From Alphaproteobacteria bacterium (lineage in GTDB: Bacteria; Pseudomonadota; Alphaproteobacteria; Bin95): a stretch of 64,000 nucleotides of DNA. The stretch is from assembly GCA_965205265.1 (NCBI GenBank), contig CBDBGH010000003.1, positions 1,888,001 through 1,952,000 on the forward strand. Direction: 5' to 3'. Numbering within the stretch: position 1 is the stretch's first letter; every line of letters begins with the position of its first letter. A program made the translations under genes and the position numbers. The notes under the pieces were generated by a model. That model searched no databases, was not told where the DNA came from, and saw nothing but the letters and a program-made list of their open reading frames with translations. Positions 1-64,000 of this stretch are shown here, piece after piece.

Positions 1-13
1 CCGGGACGACTTC

Positions 14-1207
14 ATGGCGCCCGCATATCGGGCCGTGACGGCGATCGTGCTCGACCCGGACCGATGGTTGGACCGGGTGGACGCCGATCCCGCCCTGGCG
101 CGGGAGGCCTATGAGGCGCGCATGGCGGATTTCACCGTGCCGGCGACCCGGCGCGTCCGGCAGGTGCTCTTCGACGACGGGTCGAAGGCGCAGGAGTTCA
201 TGACGGCGCTGGCCGCCGGCGCGGAACTGGAACGGGCGGCCGGGACCGTCGGCGCCCCGGTCAGCGATCTCGGCCCCGTCTCCCGCAGCCAGCTGCCCCA
301 GCCCGCCCTGGCCGAGGCGGTGTTCTCCCTCGGGGAAGCGGGCGTCACCGGCCCGGTGGAGACGCCGCTCGGCTGGCATGTGCTGGCCGTGGACCAGATC
401 GCGGAGGAAAGCACGATCCCGTTCGAGGACGTGAAGGAAGGCCTGGAACGGGAGGTTGCGCGCGAGATCGCCATAGAACGGCTGGCGGACCTGGCGAACG
501 ACCTGGACGACCAGCTGGGCGGCGGCGCCACATTCGAAGACGCGGCGCGGGCGCTCGACCTGACGATGTTGACGATCGCGGCCGTGGATGCGTCCGGCCG
601 CGACCGCGCGGGCGAACAGCCGGAGGGCCTGCCGGCGGAGCCGAACTTCCTGCAGACGGCCTTCTCCACGCCCGTGGGCGAGGACAGCCTGCTGGGCGAA
701 CTGGGCGACGGCGGCCATTTCGTGCTGCGGGTGGAAAGCGAGACGCCGCCGGCTGTGCGCCCGTTCGAGGAAGCGAAGCCGCTGGTGCTGTCGGCCTGGC
801 GCAAGGCGCGGCTGGACGAAGCGGCGAAGGCGAAGGCGGAGGCGCTGGCGGACAGGCTGCGCGAGGGCCGCACGCCCGCATCGGTCGCGGGCGGGCTCGC
901 GGTGACCGAAACCGGGCCGTTCGCGCGCTTGGAGGCCGAGCCGGAGTCCGGCCGGTCCCAAGAGGTCGTCGACGCGGTGTTCGCGGCGGAGCGCGGCGAG
1001 GTCGTCGTGGCGCGCGCCGGCGACGGCTATGCGGTCGCGGTGGTCGAGGGCATCGAGCCGCCGCCCTATTCCGAGCCGGAGATCGAGGCGATAAGGGAGC
1101 AGCTTTCGGCCGAAATGGTCGAGGATGTCCGGCGGCAATTCCATGCCGCGCTGGAGGACCGGTTCGGGGTCGCGGTCAACCGCGACCTGCTCGCCCAGTT
1201 CAACTGA
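14..1207 (+). CDS. ppiD: PpiD/SurA-family peptidyl-prolyl isomerase chaperone (C-terminal part; gene probably starts before the window)
   Basis: Rotamase-like segment 'GVTGPVETPLGWHVLAV'; typical position upstream of trpE. Confidence 0.8.
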   Translation: MAPAYRAVTAIVLDPDRWLDRVDADPALAREAYEARMADFTVPATRRVRQVLFDDGSKAQEFMTALAAGAELERAAGTVGAPVSDLGPVSRSQLPQPALAEAVFSLGEAGVTGPVETPLGWHVLAVDQIAEESTIPFEDVKEGLEREVAREIAIERLADLANDLDDQLGGGATFEDAARALDLTMLTIAAVDASGRDRAGEQPEGLPAEPNFLQTAFSTPVGEDSLLGELGDGGHFVLRVESETPPAVRPFEEAKPLVLSAWRKARLDEAAKAKAEALADRLREGRTPASVAGGLAVTETGPFARLEAEPESGRSQEVVDAVFAAERGEVVVARAGDGYAVAVVEGIEPPPYSEPEIEAIREQLSAEMVEDVRRQFHAALEDRFGVAVNRDLLAQFN

Positions 1208-1231
1208 GCGGAAGACCGGACAGCGCCAGCC

Positions 1232-2785
1232 ATGCTCGAACCTGCCGACTTTCCCTCCTTCGAGGCCCGCTACCGGTCCGGCCGCGCGCAACTGGTCTGG
1301 ACCGCCCTGGTCGCGGACCTCGAAACGCCGGTCTCGGCGATGCTCAAGCTGTCGGCCGGGCGGGCCAATTGTTTCCTGCTCGAATCGGTCGAGGGCGGCG
1401 CCACCCGCGGGCGCTACTCGTTCATCGGCCGGGACCCGGACATCGTCTGGCGCTGCCGGGGCGACAAGGCCGAAATCAACCGCGATGCGCTCGCCGACCC
1501 GGACCGGTTCGAGCCCTGCGGCAAGGGCGCCCTCGAGTCCCTGCGCGACCTGGTCGAGGAGTGCCGCATCGACGACCTGCCGGAAGACCTGCCGCCGATG
1601 GCGGCTGCGCTCGTCGGCTATATGGGATACGACATGGTGCGCCTCATGGAGCGCCTGCCGGACGAGCCGCCCGATCCCGTGGGCATTCCGGACGGGCTGT
1701 TCCTCCGCCCGACCGTCATGGCGGTGTTCGACCTGATCGAGGACCGCATTTCGCTGGTGACGCCGGTCTGGCCCCGGAACGGCACGACGGCCGAGACGGC
1801 ATGGCTGCGCGCCGAGGAACGTCTGGCGGCGGCCCTGGCCGACCTGGAAGGAGCGGCGATAGACCGGCGCGAGAGCGCGCCGCCCGCGCTCCCCGATGCG
1901 ACGCCGCGCTCCAACATGACGCGGGAACGGTTCCACGAGGTCGTGGAGATCGCGCGGGACTACGTCCATGCGGGCGACGCCTTCCAGATCGTGCCGGCGC
2001 AGCGCTTCTCCATGGACTTCACGCTCCCGCCTTTCGCGCTTTACCGCGCGCTCAGGCGGCTCAACCCCTCGCCCTTCCTGTTCCATCTCGATTTCGGCGC
2101 CTTCTCCATCGTCGGCTCCAGCCCGGAAATCCTGGTGCGGGTGCGCGACGGGCGCATCACCATCCGGCCGCTCGCCGGGACCCGGCCCCGCGGCCGCGAC
2201 GCCGCCGAAGACCGCCGGCTCGCGGCCGAATTGCTGGACGACCCGAAGGAGGTCGCCGAGCACCTGATGCTGCTGGACCTCGCCCGCAACGATGTCGGGC
2301 GGGTGAGCCGCATCGGCAGCGTCGAGGTCACCGAGCAGTTCGAGATCGAATACTACTCGCACGTCATGCATATCGGCTCCGAGGTGCAGGGCGACCTGGA
2401 CCCGCGCTACGACGCCATCGGCGCGCTGGTCGCGGGCTTCCCGGCGGGCACCGTCTCCGGCGCGCCGAAAGTCCGCGCCATGGAGATCATCGACGAGCTT
2501 GAGCCGGAGAAGCGCGGCATCTATGCCGGCTGCATCGGCTATTTCGCCGCCGACGGCTCCATGGACACCTGCATCGCGCTGCGCACGGCGCTGGTGAAGG
2601 ACGATGTGCTCTATGTGCAGGCGGGCGTGGGCGTCGTCGCCGACAGCGACCCGGAGACGGAGTACAAGGAAAGCTGGGACAAGGCCCGGGCGCTGATGCG
2701 CGCGGCGGAGGAGGCGGTGCGCTTCGCGGCCCATGCGCGGCCCCCGGGAGCCAATCTTCCCGATTCGGCGTTGAACCCGGGCTAG
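1232..2785 (+). CDS. trpE: Anthranilate synthase component I
   Basis: Motifs LLESVEGG..GRYS, NPSPF, GSSPE, AEHLMLLDLARND, PAGTVSGAPKVRAM. Confidence 0.97.
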   Translation: MLEPADFPSFEARYRSGRAQLVWTALVADLETPVSAMLKLSAGRANCFLLESVEGGATRGRYSFIGRDPDIVWRCRGDKAEINRDALADPDRFEPCGKGALESLRDLVEECRIDDLPEDLPPMAAALVGYMGYDMVRLMERLPDEPPDPVGIPDGLFLRPTVMAVFDLIEDRISLVTPVWPRNGTTAETAWLRAEERLAAALADLEGAAIDRRESAPPALPDATPRSNMTRERFHEVVEIARDYVHAGDAFQIVPAQRFSMDFTLPPFALYRALRRLNPSPFLFHLDFGAFSIVGSSPEILVRVRDGRITIRPLAGTRPRGRDAAEDRRLAAELLDDPKEVAEHLMLLDLARNDVGRVSRIGSVEVTEQFEIEYYSHVMHIGSEVQGDLDPRYDAIGALVAGFPAGTVSGAPKVRAMEIIDELEPEKRGIYAGCIGYFAADGSMDTCIALRTALVKDDVLYVQAGVGVVADSDPETEYKESWDKARALMRAAEEAVRFAAHARPPGANLPDSALNPG

Positions 2786-2833
2786 AATCGGGAGTAACCG
2801 GAAGCGCAACCGTTTCGACCCGAACTGAGGCGC

Positions 2834-4792
2834 ATGGCCAACCTCTTCCAGCAAGCCGCAGTCGAAAGCGACTACACCGCCGAACATGTGGAGGTGCTCG
2901 AGGGCCTCGAGCCCGTCCGGCGGCGGCCCGGCATGTATATCGGCTCGACCGACGAAACCGGGCTCCACCACCTCGCGGCCGAGCTGCTCGACAACGCCAT
3001 GGACGAGGCGATCGCCGGCCATGCGGACCGCATCGAGTTCTCCCTGGACGGCGAGGGCTGGGTCGAGGTCCGCGACAACGGGCGCGGCATCCCGGTGGAC
3101 CCCCACCCCAAGTTCAAGGGCCGCTCGGCGCTGGAAGTCATCCTGACGACGCTGCACTCCGGCGCCAAGTTCGACGACCGGGCCTACCGGGCGGCGGGCG
3201 GCCTGCACGGCGTCGGCGTGTCGGTCGTCAACGCGCTTGCCGCCGAGCTGGTGGTGGAGGTGGCGCGGGACCGCATATTGTGGCGGCAGAGCTATGCCAG
3301 GGGCGAGCCGGTCTCCAGGCTGGAGAAGGTGGGGATTTCCCGCAACCGGCGCGGCACGACGGTGCGCTTCCGGCCCGACCCGGAGATTTTCGGTAAGGCC
3401 GCCCGGTTCCGGCCCGAGCGGCTGTTCCGCATGGCGCGCTCCAAGGCCTGCCTGTTCGGCGGCGTGCGCATCGTCTGGCGCTGCGACGCCGGCCGCCTGC
3501 CGGCGGATTCCGAGGTGCCGGCGGAGGCCGAGCTGCATTTCCCGGGCGGGCTCGCGGACTTCCTCGACCTCTCGACCGGGGAGCGGCGGCGCATTGCCGA
3601 CAGGGCCTTCACGGGTGCGGTGGAATTCCCGGGAGACGCCGGCAGGGTCGAATGGGCGATTGCCTGGCTCGCCGACAATGAAGGCTTTTCGCACACCTAC
3701 TGCAACACCATCCCGACGCCGCTCGGCGGCAGCCACGAAGCGGGCCTGCGCCAGGCGTTGATGCGGGGCCTGCGCGCCCACGGGGAGCGCACCGGCAACC
3801 GCAAGGCCGTCAAGGTCAATGCGGACGATGCGATGGGCGGTGCGGGCGTCATGCTGTCCGTCTTCATCCGCAACCCGCAATTCCAGGGCCAGACCAAGGA
3901 AAAGCTGGAAAGCCCCGAGACGCAGCGCCTGGTCGAGCTCACGATCAAGGACCGCTTCGACCACTGGCTCGCCGCCGACACGGGAGCCGCCGATGCCATC
4001 GCCGCCTTCGCCGTCGAGCGCGCGGAGGACCGCCAGCGCCGGCGCGAGGAGCGCGACCGCAAGCGCAAGGCGAACGGCAACGGGCGGGTGCGCCTGCCCG
4101 GCAAGCTCACCGACTGCTCCCGGCGCGAGCGCGACGGCACGGAGATCTTCCTGGTCGAGGGCGATTCCGCCGGCGGCTCCGCGAAGCAGGCCCGGCAGCG
4201 GGAGACGCAGGCGATCCTGCCCCTGCGCGGCAAGATCCTGAATGTGGCGAGCGCCACGGACGACAAGCTGCGCGGCAACCGGGAGATCGCGGACCTGAAG
4301 CTCGCGCTCGGATGCGGCGCCGGCGAGGACTACCGCGACGAAGACCTGCGCTACGACCGCGTCATCATCATGACGGATGCGGATGTGGACGGCGCGCATA
4401 TCGCGTCCCTGCTGATGACCTATTTCCTGCGCGAGATGCCGGCGCTGATCGGGAACGGCCGCCTCTATCTGGCGCGCCCGCCGCTCTACCGGCTGAGCGC
4501 CGGCGGCGTGACGGCCTATGCCCGCGACGACGCCCACCGGATCGAGCTGCTGGACTCGGTCTTCAAGGGCAAGCGCAAGGTCGAGGTGTCGCGCTTCAAG
4601 GGCCTCGGCGAAATGCCGCCCGGCCAGCTGCGCGAGACCACCATGGACCCCGACCGCCGCAGCCTGCTGCAGGTGGAGTTCGAGCCCGGGGAGTCGCTGG
4701 AGACCGTGGAGCGCCTGATGGGCCGCAACCCCCGCCACCGCCTCGCCTTCATCCAGGAAAACGCCGAGTTCGCGGGCGAGCTGGACGTCTGA
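2834..4792 (+). CDS. parE: DNA topoisomerase IV subunit B
   Basis: VLEGLEPVRRRPGMYIG, GGLHGVGVSVVNAL, EGDSAGGSAKQAR, PLRGKILNV, MTDADVDGAHI; 652 aa, ParE rather than GyrB length. Confidence 0.93.
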   Translation: MANLFQQAAVESDYTAEHVEVLEGLEPVRRRPGMYIGSTDETGLHHLAAELLDNAMDEAIAGHADRIEFSLDGEGWVEVRDNGRGIPVDPHPKFKGRSALEVILTTLHSGAKFDDRAYRAAGGLHGVGVSVVNALAAELVVEVARDRILWRQSYARGEPVSRLEKVGISRNRRGTTVRFRPDPEIFGKAARFRPERLFRMARSKACLFGGVRIVWRCDAGRLPADSEVPAEAELHFPGGLADFLDLSTGERRRIADRAFTGAVEFPGDAGRVEWAIAWLADNEGFSHTYCNTIPTPLGGSHEAGLRQALMRGLRAHGERTGNRKAVKVNADDAMGGAGVMLSVFIRNPQFQGQTKEKLESPETQRLVELTIKDRFDHWLAADTGAADAIAAFAVERAEDRQRRREERDRKRKANGNGRVRLPGKLTDCSRRERDGTEIFLVEGDSAGGSAKQARQRETQAILPLRGKILNVASATDDKLRGNREIADLKLALGCGAGEDYRDEDLRYDRVIIMTDADVDGAHIASLLMTYFLREMPALIGNGRLYLARPPLYRLSAGGVTAYARDDAHRIELLDSVFKGKRKVEVSRFKGLGEMPPGQLRETTMDPDRRSLLQVEFEPGESLETVERLMGRNPRHRLAFIQENAEFAGELDV

Positions 4793-4835
4793 GCGGCTTT
4801 CGGTCTTCGCGCGCCTCCACCGCCGAAGAAGAAAT

Positions 4836-5891
4836 TAGAGCAGATTCGTTTCATTTGGGTTCATATCCGCATGCAGTGAAGAAGCTTCGGGCGTCCTGTG
4901 GAGTGACAGCATCGATGGCGTCGCGGATCGCATCCCAGAGCGTATGGACGGAGCGTGCTGCGGCCTTTTTCAGGAGAGCCTTGATTTTGGAGAAGGCCAT
5001 CTCGATGGGGTTGAAGTCGGGGCTGTAGGGCGGCAGGAACAGGATGCCGGCGCCTGTGGCCTCGATAGCTTCTCGGATGGCGATGGGCTTGTGGGCCGGC
5101 AGATTGTCGAGGATGACGGTGTCGCCTGGCCTCAGGGTCGGGGCCAGGACCTGTTCGACATAGGCAAGGAAGGCTGCCCCGGTCATCGCCCCATCGATGG
5201 TCATGGGGGCGAGGATGCCGTCGAGCGTGAGGCCGGCGACCAAAGTGGTGGTCTTCCAGTGACCATGGGGGACGGGAGCGCGGCAACGCTCGCCCCTGGG
5301 AGCCCGGCCATACATGCGGGCCATCTTGGTCGAGGTCCCGCTTTCGTCGATGAAGATCAGGCGCTCGGGGTCGAGCCCGGGCTGGTCTTCGAACCAGGCC
5401 TGACGCCGGCGTGCGACGTCCGGTCGGTCCTGCTCGGCAGCATGGGCCGTCTTTTTTTGCGCGTGATGCCGCGACGCTTGAAGAACCCATGCACCACGCT
5501 GGGCGGCGGCCGGTAGCCGACCGCCTCCTCAAGCCTGGCCGCGATCTCCTGGAGGGTCAGGTCGGGCTCCACCTCAACCCACCCCATGATCAGATCGCCG
5601 TGACCCTCAATGCGCCCTGGACGGCTACCGCCGCGTGGCTTCGGCGAGAGGTCGCCTGTCAGGCGCGATTGGCTCACCCAGCGGATCGCAGACGACACCC
5701 CGACGCCAAAACGCGCCGCAGCCTGCCGACGCGACATCCCGGACTCAACCGCTGCAACCACGCGCCGACGAAGATCAACAGAAAGAGACTGCGCCATGCG
5801 AGCTGGCCTCCTTCACCAGCCCCCATCGTGAATCACATAATCCGCCAATTGGGAATCCCTCAACGATTCAATCGCCCGCGAATTCGCTCTA
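4836..5891 (-). mobile_element. IS630-family insertion sequence
   Basis: Ends TAGAGCAGATTCG (4836) and CGAATTCGCTCTA (5891) are imperfect inverted repeats bounded by TA; contains a split transposase. Confidence 0.9.
4851..5797 (-). CDS. IS630 transposase in two frames (HTH ORF 5357-5797, then DDE domain) joined by a probable -1 frameshift at an A7 run (plus-strand T7 at 5452-5458)
   Basis: [12 protein letters not shown] start; DDE motifs [10 protein letters not shown] and [19 protein letters not shown]. Confidence 0.88.
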
Positions 5892-5983
5892 GGTCGCCAG
5901 CCGAAAAATTGCTTGCGCCGGATGTTTCTGTGGATATTTTGGAACAAATAAGGAATCGGCGGCGCAATCCGCAAGGGGGCGGC

Positions 5984-6751
5984 ATGGCTGACAACTCGGC
6001 GATCGAGTGGACGGACGCGACATGGAACCCGGTGACGGGTTGCACGAAGATCACGCGCGGCTGCGACAATTGCTATGCGGCGCGATTCGCCGAGCGCTGG
6101 CGCGGCGTTCCCGGCCACCCTTACGAGCAGGGCTTCGACTTGAGGGAATGGCCGGAGCGGCTGGACCAGCCGGCGCGCTGGAAGCGGCGGCGCATGATCT
6201 TCGTCAACTCCATGAGCGACCTCTTCCACAAGAAGGTGCCAAAAGAGTTCATCGACGAGGTTTTCGACCGCATGGAAAAGGTGGATCGCCACACCTACCA
6301 GGTGCTGACAAAGCGCAGCTCGCTCATGCGCAACTACCTCAAGCGCCGCTACGCGAACGGCGCGGGGCCCGGCCATATCTGGTGCGGCGTGTCGGTGGAG
6401 GACAGCACGGCCACAGCCAGAATCCGACACTTGCAGGCCGCGCCGGCAAAGGTTCGTTTCCTCTCCATAGAGCCGCTGATCGGCCCAGTCGGGGAGATTG
6501 ATCTCACGGGCATATCCTGGGTTATCGTCGGCGGCGAGAGCGGCCCCAACGCGCGCACGATGCAACTGGAATGGGTCCGCGAAATACGAGACCGGTGCTT
6601 GCAGGCGCAAGTGCCGTTCTTCTTCAAGCAATGGGGTGGAAAGACACCCAAGGCCGGCGGGCGGACGCTGGATTACAGGGAATGGAACGAAGTGCCCCGG
6701 ATTGGTGCGCCAGACCCCGCAGTCGATACGATGCATAGGGCAGCCGCTTGA
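5984..6751 (+). CDS. DUF5131 / phage Gp37-Gp68 family three-Cys radical-SAM-like protein
   Basis: MADNSAIEWTDATWNPVTGCTKITRGCDNCYA, FVNSMSDLFH, WVIVGGESGP, FFFKQWGG. Confidence 0.93.
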   Translation: MADNSAIEWTDATWNPVTGCTKITRGCDNCYAARFAERWRGVPGHPYEQGFDLREWPERLDQPARWKRRRMIFVNSMSDLFHKKVPKEFIDEVFDRMEKVDRHTYQVLTKRSSLMRNYLKRRYANGAGPGHIWCGVSVEDSTATARIRHLQAAPAKVRFLSIEPLIGPVGEIDLTGISWVIVGGESGPNARTMQLEWVREIRDRCLQAQVPFFFKQWGGKTPKAGGRTLDYREWNEVPRIGAPDPAVDTMHRAAA

Positions 6752-7896
6752 TGCAGCCTCAGATCGAACACTATCGAGGGCGAGAGCAATCTTATATAAA
6801 GCATATTTTCCTCAACAGATATCTGGAAGCCGCCGCCTTCAAACTCCTCCAGCCAAGGCGGGGCACACCGGTTTTCAATTTCGTGGATGCATTTGCCGGC
6901 CCTTGGCGCGTGTCGGATAGCGATGACTTCTCGGATGCTTCCTTCTCGCAAGCACTGGCAACGCTGGAGACAGTTCGACAGCAGTTGGCGAAGACGGGGC
7001 GCGCTGGCCTTCAAGTGCGGTATCGGTTCTGCGAATGAAATCTGGCCTCTGCCGTCGAGCTCCGGAAATTCGCGGCGGCAAGGCAGGAGTTCGATATTCA
7101 GGTCTTCCAAGGGTCGTTCGAGGACAATATAGAGGGAATAGCTGCCGCTTGCCGCAACGGTTTCACTTTCACATTCATCGACCCCACAGGCTGGAATATA
7201 GATTCTGACAAGGTCTTTTCCTTTCTGAAACACCTTAACGGTGAGTTTCTTTTCAACTTCATGGCCGAGGACATCAATCGACATGCCGGCTGGGAAGGGG
7301 TATCAGATTCGGTCGGTCGTTTTCTGGCTAATCCGGCTTGGGAACATGAGTTTCGTAACCTGCCCGAAGATTGGTCCAACGAAAGAAAAGTTCTCCACTT
7401 ACTGAAATTGAATATGAAGGAAGCCGGCATTGCAACTTATCTGCCAGAGGTAGCCATATTGAGGCCCAGAGACGATCGAGTGAAGATGCGTCTCCTACTT
7501 GGTACCCACCACATTCAAGGTGTGGAAGTGTTTCGCACCGTGCAGAAGAATGTGGAGGCTGAGGCTATTTCAGTCCGACACAATATTGGGATCGAGCGAA
7601 GCGGACAACCATATCTTTTCCCGAGCAACCAGCTTGCCGAAATCGAAGCGAAGCGCGAAGGGGTCAGTTGTCCGGCAAGTCTCGAACGCGCAACCGAAAT
7701 GGTGCGGCATATTGTAGATGAAACGCCCGGCATCGAATTCGGAAATCTGACAGGTTCGGTGATGGAGTCAGTGCCGGTTCGGACTACTGACCTGAACAAG
7801 ATTGCAGTCGCCCTTCGCAAAACCGGACAACTTAGGTTCGATTTGCCTCTTCGTAAGCGAACGCCACTTCCTACAACACGGGTATTCACCGCTTAG
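6748..7896 (+). pseudogene. tcmP: Three-Cys-motif partner protein TcmP (SAM-methyltransferase-like) with a single in-frame TGA at 7036-7038
   Basis: ORFs 6748-7038 and 7261-7896 share a frame and the intervening codons are open; motifs KHIFLNRYL, FVDAFAGPW, FTFIDPTGW, EFLFNFM; overlaps the DUF5131 stop; visibly lower GC than flanks. Confidence 0.8.
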
Positions 7897-7932
7897 CGTT
7901 TCTGCCTTCGCCTTCCACCTTTCTCCGCATGC

Positions 7933-8129
7933 TTACTTCGAACAGGCGCGCATTTTCTCATACAGCAGGAACAGAAAATCGACCCGTGCTCGCTCGGAGG
8001 CAAAGGGGGTTTGGCGGTATAGGCGGTCCACGGCGCGATCGAGTTTGCGGTGGGCGCGGCGGACGTTGGGCGGCATGAGGCCGGGGTCGTCGAGGCCCGC
8101 CAGGGTCGCTTGCCCGTAGGCGGCGCGGG
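7933..8129 (-). pseudogene. C-terminal remnant of an MmeI-like (type IIL) restriction-modification gene
   Basis: Manual translation RAAYGQATLAGLDDPGLMPPNVRRAHRKLDRAVDRLYRQTPFASERARVDFLFLLYEKM resembles the MmeI C-terminal consensus TLADLYDP..MP..L..AH..LDRAVDxxY; no upstream part present. Confidence 0.75.
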
Positions 8130-8130
8130 G

Positions 8131-8355
8131 TCAGTCGAGGTTTTTCAGCCGGTCGGCGATCCAGAGCTTGATGAGCGACTGCCGGGGGACGCCGTGCAGT
8201 CTCGCCTGCCGGTCGAGAGCGGCGACCACCCAGGCCGGGAAGTCCACATTGACCCGCCTGGTCCCCAGATTGACGCGCTCGGCGCCGGACCAGTCCACAT
8301 GCGCGCTCACGTCCTCCCCGTCGTCGAATGCACGGTCGAACTCATGCGCTTTCAT
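8131..8355 (-). CDS. brnA: CopG/RHH antitoxin (BrnA-like)
   Basis: MKAHEFDRAFDDGED..RRVNVDFPAWVV..LDRQA..GVPRQSLIKLWIA; overlaps the toxin gene. Confidence 0.85.
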   Translation of the reverse strand: MKAHEFDRAFDDGEDVSAHVDWSGAERVNLGTRRVNVDFPAWVVAALDRQARLHGVPRQSLIKLWIADRLKNLD

Positions 8356-8605
8356 AGCGTTCCACCTCCTCCTTGCGGGCCCGGCGAACCGAGATAAGCC
8401 GTATGCGGTCGCCGCGGCGCGTGCAGATTGCCGACCAATGCCGTCCTCCGATCCTTCCGATGGCTATAAAGCGCGGTTCGTCGACCGTCCGCGCCGGCGC
8501 TTCGAGCAGCCAGGGATCGTCCCACAACGCCTGCGCATCTTCGAAGCCGATGCCGTGTTTCGCCTTGTTCCCCGCGCTCTTGTCCGGGTCGAATTCGAAA
8601 TCCAT
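8342..8605 (-). CDS. brnT: BrnT-family ribonuclease toxin
   Basis: MDFEFDPDKSAGNKAKHGIGF..IRLISVRRARKEE. Confidence 0.9.
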   Translation of the reverse strand: MDFEFDPDKSAGNKAKHGIGFEDAQALWDDPWLLEAPARTVDEPRFIAIGRIGGRHWSAICTRRGDRIRLISVRRARKEEVERYESA

Positions 8606-8839
8606 GTACATAATTTATATCAAAAATATTCAGATTCAATGCATTATTGGCCCTGCCGGGAACGCCGCCTCCCCTTCCCCCGCATTCCCGCCTCCAGCGG
8701 CGCGCGCCGGTCGCCCATTGCGCGAACGTCCAACCGGACCGTGCGGCCGCCTCTCGGAGAAGCCGGTGAGTTTCCCTGCCTTGGCGCCATTTGGAAACAG
8801 TGTCATGTTCTATTTTCCTGAAATAATTCTGGAATATTG

Positions 8840-8867
8840 CTTGCATTATCAAAAATTGTGTTACAAT
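8840..8867 (+). promoter_or_regulatory. Putative sigma70-type promoter (CTTGCA and extended -10 TGtTACAAT)
   Basis: AT-rich island; a homologous promoter CTTGCAT-N15-TATGAT lies on the - strand at 35681-35708. Confidence 0.55.
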
Positions 8868-8883
8868 GGGCGGCAGGAGGAAG

Positions 8884-9086
8884 GGAGCGGCGCTCGCGGG
8901 GCCGCTTCGTTCCGCCGTTCGCGCCGACGCGAAAAAAGCCCCCGATTCGGCCAACGGGTGAAGTGCGCCCTGCGTCCGGCCCGCGCGCGCGGGCGCACCC
9001 GGGCAATCAGGCGCGCGATTCGCGCCGCCGCGAAACGTGCGCCCACGGGCGCGGGCACCCACGCAGGATACGCGCGAATCAGGGTC
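8884..9086 (+). ncRNA. Candidate structured leader/ncRNA, copy 1
   Basis: Collinear with 35483-35675 (-); shared blocks CCCCGATTC, GAAGTGCG, GGGCAATCAGGCGCGCGA, CGCGCCGCCGCGAAACG, CGCAGGAT, ACGCGCGAAT..GGGTC. Confidence 0.55.
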
Positions 9087-9210
9087 CCGACGCTTCGGGT
9101 AGCCGGGCGGCGGAAGGAGAATTGGAACGGAATGGAACGAAACGCGATGGAGGAACGACATGCAGGATGCGGAGGGACGGGGCTTCGGCGAAACGGTCCC
9201 GATGCTCACA

Positions 9211-9240
9211 TGCTCCTCTCCCGCTTGCGGGAGAGGAGCA
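9211..9240. repeat. REP-like palindrome TGCTCCTCTCCCGC-TT-GCGGGAGAGGAGCA
   Basis: Perfect 14-bp inverted repeat; CTCTCCCGCTTGCGGGAGAG resembles a common proteobacterial REP type. Confidence 0.7.
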
Positions 9241-9316
9241 AACAAGGAACAAACGAAGGAGAGGTAAAACTTCATACCCAAACAGGCCACAGCCTATGCG
9301 CCCCGCGCATGCAGAT

Positions 9317-9386
9317 CATGACATCGCATGACACATCGCAGGGGGGGCCGCCGGGCGCGCATGACAAAACATGACATCCCATGACA
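9317..9386 (+). repeat. 10-bp-phased CATGACA repeats (9317, 9327, 9360, 9370, 9380)
   Basis: Read directly; 9361-9384 encodes MTKHDIP-stop. Confidence 0.85.
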
Positions 9387-9418
9387 GTCCCGCGAGAGGA
9401 CGCCGGCCGGCAGCGCCG

Positions 9419-10069
9419 CTACCGCCCCGCGAGCCGCGTCATGAAGGCGAGCCCGGCCTGCATGCCGGCGGGGTCGATGCCGTGGCCGAGGCCCGGCCGG
9501 CCGTGGGTCTCGACCGCGAAACCGGCGCCCTCCAGCGCCGCCGCCGCCTCGGCCATGGAGGCATAGGGCACGAGCTCGTCCCTCTCGCCGTGGATGAGCG
9601 CCACCGGCGGCCGGCTCTGCGCTTCCCGCTCCAGCAGTTCCGGGGCCAGCAGGCGGCCGGAATAGCCGAGAATGCCCGCCAGCGGTTCCCTGCGCCGGGG
9701 CCCTGTATGCAGCGCCAGCATGGTCCCTTGGCTGAAGCCGGCGAGGGTGAGCGCCGCAGGCGGCAGGCCGGTTTCCTCCAGCAGGTCGTCGATGAAGCCA
9801 TCGACCATCGCCGACGCGGCGCGCAGGCCGCCCAAGCGCAAGGCGTCGCCGCGCCCGTGGATGCCGAACCACTGGCGGCCGAACGGCGCGCCCTCGCAGG
9901 GAAACGGCGCATGCGGGGATACGAACAGCGTGTCGGACATGGCTGGCGCCCAAGCGGGCGCCAGGCCGATCAGGTCGTCGCCGTCCGCCCCGTAGCCGTG
10001 CAGCAGCAGCACGATGCGGGCGGGCGCCGCGCCCGTGGCGGGCGGATGCCGGGGGCCGTCGAGTCGCAT
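9419..10069 (-). CDS. Phospholipase/carboxylesterase (alpha/beta hydrolase)
   Basis: LLHGYGADG, GFSQG nucleophile motif, HGERDELVP, GLGHGID. Confidence 0.92.
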   Translation of the reverse strand: MRLDGPRHPPATGAAPARIVLLLHGYGADGDDLIGLAPAWAPAMSDTLFVSPHAPFPCEGAPFGRQWFGIHGRGDALRLGGLRAASAMVDGFIDDLLEETGLPPAALTLAGFSQGTMLALHTGPRRREPLAGILGYSGRLLAPELLEREAQSRPPVALIHGERDELVPYASMAEAAAALEGAGFAVETHGRPGLGHGIDPAGMQAGLAFMTRLAGR

Positions 10070-10112
10070 GGCGTTGACGGCTAGCCCAAAGCCGGGGTCT
10101 TGTCACCCTTCC

Positions 10113-10871
10113 ATGGCTACCGTCACCCGCTTCGCCCCGAGCCCGACGGGCCGGCTGCATCTGGGCCACGCCTATGCGGCGCTGTTCGCCGCCGACCGGG
10201 CGGCGCGCGCCGGCGGGCGGTTCCTCGTCCGGATCGAGGATATCGACCGGAGCCGCTGCCGCCCCGAATTCGAGGCCGGCATACTGGAGGACCTCGCCTG
10301 GCTCGGCCTCGAATGGGAAGAACCGGTGCGCCGGCAGTCGGACCATATGGACGACTACGCCCGCGCGCTGACCTCGCTCGACGAGCGCGGGCTGATCTAC
10401 CCCTGCTTCTGCACCCGCCGGGAGATCGAGGCGGCGGCGACTGCGCCCCACGGCCCCGAGGGCCCACCCTATCCCGGCACCTGCCGGGCGCTGACCGAAG
10501 CCGAGCGCGAGGCGCGCATGGCGCGGGGCGACCCATATGCGCTCCGGCTGACGGAAGGCGACACGGTGGTCGCGCGCAAGGACATCCGCACGAGCTACCA
10601 TCTGGCCGTCGTGGTGGACGACGCGCTCCAGGGCGTGACCTTGGTGACGCGCGGCGCGGACCTCGCCTTCGCCGTGCCGGTCCAGAACCGCCTGCAAAGG
10701 CTGCTCGGCCTGCCGGTGCCGGACTACGAACACCATCCTGTGCTGACCGACGCCGGCGGCCGCCGCCTCGCCAAGCGCGACCGCGCGCTGACCCTGCAAA
10801 GCCTGCGCGAGGCGGGCGTCACCCCCGGCGAAGTGCGGGCGCGGATCGGGCGGATGGGCGGGGTGTTCTGA
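10113..10871 (+). CDS. gluQ: tRNA glutamyl-Q(34) synthetase GluQRS
   Basis: TRFAPSPTGRLHLGH, RIEDID, YPCFCTR, SYHLAVVVDDA, RLAKRD; no anticodon-binding domain. Confidence 0.92.
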   Translation: MATVTRFAPSPTGRLHLGHAYAALFAADRAARAGGRFLVRIEDIDRSRCRPEFEAGILEDLAWLGLEWEEPVRRQSDHMDDYARALTSLDERGLIYPCFCTRREIEAAATAPHGPEGPPYPGTCRALTEAEREARMARGDPYALRLTEGDTVVARKDIRTSYHLAVVVDDALQGVTLVTRGADLAFAVPVQNRLQRLLGLPVPDYEHHPVLTDAGGRRLAKRDRALTLQSLREAGVTPGEVRARIGRMGGVF

Positions 10872-10886
10872 TGCCAACGGTCCCCT

Positions 10887-11350
10887 CCGTCATGCCCGAA
10901 CGCCCCTCCTCCGTCATACCCGGACTTGTTCCACTGGTGTCCGGTTCAGACATTGAGGGGGAGCCGAACGGGATTTCGGGAGCGCGCGGCGTCCCCGGTC
11001 GGCCTCCTGTCCGTCATGCCCGAACGCCCCCCTTCGACAGGTTCAGGGCAGGCTCTTTCGTCATACCCGGACTTGTTCCGGGTATCTCTCTCAAGCGGCT
11101 CTGCCAGGCGGCCGTATGGATACCCGGAACAAGTCCGGGTATGACGGGAACAGGGCCGGGCCGCCGGGCGTCGATCCGGGTCCCGATCTCGCCGAACCCC
11201 TCGAAACCCGGTTGAATCCAGGCCATGCGCTCTGTCCCCCAAATCTAAACCGGACAACCGTGGACTTGTTCCGGGCATCCATGCGGCCGTCCGGCGGAAG
11301 CGGCCGAGGGAGATGCCCGGAACAAGTCCGGGAATGACGATATGGGGGCA
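10887..11350. repeat. Cluster of REP-like palindromes (GTCATACCCGGACTTGTTCCGGGTATC..GATACCCGGAACAAGTCCGGGTATGAC type, plus CCCTTCGACAGGTTCAGGGCAGG)
   Basis: Complete unit at 11059-11146; split unit at 10913-10930 + 11264-11339; same family at 36073-36161. Confidence 0.85.
10931..11263. mobile_element. Putative 333-bp MITE inserted into a REP loop
   Basis: Imperfect TIRs CCACTGGTGTCCGGTTCAGA and (rc) CCACGGTTGTCCGGTTTAGA; flanking direct repeat ACTTGTT at 10924-10930 and 11264-11270. Confidence 0.65.
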
Positions 11351-11402
11351 TGACGGGAAGAGGGGCGGGGCAACGCCTTCGGACACCAAGTGCCGCGCCC
11401 GG

Positions 11403-12248
11403 CTACATCTTCGCCGCGAACGCCTCGAAGGACCTGCCGCCCGCGCTGACGGCGTCGAAGAGCATCGAGAAGTGGTTCGCGCCCGGCACGGTGACGCGCT
11501 CGACCGCGCAACCCGCCGCTTCCGCAAGGTCGGCATAGCTTGCGCTCTGCGCCTGCCAGCCGGCCGGCTCTTCGCCGCCGACCGAGACGACCATCGGCAC
11601 GGGCCGCGCCGGCGGACGGCTGAAGACGTCGTTGCGCGCCGCCATGGCCTCGTCGAGCCGCACCTCCTCGTTCACCGAAATGCGCCGCACGACCGGCGTC
11701 TCGTAGATGCCGCTCATGCAGTGCGCGCCGGCTATGAGCGCCGCCGAAGCCGGGTCCGCCAGCAGCATGGCGGTCAGATGCGCCCCCGCCGAATGGCCGC
11801 CGACGAAGAGCCGTGCCGGGTCGCAGCCCCACGCCCCGGCATGAGCATGGACGAAGGCGAGGCACGCCTTCATCTGCGCCACGATGTCGTCCAGGGTCAC
11901 ATCCGGGCAGAGGTCGTAATCGACATTGGCGACGGCCACGCCGCGCTCGACGAAGCCGCCGACGGCGAAGCTGTGGTCCGCCTTGGAGAAGCGCCGCCAG
12001 TAGCCGCCGTGGATGAACATGAACAGCGCGCCGTTTCCGCCCGAGGCCGGCCGGTGCAGGTCCAGCGCCTCGCGCGGGCCGGCTCCGTAGGCGATGTCGT
12101 AACTGCCGGGCCAGGATTCGCGCGCCGCTTCGGCGGCCGCCAGATATTCGCCCAGATGGGCCTCCACCGCCTCGTCGCCGACGGCGGCGCGCGGATTGAA
12201 ATGCGCTTCCAGCGCCGCATCGTCCGCCGAACGCCAGTCGAATGTCAC
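11403..12248 (-). CDS. Alpha/beta hydrolase, arylformamidase (kynurenine formamidase)-like
   Basis: FIHGGYW, VDYDLCP, GHSAGAHL, GANHFSM. Confidence 0.85.
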   Translation of the reverse strand: MTFDWRSADDAALEAHFNPRAAVGDEAVEAHLGEYLAAAEAARESWPGSYDIAYGAGPREALDLHRPASGGNGALFMFIHGGYWRRFSKADHSFAVGGFVERGVAVANVDYDLCPDVTLDDIVAQMKACLAFVHAHAGAWGCDPARLFVGGHSAGAHLTAMLLADPASAALIAGAHCMSGIYETPVVRRISVNEEVRLDEAMAARNDVFSRPPARPVPMVVSVGGEEPAGWQAQSASYADLAEAAGCAVERVTVPGANHFSMLFDAVSAGGRSFEAFAAKM

Positions 12249-12331
12249 TTTGCCCCTCCCGCTTCGCGCCTGTTGGCTTTGGCCGCCGCCATTGTACCAT
12301 GACCACATCCGGATACAGGGGAGGCCCCGCC

Positions 12332-13372
12332 ATGCCGCTCACCTGCGCCCATCTCGTCGGCAGCCTGCCCTACCCCGACGCCGACACCGCCTTCATGGAA
12401 ATCGGCAGCCGGCTGGGCGCGCATCTCAGGCGGATTCCGGACGGCGAGACCGGCGAACGGGCGCGCTGGATCTTCTGGCAGCGGGCCAAGGTCGCGGCGC
12501 ATCCGGCCATGGAGGTCGCCGCCGACGAGGACAAGGCGCGCATCCACCAGTGGGACGGCAAGCTGATCCGCGAGTGGGAGTTGCTCCGTTTCCGGGAAGG
12601 CGTCGATCCGGCGGCGGTAGAGTTCGATCCGGGCTATGCGCCGGAGGCCGCCCGTTCCTGGGCCCGTTTCACCGCCATGCGCGAGGCCGGGACGCTGCCG
12701 GCCGGGGTGCGCTTCCAGGTGTGCCTGCCAACGCCGATGGCCGTCGGCTACTGGTTCGTCTCGCCCTCCTGCCGTCCGGAGTTCTTCGCGGCCTATGAGC
12801 GCGCCTTCAAGGCCGACCTCGCGAAGATCTGCGCCGCGATCCCCCCGGACGATCTGGCGATCCAGTGGGATGTCTGCCAGGAGGTGCTGGCCTGGGAAGG
12901 CTATTTCCCGAACCGGCCGGCGAGCTACAAGGAGGACATCACGGCCATGCTGGCGCGCCTCGGCAACGCCGTGCCGGAGCCGGCGGAGCTCGGCTACCAC
13001 CTCTGCTACGGCACGCCGAATGACGAGCATGTGGTGATGCCGACCGACCTCGCCAACACGGTCGAGATTACCCACGGACTCCTCGCCGGGCTGGAGCGGT
13101 CTCTCCAGTTCGTCCATGTCCCGGCGCCGAAGCATCGCGACGACGCGGCCTATTACGCGCCGCTTGCAGACCTGCGCCTGCCCGAAGGCTGCGAGCTTTA
13201 TCTCGGCATCATCCACCACGACGACCGGGAGGGCGACCGCCGCCGCATCGCCGCCGCTGCGGAGTTCGCGGCCTCCTTCGGCATCGCGACGGAATGCGGC
13301 TGGGGCCGCGGCGACCCGGCCCGCGCCCCCGGCCTGCTCGACAGCCACCGCATCGCGCTCGAAGCGGAATGA
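12332..13372 (+). CDS. Cobalamin-independent methionine synthase-like TIM-barrel protein
   Basis: HLVGSLP, RIPDGETGER, AIQWD, YHLCYG, ATECGWGR metal-ligand pattern. Confidence 0.7.
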   Translation: MPLTCAHLVGSLPYPDADTAFMEIGSRLGAHLRRIPDGETGERARWIFWQRAKVAAHPAMEVAADEDKARIHQWDGKLIREWELLRFREGVDPAAVEFDPGYAPEAARSWARFTAMREAGTLPAGVRFQVCLPTPMAVGYWFVSPSCRPEFFAAYERAFKADLAKICAAIPPDDLAIQWDVCQEVLAWEGYFPNRPASYKEDITAMLARLGNAVPEPAELGYHLCYGTPNDEHVVMPTDLANTVEITHGLLAGLERSLQFVHVPAPKHRDDAAYYAPLADLRLPEGCELYLGIIHHDDREGDRRRIAAAAEFAASFGIATECGWGRGDPARAPGLLDSHRIALEAE

Positions 13373-13385
13373 GCCTGTCTGTAAG

Positions 13386-13721
13386 TCAGGTAAGCGCGCG
13401 CAAAGCCGCTTCGGGCGCCTTGTCGAGGATTTTCAGCAAGGCCCTTGCGGCGCCCGTAGGACCGCGCTTGCCCTGCTCCCAGTTGCGGATCGTTTCCTGC
13501 GGCACGTCTATGCGGCGCGCGAACTCCACTTGCGTCAGCCCGAGGCGCCGGCGCACCCGCCGGGCGAAGCGCGCCATGTCCTGCATCGCCTCGGCATCGT
13601 CCTCGCGCGCCTGCCGCGCGATGTCCTCTTCGGTTGTCCCGTCCAACACCCCGTAATCGACCCGTCCCGAAGGAACGGTCTGCGGATCGTCCGGGTCAAT
13701 CCGGACGCGCGTTCTGCTCAT
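13386..13721 (-). CDS. XRE/Cro HTH protein, putative antitoxin
   Basis: RRRLGLTQVEFARRIDVPQETIRNWEQGKRGPTGAARALL; overlaps the downstream end of brnT. Confidence 0.85.
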   Translation of the reverse strand: MSRTRVRIDPDDPQTVPSGRVDYGVLDGTTEEDIARQAREDDAEAMQDMARFARRVRRRLGLTQVEFARRIDVPQETIRNWEQGKRGPTGAARALLKILDKAPEAALRALT

Positions 13722-13977
13722 ATTCCCGTACCTCCCGGGCATTGGCCTTGCCGGCCGACACGATGCGAACGACGGCACCGCGCATCGTGTAGATCACAAC
13801 GAAGAGCCGACCCTCAATTGCGCCAAGCAACCTGTAACGGTCCTCGCCATAGTTCCAGCGGCGGTCCTGATCTACGATCCTGTCGCGATCCAGGAACGCG
13901 CGGACGACATAGGCGAAGTCGAAGCCGCGTTGCGCGAGACAAGCATCGCTCTTGGTGTTGTCCCACTCGAATTTCAT
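13696..13977 (-). CDS. brnT: BrnT-family toxin
   Basis: MKFEWDNTKS..RGFDF..YGEDRY..VVIYTMR..RIVSAGKAN. Confidence 0.88.
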   Translation of the reverse strand: MKFEWDNTKSDACLAQRGFDFAYVVRAFLDRDRIVDQDRRWNYGEDRYRLLGAIEGRLFVVIYTMRGAVVRIVSAGKANAREVREYEQNARPD

Positions 13978-14053
13978 TGAATCGTATAGTTCATTGGCCT
14001 ACCTATGTCCAGCATCGGTGAGATGGTGCCGGCCCGGTTGACTGGATGCGGCG

Positions 14054-14887
14054 CTATCGACCGCCATCGTTCCCTGCCCGCCCGATTTCCTCCTTGAGGG
14101 CCCGGATTTCGCTGCGGAGGCCTTCCAGTTCCGTTGCGAGGAAGGAGGCTTCGGCCTCCGTCACCTGCCGGAGCACCGCCTCCGTCTCTTCCCGGTCCGC
14201 CGTGTGCAGGGTCTGCATGGCATCGACGATGACAGCGATGAAGAGGTTCAGCACCGCGAAGCTCGTCAGCAGGATGAAAGGCACGAAGAAGGCCCACGCC
14301 CAATCGAAGGTTTCCATCACCGGGCGCACGATGCCCATCGACCAGCTTTCCAGCGTCATGATCTGGAAGAGCGAATACATGGACGCGCCGACGCTGCCGA
14401 ACCATTCCGGAAACGCCTCGCCGAACATGCGCGTCGCCATAACCGCGCCGACATAGAACACCAGCAGCAGCAGGCTGGAGATCGAGCCCAGGCCCGGTAT
14501 GGCGTGCAGCAGCGCCTCCACCACCTTGCGCATCTGCGGCACGACCGAAACCAGCCTCAGCACCCGCAGGATGCGGAGCGCGCGCAGCACGGAGAGATTG
14601 CCGGTCGCCGGAATGAGCGTGATGGAGATGACGGCGAAGTCGAACAGGTTCCAGCCGCGCCTGAAGAAGGCCGGCCCCTCGGCCACCAGCCGGGCGGCGA
14701 TCTCGACGACGAACACCGCCACGATCGCCTTGTCGAGCCAACCGAGCCAGGGCGAGAGCGCCTCGTTGATCGTCGCCGAGGTTTCCAGGCCGAGCGTCAC
14801 CGCGTTGACGACGATCAGCACCGTCACCAGCCGTTCCGTCTTCGGCGCGCTCACCAGACCGTTCAACCGCTCGCGCCAGGCCGCCAT
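14054..14887 (-). CDS. Bacterial voltage-gated sodium channel (ion transporter)
   Basis: S4 RALRILRVLRL; selectivity filter FQIMTLESWSMGIVRP; S6 LNLFIAVIVDAM. Confidence 0.93.
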   Translation of the reverse strand: MAAWRERLNGLVSAPKTERLVTVLIVVNAVTLGLETSATINEALSPWLGWLDKAIVAVFVVEIAARLVAEGPAFFRRGWNLFDFAVISITLIPATGNLSVLRALRILRVLRLVSVVPQMRKVVEALLHAIPGLGSISSLLLLVFYVGAVMATRMFGEAFPEWFGSVGASMYSLFQIMTLESWSMGIVRPVMETFDWAWAFFVPFILLTSFAVLNLFIAVIVDAMQTLHTADREETEAVLRQVTEAEASFLATELEGLRSEIRALKEEIGRAGNDGGR

Positions 14888-14985
14888 TTCTTCCTCCCTC
14901 ACCGGAATGGCGGCCAGATAGTCAAGACGCGCAGGCGCATGCAAGCGGTTGCGGCGGCGGCTCCTTGCGGCTATCCGGCGCGCTC

Positions 14986-16173
14986 ATGGCCGCCGTCCTG
15001 CCCGCCCTGGTCGCAACCCTCGCGATGCAGGCCATCGTCGTCATCGCCTCGCTCATCGTGCCGATCACGGTGCAGGAGAGCGCGGACGCGCTCGGCTTCG
15101 ACCCGGCCATGGTCGGCTATTACACGATGGCGATGTGGCTCGGCGGCATGGTCTCAACCCTCTATTCGGGCGGACTGATACGCCGCTTCGGCGCGCTGCG
15201 CGTTTGTCAGGCGACGATGGGGATCGCCGCGGCGGGCGCGCTCCTGACGGGCGTGGCGAGCATTGCCGCCTTCGGGCTTGCGGGCGTCCTGATCGGCATG
15301 GCTTACGGGCCCGCCAACCCCGCCGGCTCCCACCTGCTTGCACGCCTCTCCCCGCCGCATCTGCGCGGGCGGGTGTTCTCCGTCAAGCAGACCAGCGTGC
15401 CCGTAGGGGCCGCCATTGCCGGCCTGCTGGTGCCGGCGGTCGTGGACGACTGGGGTTGGCAGGCCGCAAGTCCGGTCATCGCTCTGCTTTGCATCGCGGC
15501 AATGGTGGCCGTCCAGCCCTGGCGCGCCGGCCTCGACAGCGACCGCGACCCCTCGGCGCCTGCGCTCGCGACCCGCCCCCTTGCCGCGATCCGGCAGGTC
15601 TGGGCGCTGCCTGCCCTGCGCCGCACAGTTCTTGCTTCCGCCGCGCTCTCCATGGGGCAGTTCTGCTTTACGGCATTCTTTGTCGTCTTCGCGATGCAGC
15701 GCGCCGGCTTCGACCTCGCCGGGGCGGGTTCGTTGTTCTCGGTCGGCTTCGTTGCTGCCATTGCAGGCCGCGTAGCCTGGGGCTGGGCAGCCGACGCGAC
15801 CTCAAGCCGCGCCGCGCTCGCGACGCTCGGCACCGCCATGGCCGCAACGGCGCTGGTTGCCACGACCGTGGGCCCGGGCTGGTCCTGGCTCGGTGTCGCG
15901 GCACTGTCGGCGGCCTTCGGCGCAACGGCCGTCGGCTGGAACGGGGTCTATCTGGCGGAGGTCGCCCGGCTTGCGCCCGGCGGCGATGTCGGCGCGGCCA
16001 CGGGCGGCGCGATGTTCTTCACGCTCGCCGGCTCCGCCTTCGGTCCGGCGCTGTTCGGAGCGGTTGCGGCGTCGCTGGGCTACAGCGCCGCGTTCGTCCT
16101 GATGGCCGCCGTCACGGGCGCCGCAGGCCTGTGGATTGCGTTCGGAAGAGACCCCGCGCCGGAACGCGCCTGA
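14986..16173 (+). CDS. MFS transporter
   Basis: About 12 hydrophobic segments; GLIRRFG, RGRVFSVKQT, GWAAD. Confidence 0.88.
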   Translation: MAAVLPALVATLAMQAIVVIASLIVPITVQESADALGFDPAMVGYYTMAMWLGGMVSTLYSGGLIRRFGALRVCQATMGIAAAGALLTGVASIAAFGLAGVLIGMAYGPANPAGSHLLARLSPPHLRGRVFSVKQTSVPVGAAIAGLLVPAVVDDWGWQAASPVIALLCIAAMVAVQPWRAGLDSDRDPSAPALATRPLAAIRQVWALPALRRTVLASAALSMGQFCFTAFFVVFAMQRAGFDLAGAGSLFSVGFVAAIAGRVAWGWAADATSSRAALATLGTAMAATALVATTVGPGWSWLGVAALSAAFGATAVGWNGVYLAEVARLAPGGDVGAATGGAMFFTLAGSAFGPALFGAVAASLGYSAAFVLMAAVTGAAGLWIAFGRDPAPERA

Positions 16174-16263
16174 TTTCGCTTGCGCAGCGTGGCAACCGGC
16201 GTATTTTGTCGCGCCTTGCCGCGCCCCGCGCCGCAATCCATCTCAAGCTTCGGGAGGACGCCT

Positions 16264-16707
16264 TTGGCCCAGTTGTCTGCCGCCATTCCGGACGAGGCGG
16301 TGACCGCCCGCCTGTTTCCCCGCGAACAGGCCGCGGCGAAGGATTACTATGTCGAGCGGGACGGCCTGCGCTATGCCGGCACGCACCTGCTGGTGGATTT
16401 GTGGGGCGCGCACGACCTCGACGACCCGGCCGCTATCGACCGCGCGCTGCGCGCCTGCGCCGAAGCCTCGGGCGCGACCGTTCTGGGAGGCGACCTGCAC
16501 CGCTTCCAGCCGAACGGCGTTTCCGGCGTGTTGCTGCTCGCGGAGTCGCATATCTCGATCCACACATGGCCCGAGCGCGGGTTCGCCGCCCTCGACATTT
16601 TCATGTGCGGGGAGTGCGACCCCTATGCCGGCATCGAGGTGCTGAAACGCGCTTTCGAGCCGGAGCGGATCACGCTTGCCGAGCACAAGCGGGGCATGAT
16701 TCCGTGA
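16264..16707 (+). CDS. speD: S-adenosylmethionine decarboxylase proenzyme (start approximate)
   Basis: YAGTHLLVDLWG; GVSGVLLLAESHISIHTWPE (E-SH cleavage site); DIFMCG. Confidence 0.93.
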   Translation: MAQLSAAIPDEAVTARLFPREQAAAKDYYVERDGLRYAGTHLLVDLWGAHDLDDPAAIDRALRACAEASGATVLGGDLHRFQPNGVSGVLLLAESHISIHTWPERGFAALDIFMCGECDPYAGIEVLKRAFEPERITLAEHKRGMIP

Positions 16708-17555
16708 CCGGCGGCGGCTGGTTCGAGGAAGCCATTCACGCCCACGCAACGCAAAAGCTCGAAGTCACGCAAGTTCTCTACAATTCCGATACGGAGCTGC
16801 AGAAGATCGTCATCTTCGAAAACCCGACCTTCGGGCGGGTGATGACGCTGGACGATGTGGTGCAGGTCACCGAGGGCGACGAATTCATCTACCACGAGAT
16901 GATGGCGCATGTGCCGATCTTGGCGCATGGCGCGGTCCACGACGTGCTGATCGTCGGCGGCGGCGATGGCGGGCTCCTGGAGGAGGTGCTGAAACACCCG
17001 GTCGAGCGCGCCACCATGGTGGAGATCGACCGGGGCGTCGTGGACCTCGCCCGGCGCTACCTGCCGTCGATCTGCAAGGGCGCCTTCGACGACCCGCGCG
17101 CGGAGCTCGTCATCGCCGACGGCGCGCATTTCGTCGCCGAGACGGAGAGCCGCTACGACGTAATCCTGATCGATTCGACCGACCCCGTCGGCCCTGGCGA
17201 GATCCTGTTCCAACGCGAGTTCTACGCTGGCTGCAAGCGTTGCCTGAAGCCGGGCGGCATCCTGGTGACGCAGAACGGCGTGGCCTTCGTGCAGGGTGAG
17301 GAACTGACCTCCTCCTGGCGTCATTTCAACGCGCTGTTCGCGGATGCCTCCGCCTATGCCGTCGCGGTGCCGACCTATATCTGGGGTTTCATGGCGCTCG
17401 GCTGGGCGAGCGACGACCCGTCCCATCGCCGGAGGCCGCTCGCCACAATTGAGAAACGCCATGCTGCGGCCGGCCTCGACACACGTTATTACAATCCGGA
17501 AATTCATCTCGGCGCCTTCGCGCTGCCGACCTACATGAAGGAGCTGATGCGGTGA
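16704..17555 (+). CDS. speE: Polyamine aminopropyltransferase (spermidine synthase)
   Basis: DEFIYHEMMAH, VLIVGGGDGG, VEID, DVILIDSTDPVGPG. Confidence 0.95.
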   Translation: MTGGGWFEEAIHAHATQKLEVTQVLYNSDTELQKIVIFENPTFGRVMTLDDVVQVTEGDEFIYHEMMAHVPILAHGAVHDVLIVGGGDGGLLEEVLKHPVERATMVEIDRGVVDLARRYLPSICKGAFDDPRAELVIADGAHFVAETESRYDVILIDSTDPVGPGEILFQREFYAGCKRCLKPGGILVTQNGVAFVQGEELTSSWRHFNALFADASAYAVAVPTYIWGFMALGWASDDPSHRRRPLATIEKRHAAAGLDTRYYNPEIHLGAFALPTYMKELMR

Positions 17556-18439
17556 CCGCCTCCGGCGCCGGGACAGTCTTGGTAGAAGTCGTTCCGACGG
17601 GCTTTGCGCTCGGCGCAGAAATACGCGGCATCGACGCCCGCGAGCCAGTGCCGGCGGAGACGGCCGAGACGCTGCGGGAGGCGTGGAAACAGCATCTGGT
17701 GCTGCTTTTCCGGGGCCAGGAGGGCCTGACGGACGAGCAGCTGATCGCCTTCACGCGGGTCTTCGGGCCGCTACAGGCAGCGCCCAACAGCGATGTGACA
17801 GCGGGCTTCGGGTCGTTCGCGGACGTGCCTCCGGAAGTGACGATCATCTCCAATATCGAGGTGGACGGCCGGCCCATCGGCGCGCTCGGTGCTGGCGAGG
17901 CGGACTGGCACACGGACATGTCGTTCATCGAGGAGCCGCCGGCCGGCTCCTGCCTCTACGCCATCGAGGTACCGCCTTCCGGAGGCAATACCGCGTTCAC
18001 CAACATGCACCGCGCGCTCGACACGCTCGACGAGGAAACGACGGCCGCGGTGAAGAATGCCCGGTGCGTGCACGACCTGTCGCTGACCTCGACCGGCTCA
18101 CGACGGCAGGGCATCCCGGAAGTCGCCGATGTGCGCGAGACGCCGGGCGCACGCCACCCCGTTCTGCGCACCCACCCCGATACGGGGCGCAAGGCGCTCT
18201 TCCTCGGACGGCGGCGCAATGCCTGGCTCGTCGGCTTCGAGATCAGGGAAAGCGAACGCCTGCTCGACCGCCTCTGGTCTCACGCGGCAGATGAGGCCCA
18301 TGTCTGGGAGCACCGCTGGCGCGAGGGCGATATCGTGCTCTGGGACAACCGCGCCGTCATGCACAGGCGGGACCCCTTCGATCCGGCGACTCGCCGCCTG
18401 ATGCACCGAACCCAGGTCAAGGGCGGGCGGCCTTTCTGA
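17552..18439 (+). CDS. TauD/TfdA-family Fe(II)/2-oxoglutarate dioxygenase
   Basis: WHTD, HPVLRTHPDTGRKALF, WDNRAVMHRR. Confidence 0.92.
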   Translation: MTASGAGTVLVEVVPTGFALGAEIRGIDAREPVPAETAETLREAWKQHLVLLFRGQEGLTDEQLIAFTRVFGPLQAAPNSDVTAGFGSFADVPPEVTIISNIEVDGRPIGALGAGEADWHTDMSFIEEPPAGSCLYAIEVPPSGGNTAFTNMHRALDTLDEETTAAVKNARCVHDLSLTSTGSRRQGIPEVADVRETPGARHPVLRTHPDTGRKALFLGRRRNAWLVGFEIRESERLLDRLWSHAADEAHVWEHRWREGDIVLWDNRAVMHRRDPFDPATRRLMHRTQVKGGRPF

Positions 18440-18551
18440 CGACGTTTGCGTCCGCCGAAGCCGGGTCCGGGGCGGCTATTGCAACGCCGGTCGGAGAAAC
18501 CGGCCCTCCCCTCCTTGCGCATAGGCGGCGGCGCGCCTAAGAGGGGCCGCC

Positions 18552-19469
18552 ATGCAGATCTATCTGCCGGTTGCCGAACTTTCCGTCGATGTCTTCCTGT
18601 TGCTGGGGATGGGCGCCGGAGTGGGCGTGTTGTCCGGCCTGTTCGGCGTCGGCGGCGGCTTCCTGATGACGCCGCTCCTGATCTTCATCGGCATACCGCC
18701 CCCGGTTGCAGTCGCGAGCGAGGCGAATCAGCTCGTCGCGACCTCGGTTTCGGGCGTGCTCGCCCATTGGCGGCGCGGCGCGGTGGACTTCAAGATGGGG
18801 TTGGTGCTGCTGGCGGGCGGCGTGCTGGGCTCGGCAGGCGGCGTGTGGCTGTTCAAGCTGCTGCGCGGCCTCGGCCAGATCGATCTGGCGATCTCGCTTT
18901 GCTACGTCGTGTTCTTGGGAATCGTGGGCTCGCTGATGATGGCGGAGAGCCTCCGCGCCCTCCTGCGCCAGCGGAAGGGTGTGGCGCGGCGCGGCAAGCT
19001 GCACCGGCATATCTGGATCCACGGCCTGCCGCTGAAGATGCGGTTCCAGAAGTCGCGCCTCTATATCAGCGCCGTGCTGCCCTTCCTGATCGGCCTGCTG
19101 GTCGGCCTGCTGGCCGCCATCATGGGCGTGGGCGGCGGCTTCATCATGGTGCCGGCGATGATCTACCTGCTCGGGATGCCGACTTCCATGGTTGCAGGAA
19201 CCTCGTTGTTCCAGATTCTGTTTGTCGTCTCGACTGTCACCCTGCTCCAGTCGGCCGCCAACCAGACCGTGGACGTGATTCTGGCGCTCCTGCTGCTGGC
19301 GGGTTCGGTAGTGGGCGTTCAGGTGGGCACCCGTCTCGGCGCAAGGCTGCCGAGCGAGCAGTTCCGCGTGCTCCTGGCCGCGCTCGTGCTCGCCGTTGGC
19401 CTCAAGCTGCTTTTCGATCTGGTGACCGCGCCCGACGACCTGTTCTCGCTTCAACCGGGCCTGCTCTGA
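18552..19469 (+). CDS. TauE/SafE-family sulfite exporter (TSUP)
   Basis: MQIYLPVAE; SGLFGVGGGFLMTP with internal repeat GVGGGFIMVP. Confidence 0.92.
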   Translation: MQIYLPVAELSVDVFLLLGMGAGVGVLSGLFGVGGGFLMTPLLIFIGIPPPVAVASEANQLVATSVSGVLAHWRRGAVDFKMGLVLLAGGVLGSAGGVWLFKLLRGLGQIDLAISLCYVVFLGIVGSLMMAESLRALLRQRKGVARRGKLHRHIWIHGLPLKMRFQKSRLYISAVLPFLIGLLVGLLAAIMGVGGGFIMVPAMIYLLGMPTSMVAGTSLFQILFVVSTVTLLQSAANQTVDVILALLLLAGSVVGVQVGTRLGARLPSEQFRVLLAALVLAVGLKLLFDLVTAPDDLFSLQPGLL

Positions 19470-20215
19470 TGCGCTTGCTGGCCACGATATGTCTTCTCGC
19501 TGCGGCGGCGCCCGCATCGGCGGCTCAGTTCGTGGTCGATGTATCCGAACGGACCGTCGCCATTACGGCCGGCTTCACCGGGGCCGAACTCGTGGTTTTC
19601 GGAACCGCGGCGGAAGCGCAGAGGTCGGTCGGGGAAGAACACGGCGTGATCGTGGTGATTCGAGGGCCGGAACAGCCGACGGTGGTTCGCCGCAAGGAGC
19701 GCCAGTTCGGCATCTGGGCCAATCATGGCGGCGTGGCCTTTCCGGAAGCGCCGGCCTTCGTCTGGGTCGCCGCGAGCGAAGCCTTCGCCGACCGGCCGCT
19801 CGCGGAGGTTCTGACCAGATACAGGATCGGCCAGGACTTCCTCGCCCCCACGCCGGCCGGCAAGGATATCGAAGCTCTGGGCGCATTCCAGGCGGCGCTC
19901 GTGCGGCGCAAGCAGGTGAACGGGCTGTACTCGGCGGAGTTCGGCCGCGTCGAGTTTCTGGGGGAACACCTGTTCCGCACGCGCGTCGTCTTTCCCGCCA
20001 ATGTTCCCGTCGGCAGCTACCGGATCGAGGTGTTCGAACTGCGGGGCCCCAATGTGGTGAACGTCACCGCGAGCGCACTCCATGTCCGGAAAGCCGGGCT
20101 CGAGGCGGCGGTTTTCCGCTTCGCGCACGACTTTCCCATCCTGCACGGCCTCGTTGCCATCGTCTTGGCCCTGGTGGCAGGATGGCTCGCTGGCGCCGTC
20201 GCGCGGAGAACCTGA
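19469..20215 (+). CDS. TIGR02186-family membrane protein
   Basis: VAITAGFTGAELVVFG, VVIRGP..VRRKER, LFRT..FPANVPVGSY; usual partner of this TauE subfamily. Confidence 0.88.
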   Translation: MRLLATICLLAAAAPASAAQFVVDVSERTVAITAGFTGAELVVFGTAAEAQRSVGEEHGVIVVIRGPEQPTVVRRKERQFGIWANHGGVAFPEAPAFVWVAASEAFADRPLAEVLTRYRIGQDFLAPTPAGKDIEALGAFQAALVRRKQVNGLYSAEFGRVEFLGEHLFRTRVVFPANVPVGSYRIEVFELRGPNVVNVTASALHVRKAGLEAAVFRFAHDFPILHGLVAIVLALVAGWLAGAVARRT

Positions 20216-20219
20216 CCCC

Positions 20220-20705
20220 TTGACCGAGCTTCCTTCCCCCTCGACGCGGACCTTGCTCTGCGTGGTCGATGAGAGCGATGAACTGCCCGTGGCGTTGACC
20301 TTCGCCGCTCTCAGGTCCCGGCGCACGGGCAGCCATGTCGGGTTGTTGTACGTCATCGACACGCCGGCAGACTTTCAGCACTGGTCCGCCGTCGGCGAGT
20401 TGATGCGCGAGGAAGCGCGCGAACATGCCGAGACGGTCATTCTGCAAGCGGCGGCGCGGGTCCAGCGCCTGTCGGGCCGGGTGCCCTCGCTGGCGATCCG
20501 CGAAGGCGACAAGGTGGACGAGACGATACAGGCCTGCGAGGACGATCCGTCGGTGGCCTTCCTGATCCTGGCCTCCGACACGGGCCCCAAGGGGCCGGGC
20601 CCGCTGATCTCCTCGCTGACGGGCAAATCAGTCGGCCGCTTGCAGGTGCCGGTGGTCATCCTGCCGGGCAATCTCTCCGAAGAAGAAATTACCCGTTTTG
20701 CCTGA
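20220..20705 (+). CDS. Universal stress protein
   Basis: LCVVDESDE..AL.FA..R, IREGD, GPGPLIS, PVVILPG. Confidence 0.88.
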   Translation: MTELPSPSTRTLLCVVDESDELPVALTFAALRSRRTGSHVGLLYVIDTPADFQHWSAVGELMREEAREHAETVILQAAARVQRLSGRVPSLAIREGDKVDETIQACEDDPSVAFLILASDTGPKGPGPLISSLTGKSVGRLQVPVVILPGNLSEEEITRFA

Positions 20706-20897
20706 AGGAGACGGCGCTTCCATGCGGCTCGAAGACCTTGTCCAGGGCTCCGACCCGTATGCCTCACCGTGGTCGCAGCCCGCGTCGTGCCTGCCTTGAC
20801 AACCGGGCCGGCAACTTGCTTGTATCCATCTTTGGGGGCAGACGGAATTTCGTTGCTCGGGGCGTTGAACGGAACAGGCTGAAATCGGGGCAATCGC

Positions 20898-21683
20898 GTG
20901 TTCACCACTAATCCCTTCGCTGTGCTTTCGGCATCCGTGCCGTCCGCCGTCATGCAGACATACGTGGTCATCATGATCCTGCTGGTCGTGGGTGGCACGC
21001 TGTTCGACATCTGGCACAAGGGAAGCGCCGCCTATTTCTTCCAGAGTTGGCGGAAATCGCGGGACACGGGAACGCGCCGCATCGGCGGCGGAGAAATGTC
21101 GGCGCTCGCGGTCCGGACCGCCCTGTTGGAGGGCCTGACATCCGCCGAATTCGGCCCAGGGCGCCGCCGGGTCGCCCACCTGCTGACGATGTACGGGTTC
21201 CTGGCATACGTCATCACCACCGTCATCATGGTGTTCTGGTATCCGACACCCGCCGCGGAGACGCCCGCTATCCTGCCCCTGCTCTGGGTCGTCGGGGCCC
21301 TGCTGGTTTGCGTGGGCGGCTACTGGTTCTGGTTCTTCATCCGGGTCGATGTGGCGGCCGAGGGCCACACACCGCTCCGGGCGATGCGCGCCGACCTGTT
21401 CATCCTCTCGCTCCTCGCCAGCACAACGCTCGGGCTGATCTGGGCCGGTTTGCAGGCGGCGGAGAGTTCGTGGACGACAGTGTTTCTGGGCCTCTACCTC
21501 ATCGCCACGACGGTGCTGTTCGGGTCCGTTCCGTGGTCCAAGTTCTCGCACATGTTCTACAAGCCCGCGGCGGCGCTGGAGAAACGAGTGGGCGAAGCGA
21601 CCGGGACGAGGCGCAACCTGCCGGCCCCCGCCGACAAGCCGGAAATGTTCGGCAGCGCGCGCGAAAGGCCCCGCCACTACTGA
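20898..21683 (+). CDS. aprM: Adenylylsulfate reductase membrane anchor AprM
   Basis: Multi-TM protein with DIWHKGSA, HLLTMYG, WSKFSHMFYKPAAA; directly upstream of aprBA. Confidence 0.85.
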   Translation: MFTTNPFAVLSASVPSAVMQTYVVIMILLVVGGTLFDIWHKGSAAYFFQSWRKSRDTGTRRIGGGEMSALAVRTALLEGLTSAEFGPGRRRVAHLLTMYGFLAYVITTVIMVFWYPTPAAETPAILPLLWVVGALLVCVGGYWFWFFIRVDVAAEGHTPLRAMRADLFILSLLASTTLGLIWAGLQAAESSWTTVFLGLYLIATTVLFGSVPWSKFSHMFYKPAAALEKRVGEATGTRRNLPAPADKPEMFGSARERPRHY

Positions 21684-21725
21684 TCGGCCCATATCGGTCG
21701 TTGACGGAGGAGATAACGGAATCCG

Positions 21726-22187
21726 ATGCCGACATTCGTTTATATGACCAGTTGCGACGGCTGCGGATATTGCGTGGATATCTGCCCGTCCGACATCATG
21801 CACATCGATAGCACCACCCGGCGCGCCTACAACATCGAGCCCAACATGTGCTGGGAGTGCTACTCCTGCGTGAAGGCATGTCCGCAGAATGCCATCGACG
21901 CCCGCGGCTATGCCGACTTCGCCCCCCTGGGTCACAGCGTCCGGGTGCTGAGGGAAGAGGCCAAGGGCTCCATTTCCTGGAAGATCAAGTTCCGGAACGG
22001 CCAGGAAAAGGATTTCCTTTCCCCGATCCGGACCACGCCATGGGGATCGATCCCGCCGCCGGCCGACTACGAGGCGCCCACCCCCGAAGCAATGAAATCG
22101 CAGCAACTCGCGCACGAGCCTGACGCGCTCCACATCGAGGCGCTGCCCACCTTGACGCCGGACCGAACCAGTGAGGGAGGCCACTAG
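21726..22187 (+). CDS. aprB: Adenylylsulfate reductase beta subunit
   Basis: MPTFVYMTSCDGCGYCVDICP..CWECYSCVKACP (two 4Fe-4S motifs); PIRTTPWGS. Confidence 0.97.
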   Translation: MPTFVYMTSCDGCGYCVDICPSDIMHIDSTTRRAYNIEPNMCWECYSCVKACPQNAIDARGYADFAPLGHSVRVLREEAKGSISWKIKFRNGQEKDFLSPIRTTPWGSIPPPADYEAPTPEAMKSQQLAHEPDALHIEALPTLTPDRTSEGGH

Positions 22188-24031
22188 TGAGTTTGTTCGC
22201 CCGCCGCAAGACGGTTTTCGTGGACGCGGATATCCTGGTCATCGGCGGCGGCATGGCCGGCTGCGGGGCTACCTATGAAGCCGGCTATTGGGGACGCGAC
22301 CTCAAGGTGGTCTGCGTCGAGAAAGCCAACATCGAGCGCAGCGGCGCCGTCGCCCAGGGCCTGTATGCGATCAACTGCTACATGGGCATGCAGTGGAACG
22401 AGAACCAGCCCGAGGACCATGTCCGCTACGCCCGGAACGACCTCATGGGTCTGGTGCGCGAGGACCTCGGCTTCGACATCGCCCGGCATGTCGACTCCAC
22501 GGTGCACAAGTTCGAGGAGTGGGGCCTTCCCATAATGAAGGACCCGGAAACCGGACGGTATCTGCGCGAAGGCAAATGGCAGATCATGATCCACGGCGAG
22601 AGCTACAAGCCGATCGTCGCGGAGGCCGCCCGCAAGGCTGCCACCGAAGTCTACAACAGGATCATGGTGACACACCTGCTGACGGACACCGCGAATCCCA
22701 ACCGCGTCGCCGGCGCCGTCGGGTTCAATGTCCGCAGCGGGGATTTCTACGTCTTCCGCGCAAAGGCCGTCATCGTGTCCGCCGGCGGCGCGTCGCACAT
22801 CTTCAAGCCCCGGGCGGTAGGCGAAGGCATGGGGCGGACCTGGTACGCCCCCTGGAGCAGCGCCTCAGCCTATGCGCTGCCGATTCTCGTCGGCGCCAAG
22901 ATGACCCAGATGGAGAACCGGGTTGTCCTCACCCGTTTCAAGGACGGCTACGGCCCGGTCGGCGCCTATTTCCTCCACCTCAAGACGTACACCGAGAACG
23001 CCTATGGGGAGGAGTACGAGTCCAGATGGTACGATCACACCAAGGAGCTGGTCGGGGACTATATCGACCGCCATCCGGTGCCCACCTGCCTGCGCAATCA
23101 CGCCTTCCTGGAGGAGGTCAAGGCCGGCGGCGGCCCCATCCGCATGGTGACGAAGGAGGCCTTCGCCGACCCCCATCTGGAGCAGGTCGGCTGGGAGAAC
23201 TTCCTCGGCATGACCATCGGGCAGGCGGTCGTCTGGGCGTCCCAGAACATCGATCCCAAGCACACCAATCCGGAGCTGACCACCTCTGAGCCCTATGTCA
23301 TGGGCTCGCATGCCACCTGCTCGGGCGCCTGGGCGAGCGGACCGGAAGACTGCGCGCCGGCGGACTACCAGTGGGGATACAACCGGATGATGACCGTCGA
23401 GGGGCTGTTCGGCGCCGGCGACACCATCGGCGGCACCGCCCATAAATTCTCTTCGGGGTCCTTTACGGAAGGCCGCATCGCCGGAAAGGCGGCGGTCAAC
23501 TATGTCAACGACATGAAAGGCGACCGGCCGCAGGTGAGCGAGCGGGAATACGAAGACCTCAAGCGGGTCGTCTTCCAGCCGCTGGAAACCTACCGGGTCG
23601 GCCGCAACGAGATCGTCGCGGGCAGCGTCTCGCCGAGCTACCTCCTGCCGATCCACGGCCTCCAGCGCCTCGAGAAGATCATGGACGACTATGTCGGCGG
23701 CATCAGCTCGAACTACCTGACCAATGAACCCATGCTCACCCGCGGGCTGGAGCTGCTGGGCATGCTGAAGGAAGACCTCGGCAGTATCGGGGCCGAAGAC
23801 CTCCACCAGCTCCAGCGGACATGGGAGCTTCACCACCGGGTGCTCGCTTCGGAATCGGTGACGCACCACACCATGTTCAGGACCGAGACGCGGTGGCCGG
23901 GATATTACTACCGGGCCGACCATCCGAAGCTGGACGACACGGACTGGCACTGCTTCACCCTGTCCCGCTACGATCGGGAATCCGGGGAGTGGACCATGGA
24001 AAAGGCTCCCGTCCACCACATCATCGATTAG
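22187..24031 (+). CDS. aprA: Adenylylsulfate reductase alpha subunit
   Basis: GGGMAGCG, RSGAVAQGLYAINCY, WQIMIHGESYK, EGMGRTWY, HKFSSGS. Confidence 0.97.
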   Translation: MSLFARRKTVFVDADILVIGGGMAGCGATYEAGYWGRDLKVVCVEKANIERSGAVAQGLYAINCYMGMQWNENQPEDHVRYARNDLMGLVREDLGFDIARHVDSTVHKFEEWGLPIMKDPETGRYLREGKWQIMIHGESYKPIVAEAARKAATEVYNRIMVTHLLTDTANPNRVAGAVGFNVRSGDFYVFRAKAVIVSAGGASHIFKPRAVGEGMGRTWYAPWSSASAYALPILVGAKMTQMENRVVLTRFKDGYGPVGAYFLHLKTYTENAYGEEYESRWYDHTKELVGDYIDRHPVPTCLRNHAFLEEVKAGGGPIRMVTKEAFADPHLEQVGWENFLGMTIGQAVVWASQNIDPKHTNPELTTSEPYVMGSHATCSGAWASGPEDCAPADYQWGYNRMMTVEGLFGAGDTIGGTAHKFSSGSFTEGRIAGKAAVNYVNDMKGDRPQVSEREYEDLKRVVFQPLETYRVGRNEIVAGSVSPSYLLPIHGLQRLEKIMDDYVGGISSNYLTNEPMLTRGLELLGMLKEDLGSIGAEDLHQLQRTWELHHRVLASESVTHHTMFRTETRWPGYYYRADHPKLDDTDWHCFTLSRYDRESGEWTMEKAPVHHIID

Positions 24032-24059
24032 CCCCGGCTTCCTGCCCCGGTAACGTCCC

Positions 24060-25316
24060 GTGTCCACGTTGATCGCCCCGCACGGCGCCGCCGCGCTCAA
24101 GCCCCTGCTGCTGACCGGGGAAGAGCGGGCCGAGGGCCTGAAGCGGGCGCGCACCCTGAAACGGCTGCCCTTGTCGAGTCGCGAGGTCTCGGACCTCTTC
24201 ATGCTCGCTATGGGCGCCTACACGCCGCTTGAGGGCTTCATGGGCGCAGCAGACTGGCGCGGCGCGTGCGTCGATATGCGGCTGGAGAACGGGCTCTTCT
24301 GGCCGCTGCCCATCACCCTTTCCTGCGACGGGGACTTCGCCGTCGCCACAGGCGACGAAGTGGCGTTGACGGACGAAGGAGGGGAGATCCTCGGCATCCT
24401 CTCGGTCACCGAGAAATACGCCATCGACAAGACCCTCGAATGCCGTGAGGTCTATCGCTCCGCCGACGAGGCCCACCCGGGCGTCGCCAAGGTGATGGCG
24501 CAGGGCTCCGTCAACCTGGCGGGCCCGGTTTCGGTCTTCTCCGAGGGGCATTTCCCCGAGACCTATCGCGGTCTTTACCTGCGCCCTGCCGAAACCCGGT
24601 CGCTGTTCGCCGAAAAGGGCTGGTCCACGGTCGCCGCCTTCCAGACCCGCAACCCCATGCACCGCAGCCACGAGTTTCTCGCCAAGGTCGCCATCGAGGT
24701 GTGCGACGGGCTGCTCATCCACCAGGTCCTGGGCGCGCTCAAGGAAGGCGACATCCCGGCCGAGGTCCGGGTCCGCGCCATCGACTGGCTGGTCGCCAAC
24801 CACTTTGCGGACGGAAAGGTCGTGCAGGCCGGCTACCCCATCGAGATGCGCTATGCCGGCCCCCGGGAGGCGCTGCTGCATGCGCTGTTCCGCCAGAACT
24901 TCGGCTGCTCGCATCTGGTCGTCGGGCGCGACCATGCCGGTCTCGGGAGCTACTACGGACCGTATGACGCACACCGCATATTCGACGAGATCGGCGACGA
25001 CAGCCTCGCCATCCGGCCGCTGAAGATCGACGACACGTTCCATTGCTTCGACTGCGGCGGCATGGCGACGGGCAATGTGTGCTTCGCTGCCGACGGCGGG
25101 ACGGAACCGCCGGGTGAGGAGGAGCGCTATCGCATGGTGGCGGCGGTGGCGACGGGCAATGCCGCGGGCCGGCCCTGCGCGCAAGGGGACGGCGGCAAGC
25201 TCCGGATCTCGGGCACAAGGCTGCGCGAGATGTTCGCGAGCGGCGAGGCGGTCCCGCCCGAATACAGCCGCGACGGCGTGGTCGCCATCCTCCAGGCCCA
25301 TTACGACGCCGCTTGA
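24060..25316 (+). CDS. sat: Sulfate adenylyltransferase (ATP sulfurylase)
   Basis: [51 protein letters not shown]. Confidence 0.95.
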
Positions 25317-25372
25317 TTTCGCGGCGGTTCCGGTCCATCTAGGCTGGCATATTGGGCCGGAGGACGCAGCCG

Positions 25373-25924
25373 ATGTTCATTCAGACCGAACAGACCCCCA
25401 ATCCTGCAACGCTGAAGTTCATTCCTGGCGTGCAGGTGATGGCGCGCGGCACGGCCGACTTCCCCTCGCCGGAAGGCTCCGAGCGCTCGCCGCTTGCCCA
25501 GGCGCTGTTCGACGTGGCCGGCGTGAGGGCGGTGTTTTTCGGCAGCGACTTCGTGACCGTCAGCAAGGACGATGCGCGCGACTGGCAAACGCTGAAGCCG
25601 ATGATCCTCGGCGCGATCATGGACCACTTCATGGCCGGCCGCCCCGTCATTCTGGCCGGAGACGAGAGCGAGGCCGATGACGGCGCGGAAGACAGCGAGG
25701 TCGTCTCCCAGATCAAGGAGCTGCTGGAGACGAGGGTTCGCCCGGCGGTGGCGCAGGACGGCGGCGACATCGTCTTCCGCGCCTTCGAGGACGGCGTGGT
25801 CTATCTGAGCATGCAGGGCGCCTGCGCCGGCTGCCCGAGCTCGACGGCAACGCTCAAGATGGGCGTCGAGAACATGCTCCGCCACTACATCCCGGAAGTG
25901 GAAGCGGTTTACCCGGTCCCCTGA
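25373..25924 (+). CDS. NifU/NfuA-family Fe-S scaffold/carrier
   Basis: MFIQTEQTPNPATLKF, RVRPAVAQDGGDI, GACAGCPSS. Confidence 0.95.
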   Translation: MFIQTEQTPNPATLKFIPGVQVMARGTADFPSPEGSERSPLAQALFDVAGVRAVFFGSDFVTVSKDDARDWQTLKPMILGAIMDHFMAGRPVILAGDESEADDGAEDSEVVSQIKELLETRVRPAVAQDGGDIVFRAFEDGVVYLSMQGACAGCPSSTATLKMGVENMLRHYIPEVEAVYPVP

Positions 25925-25969
25925 GGACGCCCGGGGCGGGGACTCCCGCCGGGCCTCCCTCGGCATCTC

Positions 25970-26575
25970 ATGGTCGAACTCGCGCTCGATTGCGCGTCCG
26001 ATGCCTGCTCCGTCGCCGTCGCGCGCAGCGGAAAGGCGATTGCGAGCCATTGGCGGCCCATGGCGCGCGGCCATGCGGAGGCGGCTCCGGTCATGGTGGA
26101 GCGCGCCATGGCGGACGCAGGTGCAGCCTTTTCAGAGCTTTCGCGAATAGTCGTCACACGGGGCCCCGGCTCCTTTACCGGCATCCGCATAGCGCTGGCG
26201 GCGGCGCGCGGCCTGGCGCTCGTCACCGGAGCGGACATTGTGGCCGTGCCGACCTTCGAGGCGCTGCGGCCGGCGGAGCCGCCCGAAGGCCGCCTGTTCG
26301 CCGTGCTCGATACCAAACGCGGCAGCCTTTACGCCGCTGAACTTTCCGGCGCCGCCGAGCCGTTTGTCACGACGGCCGAGGAGCTGGCCGCCGAAGCGCC
26401 GTTCTCCGTCACCGGCGATGCGGCGGCCGCGCTCGCGGCGCTGGCGCCGGGCGCGGTCCGGGCGCTCGCGCCCGCATTGCCGGACGCCGCCCGGCTTCTC
26501 GGCAGGACATTGCCGGCCGGTCCCGTCTCGCCGCTCTACCTCACCCCGCCGCATACGGGGCCCGTCGCGCAGTGA
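25970..26575 (+). CDS. tsaB: tRNA t6A37 biosynthesis protein TsaB
   Basis: LALDCA..CSVAV, RGHAE, GPGSFTGIRI. Confidence 0.92.
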   Translation: MVELALDCASDACSVAVARSGKAIASHWRPMARGHAEAAPVMVERAMADAGAAFSELSRIVVTRGPGSFTGIRIALAAARGLALVTGADIVAVPTFEALRPAEPPEGRLFAVLDTKRGSLYAAELSGAAEPFVTTAEELAAEAPFSVTGDAAAALAALAPGAVRALAPALPDAARLLGRTLPAGPVSPLYLTPPHTGPVAQ

Positions 26576-27015
26576 TCGCGGCCGACCCCTCCCACGCCGA
26601 AGTCATCGCGGCCATCCACCGCGCGGCCATGCCGGAGTCCGCGTGGTCGGCGGACGCCTGGCGCAGCCTGCTCGCCGCACCCGGCGCGCGCGCCCGCATC
26701 GCCATGGACGGAACGGCGCCGGCCGGCTTCCTGCATCTGCGCTGCGCCGGCGACGAGGCGGAAGTGGTGATGATCGCGACCCATCCCTCCGCGCAGCGTC
26801 GGGGCATTGCGATGGCGCTGCTCGAAGACGCCGCCGCATCTCTGGGCGGTCGAACGCTGTTTCTGGAAGTGGCGGAAAGCAACGGCGCCGCACGCGCGCT
26901 CTATGCCCGCTCCGGGTTCGAGCCGGTCGGACGTATGCGGTGCGAGCGCCCCACCTTCATACAGGCCTGGTGATGTGGGAGTTAGGGTTCGGAATGAGAC
27001 GAAGGGAATTTCTCA

Positions 27016-27414
27016 TTGGAGCCCTCAGCAGAGCTTCTCACCAACGCCAGGGTTGAAGTGTTGCCGGCGCGTGGCGGCTTTCGCCGTCGCTGGCCGGCTT
27101 CGGTGAAAGCGCGGATTGTTGCCGAGACACTGGAGGAAGGCGCGACGGTCGCCGGGGTAGCGCGTCGCTACGAGATCAACTCGAACCAGCTGTCGGAATG
27201 GCGCCGCCAGGCACGGAAGGGCCTTCTGGTGTTGCCTGCGGAGGGCGAGATGGGTTTTGCTCCGGTGGTCTTGCGTCAGGATGAGCGCCGGGTTCCCGCT
27301 GCGGGCAGCGACCGCCTGGAAGTGATCCAGGACCGGGTGACGCTCCGTCTGGACGCCGCGACACCGGCTTGCCGGATCGCCGAGATCGTGTCGGCGTTGA
27401 ACGCATCGGTATGA
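27016..27414 (+). CDS. tnpA: IS66 TnpA (HTH)
   Basis: RRRWPASVKARIVAETL..VAGVARRYEINSNQLSEWRR. Confidence 0.88.
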   Translation: MEPSAELLTNARVEVLPARGGFRRRWPASVKARIVAETLEEGATVAGVARRYEINSNQLSEWRRQARKGLLVLPAEGEMGFAPVVLRQDERRVPAAGSDRLEVIQDRVTLRLDAATPACRIAEIVSALNASV

Positions 27415-27557
27415 TCTTCCCATCGAACCGGGTCCGGATCGTGGTTGCGACGAAGCCCGTGGACTTCAGGAAGCAGCACGACGGCCTTGTTGCGCATGTG
27501 AAGAGCGTATTGCGCAAGGACCCGTTCACGGGAACGGTCTCGAGAACGAAGTTCTGA
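27411..27557 (+). pseudogene. tnpB: IS66 TnpB, truncated
   Basis: RIVVATKPVDFRKQHDGL..DPFTG then stops where the sequence joins tnpC. Confidence 0.8.
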
Positions 27558-29047
27558 CGGACCGCAACGGGGCTCAGGCGGAGCGCATCCGCCGTCTCGA
27601 ACATCTGAACCTCGAACTGATCCGCCTTCTGTATGGCAAGAGGTCGGAGAAGCTGTCGGCGGACGAGCGCCAGCTGGCGTTCGAGGACCTTGAGGGCGCG
27701 GCGGCGGAGATCGAAGCAGCGGCCGCGCCGGAAGATCCGACGCCGGCCCAATCGCCGAAGCGTCCTCGCCCGGCGCGCAATATCGGCCACTTGCCGGAGC
27801 ATCTGGAGCGGATCGAGCAGGTGGTCGAGCCGGAGAGCACGCTCTGCCCCTGCGGCTGCGGGGAGATGGTGAAGATCGGCGAGGATCGCACGGAGCGCCT
27901 GGACATCGTGCCGGCGCAGCTTCGGGTGATCGTCACGGTGCGGCCGAAATACGCCTGCCGGGCCTGCGAACAGGGCGTCACCCAGGCGCCGGCGCCGGCC
28001 CGGCTGATCGAGGGCGGGTTGCCGACCGAAGGCGCGATCGCCCATGTGCTCGTCTCCAAATACCTGGACCATTGCCCGTTGCACCGGCAGGCGCAGGTCT
28101 ATGCCCGTTCCGGCCTCGATCTGGACCGCTCGACGCTGGCCGGCTGGGTCGGCAGGGCGTCATTCCATCTGAAACCGGTGGCCGACCGGCTGGCGGAGCA
28201 TCTCAAGCGCTCTTCGAAGCTGTTCATGGACGAGACGCGGGCGCCGGTGCTCGATCCGGGCCGCGGCAGGACCAAGACCGGCTGGCTGTGGGCGCTGGCC
28301 CGCGACGACCGTGCCTGGAGCGGACCCGACCCGCCGGGCGTTGTGTACTTCTATGCGCCCGGGCGCGGCGGTGAATATGCCGAGCGCTTCCTCGACGGCT
28401 TCGATGGTATCCTCCAGGTGGATGGCTATGCCGGCTACAACCGGCTGACTGGACCGAGCCGCAAGGGCGGCGCGCCGATACGGCTGGCTTACTGCTGGTC
28501 CCACGCGAGGCGCCGGCTCCGCGAGATCTACGACAGCAGCGGCTCCGAGATCGCGGCAGAGGGCCTGCGCCGGATCGCCGAGCTCTACGCCATCGAGGCC
28601 GACATCCGCGGCAGCCCGCCCGAGCAACGTCTCGCAGAACGACACGCGCGCTCCGCGCCCCTGGTCGAGGCCTTCGGCGACTGGCTGAAGCAGCAGCGCG
28701 CCCGCATCTCGCCCAAGTCCCGCCTCGGCGAGAAGCTCGCCTATATCGCCCGTCACTGGGACGGCCTCCGGCTGTTCCTCGCCGACGGCCGCGTCGAGAT
28801 GGACAGCAATGCCGTCGAGAACCTCGCCCGGCCGATTGCCCTTACAAGGAAAAACGCGCTCTTCGCGGGTCACGACGAAGGCGCAGTCGCCTGGGGCCGG
28901 ATCGCTTCACTCACCCAGACCGCCAGGTTGAACGGGGTCGAGCCCTACGCCTGGCTCAAGGCCACCCTCGAAGCCATCGCGGTCGGCCATCCCAACGACC
29001 GCATCGACGACCTGCTCCCGTGGAACTTCAAGCCGTCGTCAAGCTGA
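27539..29047 (+). CDS. tnpC: IS66 TnpC DDE transposase lacking its native start
   Basis: LYGKRSEKL, CPCGCG zinc finger, MDETRAPVL, LQVDGYAGY, DSNAVENLARP, IDDLLPW. Confidence 0.88.
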   Translation, partial: LENEVLTDRNGAQAERIRRLEHLNLELIRLLYGKRSEKLSADERQLAFEDLEGAAAEIEAAAAPEDPTPAQSPKRPRPARNIGHLPEHLERIEQVVEPESTLCPCGCGEMVKIGEDRTERLDIVPAQLRVIVTVRPKYACRACEQGVTQAPAPARLIEGGLPTEGAIAHVLVSKYLDHCPLHRQAQVYARSGLDLDRSTLAGWVGRASFHLKPVADRLAEHLKRSSKLFMDETRAPVLDPGRGRTKTGWLWALARDDRAWSGPDPPGVVYFYAPGRGGEYAERFLDGFDGILQVDGYAGYNRLTGPSRKGGAPIRLAYCWSHARRRLREIYDSSGSEIAAEGLRRIAELYAIEADIRGSPPEQRLAERHARSAPLVEAFGDWLKQQRARISPKSRLGEKLAYIARHWDGLRLFLADGRVEMDSNAVENLARPIALTRKNALFAGHDEGAVAWGRIASLTQTARLNGVEPYAWLKATLEAIAVGHPNDRIDDLLPWNFKPSSS

Positions 29048-29166
29048 AATCCGGGTGACCCGCCCGCATCGCTTACGGTCGGACGCCGGCCGGGCTATTA
29101 CCGCACCGCCTCCGGCCGGGAGGACGCCCTTGTCCTCCGCCTTCGTATCGACGCCGCCGGTCTGGT

Positions 29167-29943
29167 TCAGCGCCGGTAGTCGTCCATGCCCGCGCGTTCG
29201 AGCTGGCGCAGCAGGGCCGGCCATTCCTTGCCGACCTCGATGAAGCCGCCGGGGCCGTACATCGACTTTCCGGTCGCGATCGTCTTTTCCTGCGTCGCCG
29301 GCGAGATTTCGCGAAGCGGCCCGCCGCCGGTCTGGGCGTCGATCTGGTGGCGGCAGGCCGTCTCGATCCGGTACATCCACACGAACGCCTCGCCCATCGT
29401 CTCGCCCACCGTCAGCAGGCCGTGATTGCGCAACATGAGAATGCGCCGGTCGCCCAGGTCGCGCACGATCCGCGGCCGCTCGTCCGTGTCCGTCGCCGTG
29501 CCCTCGAAGTCGTGGTAGCCGAGCCAGCCCATGACGGTCAGCGCCTTCTGGCTCGCCGGCAGCAGGCCGTGCTCCTGCATGGCGACGGCGACCCCGTATC
29601 GCGAGTGGGTGTGCATGATGAAATGCAGGTGCGGCATGGCCGTGTGGATGGCGCCGTGGATGACGAAGCCGGCGAGGTTGGCGCCGTGGCCCGACTCGCT
29701 CTGAACATTGCCCTCCCGGTCCACCACGATCAGCGAGGAGGCCGTGATTTCCTCGAAGAACATGCCGAAGGGGTTCAGCAGGAAAGAATCGTCCGTGCCC
29801 GGCAGGCGCGCCGAAATGTGGGTGTTGTTGAGGTCCGTCCAGCCGTAGAGCGCGCAGAGGCGATAGGCCGCGGCAAGGTCGCACCGCGCCTCCCATTCCC
29901 CGGCGCTCATGCCGACGGGCCTTCCGTCCGCGAACGTATCCAT
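29167..29943 (-). CDS. Class II aldolase/adducin-family protein
   Basis: RCDLAAAYRL, NTHISAR, FLLNPFG, IHGAIH, MHTHS, LRNHGLL. Confidence 0.92.
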   Translation of the reverse strand: MDTFADGRPVGMSAGEWEARCDLAAAYRLCALYGWTDLNNTHISARLPGTDDSFLLNPFGMFFEEITASSLIVVDREGNVQSESGHGANLAGFVIHGAIHTAMPHLHFIMHTHSRYGVAVAMQEHGLLPASQKALTVMGWLGYHDFEGTATDTDERPRIVRDLGDRRILMLRNHGLLTVGETMGEAFVWMYRIETACRHQIDAQTGGGPLREISPATQEKTIATGKSMYGPGGFIEVGKEWPALLRQLERAGMDDYRR

Positions 29944-30016
29944 ATCCGCCGCCTCCTCGTCAGGACAGGCGGAGCATACCCCCTGCCCCGGCGTTCCGGC
30001 AAAGCGGAACGGACCG

Positions 30017-31111
30017 CTACAGGCAGCGAAGCCGGCTGTCGATATCCGTCCAGTCGATATAGAAGCCGCGCAGCCAGCGCTCGCCGGTCGAGGGGTCGAA
30101 GGCGTCGCGCCCGTGCAGCACACGGCGGTTGTCGAACGCGACCATGGACCCGGTCTCGAGCAGGGTGTGGACCGTGAGCGCCGGGCGGCGGGTGATGGCC
30201 ATGAACCGCCGCCACGCCGCGTAATATGCGCGCGTTTCCGCAGGGTCGGCGTCGAGCTGCATTTCGTCCGCCGTGGCCGGGCTGACGGCGACCTCGACCA
30301 GCCGGCCCTCGCGGTCCACTGTCAGCGCCGGGCGGCTTCGGCGGATATCCGCCGCATCGTCGCTGAAGCGGAACGGCACCGGCCGGCGGGCAAGCAGGTC
30401 GAAATCGCCCGGGGCTTCCTCGCGCAGGATTTCCGCGGCGCGGAAACCGTCCACAAACAGGCTCGCGCCCCCCGTCGCAGCGTTGCGCACGCAATGCAGG
30501 CACTGGACGCCGGGCGGCGTTTCGAAATATGGCAGGTCGGTGTGCGGCGGCAGGGCGTAGGCCGTATAGGCGAGGCTGTTCGGCTTCGGGCGGGTGCGGA
30601 CCTCGAAAATGCGCCCGAAATAGGTTTCCTGGATAGGCCCGATGCGCGCGCCGAAGGCGGGGCCTGCTTCCGGGTCCTCGCCCAGCCCTTCCACCAGCGC
30701 TAGGCCGTAGCGCTTCAGGTCCGTCAGGAACGCCCCGAGGTCGCCGTCCGTCTTGTGGCGGGGCAGCCGCCCTGCAAGCGAAGCGTCCCAGAGTTCCGGA
30801 GGAATCGCCGCCGCGTCGGGCCGGGTCGGCGCGCCCGGCCGGCGGGCGGCGAGCCAGTCCATCGGCACGATGCTCTCGCCTGCGCTGTCCGGCCAGCGCA
30901 CGACCAGCGCATCGCCGTTGAGTTCGACGGCCTCGGGGCGAATATCGGGCGAGACCCCGACCAGGTCGAACAGCCGCTCGCGCGTGTCCGGGTCGAACGC
31001 GCCGGGCTCGTTGACACGCATCCAAATCCACGGAAACCGCGTCGACTCACCGCCGGGCCAGCGGACCTCCAGGTCCAGTTCGTCATGCGTGATCGCGTAG
31101 GCGTTCATCAT
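30017..31111 (-). CDS. Gamma-butyrobetaine/trimethyllysine hydroxylase-like TauD dioxygenase
   Basis: N-terminal GBBH-like domain (FPWIWMRVN), LAYT..LPPHTDLPY, DNRRVLHGR. Confidence 0.85.
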   Translation of the reverse strand: MMNAYAITHDELDLEVRWPGGESTRFPWIWMRVNEPGAFDPDTRERLFDLVGVSPDIRPEAVELNGDALVVRWPDSAGESIVPMDWLAARRPGAPTRPDAAAIPPELWDASLAGRLPRHKTDGDLGAFLTDLKRYGLALVEGLGEDPEAGPAFGARIGPIQETYFGRIFEVRTRPKPNSLAYTAYALPPHTDLPYFETPPGVQCLHCVRNAATGGASLFVDGFRAAEILREEAPGDFDLLARRPVPFRFSDDAADIRRSRPALTVDREGRLVEVAVSPATADEMQLDADPAETRAYYAAWRRFMAITRRPALTVHTLLETGSMVAFDNRRVLHGRDAFDPSTGERWLRGFYIDWTDIDSRLRCL

Positions 31112-31387
31112 CGGGCCTCCGTTCGCGCGGGCATCTTGCGGTCGGGACTTGCGATTGGCGCAGGCGGAAAAGGACAGGGCGAAGGGCGACGGGAACCGGA
31201 GAGCAGCGACATGGCGATCCCACCTCCCATAACAGCCCGGCCGCCTGCATGCGGCGCCGGTTGTCGGTGCTGGAGAAAGAATCGCCCGCGACAGCGGGTA
31301 TTCACTTGTCGCGATGCGACCGCGCTTGAGCCCGGATGCGACTTCCGGACGGAAAAAATGCCAGAGAAGCCGCAGCGGCCCCAATCG

Positions 31388-31410
31388 CCTGCCCCCGCGA
31401 AAGCGGGGGC
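31388..31410. repeat. REP-like hairpin CCTGCCCCCGCGAAAGCGGGGG
   Basis: GAAA-loop palindrome of a common alphaproteobacterial REP type. Confidence 0.6.
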
Positions 31411-31723
31411 CGCCCCGGACGCCGGGAGCTTGCGGCGTGTCATGGGATGTCGCAACTGCCCAGGATGCCGGTCCTAGAGCACGATTCCGCGGCGTCGCTT
31501 TGCGGCCGGAGGCCGGCACCCCTCTTGCGTCACCCCGGACGGCGCGCCAGCGCCGAGCCGGGGTCTCCGCGCGAAGGGTTGCCCCTGTTGCACAAGGCCC
31601 CGGATCGGGGTCCGGGGCGACGCAAAAGGAGCACCGAGCCTGCACTGGGCAGTTACGGAATGTCATGTTTGGGGATTACAAAGATGACTTGACGCTTGCC
31701 GCAACTCCTGCCAGCGTCGCGGG

Positions 31724-32209
31724 ATGGATACCATCGAAGAAGCTGTCGTACAGTTCATCGTCCGCGAAGCCACGTCCCATGGGTTCCGTCATCTGGCATG
31801 GCTCGGCTTCCTTGGAATATTGACCATGTTCTTTGGGCGACGATGGCGGCAAATGCGGCGCGACATAGAATGTTTGAAGAAGACGGTGGGGGCGCCTTCA
31901 CCGCAAGTCGCTATGCCAGCCCTCGTCCAGACCTACATTTTCAATGCCGCCGATCCCGACCGCGAGCGCCAGCTTCGAGACGCGATAGAGTCAGAGACCG
32001 TTCGCGGCTTACAAGACACGGTCAGGCGTCTTCCTCAATTTCCGCTCGGCGACGGCCACAGTTACGCCCCGCTACCGGACGGCACGAACATTGTGACGAT
32101 GGCTGACGGCACAATGCGGCTTGCGTTGCCTGCGGAGGTTTCGTTTGAGGCTTCTGCTGGACTCCCAGAGGTCAGATTTTCTCCGGTTGGGGAACACAGC
32201 GATGCGTAG
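31724..32209 (+). CDS. Hypothetical protein with N-terminal TM helix (IS1595 cargo)
   Basis: 161-aa ORF inside the IS; hydrophobic LAWLGFLGILTMFFG. Confidence 0.55.
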   Translation: MDTIEEAVVQFIVREATSHGFRHLAWLGFLGILTMFFGRRWRQMRRDIECLKKTVGAPSPQVAMPALVQTYIFNAADPDRERQLRDAIESETVRGLQDTVRRLPQFPLGDGHSYAPLPDGTNIVTMADGTMRLALPAEVSFEASAGLPEVRFSPVGEHSDA

Positions 32210-32285
32210 CTTGCTTCCGCTGCCCCTCTGTGCCGGGGAGGCTCCCCGAGGGGGAGGAACAGGACCCTCGGGGAACCGGACCCGG

Positions 32286-33119
32286 CTATTGTCGAGTCAA
32301 CGAAAACGCGCCTGCGATTCCGCTGCGCTCGAACACGCCGCCGGCCTCTTCGTGATTCGGGCCGTAGAACCGTCCCTCAAGCCCACCGCTGCCGCTGAAC
32401 TCACCACCCCGCATCGAGATGCCTTGCCAGCTAATGTCGCTGCTGCGAGTGCCGGAAGTGTCGGCAATGTTCGTGAACGCGAGGTCGAGGGTCTCCGCCG
32501 CAAGGTTGGCGGTCATCGCTGCGTCGCCAGTGACTTCTCGGCCGAGACTCGAACTGCCGACCCTCACGCCGGCCATCGCGCCTGTCCATATCGCGCTGCC
32601 GGAGACCGGGTTCGACCCGCTGCCCATCCCGAGGGACGCGGGAAAGGCGAACTGGACGTCAACGCCTTGAATGGTCGTCGAGCCGCGAAGCGGCGTCCCG
32701 GCGTTGTAGTTTCCCCAAACGCCGAAGGTGTTGAAGTTGAAGCCATCACCGCTGGCGGTCGCCCGGCCTGTCTGTACACCGTTGCGAGTCTGCTGGCCGG
32801 TGATCGTCACGGCCGGCCCGTTCGGATCGACATCGCGCAGATCGAGCGTTGCGCTCTCGCCTTGGAATGTCACCGTGCAGGTCGAGCCGCTGCATGATGA
32901 GTTCGCCCGGAACAACGAGCCTTGCACGGCAATGAGTACATCGCCGACAACGACGGTGTCGGGCGCGGCGCCGGGGTCCGTAGGGGTCGTGGGGGCTGGC
33001 GGGTTGCCGGGGCCGGTCGGCCCTCCGTTCATGGCGGTTCCGCCGCCTCCCCCGCCTCCGCAGGATGCGAGAACGAAAACAGCGGCCAACGCCGCCAGAG
33101 TGCGAAAAGTCATGGACAT
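32286..33119 (-). CDS. Surface lipoprotein with TbpB/HphA-like C-terminal beta-barrel (IS1595 cargo)
   Basis: Lipobox VLAS-C, Gly/Pro linker, C-terminal GRFYGPNHEEAGGVF..IAGAF. Confidence 0.8.
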   Translation of the reverse strand: MSMTFRTLAALAAVFVLASCGGGGGGGTAMNGGPTGPGNPPAPTTPTDPGAAPDTVVVGDVLIAVQGSLFRANSSCSGSTCTVTFQGESATLDLRDVDPNGPAVTITGQQTRNGVQTGRATASGDGFNFNTFGVWGNYNAGTPLRGSTTIQGVDVQFAFPASLGMGSGSNPVSGSAIWTGAMAGVRVGSSSLGREVTGDAAMTANLAAETLDLAFTNIADTSGTRSSDISWQGISMRGGEFSGSGGLEGRFYGPNHEEAGGVFERSGIAGAFSLTRQ

Positions 33120-33288
33120 TCCCTTCCTGTTACACCCAGCGGAGTCGCCGGGCTGTTGCAGACATTCCCAGGAATCTGGAAGGTCCCCGCCTATTCGCCG
33201 GGTGCAGGGGAGCTACCCCAACACCGGGTTCCGGCTGTTCTATTCAGCGGGCAACCCGGCACAGGCCGAGAGCCCTAGGAATGTCTGC
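33115..33288 (-). promoter_or_regulatory. Structured 5' leader of the cargo lipoprotein
   Basis: 15-bp stem between 33274-33288 and 33158-33172; GGGAATGTC repeated over the RBS/start at 33115-33123. Confidence 0.45.
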
Positions 33289-33360
33289 GAGAGTCAGTTT
33301 GCGGGGGGAAAATCATGGATGCAAGCGGGGTATAGACAGGACCAAGAAGGAGTATCGGCC

Positions 33361-33570
33361 ATGACCAGAGGCGTTCCGGTGCTGGACCCGAAGGTTCACC
33401 TTGTCGGCGCAACGCCGGTGGCGCTCGCGCAGGCGCTGTTCCGCAACAAGAACCCGGCGCTACGCCCGGCCCGCGTTCGACAGGCCGTTGTCAGCGACGA
33501 GGTCGCGATAGAGAAGCCGGCGGCCGACGAAGCGGGCGACAGTGTCCCGCATCTGGGCGAGGGTTCCTGA
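33361..33570 (+). CDS. Small hypothetical protein convergent with and overlapping the transposase 3' end
   Basis: AAGGAG RBS; MTRGVPVLDPKVHLVGATPVALAQALFR. Confidence 0.45.
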   Translation: MTRGVPVLDPKVHLVGATPVALAQALFRNKNPALRPARVRQAVVSDEVAIEKPAADEAGDSVPHLGEGS

Positions 33571-34437
33571 GTCCCTGATGTTGTGCTTGCCGGCAAACTC
33601 ATCGGCATACCGATGCAGGTGCTTCGGGCTCATCTTGTGGAAGGTGCCCTTGTGAGCGCGCTTGAGCATCGACCAGAACGACTCCATGCCGTTGGTGTGG
33701 ATCATGCCGTCCACATATTCACCGACGCGGTGGTTGACCGACTCATGGGCGAAATCCGTACCGAGACCGACATAGCTGCGGTGTTCGTCGGTATAGACGG
33801 CCGCGCCGGGCTCTGCGTGTTCGCGCACGAAGCCTTGCAAAGTCGGCTTCTTCGTATCCGGCACGACTTCGACGCGGACCTCATTACTGTCGCGGTCCTT
33901 CATGCCGACAACCGCCGTCATGTGGGCCGTGCCTCCGCTTGTGAGCGTCTTGCGCTTCGCCTTCGGCATATTGACCTGACGACCGCCGAAATACGACTCG
34001 TCCACTTCTACCGGGCCGTCAAACTGCTCGTCGTCATCTTCAGCCCATGCCTGCCGGATGCGGTGAAGCATGAACCATGCGGTCGGCTGCGAAACGCCGA
34101 TGTCCCGCTGGAGTTTCATAGACGAAACCGACTTGAGCGAAGTCAGGACAAGGTAGATGGCAATCGCCCACTTGCGGAGCGAGACTTTCGACCGCTGCAT
34201 GGGCGTCCCGGTGCGGACAGAGAAGTAAGACCGACAGCCGCCGCACCAGTAGGGCATCGGCTTGCGGTTCTTCGTCTCCGTCGTCTCGGCATTGCCGCAA
34301 TGCGGGCAGTGCCGTCCCTTCGGCCAGATCGCTTCCTCGAACCATGCGGTCGCGGTCGCTTCATCGGGGAACATGTCAAACAGTTCAGGCAGCGTCAGCC
34401 CTTCGCGGTCGGCTCTTCCGGGGGCTTTCTTCGTCAC
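33460..34437 (-). CDS. IS1595-family transposase
   Basis: Zinc finger CPHCG..WCGGCRSYFSVRTGT; VEVDESYFGG; YTDE; HTNGMESFWSMLKR. Confidence 0.95.
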   Translation of the reverse strand: MTKKAPGRADREGLTLPELFDMFPDEATATAWFEEAIWPKGRHCPHCGNAETTETKNRKPMPYWCGGCRSYFSVRTGTPMQRSKVSLRKWAIAIYLVLTSLKSVSSMKLQRDIGVSQPTAWFMLHRIRQAWAEDDDEQFDGPVEVDESYFGGRQVNMPKAKRKTLTSGGTAHMTAVVGMKDRDSNEVRVEVVPDTKKPTLQGFVREHAEPGAAVYTDEHRSYVGLGTDFAHESVNHRVGEYVDGMIHTNGMESFWSMLKRAHKGTFHKMSPKHLHRYADEFAGKHNIRDSGTLAQMRDTVARFVGRRLLYRDLVADNGLSNAGRA

Positions 34438-34488
34438 GGGCGCGTCTCCCTTCAACACTCTGGAATATAGGGAGGATTGCAGCCCATG

Positions 34489-35424
34489 TCAAGTCATCTT
34501 TGTAATCCCCTCATGTTTTGTCATGGTCGGGTGCGAAACCGGGGTTTCGGGGCGGGTTGAAGGGGGCGGCCCATTCTCGAGCCGGTTGAGGCTGTCGGCC
34601 TGGCGGCGTTCGATGTTTTCCGGCGACCAGGGGTCGTGGATCTCGGCATAGCCGTTGCGGCGCTGGTAGAGCCAGTCGGTTTCCGCGCCCTCGGCCCTCT
34701 CCTCCTCGCCCGGGCGGTCGCCGTCGGCCCACTCGCCGGGGAACCGCTCCGGGTCGTAGGTGTCTTCGGGCGGGTCGTCAGCGAGGGGCAGGTCGTTTGC
34801 CGGAGGCGGCGGCGGGTCGAAGCGGACGGGCAGGCTCTCGCGCTCCTCGACGGCCGCCATGAGCCTTGCGGCAAGCTGCGCATGGGCGGCCCCGCCGAAG
34901 CCTTCCCCTGCCTCCATCGCCTCCCTGTTCCCGCAATGGCGGGCAAGGGCGCGCTCGGCGCGGGCACGGCCATTGCGCACGGCTTCGGCGAGGGGTCCCG
35001 GCACGGTGCCGGCCTCCTGCGCCTCGCCGGCCTCGATCTCCCCGAACTCGTCCTCCTCCGGCATCGACCAGAGCGCCGCCCGGTTGGCCGGCTGCGTCAG
35101 CCCCGCAATCTCCGCCTGGAAGCGGACGATCCGGACCATCATGTAGGCAGAGCCGCTCGCCACCGCCGCATCCCAGGCCTGCTCCAGGCGGGCGAGCACG
35201 ATCTGCGCCTCGTCCCTCTCGGTGCGCCGCCACGACATGCGGATGCGCCGCACCCGCTCGACGATCCAGGGGCGTTCCAGCAGGGCGGAGCCGGTCTGCC
35301 TTGCGGAGCGTTCGGCATAGCCGGCGCGCCTTGCGGCGTCTGCGGCATTGCCGGAGGCTGTGTAGTGGCGGCAGAAGGCTTCCTGCCGTGAGGAAAGGGA
35401 GAGGGTCGGGTCGAGCACGGGCAT
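34489..35424 (-). CDS. Orphan terminase small subunit-like protein with long acidic tail; 3' end interrupted by IS1595 (original end HDIP-stop at 31653-31670)
   Basis: LSSRQEAFCRHY..GNAADAARRAGYAERSARQTGSALL resembles the TerS HTH signature; GAAGGAG RBS. Confidence 0.75.
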   Translation of the reverse strand: MPVLDPTLSLSSRQEAFCRHYTASGNAADAARRAGYAERSARQTGSALLERPWIVERVRRIRMSWRRTERDEAQIVLARLEQAWDAAVASGSAYMMVRIVRFQAEIAGLTQPANRAALWSMPEEDEFGEIEAGEAQEAGTVPGPLAEAVRNGRARAERALARHCGNREAMEAGEGFGGAAHAQLAARLMAAVEERESLPVRFDPPPPPANDLPLADDPPEDTYDPERFPGEWADGDRPGEEERAEGAETDWLYQRRNGYAEIHDPWSPENIERRQADSLNRLENGPPPSTRPETPVSHPTMTKHEGITKMT

Positions 35425-35482
35425 GGGTGCGGCTCCTTCGTTCCGGTTCGCGTTCATCCGGCACACTGCCCCGGCGGGGAGC

Positions 35483-35675
35483 GACCCTTATTCGCGCGTC
35501 ATCCTGCGCGGGCGCCTGTGCGCGGGCGGGCGCGTTTCGCGGCGGCGCGGTTCGCGCGCCTGATTGCCCGCGCGCGAGGCAGGCTGAGGACGCACTTCGC
35601 CTGTCGGCTGAATCGGGGTCGTTCCGCACCGGGCCGGCGCGGGCGGGAAGCGGTCCGCGCGGACTCCACTCCCTC
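35483..35675 (-). ncRNA. Candidate structured leader/ncRNA, copy 2 (5' UTR of the TerS-like gene)
   Basis: Collinear with 8884-9086; pair-preserving substitutions in several stems. Confidence 0.55.
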
Positions 35676-35680
35676 GGACC

Positions 35681-35708
35681 ATCATAGCACATTTTCTGAA
35701 AATGCAAG
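35681..35708 (-). promoter_or_regulatory. Putative promoter CTTGCAT-N15-TATGAT with extended -10 TG
   Basis: Homologous to 8840-8867; AT-rich upstream tract. Confidence 0.55.
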
Positions 35709-35863
35709 TCATATAGAGAAATATTACATAATTTTTACGAACAATTTGCTCCCTGTATCGACCGGCCGCCGGATTCATGCCGGATTGCGCCAGCGGCGCC
35801 CTGCTCCGGCCTAGTGCGGTATCCGCCCGGTGTGAAACGAGGAGCGCTTCCATCCGGGGGTCT

Positions 35864-35996
35864 ATCCTTCGATACGCCTCCCTCCGGTCGGCTACTCAGG
35901 ATGAGGGGAGGGGCGCGCAGGAGCGACCAGCCTTCATCTTCCCCTCATCCTGAGTAGCGCCGGCCTTCGCCCCGCGAAGGACGGCGCGTATCGAAG
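35864..35996. repeat. REP-like pair (CCTTCGATACG..CTACTCAGGATGAGG / CCTCATCCTGAGTAG..CGTATCGAAG); right end continues at 38243
   Basis: Inverted repeats read directly. Confidence 0.75.
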
Positions 35997-36072
35997 GGGG
36001 CTTATATGGATAGGTTGACAACAGGTTTGGGAGGCTTCGCACCTTCTCTCCGGCGTCCAACCCGCCCCCATA

Positions 36073-36161
36073 TCGTCATACCCGGACTTGCTCCGGGTAT
36101 CCATGCGGCCGTCCGGCGGCAGCGGTGGAGAGAGATACCCGGAACAAGTCCGGGTATGACG
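36073..36161. repeat. REP-like palindrome GTCATACCCGGACTTG..CAAGTCCGGGTATGAC
   Basis: Same family as the 10.9-11.3 kb cluster. Confidence 0.85.
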
Positions 36162-36240
36162 GAGGGGACGTGACGGAGGGGGCGTTGAGGTATGACGGAA
36201 GAAATGTCGTCGGTCTCCCCCGTCAACCTATCTTTGTAAT

Positions 36241-38156
36241 CCTGACTTCGACGGTTGGGCTGACTTCTGACCGATCTCGCGTCTGGAGTTTTCAGTAAAG
36301 CCAATGAGTTGGCAGTTGCGGTGCGGTCAAGCTGCGTTGTAGTGCCTAGTAAATCTTTGAGACTGTCAATGCCTCCGCCACGCGCTACACTCCCCCCATG
36401 TTCGTGCGCATCAAGACCTCCCCCAACAGCCCGCGACGCTCGGTCCAGATCGTCGAGGCCGTGCGCGACGGCGGCAAGGTCCGACAGCGCATCGTCCGCC
36501 ATGTCGGCGTGGCCATGGACGAGGACGAGCTCGAGCGCCTGAGGCAGCTCGGCGAGTACGTCAAGGCGAAGCTGGAGGACGAGCGTCAGCCGGCATTGTT
36601 TGCGCCCGAGAAGATCGCTGAGCAGGCGATCCGTGTCGGCCGCCGGGGGGACGGCAAGGAGGAACTCCCGGTCGACCTCAAGCAGCTTGAAGAGGAGCAG
36701 CGCCTGATCACAGGCATCCACGAGGTCTATGGCGAGATCTACCGGCTGCTGGGCCTCGACGCGCTGCTGCCGCGCTCGCGCTACCGGGCCTCCCATGACG
36801 CGCTGTTCCATGTGGTGATGGCGCGGGTAGCCAACCCCGACAGCAAGCGGGGCAGCGTGCGCCGGCTCGAGGAGGACTTCGGCGTGAGTCTTCCGCTCGA
36901 GAAGGTCTACCGGATGATGGATCAGCTCGACGCGACGGTGATCGAGCGACTGCGCACGCGCGTCGGCGAGGCGAGCCGGTCGCTGCTGCCGGAGCCGGTC
37001 GCGATCCTCTTCTTCGATTGCACCACGCTCTACTTCGAGACGGCCGCCGAGGACGAGCTTCGCCAGCACGGCTTCAGCAAGGACGGCAAACACAAGGACT
37101 CGCAGGTTCTGCTGGCGCTGATGGTGACGCGCGAAGGGCTGCCGATCAGCTACGAGGTCTTCCCCGGCGCCACCTACGAGGGACACAGCATGGTCCCGGT
37201 CCTGCAGGACATGCAGCGCCGCCACCAGGTGGAGCGCACGGTATGCGTGGCCGACCGGGGCATGCTGAGCGCCGACAACCTCGACGCCATGGACGCCATC
37301 GGCGGCGAGTATGTCGTCGGCGCGCGGCTGCGCAAGCTGCCGCTCGCGCTGCTGGGGCAGGTTCTCGACCCCGGGACCTATGCCCCGCTGGAGGGCTCAC
37401 AGGACCGCCGGGTCGGCGAGTGGGAGTACAAGGGCCGTCGCCTGATCGTCGTCTTCTGCCCCCAGCGCGCACGCAAGGACGCGCACGAGCGCCGCCATCA
37501 GGTGGAACGCCTGCTCGACAGGCTGGCCCGCAGCGACAATCCCAGGGAACTGCTCTCCAATCACGGGGCGAAGCGCTTCATCGCCGTCGAGGGCGACGCA
37601 CGGCTCACGGTGAACCCGGAGAAGATCGCCGAGGCCGCACGATGGGACGGGCTCACCGGCGTCATCACCAATCTGCGCGACGCGCGCGTCACCGAAGTGA
37701 TGGCTCACTACCAGGGGCTCTGGCAGGTCGAGGAGAGCTTCCGGATCACCAAACACGACCTGAAGATACGTCCCATCTGGCACTGGAACCCGGACCGGAT
37801 CCGCGCTCACATCGCCATCGCCTTCCTGGCCTTCGCCTGCGTTCGACACCTTGCGTACCGCGTCGCCATCCAGAAGCGGCGGATGTCCCCGGAGGTCATC
37901 CGCTCCGCCCTCGTCCACCGCCAGTGCTCCCTGCTGCGCTGTCGGCAATCGGGCAACCGCTACGTCATCCCCTCGAAGCCGACACCGGCGGCGGAGCAGA
38001 TTTACGCAACCATGGGGCTGCCCCTGACGATCACCCCGTATCAACTCGCCTGACCGTCGACGAAGCACGGCTCGAAGAAATGCCGGATGTAGTGCCTAGC
38101 CGAAATGAGAACCAGGCAATATCAACTACTTATGCGAATCAACCGTCGAAGTCAGG
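36241..38156 (+). mobile_element. IS1634-family insertion sequence with 82-bp flanking direct repeats
   Basis: 17-bp TIR CCTGACTTCGACGGTTG; 36159-36240 is identical to 38157-38238. Confidence 0.93.
36398..38053 (+). CDS. IS1634-family transposase
   Basis: LFFDCTTLYFE, GFSKDGKHKDSQV, VADRGMLS, LWQVEESFRITKHDLKIRPIWHW..RIRAHI. Confidence 0.95.
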   Translation: MFVRIKTSPNSPRRSVQIVEAVRDGGKVRQRIVRHVGVAMDEDELERLRQLGEYVKAKLEDERQPALFAPEKIAEQAIRVGRRGDGKEELPVDLKQLEEEQRLITGIHEVYGEIYRLLGLDALLPRSRYRASHDALFHVVMARVANPDSKRGSVRRLEEDFGVSLPLEKVYRMMDQLDATVIERLRTRVGEASRSLLPEPVAILFFDCTTLYFETAAEDELRQHGFSKDGKHKDSQVLLALMVTREGLPISYEVFPGATYEGHSMVPVLQDMQRRHQVERTVCVADRGMLSADNLDAMDAIGGEYVVGARLRKLPLALLGQVLDPGTYAPLEGSQDRRVGEWEYKGRRLIVVFCPQRARKDAHERRHQVERLLDRLARSDNPRELLSNHGAKRFIAVEGDARLTVNPEKIAEAARWDGLTGVITNLRDARVTEVMAHYQGLWQVEESFRITKHDLKIRPIWHWNPDRIRAHIAIAFLAFACVRHLAYRVAIQKRRMSPEVIRSALVHRQCSLLRCRQSGNRYVIPSKPTPAAEQIYATMGLPLTITPYQLA

Positions 38157-38425
38157 ACGGAGGGGACGTGACGGAGGGGGCGTTGAGGTATGACGGAAGA
38201 AATGTCGTCGGTCTCCCCCGTCAACCTATCTTTGTAATCTCCTATCGAAGGACGGCCGGACTTCCGGTTCAACATGAACGGGTCCTGCTCTAGCCGTTCG
38301 AGGGCGAGGACAGGCGGAGTCGGGGCGGCAGTCCTTGCGCCTCCTTTGTCACGATCCAACAAAGTCGGATGTCGCAATAATCCGGCCTATAGTTGTCGAA
38401 CGGACAAGGACAAGGAGCGTGCGAA

Positions 38426-38839
38426 ATGAGCGAAGAGACGCCAGGCCGCCGCGACCTTCTCGAACAGACTTCGAGAATCGTGTCGGCGCATGTCTCCAAC
38501 AATACGGTCGCGGTCAGCGATCTTCCCGATCTCATCCGGCAGGTTTACGGTGCCCTTGCAGGCCTCGGCGAACGCCCTCAGGGACCCTCCGAACGCCCGA
38601 TTCCCGCAGTTCCCATTCGCAGGTCCGTGATGCCGGACCACATCGTGTGCCTTGAAGACGGCAAGAAGCTCAAGATGCTCCGGCGCCATCTCAAGACCGC
38701 TTACAACATGACACCGGAAGAATACCGCGAACGCTGGAACCTGCCGGCCGACTACCCGATGGTTGCGCCCAATTATGCGGCCCAGCGGAGCGAGCTCGCC
38801 AGGAAAATCGGTCTCGGCCGCCGCACGACCCGCAGTTGA
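38426..38839 (+). CDS. mucR: Ros/MucR-family zinc-finger regulator
   Basis: IVSAHVSNN, PAVPIRRSVMPDHIVCLEDGKKLKMLRRHL, YPMVAPNYA. Confidence 0.96.
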   Translation: MSEETPGRRDLLEQTSRIVSAHVSNNTVAVSDLPDLIRQVYGALAGLGERPQGPSERPIPAVPIRRSVMPDHIVCLEDGKKLKMLRRHLKTAYNMTPEEYRERWNLPADYPMVAPNYAAQRSELARKIGLGRRTTRS

Positions 38840-38933
38840 CGGCGACTCGGCTCCGAAGCCGGAGAACGCGCGGCCGCACTAGGCGCGCCGCGCCGGGCCG
38901 GGTAAACTGACCCGGTCGGAGAAAGGCGCTGCG

Positions 38934-39875
38934 GTGGCTCTCAAGGTAAGGAAGGCGGTGAGTCGGGTGGTGCCGCGCAGACGGGTGACGCCGCCCGGCA
39001 AGCGCGGGCTCATCGTGCCGTTCTTCGGCCCGGCGGCGCGACGGCGGCGCGCAGCCCCCCTCGCCCAGCGCAGCCCGTTCATCGTCGAATCCGGCGATCT
39101 CGTCGTCCGACTGGCCCAGACGGATGCGGACATAGACGCTGCCCAGGCCCTGCGCTTCAAGGTCTTCTACGAAGAGATGACGGCGCAGCCGAGCCCGGCG
39201 ATTGCGGCGGCCGAGCGCGATTTCGACCGGTTCGATCCCTATTGCGACCACCTCATCGTCCTGGACCGGCGCCTCGGCAGCGGCTCGTCCGCCATCGTCG
39301 GCACCTACCGGCTGATGCGGCGCGATGCGGCGGCCCGCATCGGGCGCTTCTACACCCAGGACGAGTACAATATCCGCAAGCTGCTGCGCGGCGGGCGGCA
39401 GATCCTGGAACTCGGACGCTCCTGCGTCCATCCGGACTATCGCCGCCACCACACCATGCAGATGCTCTGGCGCGGCATTGCGCGCTATGTGACGCACTAC
39501 AATGTCAAGCTGTTGTTCGGCTGCGGCAGCTTTCCCGGCGCCGATCCGGAGGCGCATGCCCTGCCGCTCTCCTACCTGTATCACGAACATCTGGCTCCTC
39601 TTGCGGTTCGCCCGAAGGCGCTGCGCTCGCGCCATGTCGAGATGCGGCGCATAGCCCGCGAGGATATCGACGAAAGGAAGGCGCTCGCCGCCCTGCCGCC
39701 GCTCATCAAGGGCTATTTGCGCCTCGGGGGCGGAGTCGGCGACGGCGCGGTGATCGATGCCGAGTTCGATACCGTCGATGTCTGCATCGTCGTCCGCCCC
39801 GACGGCGTGACCGACCGCTATCTCAGGCGCTACAGCCGGGACGGCGAAGTCACGCGGGAGGCCCTGGCTTCGTGA
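38934..39875 (+). CDS. GNAT N-acyltransferase, OlsB-like (start uncertain)
   Basis: AQALRFKVFYEEM, DRFDPYCDHL, VGTYRL, LELGRSCV, LPPLIKGYLRLG. Confidence 0.88.
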   Translation: MALKVRKAVSRVVPRRRVTPPGKRGLIVPFFGPAARRRRAAPLAQRSPFIVESGDLVVRLAQTDADIDAAQALRFKVFYEEMTAQPSPAIAAAERDFDRFDPYCDHLIVLDRRLGSGSSAIVGTYRLMRRDAAARIGRFYTQDEYNIRKLLRGGRQILELGRSCVHPDYRRHHTMQMLWRGIARYVTHYNVKLLFGCGSFPGADPEAHALPLSYLYHEHLAPLAVRPKALRSRHVEMRRIAREDIDERKALAALPPLIKGYLRLGGGVGDGAVIDAEFDTVDVCIVVRPDGVTDRYLRRYSRDGEVTREALAS

Positions 39876-40666
39876 TCCGGCACTCGCCGCTGCGCGCGCT
39901 CGGGCGCCTTCTGGCCTATGTCCTCTACACATTGCCTCTAATGCCGGTGCAAGCCTTCGCCGTGCTCTTCAAACGGCCCCTCGCCGTGACCCTGCCGCTT
40001 GCCTACCATCGGCGCTGCGCCGGGCTTCTTGGCTTCGAACTCCGGACCCACGGGACGCTGAGCACGACCCGCCCGACCCTGTTCGTGTGCAACCATGTCA
40101 CCTATCTCGACATCGTCACGCTGGGGGCGACGCTGCCGGCCTCTTTCGTCGCCAAGTCGGAGGTCGCGGGCTGGCCCTTTTTCGGGCTGCTTGCTAGGCT
40201 GCAAAGAAGCGTGTTCGTGGACCGGCGGCCGCGTTCGACCGCCGGCCAGCGCGACGCCATGCAGACGCGGCTCGAAAGCGGCGACAACCTGATTCTCTTC
40301 CCGGAGGGCACGTCCAGCAACGGAAGCCGGGTGCTGCCTTTCAAGAGCGCCCTGTTCAGCGTCGCAGAGCGCGAGGTCGGCGGCAAACCGCTGGTAGTGC
40401 AGCCGGTATCGGTCGCCTATTCCGCCATAGACGGCCTGCCGACCGGCCGGGCGCATATGCCGCGCATCGCCTGGTATGGCGATATGGGCATGGCGGGCCA
40501 TATCTGGAACGTGTTGGGTTTGGGACGGATATCGGTGGACATCGTGTTGCACAGCCCTACCAGCTATGCCGAGTTCGCAAACAGGCGGGATATGGCGCGC
40601 GTCTGCCACGAAGCGGTGGCCGGCGGCATGGAGAAGGCCCTAGCCGGCCGACTCGCAGGCGGTTGA
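39872..40666 (+). CDS. 1-acyl-sn-glycerol-3-phosphate / lyso-ornithine-lipid acyltransferase
   Basis: NHVTYLD, FVAKSEV, FPEGTS. Confidence 0.9.
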
Positions 40667-40728
40667 CGCGCCCGCGCCGAATGCTAGCTTCACGCGCATC
40701 GATGCTCGAGACACCGACAAGGCAGGCA

Positions 40729-42057
40729 GTGCGAAAGAAGCTGTTTGTCAAAACATATGGCTGCCAGATGAACGTGTACGACTCCGAACGGATGTCGGAA
40801 ATGCTGGCGGCCGTTGGCTACGAGGCCACCCGGACCGCCGACGACGCCGACCTCGTGGTGCTCAATACCTGCCATATCCGCGAGAAGGCTGCTGAAAAGG
40901 TCTATTCCGAGGTCGGCCGGCTGCGTGCGCTCAAGGCCCGCCGCCCGGACATGCTGATTGCCGTCGCCGGCTGCGTCGCCCAGGCCGAGGCCGGGGAAGT
41001 GGTGCGCCGCGCGCCTGCCGTCGATATCGTCGTCGGGCCGCAAGCCTATCATCGCCTGCCGGAAATGCTGGCCCGGGCCGAGCGGACGCGGGGCGGCGGA
41101 ATCATAGACGTGGACTTCCGCCCGGAAACGAAATTCGACGAGCTTCCGGTTCCCGAAGGGCCGGCGGGGCCGAGCGCGTTCCTCACGATCCAGGAGGGCT
41201 GCGACAAATTCTGCACCTTCTGCGTCGTGCCCTATACGCGCGGCGCCGAGTATTCCCGACCGGCGGCGGCGGTGGTCGCCGAGGCGAAGGAACTCGCCAG
41301 GCGCGGCGCGCGCGAAATCGTGCTGCTCGGCCAGAACGTGAATGCATGGCGCGGCGAGGGCGCCGGCGGCCGCGACTGGACCCTGGCGCGCCTCATCCGG
41401 GCGCTGGCCGAAATCGAGGGCGTCGAGCGGCTGCGCTACACGACCTCGCATCCCCGCGACATGACCGACGACCTGATCGAGGCGCATGGCGCGGTGCCGG
41501 CGCTGATGCCCTTCCTGCATCTCCCGGTCCAGGCCGGCTCGGACCGGGTGCTGGAGCGGATGAACCGCAAGCACCGCGCTTCGGACTACAGGCGCATCGT
41601 CGAGCGGCTCCGCGCCGCCCGGCCCGACATTGCGCTCGCCTCGGACTTCATCGTCGGGTTCCCGGGAGAGAGCGAGCGTGACTTCGAGCAGACGCTGGGC
41701 CTCGTGAGGGATGTCGGCTACGCCCAGGCCTATTCGTTCAAGTTCAGCGCCCGGCCCGGCACGCCTGCCGCCGCCGACCCCCTGCAGGTGCCGGAAGCGG
41801 CCAAGGGCGAACGCCTGGCCCGGCTTCAACAGCTGCTGAACGGCCAGCAGCAGGCATTCAACCGGGGCTGCGTCGGGAAACGCCTTCCCGTGCTGTTCGA
41901 GCGGCCCGGCAAACGGGACGGCCAGCTCGTCGGGCGGTCTCCCTACATGCAGGCGGTCCATGCAGAAGCGGGCGCAGCCGGGATCGGCGACCTTGCCGAG
42001 GTCGAAATCCTGGCCGCCGGCCCGAACAGCCTCTCCGGCGGGAGCCTCGCAATTTGA
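40729..42057 (+). CDS. miaB: tRNA-2-methylthio-N6-isopentenyladenosine synthase
   Basis: [36 protein letters not shown] domain. Confidence 0.97.
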
Positions 42058-43034
42058 GCGAAGCGCGTCTTCAGTTCGACGACAACAGCCTTCTGCCGGC
42101 CCTGTACGGCACGCACGACCGCAACCTGGCGCGTCTGGAACAGAAATTCGGCGTATCCATGCACGCGCGCGGCAACGAACTGGCCATCGCCGGACCGGAA
42201 AGCGCCGTGGCGGCGGCGCGCTCCGCGATGGACCTGCTTTACGACCGCGCAAGGCGGGGGCTCGAAATCGACCCGGGCGAAGTGGACGGCGCGGCGCGGC
42301 TCGCCGAGGTCGCCGGCATTGCCAGGCTGCCCGGCGCCGGCGGCGACCTGTTCGGCGCCGATAGCGAAACCGTGGAAACCCGGCGGCGCCTGATCGCCCC
42401 CCGTTCCCCCAACCAGGCGCTGTATCTCAAGACGATCCGCGAGCGCGACGTGGTCTTCGGGGAAGGCCCGGCAGGCACCGGCAAGACCTATCTTGCCGTG
42501 GCGGCGGCGGTTTCCATGCAGACGGCGGGAGAGGTGGACCGAATCGTGCTGTCGCGCCCGGCGGTCGAGGCCGGCGAGCGTCTCGGCTTCCTTCCGGGCG
42601 ATCTTCGCGAAAAGGTCGATCCCTATCTTCGGCCCCTCTACGATGCTCTGCACGACATGGTCTCGGGCGACCGGGTGATGCGCCAGATCGGCAATGGGGA
42701 GATCGAGATTGCGCCGCTCGCCTTCATGCGGGGACGCACTCTTGCCAGGTCGTTCGTCATCCTGGACGAGGCGCAGAACACGACCCCCACCCAGATGAAG
42801 ATGTTCCTGACCCGCCTGGGCGAAGGCTCGCGGATGGTGGTGACGGGCGACATGTCCCAGGTCGATCTGCCGGGAGGGGTGCGCTCGGGGCTGGCCGAGG
42901 CGCTCGACGTGCTGGGAGGTGTGGACGGTGTCGGCGTGGTGCGCTTCAACTCCCGCGATGTGGTCCGGCACCCGGTGGTGACGCGCATCGTCGATGCCTA
43001 TGACGCGGCTGCCAAGGCGCGCCGCGATGGATAA
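42054..43034 (+). CDS. phoH: PhoH-like ATPase
   Basis: [32 protein letters not shown]. Confidence 0.95.
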
Positions 43035-43503
43035 GTGGACGGTCGAGGTCTCGCTCGGCGAGGGCGAATGGCCCGACGGCGAAGAGGCCGCCGACTGGTG
43101 CAGCCGCGCGGCATGCGCGGCGCTGGCCGGCGCCGGGCGAACCGAACCTGCGGAGCTTTCCGTTCTGCTCGGCAGCGATGCCGAGCTCCGCGCGTTGAAC
43201 CGCCGCTACCGGGGCCGCGACAAGCCGACGAATGTGCTCTCCTTCCCTTCCGGCGCCGCGCCCTGGCCGGGCGGGCCGCCGCTGCTCGGCGAGATTGCGC
43301 TGGCGGGCGCAACGGTCCGGCGCGAGGCCGTCGAGCAGCGCAAGACGCTGCACGACCACCTGTGCCACCTCGTGGTCCACGGGACATTGCATCTCCTCGG
43401 GTTCGATCATGCAACCGAAGCGGCAGCCGTGCGTATGGAGCGGCTGGAGGCGCGTTGCCTCGAAACCCTGTCGGTAGCCGACCCCTATGAGGAGCGGGGC
43501 TGA
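43027..43503 (+). CDS. ybeY: rRNA maturation RNase YbeY
   Basis: LNRRYRGRDKPTNVLSFP, HGTLHLLGFDH. Confidence 0.96.
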   Translation: MDKWTVEVSLGEGEWPDGEEAADWCSRAACAALAGAGRTEPAELSVLLGSDAELRALNRRYRGRDKPTNVLSFPSGAAPWPGGPPLLGEIALAGATVRREAVEQRKTLHDHLCHLVVHGTLHLLGFDHATEAAAVRMERLEARCLETLSVADPYEERG

Positions 43504-43509
43504 CCGGCC

Positions 43510-44379
43510 GTGGACACGACGCACCATACGCCGAACGGCAATGGCGGCCGCCTGAAAGGCATCTGGCGCCGTCTTTCGGGAAGGCGAAGCAATGAGGGCT
43601 CGATCAGCGAAACCCTGTCGGACCTTGCGGCTCAGCATACCGAGGACGTAACGCCCATCGACCCGCTCGAACGGGCCCTGCTGGAAAACACGCTCAAGCT
43701 TCGCCGCATGACGATCGAGGATGTGATGGTGCCGCGGGCGGACATCGTCGCCGTTTCCGCGGAGACGCCGCTCCATGAGGTCGTGGCTGCGGTCGAGCAG
43801 TCGCGCCACTCGCGCCTTCCGGTATTCGAGAAGGATCTCGACCGGATCGTCGGCATGATCCACGCGAAGGACGTGCTGGCTCATATCGGCAAGCCGGACC
43901 CGCCATCGCTCAAGGACCTCGCGCGCGAAGTCCTGTTCGTCTCGCCGGCGATGCTGGTTCTGGACCTGTTGCTCGACATGCGGCTCAAGCGCACGCATAT
44001 GGCCCTGGTCGTGGACGAGTTCGGCGGCATAGACGGTCTCGCCACAATCGAGGACCTGGTGGAGGAAATCGTCGGCGACATCGAGGACGAGCACGACATC
44101 GCGGAATCGCCGCAACTGGAGACGCGGCCGGACGGCACGCTGGTGGCGGACGCCAGGGCGACGCTGGAGGATTTCGAGGCGGCTGTCGGCGAGGTCCTGA
44201 CCGACGATGAGCGCGAGGACCTCGACACTCTGGGCGGGCTCGTTTTCAACCTGGTCGGGCGCGTTCCGAGCCGCGGGGAGCTGGTGTCGCATCCCTCGGG
44301 CCTGGAATTCGAGGTGCTGGACGGCGACCCGCGCCGGCTGAAGCGGCTCAGGGTCCGCAATCTGCCGGCGGACGAATGA
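43510..44379 (+). CDS. corC: CBS/CorC-HlyC family protein
   Basis: DVMVPRADI, HSRLPV, VVDEFGGIDGLATIEDLVEEIVGDIEDEHD. Confidence 0.9.
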   Translation: MDTTHHTPNGNGGRLKGIWRRLSGRRSNEGSISETLSDLAAQHTEDVTPIDPLERALLENTLKLRRMTIEDVMVPRADIVAVSAETPLHEVVAAVEQSRHSRLPVFEKDLDRIVGMIHAKDVLAHIGKPDPPSLKDLAREVLFVSPAMLVLDLLLDMRLKRTHMALVVDEFGGIDGLATIEDLVEEIVGDIEDEHDIAESPQLETRPDGTLVADARATLEDFEAAVGEVLTDDEREDLDTLGGLVFNLVGRVPSRGELVSHPSGLEFEVLDGDPRRLKRLRVRNLPADE

Positions 44380-45869
44380 GAACGCGGCTCGCCGGGCTGG
44401 CGGGCCGGAAACGGCTATTGGCCGCAGCGGCCGCAGGCATGGGCGCCACACTGGCCGTGCCGCCTCTGGGCGCAACGCCGGCCCTGGCCGCAGGCCTGGT
44501 GGCGCTTGCATGGCTGCTCGACGGCACGGCGCGGTTCAGGGACGCCTTCCTGACGGCCTTCGCCTTCGCCTTCGGGTTCTTCGCCGCCGGCCTCTACTGG
44601 GTGGCCGGCTCCTTCTTCGTCATCGGCGGCGCAACGGCGGCAGGCGGGCCGGCGGCCGTTCTGGGCCTGGCGGCGCTGCTTGCCTTCTTTCCGGCTTTTC
44701 CCGCTGCGCTGGCGCATCGCCTGACGCAACCGGGCACAGGACGGGCTCTGGCGCTGGCGGCCGCGCTCGGCCTCGGCGACTGGCTGCGCGGCCATCTGCT
44801 GACCGGCTTTCCCTGGAACCTGTTCGGCTATTCCTGGCTGCACGTACCGGCCGTCGAGCAGGCGGCCGCGGTCATCGGCATATACGGGGTCGGGCTGGCG
44901 ACGCTTGCTGTCTGCCTTCTCCTGTCCGTGCCCGACCGGCGGGCATGGACGGCAGCCGCTCTCGCGGTTGCAGCGATGTTCGCTTACGGCGAGCTTCGCG
45001 TCGGCGGCGCGCCCCCGGTGGAGACGGCAGGCGGGCCGCTTCTGCGCCTCGTGCAGCCCAATATCCCGCAATCCGAGAAATGGCGCCGCGAGGATGCCGC
45101 CGCCCACCTGCAGCGCCTGGTGCGCCTTGCCTCCGCAGGCCCGGTGCCGGACGCCGCGATCTGGCCCGAAACGGCCGTCGCCCGGCTGCTGCATTCCAAG
45201 TCGCCGCTTGTCGAGGCGCTGGGAAAGAGCGTCGAGAGCCGCCGGGGGCTGATTTCCGGTGCGCCCTGGCGGGAGGACGGGCGTTACTACAACAGCATCC
45301 TCGCGATAGACCGCGAGGGCCGGATACAGGGGCGCCACGACAAGGCGCATCTCGTGCCCTTCGGCGAATATGTGCCGCTGCGCAGCCTGCTGGGCGCGGC
45401 GAAGCTGACGGTCGGGGGCAAGGACTTCGCCGCGGGGCCGGGCCCCTCGACGCTTGTCCTTCCGGGTATTCCGCCGTTCGGCGCGCTGATCTGCTTCGAG
45501 GCGATCTTTCCGGGCGAGGTCGTTGCAACCGATGACCCGCCGGAATGGCTGCTGAACCTGACCAACGACGCCTGGTTCGGCGAAACGGCGGGGCCGCACC
45601 AGCATTTCGAAATCGCGCGCATGCGCGCCATCGAGACCGGCCTGCCGGTCCTGCGCGTCGCCAATACCGGCATCACCGGCGCGGTGGACGGCTACGGGCG
45701 CCGCCTCGGCAGGCTCGAACTCGGAACCGCCGGCAGCCTCGACATCCGCCTGCCTGCTCCGCTTGCGGAAACGACCTACGGCCGCCTGGGCGACCTGCCG
45801 TTCTTCGCGGGGGTCTTGCTGCTCGCCGCCTTCGCCGCCTGGCGCGGCCGGCCCGGCGGCCGTCGATAG
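44376..45869 (+). CDS. lnt: Apolipoprotein N-acyltransferase
   Basis: TGFPWN, VQPNIPQ, WPETA, K.HLVPFGEY, ICFE, TNDAWFG, RAIETG. Confidence 0.95.
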   Translation: MRTRLAGLAGRKRLLAAAAAGMGATLAVPPLGATPALAAGLVALAWLLDGTARFRDAFLTAFAFAFGFFAAGLYWVAGSFFVIGGATAAGGPAAVLGLAALLAFFPAFPAALAHRLTQPGTGRALALAAALGLGDWLRGHLLTGFPWNLFGYSWLHVPAVEQAAAVIGIYGVGLATLAVCLLLSVPDRRAWTAAALAVAAMFAYGELRVGGAPPVETAGGPLLRLVQPNIPQSEKWRREDAAAHLQRLVRLASAGPVPDAAIWPETAVARLLHSKSPLVEALGKSVESRRGLISGAPWREDGRYYNSILAIDREGRIQGRHDKAHLVPFGEYVPLRSLLGAAKLTVGGKDFAAGPGPSTLVLPGIPPFGALICFEAIFPGEVVATDDPPEWLLNLTNDAWFGETAGPHQHFEIARMRAIETGLPVLRVANTGITGAVDGYGRRLGRLELGTAGSLDIRLPAPLAETTYGRLGDLPFFAGVLLLAAFAAWRGRPGGRR

Positions 45870-46674
45870 GAGCCGCCGCCCGCCGTCGGGTCGCGCCGCA
45901 CATGGCCGCGCTCGCGAAAGCGCCGGACAACATCCGGGCTCTCATCGCACCGACCACCGGGATTACGATAGCCGAAGACGAATTTGGGGGTCTTGGGCCC
46001 CGCCGCCGACCAATCGCTTGAATTATTGGAGAAAAACCTGCGCAGCCGGCTCGATTTAGCGTAGCATTTCCGCACCATTTTCAAACTTGGCATCTGCTAC
46101 AAGACTGGTGTTGAACGACAAGCCTTTCGGCCGCGCGTCATTCGGCATTGTTGTTCGTCTGCTGCCCGGCGTGGTTGTCGGTGTCAACGGCGGTCCTGCC
46201 GCAGAGACCATGCACGGCCGAAGCAGTTCCGGAACACGCCTTCGCAGGTCTGTCATTTACAGCCCGGGTCCCTGGCAGACTGCCGCCAGCACGACTCGTT
46301 CACGCGGCGAATGGCGCCTGCGGCAATCCGGATCGGGGCAGGGCCGGGCTCGGGTGAACGGTTTCGTCGTCTGCTCGTCCCACGCTCCCGCACGGGCGTT
46401 GCCAATAGGGGGCGTTCGGAGTCATGCTGGCGCCTGACCACACGCTCCGGCCGGTGCTCCGGCTTGAGGCCGACACTATCGAATCCGGCTGTAGCGGCGT
46501 GGCCGGCGCCTTCCGGTAGGAGGCAGCGATGGCGATAGGCGGGCTAAGTCTCCTGCGGGCGGTGGATCGGCACGCATTCATCGCCCCGGGCAGGCCGGGT
46601 TGCTGCCGCCGGATTGCCGGCGGACCGGGCCGACAGGCGGGGCACGCGGCGGACATGCTGGAACAGGCGCCCCC

Positions 46675-47253
46675 ATGAACAGGTCCCGCCCGTTCCTGGC
46701 CGCTGTGTTCCTGGTGGCGCTGTCGCTGGCCTCTGCGGCTCACGGACAGTCAGGCGAGCATTCGGAAATCCCCGGCCATGTGCGTGCCTACGCCCTTTGG
46801 CAGCAAGGCTACATATTGCACCTCAACGGCCGATACCGGGCCGCGGTCGACAGCTTCCGCAAGTCCATCGAGATTCTGCCCACGGCCGAGGGGCACACAT
46901 TTCTGGGCTGGTCGCTCAGCATGCTCGGGCATATCGAAGAAGCTATCGCCGAATGCCGGAAAGCCATCGCGCTCGATCCGGATTATGGCAATCCTTACAA
47001 CGATATCGGGGCCTATCTGATCGAACTCGGTCGCCCGCACGAGGCGATCCCGTGGCTCGAGAAGGCGACCTCCGCCAAGCGGTACTGTTGCTATCAGTTC
47101 GCGCATTTCAATCTCGGCCGCGTGCATCTGGTGGAGGGGAATCCCGACGCGGCGAGGCGCTCCTTCGAACAAGCCTTGCAGCACGACCCCGACTATCTGC
47201 CCGCACGAAAGGCTCTCGATTATCTCGACGCCGAATTCGGAAAACCGCTGTAG
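46675..47253 (+). CDS. Exported tetratricopeptide-repeat protein
   Basis: Signal peptide; TPRs including AIALDPDYGNPYNDIGAYL. Confidence 0.85.
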   Translation: MNRSRPFLAAVFLVALSLASAAHGQSGEHSEIPGHVRAYALWQQGYILHLNGRYRAAVDSFRKSIEILPTAEGHTFLGWSLSMLGHIEEAIAECRKAIALDPDYGNPYNDIGAYLIELGRPHEAIPWLEKATSAKRYCCYQFAHFNLGRVHLVEGNPDAARRSFEQALQHDPDYLPARKALDYLDAEFGKPL

Positions 47254-47338
47254 TCGAGCGCCCGGTGGCGCCTCCCGGCGGACGCGCATTTGACGCGCCC
47301 GCCGGGAGGCGTCAGTCTCCTGAGTCTGAGGGAATCCC

Positions 47339-48100
47339 ATGGCGGAACTCGACAAGAGGGTAGCTATCGTAACCGGCGGCGCCCGCGGCATCGGACGCGG
47401 CTGCGCACATGCGCTGGCCGAACGCGGCCTTGCCGTGGCGCTGGTGGACATCCTCACCGACGAGATGTCGGATACGAGGGCCGAGGTCGAGGCCCGGGGC
47501 GCCCCGTGCCTCGCCTTCGAGGCCGATGTCGCCGACCATGCCCGCGCGAGGGAGGTCGCCGGCAGCGTCCTCGACCGGTGGGGCCGGATCGATGTGCTCG
47601 TCAACAATGCCGGGCGGCCGATGCCGACCGGCATACTGGACCTCTCCGAGGAGCAGTGGGACACGACCATCGACGTCAACCTGAAGAGCTGCTTCAACTA
47701 CATCCAGGCCGTGGCGCCCACCATGCTGGCGCGCGAATACGGGCGCATCGTCTCGATGTCCTCGCTCAACGCCCACTCCGGCGGCGTGACGGCCGCCGTC
47801 TCCAGGGTGGCCTACGCCGCCGCCAAGGCCGGCATCATCGGCCTGACGCGCTCGCTCGCCAAGGAGCTGGGGCCGCACATCGCCATCAATTGCGTGTGCC
47901 CCGGCCTCATCAAGACCGAGCTCGCGCAGAAGAACCCGGTCATCGCCACGCGCGAGCCGGAACTGATCCAGGGCATTGCGCTCAACCGGACCGGCAGCCC
48001 GCGCGACGTGGCCGAGCTCGTGGCCTTCCTCGCGACCGTGGAGCCCTGCTTCGTCACCGGCCAGGACATCACCATAGACGGCTTCCAATGGAACCGGTGA
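47339..48100 (+). CDS. SDR-family oxidoreductase
   Basis: TGGARGIG, NNAG, YAAAK. Confidence 0.93.
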   Translation: MAELDKRVAIVTGGARGIGRGCAHALAERGLAVALVDILTDEMSDTRAEVEARGAPCLAFEADVADHARAREVAGSVLDRWGRIDVLVNNAGRPMPTGILDLSEEQWDTTIDVNLKSCFNYIQAVAPTMLAREYGRIVSMSSLNAHSGGVTAAVSRVAYAAAKAGIIGLTRSLAKELGPHIAINCVCPGLIKTELAQKNPVIATREPELIQGIALNRTGSPRDVAELVAFLATVEPCFVTGQDITIDGFQWNR

Positions 48101-48192
48101 GGGCCGGGGGGACGGTTCGGGGACGGTCCCGGAATGGAAGGAGGCGGGCCTGCCCCGCCGCAATGGAACCGCAACAGGGAGACACACGAACG

Positions 48193-49758
48193 ATGCTCAT
48201 TCGCCAAGCATTCCGTCTTTGCCGCATCGCCGCCGCCGCGGCGGTCGCATTCGGCGCCGTGACGACAACCGCGGCGGCCGGCGGCAAGTTCGTATTCGCC
48301 AACTCATCCGCTTACGACACGCTCGATCCCCATGCCGTCTTCGATGTCGGGCGGGTCGCCTCGCGCATCAACCTCTATGACGGGCTGATGCGCTGGTTCG
48401 ACAATCCCCCGCATCTGGAGCCGTGGCTGGCCGAGAAGGTCGATATTTCGAAAGACGGGCTGACCTACACCTTCACGCTCCGGGACGCGAAGTTCCATGA
48501 CGGCTCGCCGGTGGAAGCCTCCGACGTGGTCTATTCCATCGACCGCATCCTGGCGATGAAGAAGGGCGCCTATTCGCTGTTCGAAGGCACGGTCGCGCCG
48601 GGCTCCACCCAGGCGCCCGACGCAAAGACGGTCGTCTTCAACCTCTCCAAGCCTTCGGCCATCTTCCTCGCCACGGTTCCGGAAATCCATGTCGTCAACG
48701 CCGAGCTGGTGAAGGCCAACGAGGCGGACGGCGACCTCGGCACCGCCTGGCTGTCGAAGAACGACGCCGGCTCCGGATCCTTCCGGCTCAAGCGCTACGA
48801 CCCGGCAATCGGCTGGCAGGCGACGCGCTTCGAGGACCATTTCTTCGGATGGGACATGGTGGACAACCCGCTCGACGAGATCGAGTTCCGCACGGTCGTC
48901 GAGATCAACTCGCGCGTGCTCGGCCTGATGAACGGCGACTTCCACGGCACAGACGGCTACCTGCCGCAGGATCAGGTGAAGCGCCTGCGCACCAGCGACC
49001 ATGTCGTGGTGCAGGAAGAAGAGTCCATGCGGATCTTCTATTCCATCATCCATAACGGCCGCCCGCCGATGAACGACATCAACTTCCGCAAGGCGTTGAG
49101 CTACGCCTTCGACTATGACGGGTTCATCGACAACATCCTGTCGGGGTCGGTCGCCCGCAACCCGGTGCCGCTGCCGAACAATATGTGGGGCTCGCCGTCG
49201 GGTCTGGCCGGCTATACGCTGGACCTTGAAAAGGCGAAGGAGCACCTCGCCAAGGTCGAGGGCGACATTCGGGAGATTTCGCTCGGGGCCCTTTCCGGCT
49301 ACGGCCAGACGGAACAGGCCGCAGCGCTGTTGCAGAACGGCCTGAACAAGATCGGCGTCAAGACCAAGATCGTCACCGACACCTGGCCTGTGGCTTCCGG
49401 CAAGATGCGCGACGAGCAGCAGATGTACGACCTGCTGTTCCTGTGGAAATCCACTTACTACGCCGACCCGAACAACTGGCTCGGCGAGATGTATGCCTGC
49501 GAGCAGATCGGTGCCCGCAACAACTCCTGGTACTGCAACGAGGAGGTGGACAAGCTGCTTTCCGAGGCGCGCGTTTCGACCGACCAGGAGCTGCGCCGGG
49601 CCAATTACGAGAAGGCCAACCGCCTGCTGATGGAGGATGCTGCGGGCATCTTCGTGTACAACACCAAGTGGTTCGGCCCGTTCAACAAGAACGCCAAGGG
49701 TATCCGGTTCTCGCCAATCGGCAACGGCCAGGAGATGCGCTGGGTCTCGATGGAATAG
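48193..49758 (+). CDS. ABC transporter substrate-binding protein, family 5 (Dpp/Opp-like)
   Basis: TLDPH, NLYDGL, YTFTLR..FHDGSP..DVVYS. Confidence 0.93.
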   Translation: MLIRQAFRLCRIAAAAAVAFGAVTTTAAAGGKFVFANSSAYDTLDPHAVFDVGRVASRINLYDGLMRWFDNPPHLEPWLAEKVDISKDGLTYTFTLRDAKFHDGSPVEASDVVYSIDRILAMKKGAYSLFEGTVAPGSTQAPDAKTVVFNLSKPSAIFLATVPEIHVVNAELVKANEADGDLGTAWLSKNDAGSGSFRLKRYDPAIGWQATRFEDHFFGWDMVDNPLDEIEFRTVVEINSRVLGLMNGDFHGTDGYLPQDQVKRLRTSDHVVVQEEESMRIFYSIIHNGRPPMNDINFRKALSYAFDYDGFIDNILSGSVARNPVPLPNNMWGSPSGLAGYTLDLEKAKEHLAKVEGDIREISLGALSGYGQTEQAAALLQNGLNKIGVKTKIVTDTWPVASGKMRDEQQMYDLLFLWKSTYYADPNNWLGEMYACEQIGARNNSWYCNEEVDKLLSEARVSTDQELRRANYEKANRLLMEDAAGIFVYNTKWFGPFNKNAKGIRFSPIGNGQEMRWVSME

Positions 49759-49886
49759 CACGGCCCGGCAGGTTTGCGCGGCGGTTCCGGACCGGTTCCG
49801 GAGCCGCTGCGGTTCCTGCTCGGATCGAGATGCGGCAAGGACGGGGTCCGGCGGCAGCCGGGGCCTGACAGGATGGCCACATTCCG

Positions 49887-50891
49887 ATGCGCGAACTCGT
49901 CCTCACCCTCAACCGCCTGCTCTGGCTGGCGCCGACGCTTCTCGGTCTGCTCGCGATCACCTTCACGATCAGCCACATCATCCCGGCCGATCCCATCGCC
50001 TTCATCGCGGGCGACAATGCCAGCGCCGAGCAGATCGCCGCGCTCAAGGCCAAGTTCGGGGTGGACAAGCCTATCCCGGTGCAGCTCTGGAACTATGTCG
50101 TCGGCGTCGTCCAGGGCGATTTCGGTGTCAGCCTCTATACCCAGCGGCCGATTGCGGACGACCTGGTCTCCCGCCTGCCGGCCACGCTGGAGCTCGCCTT
50201 CGTCAGCATCCTGCTGTCGGCCGTCATCGGCATCCCGCTCGGTGTGCTGGCTGCAGTTGACCGCAATTCCTGGCTCGACCATGCGCTGCGCGTCTTCACC
50301 GTCTCCGGCCTCGCGATCGCTGCCTTCTGGCTGGCGATCCTGTTCCAGCTCCTGTTCGCGATGGAATGGGGCGCGACGCCCCTCCAGGGCCGGATCGACG
50401 GGTGGGGGCCCGACCCCGTCACAGGCTTCTTCCTCATCGACTCGGCCTGGGCCGGCGACTGGGAGGCGTTCCGGTCGGCGGCCCACCACATGGTCCTGCC
50501 GGCGGTCACGCTCGCCTTCCCCGCCATGGCGACGGTGATGCGTTTCACGCGCGCGGGCGTGCTCGACGCCATAAACTCCAACTATGTCGATTACCAGAAC
50601 GCCATGGGCGTGCCGCGCCGGGTCGTCATATGGCGCTATGTGCTGAGGAACGCGCTCATCGGCACGGTGACGCAGCTGGGCCTCATCTTCGGCAACCTGA
50701 TAGCGAACGCCGTCGTCGTGGAGGCCGTGTTCGACTGGCCCGGCCTCGGCCTCTACGCCGTCAACTCGATCCTGCAGTCCGACTACAACGCGATCATGGG
50801 CTTCACCCTCATCATGGGCGCCGTGTTCATCGTCGCCAACCTGCTGGTCGATATCGCCCACGGTTTCATCGACCCGCGCGAAGCCGGCTGA
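49887..50891 (+). CDS. ABC transporter permease (DppB-like)
   Basis: PADP, GDFGVS, RLPATLELA, LRNAL, VEAVFDWPGLG. Confidence 0.93.
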   Translation: MRELVLTLNRLLWLAPTLLGLLAITFTISHIIPADPIAFIAGDNASAEQIAALKAKFGVDKPIPVQLWNYVVGVVQGDFGVSLYTQRPIADDLVSRLPATLELAFVSILLSAVIGIPLGVLAAVDRNSWLDHALRVFTVSGLAIAAFWLAILFQLLFAMEWGATPLQGRIDGWGPDPVTGFFLIDSAWAGDWEAFRSAAHHMVLPAVTLAFPAMATVMRFTRAGVLDAINSNYVDYQNAMGVPRRVVIWRYVLRNALIGTVTQLGLIFGNLIANAVVVEAVFDWPGLGLYAVNSILQSDYNAIMGFTLIMGAVFIVANLLVDIAHGFIDPREAG

Positions 50892-51748
50892 TGGAAACCG
50901 CCCGCTTCCTCCTGCGCAAGCTCGCTGCCGACAGGACGGCGGCGCTGGGCGCGCTCATCATCGTGCTGCTGATCGTCGTCGCCATCGCCGCGCCGGTGCT
51001 CTCCACGCATCCGCAGGACATCTCCGAGTTCAACCCGCCGGGCCGCCTTCAGCCGCCCTCGGCCGAGCATTTCTTCGGTACCGACCGCATGGGTTCGGAT
51101 GTCTATTCGCGCATCCTGTTCGGCGCGCGGATCACCATCGCCATCGCCGTCATCGCCATCGGCGTCAGCGTGCTGATCGGCGTGCCGGTCGGCCTGGTCG
51201 CCGGCTATTACCGCAACTGGATCTCGGATGCGCTCATGCGCATATCCGACATTTTCCTGGCCGTGCCGCAGATCGTGCTCGCCATCGCCATCGCCCAGAC
51301 GCTCGGCCCCTCCATCGAAAATGTCATCCTTGCGCTGTCTGCAACCTACTGGCCCTTCTGGGCGCGGCTCGTCTATGCGGAAACCCGCTCGGCGCTCAAC
51401 GAAACCTATGTGGAAGCGTCCGTCGCGCTCGGCGCCTCGCCCGGACGGGTGATGCTTCTGCATGTCCTTCCCAACATCTCCTCGTCCCTCATCGTCCGCA
51501 CCACGATCGGCATGGGCGGCACCATTCTGACCGCCGCGACGCTCGGCTTCCTCGGCCTCGGCCCCCCGGCGCCCTCGCCGGAATGGGGACGAACCATCGC
51601 CGAGTCCCGCGAATTCCTGCCCGAGGCCTGGTGGTACGCCACGGCGCCGGGCCTCGCCATTTTCCTTGTCGTCATGGGCTTCAACCTGTTCGGTGACGGG
51701 CTGCGCGACATTCTCGACCCCCGCACCCGGCGGTCCTCCGATGGATAA
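50891..51748 (+). CDS. ABC transporter permease (DppC-like)
   Basis: HFFGTDRMGSDVYSR, HVLPN, LGFLGLG..PEWG, NLFGDGLRD.LDPR. Confidence 0.93.
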   Translation: METARFLLRKLAADRTAALGALIIVLLIVVAIAAPVLSTHPQDISEFNPPGRLQPPSAEHFFGTDRMGSDVYSRILFGARITIAIAVIAIGVSVLIGVPVGLVAGYYRNWISDALMRISDIFLAVPQIVLAIAIAQTLGPSIENVILALSATYWPFWARLVYAETRSALNETYVEASVALGASPGRVMLLHVLPNISSSLIVRTTIGMGGTILTAATLGFLGLGPPAPSPEWGRTIAESREFLPEAWWYATAPGLAIFLVVMGFNLFGDGLRDILDPRTRRSSDG

Positions 51749-52763
51749 CCTGCTGACCGTCGCGGACCTGGAAGTGGGCTTCCAGACCGACCGCGGCCTG
51801 GCCCGGGTGCTCGACCGGGTGAATTTCCATGTCGGCCGCGGCGAGATCGTGGGCCTGGTCGGCGAATCGGGCTGCGGGAAGACGACGCTCGCGCGCGCGA
51901 TCCTGGGCGTGCTCCCGGCGAACTCGGCGCGGATCGGCTCGGGCGTCATAGACTTCGCCGGCCGCAACCTGCTGGCGGAAGACCCCCACGCGCTCGCCAC
52001 GCAGGTTCGGGGACGGCAGATCACCTTCGTGCCGCAGGACCCGTTCTCGTCCTTCAACCCCGTTTTCACCATCGGCGCCCAGATCGACGAGCTCATGAAG
52101 TGGAAGTCGCCGGATTCCGAACCCGGTGCCGCCGGCCGTTCTTACTCTCGCGCGCGGCGCCGGTCGGACCGCGACCGCGTTCTCGAACTCCTGCGCATCG
52201 TCCAGCTGCCCGATCCCGAAGGCATACTGAAGAAATACCCGCATGAGGTTTCCGGCGGCCAGCGCCAGCGCCTCATGATCGCCATGGCGTTGCTGCCCGA
52301 GCCGCAACTCATCATCGCCGACGAGCCGACGACCGCGCTCGATGTCACCATCCAGGCCCAGATTCTCAAGCTGCTCAAACGCCTCGCCGCCGAGCGCCGG
52401 GTCTCGATCCTGTTCACGACCCACGATCTCGGTACGGCCTACGAGATTTGCGACCGGGTTACCGTCATGTATGCGGGCCAGGAGGTCGAAAGCGCGCCGT
52501 CGGACGACTTCTTTGCCGCTCCGCGCCACCCCTATACGAAGCGCCTGCTGGAATCCCTGCCCTCCCGCGAGCACGGTATCAGCGGCATTCCCGGCCAGAT
52601 CCCGGCGCTGATCGATCCGCCGACGGGCTGCCGCTTCCATCCGCGCTGCACCCATGCGAGCGAGCGCTGCGCCGCCGCCCGTCCGGATGTGTCGGAGGCG
52701 GGGCCCGCCCACCTTGTCCGCTGCCACCACCCGGTAGGCGTCCTTCGGGAGGCCGTTCCGTGA
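51741..52763 (+). CDS. ABC transporter ATP-binding protein (DppD-like)
   Basis: GESGCGKT, SGGQRQR, ADEPTTALD, GCRFHPRC. Confidence 0.94.
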   Translation: MDNLLTVADLEVGFQTDRGLARVLDRVNFHVGRGEIVGLVGESGCGKTTLARAILGVLPANSARIGSGVIDFAGRNLLAEDPHALATQVRGRQITFVPQDPFSSFNPVFTIGAQIDELMKWKSPDSEPGAAGRSYSRARRRSDRDRVLELLRIVQLPDPEGILKKYPHEVSGGQRQRLMIAMALLPEPQLIIADEPTTALDVTIQAQILKLLKRLAAERRVSILFTTHDLGTAYEICDRVTVMYAGQEVESAPSDDFFAAPRHPYTKRLLESLPSREHGISGIPGQIPALIDPPTGCRFHPRCTHASERCAAARPDVSEAGPAHLVRCHHPVGVLREAVP

Positions 52764-53752
52764 CGGCGCCCGGCCCGGACCTGCTGCAGCTTCAGGGGCT
52801 GCAGAAATATTTCCCGATCCGCGATGTCTGGAAGCGCCGCATCGGCTGGCTGAAGGCCGTGGACGACGTCTCGCTCACGGTCGAGAAGGGCGAGATCCTG
52901 GGCATTGTCGGCGAGTCGGGCTGCGGCAAGTCCACCCTAGGCAAGACGGTGATGGGGATCCACCGCCCGACCGGCGGCCGGATCGTCTTCGAAGGAAACG
53001 ACATCACCGATCTCAAGCCGCACCAGTCGCGCGACCTGCGCCGCGACCTGCAATATACCTACCAGGACCCGGGCGCCTCGCTCGATCCGCGCTGGAAGAT
53101 CGGCAAGGCGCTGGACGAGCCGCTGGTCATACACACCGGTCTCGACAGCGCCGCGCGCCGGGAGCGGGTGCGGGACATTCTCGAGGCTGTCGGCCTTCCG
53201 GAAAGCCATCTCGACCTCTACCCGCACGAAATATCCGGCGGACAGCAGCGCCGGGTGGGCCTTGCCCGCATCCTCACCCTGCAACCGACCCTTATCGTGT
53301 TGGACGAGCCCACTTCCGGGCTCGATGTTTCCGTGCAGGCGACCGTTCTGAACCTCTTCCTCGACCTGCAGAAGCAGTTCGACCTCACCTATGTCTTCAT
53401 CTCGCACGACCTCAGCGTCATCCGGATGATCTGCGACCGCGTCGCCGTGATGTATCTCGGCAAGGTGGTGGAGCTGGGCGCGACGGAGCGGCTGTTCAGC
53501 GCCCCGCGCCACCCCTATACCCGCTCGTTGCTGTCGGCGATCCCCGAGATCGGCAAGCAGCGGATCACCGATACCTTCTGGCTGGAGGGTGAGCCGCCCG
53601 ATCCGGGCAATCTTCCCTCGGGCTGCCGGTTCCGCACGCGTTGCCCGCTCGCCGGGCAGCAGTGCGCGGCCGAGGTTCCGCCCCTGGTCGAACACCTGCC
53701 CGGCCACGCTGACGCCTGCCTGTTTTCCGACCGCGCCGTTCCCGGAGCCTGA
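52760..53752 (+). CDS. ABC transporter ATP-binding protein (DppF-like)
   Basis: KAVDDVS, GESGCGKST, SGGQQRR, GCRFRTRC. Confidence 0.94.
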   Translation: MTAPGPDLLQLQGLQKYFPIRDVWKRRIGWLKAVDDVSLTVEKGEILGIVGESGCGKSTLGKTVMGIHRPTGGRIVFEGNDITDLKPHQSRDLRRDLQYTYQDPGASLDPRWKIGKALDEPLVIHTGLDSAARRERVRDILEAVGLPESHLDLYPHEISGGQQRRVGLARILTLQPTLIVLDEPTSGLDVSVQATVLNLFLDLQKQFDLTYVFISHDLSVIRMICDRVAVMYLGKVVELGATERLFSAPRHPYTRSLLSAIPEIGKQRITDTFWLEGEPPDPGNLPSGCRFRTRCPLAGQQCAAEVPPLVEHLPGHADACLFSDRAVPGA

Positions 53753-53773
53753 AAGACACCGCTCGACGGGCCG

Positions 53774-54670
53774 TCAGAGGCCGGCCTGCTCCTTGCAATA
53801 GCGGGCGACTTCGGCGTGGGTCGCGAACCAGACGCCCGGTTTCGTGCGGATATGCTGCACCAGTTCGTCCAGCACCTGGATGCGCGAGCGGTGGCCGATG
53901 AAGTGCGGGTGCATGGTCAGCAGGAACAGCCCCTCCTCCTCCCAGGCGCCGTCGAACTCGCGCCTGAACACCTCCAGCACGCCTCCGGGCGGCGTGTAGG
54001 GGCGCAGGCCCGAGAAGCGGTCCATCGACCAGTAGGGCGCGTCGTCGCGGATCCACTCCACGGGCAGCTCGACCACGCCGGTCGGCTCGTTGTCCTCCAG
54101 CAGCTCATAGGGCTCGTCGTCGGCCATGAGCGAGGAGTCGTAAAGCAGGCCCATCTCGCGCGTGATCGCGAGCGTGTGCTCGGAGAAGTCCCAGGACGGC
54201 GTGCGGATGCCGACCGGGCGGACGCCGCAAATTTCCTCCAGCTTGTCGGCGGCGCGCATCTGCAGGTCGCGCTCGTCCGCCGGCGGGAGCGCGGAGTTGA
54301 GCTCGTGAATCCAGGAATGGATGCCGATCTCATGCCCCTCCGCGACCACCCGGCGCTGCTCGTCGGGATGCAGCATGGCGACCACCGCCGGCACGAAGAA
54401 GGTCGCCGGCACGCCGTAGCGTTCCAGCAAATTGAGGATCCTGGGCACGCCGGCGCGCGCGCCGTATTGGCCCTGGCTCAGCTTGCCGGGCGAGCTCTGG
54501 GCCCAGCGCAGGGTCTGCGTCTCGTGGTCGGAGTCGAAGGAGAGCGCGACCGCGCAGCGCGCCCCGCCGGGCCATGACGCGGGCTTGAGCGAGCGGCCGG
54601 CCCGCACCTTCTCCACGATCGGCCGCCAGTCGGCCTCCTTCCATCTCCAGGCTTCCGGCTGGTCCGGCAC
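53774..54670 (-). CDS. Polysaccharide deacetylase / PuuE-like CE4 protein
   Basis: WPGGARCAVALSFD, GHEIGIHSWIHE, YDSSLM, TMHPH. Confidence 0.9.
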   Translation of the reverse strand: MPDQPEAWRWKEADWRPIVEKVRAGRSLKPASWPGGARCAVALSFDSDHETQTLRWAQSSPGKLSQGQYGARAGVPRILNLLERYGVPATFFVPAVVAMLHPDEQRRVVAEGHEIGIHSWIHELNSALPPADERDLQMRAADKLEEICGVRPVGIRTPSWDFSEHTLAITREMGLLYDSSLMADDEPYELLEDNEPTGVVELPVEWIRDDAPYWSMDRFSGLRPYTPPGGVLEVFRREFDGAWEEEGLFLLTMHPHFIGHRSRIQVLDELVQHIRTKPGVWFATHAEVARYCKEQAGL

Positions 54671-54690
54671 ACCGGTCCCTCTATGCTTGC

Positions 54691-56574
54691 TCACCGCGGG
54701 TCTCCTCCGCTTTCCTGCTTCGCGCCGGAGGAGCATAGCATCGCCGGCGCCGTCTCCTCATGCCGGCGCCGTTCGGGCAGGGTTTCCTCCTGGCGATCCT
54801 CGTCGGCGTCGTAGTAGCGCCCCCGGTGAAACATCTTGGCGGGTCTCGGCATGGCTGCGCGGCGGGCAAGGGTGGCTTCGAGGTTCACCCGGTCGCCGGC
54901 AAGGATCACGCCGTAGTCGCGGGCGGCGGCTTCCTCGGAGACGAAGCCGTCCAGAATGTCCGCCAGCACATCCTCGGCCGGCCTGTCGGCAGGGTTGCCC
55001 CAGCCTCCGCCGCCGGGAGTGATGATGCGGACCAGATCGCCTTTCCTCAGGCGAATGCCGTCGCCCATGGTCGGGATATCCCTCGCCTCGGGGCCGTCAG
55101 GGTTGACGACGACCCGGCCCGGCGATCCCGCCAGCCCGCCATGGACCCCGAACGCCGGCTGGCGGCAATTGTCGAGCCGGATGCCGAAACGGGCCTCGTC
55201 CGACAACACGCGGACATCCCGGACGATGCCGCAGCCGCCACGCCAGCGTCCGGCCCCGCCGCTGTCCCGGTGGATGCCGAATGCTTCGATTTCGACGCCG
55301 AACTCCATCTCTGCGAATTCGATGGGGTAGTTTTCCTGGGCCACGTAATAGACCGCGTCGATGCCGTCGGCGAAGGTGCGCGCGCCGAAACCGACAGAGA
55401 GTCCCTCGATGCATAGCGGCTCTGTGCCGTCGGCATTCCTGCCGCGCAGATAGTAGAGCACGTAAACGGAGGGCGCCGCCGAGGCCTGCCCGCCCGTCGC
55501 CTGTGCAAGCGTGCCGAACAGCGCGCTGGTGACGCGGATCATGGTGTGCGACCGCAGGCCCAGAGGGGCCGGGAACCGGGGCGCGACCAGCGTGCCCGGT
55601 TTCCTGACGACGCTCTCGACCGCGCGCTCGAAACCGCCGTTCATGCCGATGCCGGGCCGGTCCATGCACATCCAGAGGCCCAGCATGAATTTCGGCACCG
55701 AATCGTCCATAAGGAAGTTGATCGGCCCGTCGGCCTGGCGGTCGGACGCCGAGAAATCCATCTCGAGAGCGCCGTTCCTCTTCCGCAAGACCAGGTCGAC
55801 AAAATAGGAGCGCTCGGTCACCGCGTCCGAGTCGATGCGGTCGCGAAAGGCATACTCGCCGTCGGGAATGCGGTCGGCGATCTCCCTGCGGAGCGCGCTT
55901 TCGTTCTCCGCCAGCATTGCCTCGAACGCGGCCTCGACCACCTCCACGCCGTGGCGCTCAACCGTCTCGGTCAGGCGGCGGGCGCCGAGGCGGCAGGCGG
56001 CCATGATGGCCTGGAGGTCGCCCCTCAGCATGTCCGGGAAGCGTGAATTGCGCATGAAAATGCGCACGACTTCACGGTTCTCGACGCCTTCGCGCACGAC
56101 CCGCACCGGAGGTATCATGATGCCCTCCTGGAAGACGGACACCGCATGCGGGCTGATCGAGCCCGGGACCGAGCCGCCGATATCCCAGAGGTGGCCCCAG
56201 GCCTCCGCGAAGGCGAACAACCGGCCCTCATGGAAGACGGGCATGACGAAAACCATGTCGGGCAGATGGCTGACGGCGCCGCCCGTCCCGTAGGCGTCGT
56301 TGTACCAGTAGAGGTCGCCGGGCCGCATGGTCCGGGCCGGATATTCTTCCAGAATCGCATCGACGAGATTGCCGGCCAGCGTGAGCGAGGTGGAGACCAC
56401 GAGCTCGCCGTCGCGGTTCAGGAAGGCGGTGAAGTAATCCTTCTTCTCGCGGATGAAGGGCGACATGGCGGAGCGCGCGATCAGGGCCTCCATTTCCGAG
56501 CGGGCCCCGTTGAGCGCGCCCTTGATGAGCTCCAGGGTGAAGCGGTTGGGCGCCGGAAGGGTATCGGACGTCAC
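54691..56574 (-). CDS. Hydantoinase B / oxoprolinase-family subunit
   Basis: AMSPFIREKKD, NDAY..G..SHLPD, HLWDIGG, DSGGAGRWRGG, TPGGGGWG. Confidence 0.92.
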   Translation of the reverse strand: MTSDTLPAPNRFTLELIKGALNGARSEMEALIARSAMSPFIREKKDYFTAFLNRDGELVVSTSLTLAGNLVDAILEEYPARTMRPGDLYWYNDAYGTGGAVSHLPDMVFVMPVFHEGRLFAFAEAWGHLWDIGGSVPGSISPHAVSVFQEGIMIPPVRVVREGVENREVVRIFMRNSRFPDMLRGDLQAIMAACRLGARRLTETVERHGVEVVEAAFEAMLAENESALRREIADRIPDGEYAFRDRIDSDAVTERSYFVDLVLRKRNGALEMDFSASDRQADGPINFLMDDSVPKFMLGLWMCMDRPGIGMNGGFERAVESVVRKPGTLVAPRFPAPLGLRSHTMIRVTSALFGTLAQATGGQASAAPSVYVLYYLRGRNADGTEPLCIEGLSVGFGARTFADGIDAVYYVAQENYPIEFAEMEFGVEIEAFGIHRDSGGAGRWRGGCGIVRDVRVLSDEARFGIRLDNCRQPAFGVHGGLAGSPGRVVVNPDGPEARDIPTMGDGIRLRKGDLVRIITPGGGGWGNPADRPAEDVLADILDGFVSEEAAARDYGVILAGDRVNLEATLARRAAMPRPAKMFHRGRYYDADEDRQEETLPERRRHEETAPAMLCSSGAKQESGGDPR

Positions 56575-58631
56575 AAGCTGCCCTCCGAGACGACGAGATT
56601 GCCGAAGCGGTCGGTGAGCGCAATTTGACCGGGAAGAAGGACGGTCGTCGAATCGAGCTGTTCCACGATAGCCGGGCCCTCGATGCAGTGGCCGGCAAGC
56701 AGGCTCTCGCGGCGATAGATGGGCGTGGGCCGCAACATGTCGTCGCCGGCAACGCAGGCGGGGCGCTCGCTGGACGGCTCGGGGCGTTCGCCCGGGGCAG
56801 CAGGCAATTCCGGCAGGTCGAATTTGTCCGTGAGCCCTGTAGCCTCGACCCGCTGGTTGACGATCTCGACCGGCGCCTCGGGCTCGCAGAAGGTGTAGAG
56901 CCGCTCGTGGAGCGCATGGAAGTCGGCGATGAGCGCAGTCAGGGCGCCTTCCGTGACCGGGCTGCTGCACGGGACGGTCAACTCCACCCCCTGCTTTTCG
57001 TAGCGCATGTCGGCCGACCGGTGGAACCGGCGGCGCTCGGGTGGAATGCCGTTGGCTTCGAGGCGGCCTTCGGCCTCATGCGTCAGTTCCGCGAAAACCG
57101 CCTCGGTGGCGGCGGCATCGAAGGCGCCGGCGCGCTGCAGACGCGTGACGGCGAAATCGTACCGAAGGTCCGTCGCCAGCAGGCCGATGGCGCAGAGAAT
57201 GCCGGGAAAGCGCGGCACAAGCAGGCTCGCCGCGTTCAGTTCGCGCATGAGTTCCGCGCCGTGGACGGGGCCCGCGCCGCCGAAGGCAGCGAGCGCAAAA
57301 TCGCGGGGGTCGAGGCCTCGTTCGACCGACATGATCTTCAACGCCCCGGTCATGTTGGCGTTGACCAGATCGACGATTCCCCGCGCGGCCGGCAGGACAT
57401 CCATGCCGAGCGGCTCCGCGGCATGCCTGCGTATGGCCGCCGCGGCGGCTTCGGGAGCCAGCGCGACCTCGCCGTCGAGCAGGGCGGACGGGATGCGGCC
57501 GAGTACGAGATTGGCGTCGGAAACGGTGGCCCGCTCGCCCCCCTTGCCGTAGCAGGCGGGCCCCGGATCGGCGCCGGCGCTTTCGGGGCCGACGCGAATC
57601 GCGCCCTGTTCGGTCACGGTCGCGACGGACCCGCCGCCAGCGCCGATGGTGTGGATATCGATCATCGGGAAGGCGAGCGGGTGGTCGCCGACCCGGCCCG
57701 CGGTCGAAAGGGCGGGTTGGCCGTTCCGGACAAGCGCGACATCGGCGCTGGTGCCGCCCATGTCGATGGTCAGGAGATCGTCGATCCCGGCGGCCCGCCC
57801 AAGCCAGGCTGCCCCCAGAGCGCCGGCGGCCGGTCCGGAAAGCGCAAGATGCACGGCGCCGCGCGCGGCTTCCCGGGGCAGGCAGGCGCCGCCGTTCGAT
57901 TTCATCAGCAATAGCGGCGCTTCTATGGCGCGGCGGCCGAGCCCCTCGGAAAGCCGCCCGATATAATGCCGGACCACCGGTTGCACCGAAGCGTTCAAGG
58001 CTGTCGCCACGGTGCGTTCATATTCCCGGAAGACCGGAAGAACATCGGCCGACAGGGAGACTTCGACGTCCGGAAGGATTGAGCGAAGAATCTCGCCTGC
58101 CCGGCGCTCATGGGCCTGGTTGGCGTAAGAGTGAAGCAGCACTACCGCAACCGCCTCGAGGCGGGCGGCGCGAATGGCCTCCGCGGCAGCCTCGACCGCC
58201 GCCTCGTCCAGCGGCGCCGCTACGGTGCCGTCGATGCGGATCCGGCCCGGCACCTCGAAGATGAAACGGGGCTGGACCGGCCGTTTGGGCTTCACCCAGG
58301 AAAAGAGATTGGCCGCGCGCGGGATTTCCGCCCGCCCGATTTCCAGCACATGGCGGAACCCCTTCGTAGTGACAAGGCCGGTCCGGACGCCCTTTCCCTC
58401 CAGGATCGCGTTGGTGACGATGGTCGAGCCGTGCAGGACGGTCGCCACTTCCGCCGCGCCGACGCCGGACCGGTCGAGCATCCTGTCCACTCCGGCGAAG
58501 AAGCCGTCGGCAGGGGCGCTCGGCACGGAGGGCGACTTTGCGACATGAAGCGCGCCGCCGGCGCGGTCCGCCAGGATGACGTCCGTGAAAGTGCCTCCCA
58601 CATCGAGGCTCAGCGCATAGCGTGCGGTCAT
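56571..58631 (-). CDS. Hydantoinase A / oxoprolinase-family subunit
   Basis: DVGGTFTD, SGPAAG, DMGGTSAD, GAGGGS, SAGADPGPACYGKGG, AFGGAGPVH. Confidence 0.93.
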   Translation of the reverse strand: MTARYALSLDVGGTFTDVILADRAGGALHVAKSPSVPSAPADGFFAGVDRMLDRSGVGAAEVATVLHGSTIVTNAILEGKGVRTGLVTTKGFRHVLEIGRAEIPRAANLFSWVKPKRPVQPRFIFEVPGRIRIDGTVAAPLDEAAVEAAAEAIRAARLEAVAVVLLHSYANQAHERRAGEILRSILPDVEVSLSADVLPVFREYERTVATALNASVQPVVRHYIGRLSEGLGRRAIEAPLLLMKSNGGACLPREAARGAVHLALSGPAAGALGAAWLGRAAGIDDLLTIDMGGTSADVALVRNGQPALSTAGRVGDHPLAFPMIDIHTIGAGGGSVATVTEQGAIRVGPESAGADPGPACYGKGGERATVSDANLVLGRIPSALLDGEVALAPEAAAAAIRRHAAEPLGMDVLPAARGIVDLVNANMTGALKIMSVERGLDPRDFALAAFGGAGPVHGAELMRELNAASLLVPRFPGILCAIGLLATDLRYDFAVTRLQRAGAFDAAATEAVFAELTHEAEGRLEANGIPPERRRFHRSADMRYEKQGVELTVPCSSPVTEGALTALIADFHALHERLYTFCEPEAPVEIVNQRVEATGLTDKFDLPELPAAPGERPEPSSERPACVAGDDMLRPTPIYRRESLLAGHCIEGPAIVEQLDSTTVLLPGQIALTDRFGNLVVSEGSL

Positions 58632-59377
58632 GGGCCGCCCATCACCGGCAGCGTCTGGCCGGTGATCCAGCCGGCCCGGTCGGACGCCAGGAACAGCACG
58701 GCATGGGCGATGTCCTCCGGCCTTCCGAGCCGGCGCATGGCGATGCCCTCGACGATTGCCGCCTGCTCTTCCGGGCTGCGCGCTTCCCACTGCCGGACAT
58801 AGTCGGGCGAGGTCTGGGGCATCAGGCCGGGCGCCACCGTGTTGACGGTAATTCCGAAGGGCCCGAGTTCGGAAGCGAGCTGGCGCGCCAGCCCGATCTG
58901 CGCCGTCTTCGCCGTGCCGTATGAGTGGATGCCGGTGCGCGAGACGCGGAGACCTGCCCCGGACGAGATCAGCACGATCCGGCCCTCGCCCTTCGCCTTC
59001 ATGCCGGGCGCGACCGCGCGCGCCACATGGAAGGCGCCATCGACATTCACCGCCTGAATGGCGCGCCAATCTTCGTCGGTCACTTCCTCCAGCGGGCCGG
59101 CCGTGCGGCCGCGCACGCCGCCGGCGGCGTGGACGGCGATATCGACCGGGCCGATCCGGGCGATGAGCGCATCGACGGCTGCGGACTCGGTGACATCGAG
59201 GCCATGGGCCTCGACCGGGAACCCGGCCGTCGCGGCGGTCTCGCGCACCAGTTCGCTTTCGATGTCCGCGGCGTGAACCTCCGCCCGCTCGGCGGCGAAG
59301 GCGTGGGCGATAGCGCGGCCGATGCCACGCGCTGCGCCGGTCACGAGGACGCGCCTGCCAGGAAACGAAATCTCCAT
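58628..59377 (-). CDS. SDR-family oxidoreductase
   Basis: TGAARGIG, YGTAK, NTVAPG, RLGRPEDIA. Confidence 0.92.
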   Translation of the reverse strand: MEISFPGRRVLVTGAARGIGRAIAHAFAAERAEVHAADIESELVRETAATAGFPVEAHGLDVTESAAVDALIARIGPVDIAVHAAGGVRGRTAGPLEEVTDEDWRAIQAVNVDGAFHVARAVAPGMKAKGEGRIVLISSGAGLRVSRTGIHSYGTAKTAQIGLARQLASELGPFGITVNTVAPGLMPQTSPDYVRQWEARSPEEQAAIVEGIAMRRLGRPEDIAHAVLFLASDRAGWITGQTLPVMGGP

Positions 59378-59869
59378 ACGATCAGCCCCGCGCCGCCCCG
59401 ATCTGCATTCCTGCAGGCTACGCCCGAATCCACGCTGCCCATTCTAACTATTTGAGCTAGCGTTGTTTTCCAGAAATTTACAACTGGGGAACCGGATTGT
59501 AACCGCTGGTTCCCTGGCTGCAACTGTAGCCGGGAGAAATCGCATGCCCGGAACCACCCTCACCGGGGCCCGGAGCCGAAGCGCCGATGGCGATCGGCAC
59601 AGCGCCCCGGCCGACCCCCGTCCCGCCGGAAACCGAGGACGACACGTCTTCGATACCGCTCGGCCGCGAAGGCAAACTCAAACGCTTCCCGGCCGCCGGC
59701 AACTACACCGTCGGCGAAACCCAGGCCGTCATCGACAGCGCCCGCGCGATGATCGTGCCGCCCCCGCAGCTGCCAACCCGGCGGTGCGGCATAGTGTCAT
59801 GCCTCTCCCCATTATCACGGCATCTTGCCCCTCTCCCTGACTGCCGCACTTTTGGAAGACAGGGAAATG

Positions 59870-60490
59870 CCCGTCCCCTGTAGAGCGCCCTTGCAAACCA
59901 CTTCGGTCTGCTTTTGACGTTCTTCCGGTAGGGGATGACGGTCAGGGAGCCTTTTCCCGGACGCGTTGGCGGTTTCTGGCGCTGTCATAGGTCTTGTCTT
60001 CGACGATGACGCGGGGCCGGACATCGGGGCCGAGACCCATCGAGGTCTCGAAATGCGGGCTGTCCGCCGCTGGGCCGCCGGTCAGATCGAAAGCGACCGG
60101 CAAGCCGTCGAAATCCGTCTTCAGGTGGACCTTCGTGCTGAAACCGTCCCGCGAGCGTCCGAGCGCCCGGCCCCGTTGCCCCCTTTTGCGCCCGCCGCCG
60201 ATGCATGTGCGCCGTACCGCTCGAACCCGCCAGCGTGGCGAAAAACTCCTCGAACACCCCAGACCGGCTCAGGCGGCGAAAGCGCCGCCAGAAACAGGCG
60301 GTTGCGCTTCGCCTTCGCTCCTCGCCGCGGAAGGCAAAGCCGGAATACCTCCAGCGTCACCTCCCAGTCCGCCTCCGTCATCCGCGTCGACATCGCCAAA
60401 CTCGACGAAGCGTCGACGTCTCATGAATCATACAAATCCCCGGACGGGAATCCCAAATCGCATAGCTGAGCCAATCCGTCCACAGGACCC
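59870..60490 (-). pseudogene. Decayed IS5-family (IS427-like) element
   Basis: Fragments MTEADWE..PRRG, SGVFEEFF, ALGRSRDGFSTKVHL, DKTYDS; AAAAGGGG frameshift site; end (rc) GGGTCCTGTGGACG. Confidence 0.7.
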
Positions 60491-60497
60491 GGTAAAG

Positions 60498-60589
60498 TGG
60501 CGGACAGGGAGGGATTCGAACCCTCGGTACGCCTGTTGACGTACGACGGATTAGCAATCCGCTGGTTTAAGCCACTCACCCACCTGTCC
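60498..60589 (-). tRNA. tRNA-Ser (GCT)
   Basis: GGACAGG acceptor stem, anticodon arm GCGGA-TTGCTAA-TCCGT, long variable arm, GGTTCGAATCC, encoded CCA. Confidence 0.97.
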
Positions 60590-60727
60590 CGAAAGCCGGC
60601 GAGACTTACAGAATCCGCGCCCCCGGCGTCAACGCCCAAGCGGGAATGAGAAACCGTCCGGGCGGTCTTCGAACCGGGTCGCGGGATATGCTACACTCAG
60701 TCTGGCGCCAACCCCGCGAGAAGCTTA

Positions 60728-61258
60728 ATGATGCGTTCCTGTCTTATCGCCGCCGCCATCGCGGCGCTACTTGCCGGCTGCGGCGATAGCAAGATAGAGC
60801 ACGACTATCCCGATCCGCTGTATCGGCACCTGCCGGGAAGCCAGGGCCAATCCTACCTCCCGAAGGAAGGCGCGCAGGGAATCTTCGGGGAAGGCGGCAT
60901 CAATCTTCTTGGAGGAGAGGGGCAACAAGGCGGCGGTTCGGGGATCGGCGTCAACAGTTTCCTGTGGCGCGCTTCGCTCGACACGCTGTCCTTCATGCCG
61001 CTGGCCTCGGCGGACCCCTTTGGCGGCGTCATCATCACGGAGTGGTTCGCACCGCCCGAAACGCCGGACGAACGCTTCAAGGTCACGGTGTATATCCTCG
61101 ACAGGCAGCTTCGGGCCCACGGCCTGAAGGTCGCGGTATTCCGCCAGGAAAGGAGCGGCGCCGGCTGGGTCGATGCGGCGGTGGACAGCGCCACGCACAC
61201 TGAAATCGAGAACAACATCCTGGTCCGGGCGAGAGAACTGCGCATCGCCAGCCTGTAG
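60728..61258 (+). CDS. DUF3576-family lipoprotein
   Basis: LAGC lipobox; GVNSFLWRASLDTLSFMPLASADPFGGVIITEW; usual leuS neighbour. Confidence 0.9.
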   Translation: MMRSCLIAAAIAALLAGCGDSKIEHDYPDPLYRHLPGSQGQSYLPKEGAQGIFGEGGINLLGGEGQQGGGSGIGVNSFLWRASLDTLSFMPLASADPFGGVIITEWFAPPETPDERFKVTVYILDRQLRAHGLKVAVFRQERSGAGWVDAAVDSATHTEIENNILVRARELRIASL

Positions 61259-61282
61259 CATCCGGGGATACGGAGCGCCTTC

Positions 61283-63835
61283 ATGGCCCGATACGACCAC
61301 CGCGAAGCCGAGCCTTACTGGCGCGGGCGATGGGAAGAAGCCGGCTGCTTCACGGCCCGCGAGGACGCTTCGCGCCCGAAATATTACGTGATGGAAATGT
61401 TCCCCTATCCCTCGGGGCGCATCCATATGGGCCATGTGCGCAATTTCACGCTGGGCGATGTCGTCGCCCGGTACAAGCGCGCGCAGGGCTTCAATGTGCT
61501 GCACCCGATGGGCTGGGACGCTTTCGGCCTGCCGGCGGAGAACGCCGCCTTCGAAGCCGGCGTCCATCCCGGCGTCTGGACGCGCCGGAACATCGCCACC
61601 ATGAAGGCCCAGCTTTCGACCATGGGCCTCTCCTATGACTGGAGCCGGGAACTCTCGACCTGCGAGCCCGACTATTTCAAGCATGAGCAGGCGATGTTCC
61701 TCGACTTCCTGGAGAAAGGGCTCGCATACCGGCGCAAGTCCTGGGTCAACTGGGACCCCGTCGAGAACACCGTGCTCGCCAATGAGCAGGTGATCGACGG
61801 CCATGGCTGGCGCTCGGGCGCGCCGGTCGAGCGGCGCGAGCTCGCCCACTGGTTCCTCAGGATCACCGCCTATAGCGACGAACTGCTGGAGGCGCTGGAC
61901 GGGCTCGACCGCTGGCCGGACCGCGTGCGGCTGATGCAGGCGAACTGGATCGGCCGCTCCGACGGCGCGCGGGTCAGCTTCCGGCTCAAGGGGCGCGCCG
62001 ACACGCTCGAAGTCTTCACCACCCGGCACGATACGCTGTTCGGCGCCTCCTTCATGGCGATCTCGCCGGACCACCCGCTCGCGCAGGAAATCGCGGCGAA
62101 GGATCCGGACATGGAGGCCTTCATCGCCGAATGCCGCAGCCTCGGCACCAGCGAGGCGGCCATCGAGCAGGCGGAGAAGCGCGGACGGGATACCGGGCTG
62201 AGGGCGCTCCACCCCTTCGATAACGGGGTGGAACTGCCCGTCTATGTCGCGAATTTCGTGCTCATGGACTATGGCAGCGGCGCCATTTTCGGCTGCCCCG
62301 GCCATGACCAGCGCGACCTCGACTTCGCCCGCGCCTACGGCTTGCCGGTGCTCCCCGTGGTCTGCCCGCCCGATGCGGACCCCAGGCGTTTCGAGATCGG
62401 GGCGGAGGCCTATACCGGCGACGGCCGGCTCATCAACTCGTCCTTCCTGGACGGGCTCGACGTGCCCGACGCGAAGCGCTGCATGGGCGAGCGGCTGGAG
62501 GCGCTCGGCTTCGGCGAGCGCACGGTGCAGTACCGCCTCCGGGACTGGGGCGTTTCCCGCCAGCGCTACTGGGGCTGCCCGGTCCCGGTCATCCATTGCG
62601 GCGCCTGCGGCATCGTGCCCGTGCCGCGCGCCGACCTGCCGGTGACGCTGCCCGACGACGTGACCTTCGATACGCCCGGCAATCCGCTGGACCGGCACCC
62701 GGCCTGGAAGCATGTCCCCTGCCCGTCCTGCGGCGCCCCCGCCGAGCGCGAGACCGACACCTTCGACACGTTCTTCGAGTCCTCCTGGTATTTCGCCCGC
62801 TACTGCTCGCCGGGCGTCGAGGACCGGCCGTTCGACCGCGAGGCCGTGGATTACTGGATGCCGGTGGACCAGTATATCGGCGGCGTCGAGCACGCCGTGC
62901 TGCATCTGCTCTATTCCCGCTTCTTTAGCCGGGCCATGAAGGAATGCGGCTATATCGGGGTGGAGGAGCCGTTCGCCGGCCTCTTCACACAGGGCATGGT
63001 CTGCCACGAGACCTACCGCGCCCGGGACGGGGGCTGGCTGCAGCCGAACGAGGTGGAAGACGACGGCAAGGGCGGCAAGCGGCGGTTGTCGGACGGGATG
63101 CCGGTTTCGGTCGGCCGCTCTGAGAAGATGAGCAAGTCGAAAAAGAATGTCGTCGATCCCGAGGAGATCATCGAGCGCTACGGCGCCGATGTGGCCCGCC
63201 TGTTCATGCTGTCCGACAGCCCGCCGGCGCGCGACCTGGACTGGACAGAGGCGGGCGTGGAAGGCGCGTGGCGCTATCTCAACCGGCTCTGGCGGCTGGT
63301 GGACGAGGCGCCGGACGCGCCTGCCGGAGCCGGAACGAGCGATGCGGCGGAGGCGCTGAGAAACACCGCCCACAAGACCGTGGACGCGATGACCGGCGAT
63401 CTCGAACGCTTCCACTTCAACCGGGCGGTGGCGCGGGTCCGCGAGCTTACCAACGCGCTGGCAGACGCCCTGCCGGCCACCGACCCGGCAATGGCGGCCG
63501 CATATCGCGAGAGCATAGAGACCGCCGTGCGACTGATCGCCCCGATGACGCCCCATCTGGCGGAAAGCTGCTGGCGAAGGCTCGGCGGGGAGGGCCTGCT
63601 TGCCGACCGACCCTGGCCGATCGCCGACCCCCTGCGGCTGACTGAAGACATTGTGGTGCTGCCCGTGCAGGTAAACGGCAAGCTGCGCGGCCAGCTGGAG
63701 GTGGCGCGCGGCCTGGAAGCGGCGGATGTCGAGGCGGCGGCACTCGCGCTTGCCGGCGTGCAACGGCAGCTCGAAGGCCGGCTACCCCGCCGCGTCGTCG
63801 TCGTGCCTGACAAGATCGTCAATGTTGTGGCCTGA
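61283..63835 (+). CDS. leuS: Leucine--tRNA ligase
   Basis: [31 protein letters not shown]. Confidence 0.98.
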
Positions 63836-64000
63836 GAGACTTGCGGCCGCTGTTGCCGGACTGCTGCTCGGCGCCACGCTCGCCGGCTGCACGCTCGAGC
63901 CCGTTCATGCGCGCCGGCCCCAGCAGGGACCCGACGTCACCGCGGCCATGGCGCAGGTCGAGGTCGAACCGATTCCGGACCGGGTCGGGATGTTGCTGCG
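63822..64000 (+). CDS. lptE: LPS-assembly lipoprotein LptE (partial, runs off the window)
   Basis: LAGC lipobox, EP.H, IPDRVG; follows leuS. Confidence 0.7.

Follow-up and report, generated by a model that had tools for sequence, protein, structure and literature searches.

MITEs and the Correia/NEMIS repeats of Neisseria span hundreds of bases, occur in tens to hundreds of intergenic copies without a transposase of their own, may carry promoter elements, and vary in presence among relatives. Other repeats, including those of the REPIN/RAYT, IS200/IS605, and IS91-type systems, lack inverted terminal repeats and have ends that form hairpins. Phage packaging offers two further points of reference. 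Small terminases (TerS) are paired with pac sites and are carried by satellites such as SaPI/PICI, and the P1 pac site has hexamer clusters at both ends. The lambda PR' 6S/qut and HK022 put RNAs are promoter-proximal structured phage leaders of ~200 nt that lie ahead of late or packaging genes and occur in more than one copy.

The DNA studied here is a 64,000-nt stretch of an alphaproteobacterial genome (the window), in which a first-pass annotation had proposed a structured RNA motif conserved in two diverged copies, at 8884-9086 on the plus strand (copy A) and 35483-35675 on the minus strand (copy B). Both copies are present there, and they can be aligned over ~400 nt, including the AT-rich region upstream, with a mean column identity of 77%. 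The number of copies was underestimated, however: an nhmmer search of the window's own genome yields 71 near-full-length copies, 67 of them distinct. The reading that we favor, with a little more confidence than doubt, identifies the motif as a 5' module (promoter plus leader) that looks transcribed and belongs to a lineage-specific, high-copy modular repeat, itself probably mobile and phage-derived.

A family of modular intergenic units

The family has ~70 members per genome, each a small intergenic repeat unit, and is found mostly in one uncultured alphaproteobacterial genus. Of 16 genomes from this genus, 13 have element matches, with 94-224 first-look candidates in each, and eight genomes of two sister genera have none. 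The exact core pattern was retrieved from 34 contig stretches of nine MAG assemblies, eight of which are labelled Alphaproteobacteria bacterium and one Bryobacterales. Phages and plasmids yielded no DNA match to the element, the core pattern was not found in IMG/VR, and no description of the element was found in the literature as judged from its listings. Relatives of the genus occur in contigs of runs labelled sponge metagenome.

Units measure 0.35-1.4 kb and share one order: an AT-rich left end, TTGACa and TGnTAnnAT boxes, a GC-rich leader of 210-235 nt, optional cargo, and a CATGAC right end (Table 1). In the window's own genome, a 3' module follows 61 of the 71 5' modules on the same strand, 59 of these at a distance of at most 1.3 kb, and it is likewise downstream in 59 of 66 loci from other genomes. 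The latter loci were chosen by resemblance to copy A, which biases their cargo survey toward ORF-less units. The 3' module forms an alignable family of its own (77 nhmmer matches), and most units close with CATGAC repeats at a 10-bp phase. The window contains three phased CATGAC pairs versus 0.02 expected, and one contig (C3) has 136 successive pairs spaced exactly 10 nt. The type-1 (TerS-type) unit is 1.24 kb long and ~94% identical among copies; type-1 units with internal deletions also exist. Homogeneity within a genome could reflect gene conversion instead of transposition.

Table 1. Features of the two repeat copies in the window
Feature	Position	Strand	Basis or remark
Copy A AT-rich left end (..TGTTC..GAAATAATTC..)	8800..8840	+	5' limit of inter-copy similarity in alignment
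Copy A promoter-like boxes: TTGCAT 8841-8846, 15-nt spacer, TGt 8859-8861, TACAAT 8862-8867	8841..8867	+	Read from sequence; putative promoter
Copy A GC-rich leader, enclosing the motif first annotated at 8884-9086	8873..9100	+	Alignment, nhmmer
Copy A hairpin P1 (GGAA.GGAGCGGC ... GCCGCTTC.TTCC)	8879..8913	+	Two-sided changes at 9/12 pairs
Copy A hairpin P2 (TTCGCG CCGA CGCGAA), followed by an A run	8918..8933	+	Two-sided changes at 3/6 pairs
Copy A sequence-conserved core; near-invariant 9001-9037 (GGGCAATCAGG..GCGAAACG); second AATCAGG at 9078-9084	8963..9090	+	Pairwise identity
Copy A purine-rich tail, GGAAC/GGA repeated; conserved beginning of the ORF-less middle part	9100..9165	+	Sequence
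Copy A 3' module: CATGAC at 9317, 9327, 9360, 9370, 9380; two clusters flanking a GC-rich spacer	9270..9394	+	nhmmer, alignment
Copy B AT-rich left end and boxes: TTGCAT 35707-35702, 15-nt spacer, TGc, TATGAT 35686-35681	35681..35745	-	Sequence
Copy B leader, including the motif first annotated at 35483-35675	35445..35675	-	Alignment, nhmmer
Copy B cargo: 311-aa protein, N-terminal TerS-type HTH; GAAGGAG 35439-35433, ATG 35424	34489..35424	-	Pfam Terminase_2
Copy B terminal CATGACAAAACATGA, interrupted by an IS1595-family insertion beginning at ~34510	34511..34525	-	Unit end ~1205 nt from unit start

The promoter-like boxes are well conserved across the family. In the first box, TTG is kept in 85-86 of 87-88 letters; the TG of the extended box is kept in 83/97 and 89/96 letters, and the second box retains its A in 93/104 and its T in 95/106. 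Conservation of the boxes exceeds that of the adjoining leader, mainly in ORF-less copies. Their spacing counts against a promoter: 38 of the 50 copies in which both boxes were found have a 15-nt spacer, and a promoter scan with spacers of 16-18 nt calls the boxes of neither copy A nor copy B. TTC boxes lie at -14/-13 relative to the TTG box in 41 of 50 copies and at -35 to -33 in 35 of 50. A 10-bp palindrome that precedes the TTG box is not claimed as an operator, as just 22 of 50 copies have it. Copy A contains no terminator-like site. Contigs from two RNA-labelled runs (X19 and X20) cover the element, but their depth profile is the same as that of a DNA-labelled run (X16); run X24 contributed no contigs.

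The units show no orientation bias relative to host genes: the next gene shares their strand in 34 cases and lies on the other one in 36. Their presence varies among relatives. A copy adjoining an esterase gene is found in four genomes (G000, G014, G007, and G005) and is absent from two (G009 and G004), and two loci that are filled in other genomes (L038 and L033) are empty in the window's own genome. Two further candidate empty sites (L082 and L080) hold other sequence there, partly another repeat. Neither terminal inverted repeats nor target duplications were seen in four filled-versus-empty comparisons; the junctions are fuzzy, in part because other repeats fill the "empty" sites. Across copies, the ends (..TTGTTC.. 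/ ..CATGACA) share no inverted repeat, and no unit contains a transposase. HUH transposases do not track the element, which is present in 14 of 17 genus genomes: a Y1 enzyme (PF01797) occurs in one of the 17 and a Y2 enzyme (PF04986) in three, one of these a 48-aa fragment.

Conservation and pairing in the leader

Covariation was evaluated in a sequence-based (MAFFT) alignment of 109 sequences. Support is limited to two 5' hairpins, P1 and P2, which together have 76.6% paired cells versus 72.1 +/- 0.5 in shuffles (0 of 500 shuffles as high) and 141 doubly changed cells versus 85 +/- 6. Their covariation score is 0.226 and is at most 0.129 when the partners are slid. P1 is the GGAGCGG/CCGCTTC stem of the first-pass annotation, whose claim of shared stems despite many sequence differences is borne out for this first stem; the others are invariant or fail controls. 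The TTC-G-GCC..GGT-GAA stem does not covary above shuffles (55 of 500 as high) and is outscored by a +1 slide, CGCG-AAA-CGYG has only one-sided changes, and the closing CCC..ATTC/GAAT..GGG helix is 63.5% paired versus 64.9% in shuffles (499 of 500 as high). GTGCG/CGCGC and GGCGCG/CGCGCC are essentially invariant and hence uninformative about covariation. Three other candidate helices, P3 (CCCG/CGGG), P7, and P8, which show few double changes and are 73.6%, 69.6%, and 50.6% paired, were dropped. The annotation had set a known repeat or a lack of covariation against its own proposal. The motif does prove to be a repeat, albeit an undescribed one, and its covariation is confined to these two hairpins.

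Nor does the kind of change clearly point to RNA. G-U pairs number 131 versus 90 A-C mismatches in P1 and 40 versus 60 in P2; with no clear G-U excess, selection on the RNA strand finds no firm support. Sequence conservation is higher downstream. As annotated, the GGGCAATCAGG block (9001-9011 in copy A) is near-invariant, with columns at least 90% conserved in 109 copies, and mean pairwise identity in the core is 0.76-0.89 versus 0.63-0.64 in the P1-P3 region.

Global folding methods give a similar picture. On the 109-sequence alignment, RNAalifold returns nine pairs at -6.9 kcal/mol with no compensatory pair and hence no family-wide fold, and a mutual-information analysis of every column pair in 65 own copies is dominated by subfamily signal and reveals no helices. 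RNAalifold on own copies, an MEA fold of averaged pair probabilities, and an antidiagonal-run scan were set aside, having either distinguished P1 alone or let all GC runs pair with one another. Folded singly, copies A and B are only modestly more stable than dinucleotide shuffles (z = -2.50 with 2/200 shuffles as stable, and z = -1.57 with 10/200, respectively). The annotation recognized no Rfam family, and Rfam 15 agrees: its sole match in the whole window is a tRNA at 60501-60589, and with E up to 10 the best scores at the two loci are 22.9 bits (threshold 100) and 21.9 bits (threshold 41.2). Coding potential was rejected for the leader and the ORF-less middle part, whose frames are not preserved across copies. 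The purine-rich tail is likewise read as non-coding because downstream reading frames differ among copies.

Cargo proteins

Among the 71 own copies, 53 (copy A included) have no cargo, seven encode a full and two a partial TerS-type protein, and nine encode an unrelated 206-aa protein. Cargo ORFs are always downstream on the same strand with their own ribosome-binding site. dN/dS values of 0.28 (TerS-type protein, seven copies) and 0.27 indicate purifying selection. The two cargo families track the element in 12 and 14 of 16 genus genomes, and 20 sister-genus genomes contain neither, except for four weak TerS-like matches.

Several profile and model comparisons predict that the TerS-type protein has the N-terminal HTH DNA-binding domain of a small terminase. 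The copy B protein matches Pfam Terminase_2 with 50.6 bits (cut-off 26.1; E 4e-13) over model positions 2-73 of 141, and the protein is assigned to PHROG 51. Its PDB profile matches are to 4zc3, 2cmp, and 3zqp, which represent the SF6 small-terminase DNA-binding domain (E 1e-4 to 5e-4). Foldseek aligns the predicted model, an HTH plus helices, to 4zc3 with a target-normalised TM-score of 0.86 and an rmsd of 0.9 A over 53 columns, at a whole-model E of 0.23. The Terminase_2 oligomerisation core (the second half of the model) is unmatched; the remainder of the protein is helical with pLDDT 45-81 and has no structural match.

The window's own genome, which is 98.98% complete, has no detectable large terminase TerL (PF03354, PF03237, PF04466) or HK97 capsid, and copy B is followed by an IS1595 element. 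A tblastn search of 50,697 phage records found no relative of the protein, and IMG/VR offers only HTH regions with 28-36% identity. PADLOC and NCBIfam match neither cargo protein, and the ESM Atlas places the 206-aa protein in hypothetical clusters alone (0.84-0.85). The longest units, with only the TerS-type or 206-aa ORF as cargo, contain no catalytic domain by Pfam, NCBIfam, or PADLOC.

Competing explanations and related systems

Our preferred reading assigns the TTGACa/TGnTAnnAT boxes to an extended -10 promoter. In ORF-bearing units, the 5' module would drive the cargo mRNA and form its leader, and in ORF-less units it would yield a stand-alone non-coding RNA; P1 and P2 may be 5' stabilising hairpins. 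The core, whether as RNA or as DNA, could serve as a platform for sequence-specific binding and not as a fold that senses a ligand. A DNA-binding protein is predicted to recognize the phased CATGAC repeats, and the first candidate for it is the unit's own TerS-type HTH. ORF-less units would have arisen by deletion, spreading or persisting as mobile DNA of phage origin by means of a trans-acting factor.

Some of the same observations fit a host-kept family of multicopy trans-acting sRNA genes, in which the leader RNA is the product, copies are co-induced through the AT-rich operator-like region, and cargo is secondary. The 5' hairpins covary, the core is 0.89 identical among copies and species, the boxes of ORF-less copies are better conserved than the neighbouring leader, and some copies are kept at orthologous sites in four genomes. 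Such genes are nonetheless an unlikely explanation, given decaying or internally deleted copies (locus L087), the lack of a family-wide RNAalifold fold or of terminator-like sites, and RNA-library contigs that match the DNA-run profile. In addition, orthologous 5' modules diverge beyond their flanking genes, such that alignments for G007 and G005 begin only at the 3' module. Known sRNA paralogue families are far smaller than ~70 copies (up to 224 first-look candidates) per genome. The short box spacer, the absent G-U excess, and core helices that are invariant or fail controls could instead argue for a repeat that functions solely as DNA. The core, AT-rich end, and CATGAC repeats would then be protein-binding or recombination sites (packaging-initiation, integrase-arm, or response-regulator), and the promoter and stems GC-rich by-products. 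The exact 10-bp phase of CATGAC in two clusters does resemble protein-binding arrays. We consider this quite unlikely because P1 and P2 covary and the cargo, at a fixed place and strand with its own ribosome-binding sites, is under purifying selection and needs a promoter, for which the boxes are the sole conserved candidate.

The first-pass annotation had favored a cis-regulatory leader or a TerS-associated RNA. The leader does lie immediately ahead of a TerS-type ORF in copy B and six more intact units, and in the copy B MFE fold the leader's GCUCC is paired with GGAGC in the ribosome-binding site. A riboswitch- or attenuator-like RNA controlling TerS expression is nevertheless highly improbable and is largely refuted by the cargo survey. 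The motif is not TerS-specific, since 53 of 71 copies lack a type-1 or type-2 ORF, nine precede the 206-aa ORF, and neighbouring host genes are split 34 to 36 by strand. Sequestration of the ribosome-binding site was rejected as well: the copy B fold is no stabler than shuffles (z = 0.61), and the type-2 site is left unpaired. Neither a terminator nor covariation in the core assists this model. More speculatively, and with little expectation on our part, the units might be minimal phage parasites or a phage-responsive host system: "packaging cassettes" of 0.4-1.3 kb built only from a phage-type late promoter, a leader RNA, phased repeats to which TerS would bind and, in master copies, the TerS-type protein itself. 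Co-induced on infection, they would steer phage TerL to ~70 chromosomal sites, either sabotaging packaging as a defence or spreading host DNA by chromosome-wide transduction.

If the preferred reading of a mobile, phage-derived repeat is true, an expression module complete in itself is present in tens to hundreds of copies in one uncultured genus. Such a module could stand alone or drive two phage-like proteins specific to the lineage, of which one is a small-terminase DNA-binding protein left as an orphan in a genome without detectable TerL or capsid. Three matters would become testable: how repeats spread when they have neither inverted ends nor a transposase, what purpose multicopy orphan TerS genes serve, and whether a promoter-bearing repeat rewires intergenic transcription genome-wide. 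The case also carries a caution for RNA-motif hunting, as two diverged repeat copies in 68% G+C DNA can mimic conserved stems.

The units resemble MITEs and Correia/NEMIS in being short, intergenic, multicopy, variably present, and equipped with promoter-like elements but no transposase. They differ in showing neither terminal inverted repeats nor target duplications, and in carrying a full promoter-like region with a 200-nt leader and, in some cases, protein genes under purifying selection. A related autonomous transposase element, as expected for MITEs, was not found, the longest units being without a catalytic domain. REPIN/RAYT, IS200/IS605, and IS91/ISCR systems are set apart by the scarcity of Y1 and Y2 transposases among the genus genomes, and the copy list, inspected by eye, shows no chromosomal strand bias. 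As with lambda PR' 6S/qut and HK022 put, a multicopy ~200-nt leader lies right behind a putative promoter, but the leaders of the units have no sequence or Rfam match, occur in ~70 chromosomal copies that are mostly gene-less, and have no terminator to read through. Unlike in TerS/pac systems and SaPI/PICI, there are seven orphan TerS-type copies per genome, and the window's own genome has no detectable TerL or HK97 capsid; the 1.24-kb units lack integrase and replication genes, and the Terminase_2 match is confined to the first part of the model. What the units share with TerS/pac, P1 pac, and SaPI/PICI is a TerS-type HTH gene with adjoining or internal short phased repeats, arranged as two clusters flanking a spacer.

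A high-copy modular repeat confined to one genus

The two look-alike stretches that the first-pass annotation described as a candidate conserved structured RNA (copies A and B) are real, but their kind was misjudged: each is one module of a genus-restricted, high-copy modular repeat that is previously undescribed. With flanks, the two stretches align at 77% mean column identity. Their similarity begins 5' of the boundaries first proposed, in an AT-rich stretch with TTGCAT, a 15-nt spacer and TGnTAyrAT, and the GC-rich segment of 210-235 nt that follows these boxes is also alike between them. A unit of the repeat consists of an AT-rich left end, boxes and leader (the 5' module), an optional cargo ORF, and a right end of CATGAC repeats (the 3' module). 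Across copies, similarity starts in an AT-rich ..TTGTTC.. stretch.

Features of the window that bear on the repeat
Feature	Position	Strand	Remark
CopG-type antitoxin	8131-8355	-	pair with BrnT diverges from copy A
BrnT ribonuclease toxin	8342-8611	-	Pfam E 3e-25
Boxes of copy A	8841-8867	+	
Copy A	8884-9086	+	
IS1595-family transposase (DDE_Tnp_IS1595)	33460-34510	-	E 1e-41; cuts second (last) CATGAC repeat of copy B
Copy B	35483-35675	-	
Boxes of copy B	35707-35681	-	
IS4-type transposase (DDE_Tnp_1)	36398-38053	+	
tRNA gene	60501-60589	-	sole Rfam match in the window

In the genome that carries the window (5.70 Mb in 3 contigs, 98.98% complete), a first search put forward 135 candidates and scored 40 of them, which contained 42 matches; iterated nhmmer gave 79 hits. 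The 71 hits that cover >200 model positions all lie on one contig, C3, and comprise 67 distinct sequences. Identical copies with identical flanks also occur far apart on C3 (223 / 4632790 and 43166 / 5414158); these pairs may be assembly duplication, the contamination estimate being 7.28%. Within the genus, 13 of 16 other genomes are positive, with 17-21 scored matches and 94-224 first-look candidates each. None of eight genomes from two sister genera has an element match, and of 16 genomes from other families one shows a lone weak match (E 4e-5). The exact 35-nt core pattern of the leader occurs in 34 stretches of nine MAGs in a species-representative collection (eight named 'Alphaproteobacteria bacterium', one 'Bryobacterales') and is absent from IMG/VR; a BLAST search with copy A found no match in phage and plasmid collections.

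For 61 of the 71 copies the 3' module follows downstream in the same orientation, 59 of these within 1.3 kb, as it does for 59 of 66 copies at loci in other genomes. Its short form has two CATGACA repeats in 10-bp phase, and its long form adds a GC-rich spacer of ~33 bp and three further CATGACA. On C3, 136 successive CATGAC pairs are spaced by exactly 10 nt, the runner-up spacing occurring 23 times; in the window the phased pair occurs three times, always in copy A, against 0.02 expected. Type-1 units, which carry a 311-aa ORF, have only the terminal repeats in common with this module, placed in the last ORF codons (..TMTFHD..). The IS1595 insertion in copy B alters the C-terminus of its ORF relative to paralogues.

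Genomic sites

A context survey, in which GC3-based ORF calls account for 84% of C3, places the units in intergenic positions. The first gene downstream shares the unit's strand in 34 instances and has the other orientation in 36, so units do not serve as host-gene leaders. On one side of copy A is a BrnT/CopG-type toxin-antitoxin pair, and on the other a converging carboxylesterase gene. The copy adjoining esterase/gluQ genes occupies the same place in four genomes (G000, G014, G007 and G005; partially deleted in G007) and is absent within 1.5 kb in two more (G009 and G004), despite 89-92% identity of the flanking genes. Conversely, the genome studied here has empty sites of 26-27 nt at two loci that are filled elsewhere; at two further such loci its sites carry other sequence, partly another repeat. 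These filled-versus-empty comparisons have fuzzy junctions and reveal neither terminal inverted repeats nor target duplication.

A further repeat, palindromic, abundant and intergenic (..CATACCCGGACTTGTTCCGGGTATC..), lies at ~10930-11350 and ~36000-36175 of the window and at C3:2012208-2012418 and C3:1186579-1186744, appears in spurious ORFs as IPGLVPGI or TSPGMT, and fills some sites 'empty' of the studied element. A 1.92-kb stretch at ~36240-38160 is 99.95% identical to stretches beside two other type-1 units of the same genome.

The 5' module: boxes, hairpins and core

In 120 aligned copies, the TTG box is kept in 85-86 of the 87-88 copies with letters there, the TG in 83/97 and 89/96, and, in the second hexamer, A in 93/104 and T in 95/106. 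In the 50 own copies where a strict search found both boxes, spacer lengths are 15 nt (38 copies), 16 nt (seven), 13 nt (four) and 17 nt (one); TTC boxes lie upstream of the TTG box by 13-14 nt in 41 of 50 and by 33-35 nt in 35 of 50. The boxes are read as a putative promoter. A sigma-70 scan that requires a spacer of 16-18 nt misses the site in copies A and B because of its 15-nt spacer, so that this reading rests on conservation across the family.

The leader matches no Rfam family: Rfam 15 is unmatched at gathering thresholds, and up to E 10 around both copies. MicroRNA rows in a relaxed search with copy A were dismissed as palindrome noise. The folds reach -130.9 kcal/mol for copy A (z = -2.50; 2/200 shuffles equally stable) and -113.5 kcal/mol for copy B (z = -1.57; 10/200). 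When 109 distinct copies are aligned with MAFFT, ten candidate helices together have 79.1% paired cells versus 77.8% in shuffles, and pairing is therefore mostly column composition.

Comparative evidence nevertheless supports two 5' hairpins, P1 and P2. Their paired cells (76.6% versus 72.1% shuffled), doubly changed cells (141 versus 85) and covariation score (0.226 versus 0.169) all exceed shuffles; kinship among sequences can beat shuffles without structure, and the lower score of slid helices (<=0.129) argues against kinship as the source. Two-sided changes are seen, for instance, at a pair with GC 31, CG 15, GU 14 and AU 5, and at a second with UA 35 and CG 24. Counts of G-U versus A-C (131 versus 90 in P1, 40 versus 60 in P2) do not favour the given strand. 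Among the stems first proposed, GGAGCGG/CCGCTTC thus survives within P1, whereas CGCG-AAA-CGYG changes on one side only. The closing helix is paired equally well by 499/500 shuffles, and UUC-GCC/GGY-GAA is equalled by 55/500 and surpassed by its own +1 slide. GUGCG/CGCGC and GGCGCG/CGCGCC, 98.8-98.9% paired, are uninformative because they are practically invariant, and CCUGCG/CGCAGG, at 76% paired, has 0-3 doubly changed cells per pair over its six pairs. On the same alignment RNAalifold arrives at nine pairs, none of them compensatory, and a covariation term of -0.02.

Mean pairwise identity is 0.64 in P1-P2, 0.63 in the P3 region, 0.76 in the core 5' flank, 0.89 in the core centre (GGGCAATCAGG..GCGAAACG), 0.75 in the core 3' flank and 0.59 in the leader tail (109 copies). 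The core is conserved in sequence, not demonstrably in structure, and would offer a platform for sequence-specific binding. Within the middle part of copy A, which has no ORF, 9211-9240 forms a hairpin with a perfect 11-bp stem and a 4-nt loop (CTCCTCTCCCGCTTGCGGGAGAGGAG); other copies carry different GC hairpins there.

Cargo proteins and the nature of the unit

The 311-aa protein of type-1 units matches the first half of Pfam Terminase_2 (50.6 bits; residues 11-85, model 2-73 of 141) and PHROG 51, and a profile of 27 homologues hits the structurally solved DNA-binding domain of SF6 small terminase (E 1e-4). Its AlphaFold model is confident for this domain only (pLDDT 90-95 over residues 11-60), which Foldseek places on 4zc3 at an rmsd of 0.9 Å (target-normalised TM-score 0.86; whole-model E >0.1); the remainder is helical or disordered, with no Foldseek match. 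The 206-aa protein of type-2 units shows no likeness to it, and its sole match is a weak PHROG of unknown function (E 8e-5). Median dN/dS among own copies is 0.28 for type 1 (7 sequences, 20 pairs) and 0.27 for type 2 (9 sequences, 36 pairs), indicating purifying selection on both proteins. Across the genus, the type-1 protein occurs in 12 of 16 genomes and the type-2 protein in 14; G001 and G003, which have neither protein, are also devoid of the element. Identity among own type-1 copies is 95-100%, against 75% for the best copy in another genome, which fits amplification, or conversion, within lineages.

All seven Terminase_2 matches in the genome are intact TerS-type genes of type-1 units. 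Its three contigs yield no large terminase (PF03354, PF03237, PF04466) or HK97 capsid (PF05065), and of portal only a sub-threshold fragment (C2:20818-21054). Metagenomes contain 362 or more relatives of the 311-aa protein (90% clustering), several on each long contig, and 50,697 phage records contain none; IMG/VR has only HTH regions 28-36% identical. None of the units codes for a recognisable catalytic domain. REPIN/RAYT-, IS200/IS605- and IS91-type models are unsupported, since HUH transposases are so rare in the genus (Y1 in 1/17 genomes, Y2 in 3/17).

On balance, the 5' module is best read as the promoter and leader of a probably mobile, phage-derived unit. The first proposal, taken as a riboswitch-like TerS leader, now seems highly improbable: a full 311-aa-type ORF follows seven of the 71 own copies and parts follow two, an unrelated ORF of ~200 aa, 206 aa in the query copy, follows nine, and the remaining 53 lack both, N-terminal fragments of the 206-aa ORF persisting in at least two. 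A multicopy sRNA family kept by the host, for which the two hairpins might speak, is unlikely; a scan of copy A detects nothing terminator-like. A repeat acting only as DNA is a rather more doubtful proposal. Two runs labelled as sponge metatranscriptomes give contigs over the element, and a run labelled as DNA and as sponge metagenome gives the same profile (contigs, not reads).

For the favoured mobile unit, the CATGAC arrays would be protein-binding sites, with the TerS-type HTH protein as first candidate binder. On the minus strand, the arrays (e.g. 9360-9386) read TGTCATG at a 10-bp period, which resembles OmpR/PhoB-type direct-repeat sites (Pho-box half-site CTGTCAT), and this likeness makes a response regulator an alternative candidate. 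Correia elements, REPINs, P1 pac, satellite TerS proteins and lambda/HK022 leaders presumably share features with the element, and these likenesses serve as leads only.

Follow-up and report, generated by a model that had tools for sequence, protein, structure and literature searches.

In phages of the pac type, the pac site lies within the end of the gene for the small terminase (TerS), and the TerS of SPP1 and SF6 (G1P) consists of an N-terminal helix-turn-helix (HTH) followed by long helices. Satellites of the PICI/SaPI type carry a TerS of their own; they are single-copy elements of 5-18 kb with integrase, replication, and regulatory modules. As PMC10893049 describes for phage T4, gp16 binds to a pac sequence located at the 3' terminus of the gene that encodes it, and recombination between this sequence and a homologous one produces gene amplifications, for which a twin-ring synapsis model is put forward. 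This is the precedent that comes nearest in mechanism to copying linked to TerS. T4 amplification is a phage process, occurring under selection and between two sites a few kb apart, whereas the units considered here are dispersed on a chromosome with no phage. It should be noted that gp16 belongs to another TerS family than the protein considered here.

This protein is encoded in a window of 64,000 nucleotides (the whole stretch of DNA that was analyzed) of the 5.7-Mb genome, designated G000, of an uncultured alphaproteobacterium. The features of the unit that contains its gene, and of a second family member in the window, are as follows.

31653-35747, minus strand: whole long-form unit (head, promoter, leader, and TerS-like coding sequence with phased tail), interrupted by an insertion sequence; delimited by alignment of seven genomic copies
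35681-35747, minus strand: AT-rich head, conserved in the seven copies, its motif and hexamers at a fixed position in family 5' ends
35744 to 35739, 35707 to 35702, and 35689 to 35681, minus strand: head elements TTGTTC, −35-like TTGCAT, and, after a 15-nt spacer, extended −10 TGnTATGAT
35428-35675, minus strand: GC-rich leader of about 230-250 nt, placed by conservation, with an inferred 5' end
34489-35466, minus strand: open reading frame containing the TerS-like gene
34519-35427, minus strand: main part of the TerS-like coding sequence, codons 1-303 of the restored 307, assigned by Pfam, PHROG, and Foldseek
34519-34525, minus strand: CATGACA, first heptamer of the tail
31671-34510, minus strand: IS1595-family insertion, with a transposase (33460-34458) and two passenger ORFs
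31653-31670, minus strand: last codons (..KHDIP) and stop of the restored coding sequence, from computed removal of the insertion
31661-31667, minus strand: second CATGACA, 10 bp past the first once the insertion is removed
31657 to 31651, minus strand: degenerate third unit, CGTAACT, after the second heptamer
31438-31444, minus strand: further CATGACA, about 215 bp downstream, recognized by comparison with copies B-E
8823-9386, plus strand: second family member, a short form with promoter, leader, filler of about 200 nt, and tails T1 (9317-9333) and T2 (9360-9386)

The IS1595-family element is 2840 bp long, is present as a single copy in the genome, and is bounded by an 8-bp target duplication (TCATGTTT, at 31663-31670 and 34511-34518). 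Its removal joins 35427 to 34519 with 31670 to 31653 and gives a protein of 307 residues with the end, ..HPTMTKHDIP-stop, that had been predicted in the sequence-only reading of this DNA. Translation probably begins at the ATG at 35427, which has AAGGAG upstream and is kept in all seven copies. The same reading had recognized a TerS-type HTH at the N terminus, with which the profile and structure searches agree. Pfam Terminase_2 (PF03592) matches residues 25-99 of the ORF with 50.5 bits against a cut-off of 26.1, the match covering the N-terminal HTH only (profile positions 2-73 of 141), and PHROG 51 (terS) matches the protein with an E-value of 6.6e-14. The best Foldseek matches in the PDB are the SF6/SPP1-like G1P DNA-binding domains (4zc3, 2cmp, and 3zqq), with a probability of 1.00, 39-40% identity over about 50 residues, and rmsd values of 0.8-2.1, but E-values of only 0.07-0.6. 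In the AF2 model, the HTH (residues 13-50) is followed by long helices, as in G1P, those at residues 53-107 having pLDDT values of 66-89, and confidence is low past residue ∼110. By homology, the N terminus is identified as a small-terminase DNA-binding domain of the SF6/SPP1 type and the protein as phage-derived. The N-terminal part is followed by an acidic, Pro-rich extension of about 200 residues, which is unlike the SPP1/SF6 proteins; an Atlas search with residues 115-295 returned nothing above 0.81. Only the HTH was recognized by Pfam, AF2, Foldseek, and Atlas, and these gave no catalytic domain or transposase fold.

The heptamers of the tail are spaced by exactly 10 bp, one helical turn, and every family member ends in such an array. 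In the long form, the array falls within the last codons of the TerS-like gene itself, an arrangement like that of the SPP1/SF6 small terminases, whose presumed recognition site is likewise made up of short, helically phased repeats and lies within the gene or at its end. Copies B-E have three heptamers side by side, and the CATGACA at 31438-31444 was probably the third of them at first, later moved away by a REP-like insert that copy A has too. The chromosome contains 87 clusters of at least two heptamers, and in 84 of these the 10-nt spacing is the only one, which places the phased tail noted in the sequence-only reading far above chance. Among family proteins at 64-89% identity, the C-terminal tail varies, yet the His of the final ..HD motif, which corresponds to CATGAC in the DNA, is kept in all and the Asp in at least 90%, a pattern that points to conservation of the DNA itself.

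At the other end of the unit, TTGCAT and TGnTATGAT with their 15-nt spacer (35707-35681) form a sigma-70-like candidate promoter. A generic promoter scan did not flag this site; however, when 69 family 5' ends were put to a strict two-hexamer test at the corresponding position of the alignment, 34 passed, compared with 14.7% of shuffles, and 20 of the 34 score 11/12. A promoter belonging to the unit had been proposed earlier and is supported by this comparison, but the conserved, structured leader proposed with it is upheld in its conservation only. The leader and the second copy (8780-9200) have a mean column identity of 76%, and a search of the genome with the leader gave 41 listed matches. 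A specific RNA structure is not supported: the z-score of the minimum free energy is −1.18, with 21 of 200 shuffles folding equally well, and the conserved core contains no compensatory changes or covariation. At gathering thresholds, Rfam 15 matches only a tRNA (60501-60589) in the whole window, leaving the leader without a match, and at E ≤ 1 it gives two chance-level matches on six short units.

The sequence-only reading called for a count of paralogs and described the gene as an orphan. It is in fact one of seven full-length copies, and the large repeat family to which they belong, in which leader and tail frame other cargos too, had been missed. The seven intact long-form units are each about 1.25 kb long and 94-100% identical, contain ORFs of 300-308 residues with 94-100% protein identity, and share sharp boundaries, with unrelated housekeeping DNA on their flanks. 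A search with nhmmer gave 107 matches; when merged, these define 85 units, of which 55 have both ends, so that the chromosomal family comprises about 85 units, the seven intact long ones and about 78 related ones, the TerS-like units being the protein-coding form. The common plan is an AT-rich head with the sigma-70-like promoter, a GC-rich leader of about 230 nt, a variable cargo, and the CATGACA tail. The cargo is the TerS-like protein, an acidic protein of about 197 residues, or almost nothing, and the short units are about 420-700 bp long. Some units have the promoter and leader followed by one to three cargo-plus-tail modules, as tandem reiterations of cargo and tail. Each cargo class has its own leader variant, which argues against an integron-like shuffling of cassettes. 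One internal-deletion form (leader, first 22 codons, and tail) is present as five diverged copies, indicating that internal-deletion derivatives have propagated. Contigs break at copies of the unit.

Synonymous changes predominate among the seven TerS-like copies. Of 21 pairs, 19 have a dN/dS ratio of 0.10-0.38; the other two are pair A-B, with a ratio of 0 and nonsynonymous changes absent, and pair D-E, nearly identical, with a ratio of 1.39 (6 nonsynonymous and 2 synonymous changes). Over the N-terminal 112 codons, each pair has 0-1 nonsynonymous versus 0-11 synonymous changes. These ratios indicate purifying selection on the copies.

The family is like insertion sequences and their MITE derivatives in being multicopy, dispersed, and intergenic, and in having long coding forms beside many short, two-ended deletion forms. 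It is unlike them in lacking a recognized transposase fold and in its asymmetric ends, a promoter head and a direct-repeat tail; neither terminal inverted repeats nor a target duplication was found in alignments of 7 long and 16 short units, 69 5' ends, and 62 3' ends. Intergenic flanks at the compared loci are too diverged for a clean empty site to be defined. Copies W and C share the same sequence from a point slightly upstream of the −35 element onward and differ in the preceding ∼20 nt, so gene conversion could explain part of the apparent unit boundary.

A further likeness to insertion sequences is that presence and absence differ between relatives. In a set comprising G000, 16 congeners, and 24 other relatives, G000 contains 103 phased pairs of the form CATGACA-N3-CATGACA, and the 12 congeners counted with the gene contain 112-319 each; the four congeners without the gene have 0, 0, 1, and 23 pairs, and the other relatives have none in 23 cases and one in the remaining case. 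A reversed-pattern control gave 0 in all genomes. There are exceptions to the co-occurrence of gene and array: G009 and G014 have 264 and 112 phased pairs yet fragments of the gene only, and G008 is the congener with 23 pairs and no match to it. G000, G007, and G006 have the unit at locus L055, and G015, G003, and G013 lack it there (gaps of 61, 55, and 31 bp); G000 and G005 have it at locus L026, where G014 has an 89-bp gap. These comparisons indicate gain and loss of units at orthologous loci. From species to species, the DNA flanking the units is rearranged, and the tails have accumulated other insertion sequences.

Homologs of the TerS-like gene often lie on metagenome contigs of 1.05-1.3 kb. 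Close homologs retain both the leader and the repeats, and terL lies beside none of the homologs examined, findings that favor the sequence-only reading over a phage remnant. More distant homologs, from other metagenome-assembled genomes (43-49% identity), have three or four phased CATGACA at the ORF end in L133 and L139, and the genomes of L133, L139, and L142 contain 44-52 phased pairs; the heptamer tail is by this distribution ancient. The 230-nt leader is restricted to the genus, the distant homologs having leaders of about 40 nt. In G033, from another family, a distant TerS-like gene is multicopy as a promoter-plus-ORF unit of about 900 bp, in which no heptamer arrays were found, and the genome of L156 and L157 also has multicopy TerS-like units, with ends unlike those of the present family.

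"Orphan" remains apt in one sense, since no large terminase was found in G000. Five Pfam models (TerL_ATPase, PF03354; Terminase_6N, PF03237; Terminase_3, PF04466; GpA_ATPase, PF05876; TerL_nuclease, PF20441) gave 0 matches each, and matches in control genomes; portal and capsid genes were likewise not found in the genome with the models used, a further difference from the SPP1/SF6 systems, as are the dispersed, multicopy state of the gene, its own promoter, and the number of its presumed sites (100-300 per chromosome). The neighboring genes encode aldolase II, TauD, MucR, MiaB, and Lnt, and no phage genes were found near the TerS-like copies. A decayed prophage fragment that kept terS would account for the phage origin of the protein, but it is contradicted by seven intact units of the same ∼1.25 kb under purifying selection amid unrelated housekeeping DNA, as well as by the missing terL and phage neighbors, and is extremely improbable. 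A gene transfer agent was rejected on the result with the five TerL models. The units are like PICI/SaPI satellites in being non-phage elements with a terS-like gene and a presumed cognate site away from any terL, but a PICI-like satellite was also rejected, the unit having 1.25 kb, one ORF, and no integrase, replication, or repressor modules, and the family having seven copies and about 78 related units.

The lack of a resident terL also bears on the possibility of pac mimicry, in which, on infection by a pac-type phage, the protein and some 100-300 chromosomal arrays would capture its large terminase, either aborting the infection or causing unit-bearing host DNA to be packaged and transduced; any terminase partner would then have to come from outside. 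The SF6/SPP1-type domain, the multicopy gene under purifying selection, and the array at the 3' end of that gene, like the pac sequence that PMC10893049 describes for T4, are consistent with such a role, as is the precedent of PICI-type satellites with a TerS of their own. A search of IMG/VR with the TerS-like protein gave no close phage homolog (four loci, the best with 36% identity over 68 residues), and 10 viral contigs with triple arrays have no detectable TerS-like match and, in the flanks read, no other features of the family. Because pac mimicry also leaves unexplained the intragenomic spread, the propagation of deletion derivatives, the fact that each unit has a promoter and a leader, and the units with other cargo, we consider it unlikely.

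The framing of three kinds of cargo by the same head and tail, together with the tandem reiterations of cargo and tail, suggests another possibility, that head/leader and heptamer tail are the ends of a non-autonomous element (MITE- or mobile-insertion-cassette-like) mobilized by a recombinase encoded elsewhere, the TerS-like and acidic proteins being passengers or regulators. Insertion sequences are very abundant in the genome (one family has 63 copies, another 34, and a third ∼17), and IS110-type transposases are present in 13 of 13 array-rich genomes; however, IS110 is abundant in the array-free G003 too (10 matches), and the sole IS110 copy adjoining a tail is an insertion into a unit. IS200/IS605 TnpA (Y1) is present in only one of 17 genus genomes and IS91 (Y2) in three, G000 having only a 40-residue fragment, and no unit in G000 has a larger cargo, except for one with an insertion sequence inside. 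Strong purifying selection on all seven copies would be unexpected for a mere passenger, as would independent multicopy TerS-like units with different ends (G033 and the L156/L157 genome). We therefore regard mobilization in trans as possible but doubtful.

A promoter-like site on each unit and a leader core conserved without covariation, as expected of a protein-binding site, could also reflect a host regulon of small transcription units, about 85 in number and regulated together, that would be genes for sRNAs or micropeptides, with the TerS-like protein exapted to act on them as a nucleoid-associated protein or transcription factor. T1 tails repeatedly contain a micro-ORF of 15 codons (MPE..Y.P.AC..), but its substitutions are mostly non-synonymous, and units that were not found in 3 of 16 congeners, are nearly missing from a fourth, and are variable at orthologous loci are unlike a core regulon. 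This interpretation appears quite improbable.

The reading that we prefer, with a probability of roughly 0.4, is that the family is a selfish repeat element in many copies, and that its protein, derived from a terminase, binds the arrays and so drives copying or recombination. This reading is based on the observed architecture, copy numbers, co-occurrence of gene and array, purifying selection, propagated derivatives, and negative searches for terL. Among the three options of the sequence-only reading, a small mobile unit fits best, copies, presence/absence differences, deletion derivatives, and homologs on short metagenome contigs being in its favor and the missing target duplication, inverted repeats, and recognizable catalytic domain against it. 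The TerS-like protein, probably as a ring oligomer, would bind the phased CATGACA arrays and bring them together, as proposed for T4 gp16 with pac-like sites; synapsis would promote copying or recombination of units, and the breaking and rejoining of DNA would fall to enzymes of the host or of another element. Short units and acidic-protein units, having the same head and tail, would ride on the TerS-like protein in trans. That units with this head and tail encode an acidic protein unrelated to the TerS-like one implies that the TerS-like gene is not needed in cis and could itself be cargo. A literature search found no published description of this repeat element. It is a tentative and rather doubtful further step to regard it as a new class of bacterial mobile element, in which a terminase-derived, ring-forming DNA-recognition factor takes the place of a transposase, synapses arrays, borrows host recombination or replication, and supports protein-less derivatives (100-300 arrays per genome).

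If the preferred reading is correct, a protein with which viruses recognize their genomes now serves as the driver, or at a minimum as the dedicated DNA-binding factor, of an intragenomic repeat family, and this would be a way of moving DNA or restructuring genomes that belongs to none of the transposase and recombinase classes known so far. The predicted pairing of one small protein with a phased 7-bp site is directly testable in vitro. Annotation pipelines will label such genes "terminase small subunit" and may flag false prophages, and the repeated units break short-read assemblies. With rearranged flanks and insertion sequences accumulating in their tails, the arrays are recombination-prone landmarks and may thus shape the genome architecture of these uncultured bacteria.

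The TerS-like gene in the window lies in a unit split by an insertion sequence, and a shorter member of the same family is also present. The relevant features are as follows.

8823-9386: second family member in the window, short form, corresponding to the CATGACA motif noticed earlier at 9361-9384
31653-35747, minus strand: long-form unit with head, promoter, leader, TerS-like coding sequence and CATGACA tail
31671-34510: IS1595-family element of 2840 bp that carries a transposase (Pfam E 1.3e-41) as well as two passenger ORFs and is flanked by the 8-bp duplication TCATGTTT
34489-35466, minus strand: TerS-like ORF as called, with an N-terminal small-terminase HTH

The IS1595-family element interrupts the final codons of the TerS-like gene, and its removal gives a protein of 307 aa with the C terminus ..HPTMTKHDIP and a stop at 31653, as the sequence-only reading had correctly described; the likely start is an ATG at 35427 that follows AAGGAG and is kept in all copies. 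The first passenger ORF (31724-32209, plus strand, 161 aa) has no clear family, and the second (32286-33119, minus strand, 277 aa) is lipoprotein-like, with a TbpB_B_D match that is below threshold (22 bits versus a cut-off of 26). The 2840-bp element has one copy in the source genome, G000, in which the window spans 1888001-1952000 of contig C3. A joint in Logan contigs that bypasses the element like an empty site carries the letters of paralog A and hence is no empty site of this locus, and a 4223-bp skip in such contigs stems from a 92%-identical repeat elsewhere.

Several lines of evidence agree on a TerS-type HTH at the N terminus, as initially proposed. Pfam Terminase_2 matches the ORF with 50.5 bits (cut-off 26.1) over profile positions 2-73 of 141, and PHROG 51, "terminase small subunit," matches with E 6.6e-14. 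An AlphaFold2 model from an input alignment of 21 sequences (mean pLDDT 63.6) is confident only for residues ∼11-110 and predicts the HTH at residues 13-50 with long helices after it. The top Foldseek matches in the PDB correspond to the DNA-binding domain of G1P, the small terminase of SF6/SPP1-like type (4zc3, 2cmp, and 3zqq; probability 1.00, 39-40% identity, rmsd 0.8-2.1), with E values of only 0.07-0.6 because the matched stretch is short. An Atlas search with residues 115-295 gave a top value not above 0.81, and a complex prediction for four copies of residues 1-125 (score 0.27, mark 0.42) is counted neither for nor against.

The gene had been regarded as a single orphan, but G000 contains seven full-length copies with 94-100% protein identity, and these are exactly the Terminase_2 matches found genome-wide. 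Alignment of the seven with their flanks reveals a common unit of ∼1.25 kb, which begins at a TTGTTC ∼40 nt upstream of the −35 site and ends with the third of the CATGACA heptamers overlapping the stop codon; beyond these limits the flanks are unrelated. The family extends beyond these seven copies. A search of G000 with the leader region listed 41 matches, a profile from 16 short units gave 107 hits that merge into 85 units (55 with both ends), and the chromosome carries 87 CATGACA clusters, defined as at least two heptamers within 25 nt (43 on the plus and 44 on the minus strand), of which 84 have 10-nt spacing exclusively. None occurs on the two small replicons (193 and 43 kb), and the units are rare at 4.5-5.46 Mb of the chromosome (3 of 87 clusters).

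Each unit has four parts in the order head, leader, cargo, and tail. The head is AT-rich, with TTGTTC followed by a site resembling a promoter: a −35 of TTGACA or TTGCAT, then 15-16 nt of spacer, and often TGn with TAnnAT. Of 69 5′ ends, 34 score positive for it under a strict test, versus 14.7% of shuffles, and its aligned position is constant. The leader, ∼230 nt and GC-rich, has a highly conserved core, and to this extent its earlier description as conserved holds; a particular RNA fold, and with it the label "structured," does not find support. The MFE z-score is −1.18, Rfam gives no family match, RNAalifold yields only 14 pairs from 61 leaders aligned with MAFFT, none altered on both sides, and a column-pair scan returns (CG)n-type pairings with no compensatory change; the conserved core thus lacks compensatory substitutions. 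Hairpins in the variable 5′ part appear compensatory by eye. The leaders of distant homologs are just ∼40 nt, and the long leader is therefore a genus-level addition. A promoter and a conserved leader could also be expected if the units formed a host regulon, which we consider improbable. The tail comprises a T1 module (∼75 nt, with two heptamers at its end) and a T2 module (three heptamers), often ∼43 bp apart.

Three classes of cargo occur. Seven copies encode the TerS-like protein; an acidic protein of ∼197 aa, unrelated to it, has 9 copies in G000 by blastn; and units of ∼420-700 bp have almost no cargo. The acidic protein has no Pfam domain and contains two aromatic-acidic repeats; its 155 homologs in the same genome set are kept at 53-95% identity, often on 0.6-1.2-kb contigs. 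Its units include 646459-647592 and 3308703-3309651 of the G000 chromosome and 7 more (loci L093-L095). The small reading frames of the ∼420-700-bp units seem to reflect constraints on the nucleic acid more than genes. Most T1 tails (window 9270-9320, for example) contain a 15-codon frame, MPE..Y.P.AC.., that ends in heptamer 1; the substitutions in this frame are mostly non-synonymous, and it may reflect a DNA or RNA constraint rather than a peptide.

The TerS-like gene occurs in 12 of 16 other genomes of the genus, with 7-19 matches each, often at contig ends. Phased pairs of heptamers were counted in the same genomes and in relatives; chance expectation, by our own arithmetic for 14 fixed bases, is ∼0.04 per genome.

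Phased pairs (CATGACA-N3-CATGACA) per genome
G000: 103
12 congeners with the TerS-like gene: 112-319
4 congeners without the TerS-like gene: 0, 0, 1, 23
24 relatives outside the genus: 0 in 23, 1 in one
Reversed pattern as a control: 0 in every genome

The TerS-like gene and the heptamer arrays thus travel together. The congener with 23 pairs (G008) has no TerS-like match, and its pairs may be relics of a lost family. Homologs with 43-49% identity in other MAGs also have their own promoter, and in two of these distant homologs (L133 and L139) the ORF ends in 3-4 phased CATGACA; the genomes of L133, L139, and L142 have 44-52 phased pairs. Multicopy TerS-like units also exist in two more lineages, where the ends differ and phased pairs number 0-3. 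One of these, a genome of another family in the same class (G033; L085-L091), has a distant TerS-like gene with 34% identity over the N terminus, in at least 6 copies aligned mostly at 83-100% column identity; its ∼900-bp unit runs exactly from the promoter-like site to the stop codon, and heptamer arrays are absent. Among family proteins of 64-89% identity, the sole constant C-terminal feature is ..HD.., encoded by CATGAC, which points to conservation at the DNA level.

There are no phage genes within ∼10 kb of the window gene, whose neighbors are a class II aldolase, a TauD/GBBH-like dioxygenase, MucR, MiaB, Lnt, and insertion sequences. The local absence of terL, remarked on previously, extends to the whole 5.7-Mb genome, in which five large-terminase Pfam families have zero matches, with control genomes positive. 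That the gene is a prophage remnant, as its terminase ancestry might suggest, is accordingly very improbable. IMG/VR contains no close relatives of the protein, only 4 remote loci with at most 36% identity over the HTH. In one GC-rich viral contig there (L179, 11226-11252), a small ORF that looks excisionase-like by eye overlaps at its end with three phased (C)ATGACA; triple arrays are also found in nine other viral contigs, and phased ATGACA repeats therefore recur in phage regulatory DNA. The arrays could act as pac mimics directed against incoming phages, an explanation that we consider unlikely, though less so than a host regulon.

All seven TerS-like ORFs are intact, and dN/dS is 0.10-0.38 in 19 of 21 pairs. 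Pair A-B has zero nonsynonymous changes, and the near-identical pair D-E has a ratio of 1.39 (6 nonsynonymous, 2 synonymous); the first 112 codons show 0-1 nonsynonymous versus 0-11 synonymous changes per pair. A deletion form with the leader, the first 22 codons, and the tail exists in 5 diverged copies and was therefore copied after arising. At two orthologous intergenic sites, each between convergent genes, a unit is present or absent by species, and sequences flanking a unit in G000 are far apart in several relatives, usually beside another copy. The two loci compared across the genus provided no alignable junction for an empty site or target duplication; the one candidate for a paralogous empty site in G000 proved to be another repeat within a tail. 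From cumulative GC skew, neither an origin nor a terminus emerged that would serve to assess replication-strand bias. Transposases of IS200/IS605 type (1 of 17 genomes) and IS91 type (3 of 17) are practically missing from the genus, and IS110-type genes are common, yet abundant in an array-free congener too. Despite 9 RVT_1 matches in the genome, retrotransposition is an unlikely route, since the promoter is part of the copies and no gradient of 5′ truncation runs through them, and integron-like cassette exchange was set aside because each cargo retains its own leader variant.

G000 is very IS-rich, with repeat families of about 63, 34, 17, and 11 copies, and other mobile DNA accumulates in the heptamer tails (window 35997-38157 and several chromosomal units). 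A ∼245-bp repeat and the 63-copy DDE_Tnp_1 IS (window 36240-38157) adjoin CATGA in several units, and the tail of the window copy holds a REP-like element besides the IS1595 element. Immediately upstream of the short unit, at window 8130-8610 on the minus strand, a pair of small overlapping ORFs resembles by eye a toxin-antitoxin pair of BrnT/BrnA type. Chromosomal positions in G000 are as follows.

690258, 1205632, 1589172, 2837636, 3619637, 3856207, 4009076: tail hot-spot sites
4157642-4158777: IS110-family element of 1136 bp inserted into a short unit, in its REP-like hairpin and immediately upstream of the T1 tail
894328-895463: second copy of this IS110-family element

A site within the 3′ end of terS is typical of pac phages, and three heptamers spaced by one helical turn would match the contacts made by neighboring DNA-binding domains around the rim of a TerS ring. 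For T4, PMC10893049 describes a sequence at the 3′ end of the gp16 gene to which gp16 itself binds. Recombination between this site and a homologous one yields gene amplifications, mutation of the sequence abolishes them, and twin rings are proposed to synapse two sites. We therefore propose, with a probability of roughly 0.4, that the TerS-like protein binds the heptamer arrays and pairs them, which would promote copying, conversion, and rearrangement of the units, with cutting and joining supplied by other enzymes. The main weaknesses of this proposal include that the binding is putative, that the protein has no identified catalytic activity, that no junction signature was found at the units, and that units with the same ends but another protein exist. 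The last also bears on the possibility that the units are cassettes mobilized in trans, which we judge a doubtful alternative but the strongest of those considered.

Our literature search, mostly at title and abstract level, turned up nothing on multicopy TerS-like units or on the heptamer arrays. The combination consists of a TerS-only unit, 100-300 phased heptamer arrays in each genome, the failure to find terL in the genome, and protein-less derivatives. By the features that define insertion sequences, satellites, and GTAs (the last judged by terL) it fits none of them, and it probably does not fit integrons either; the mechanism is the part that we infer. The observed facts are compatible with a selfish repeat family that has its own dedicated, terminase-derived DNA binder.
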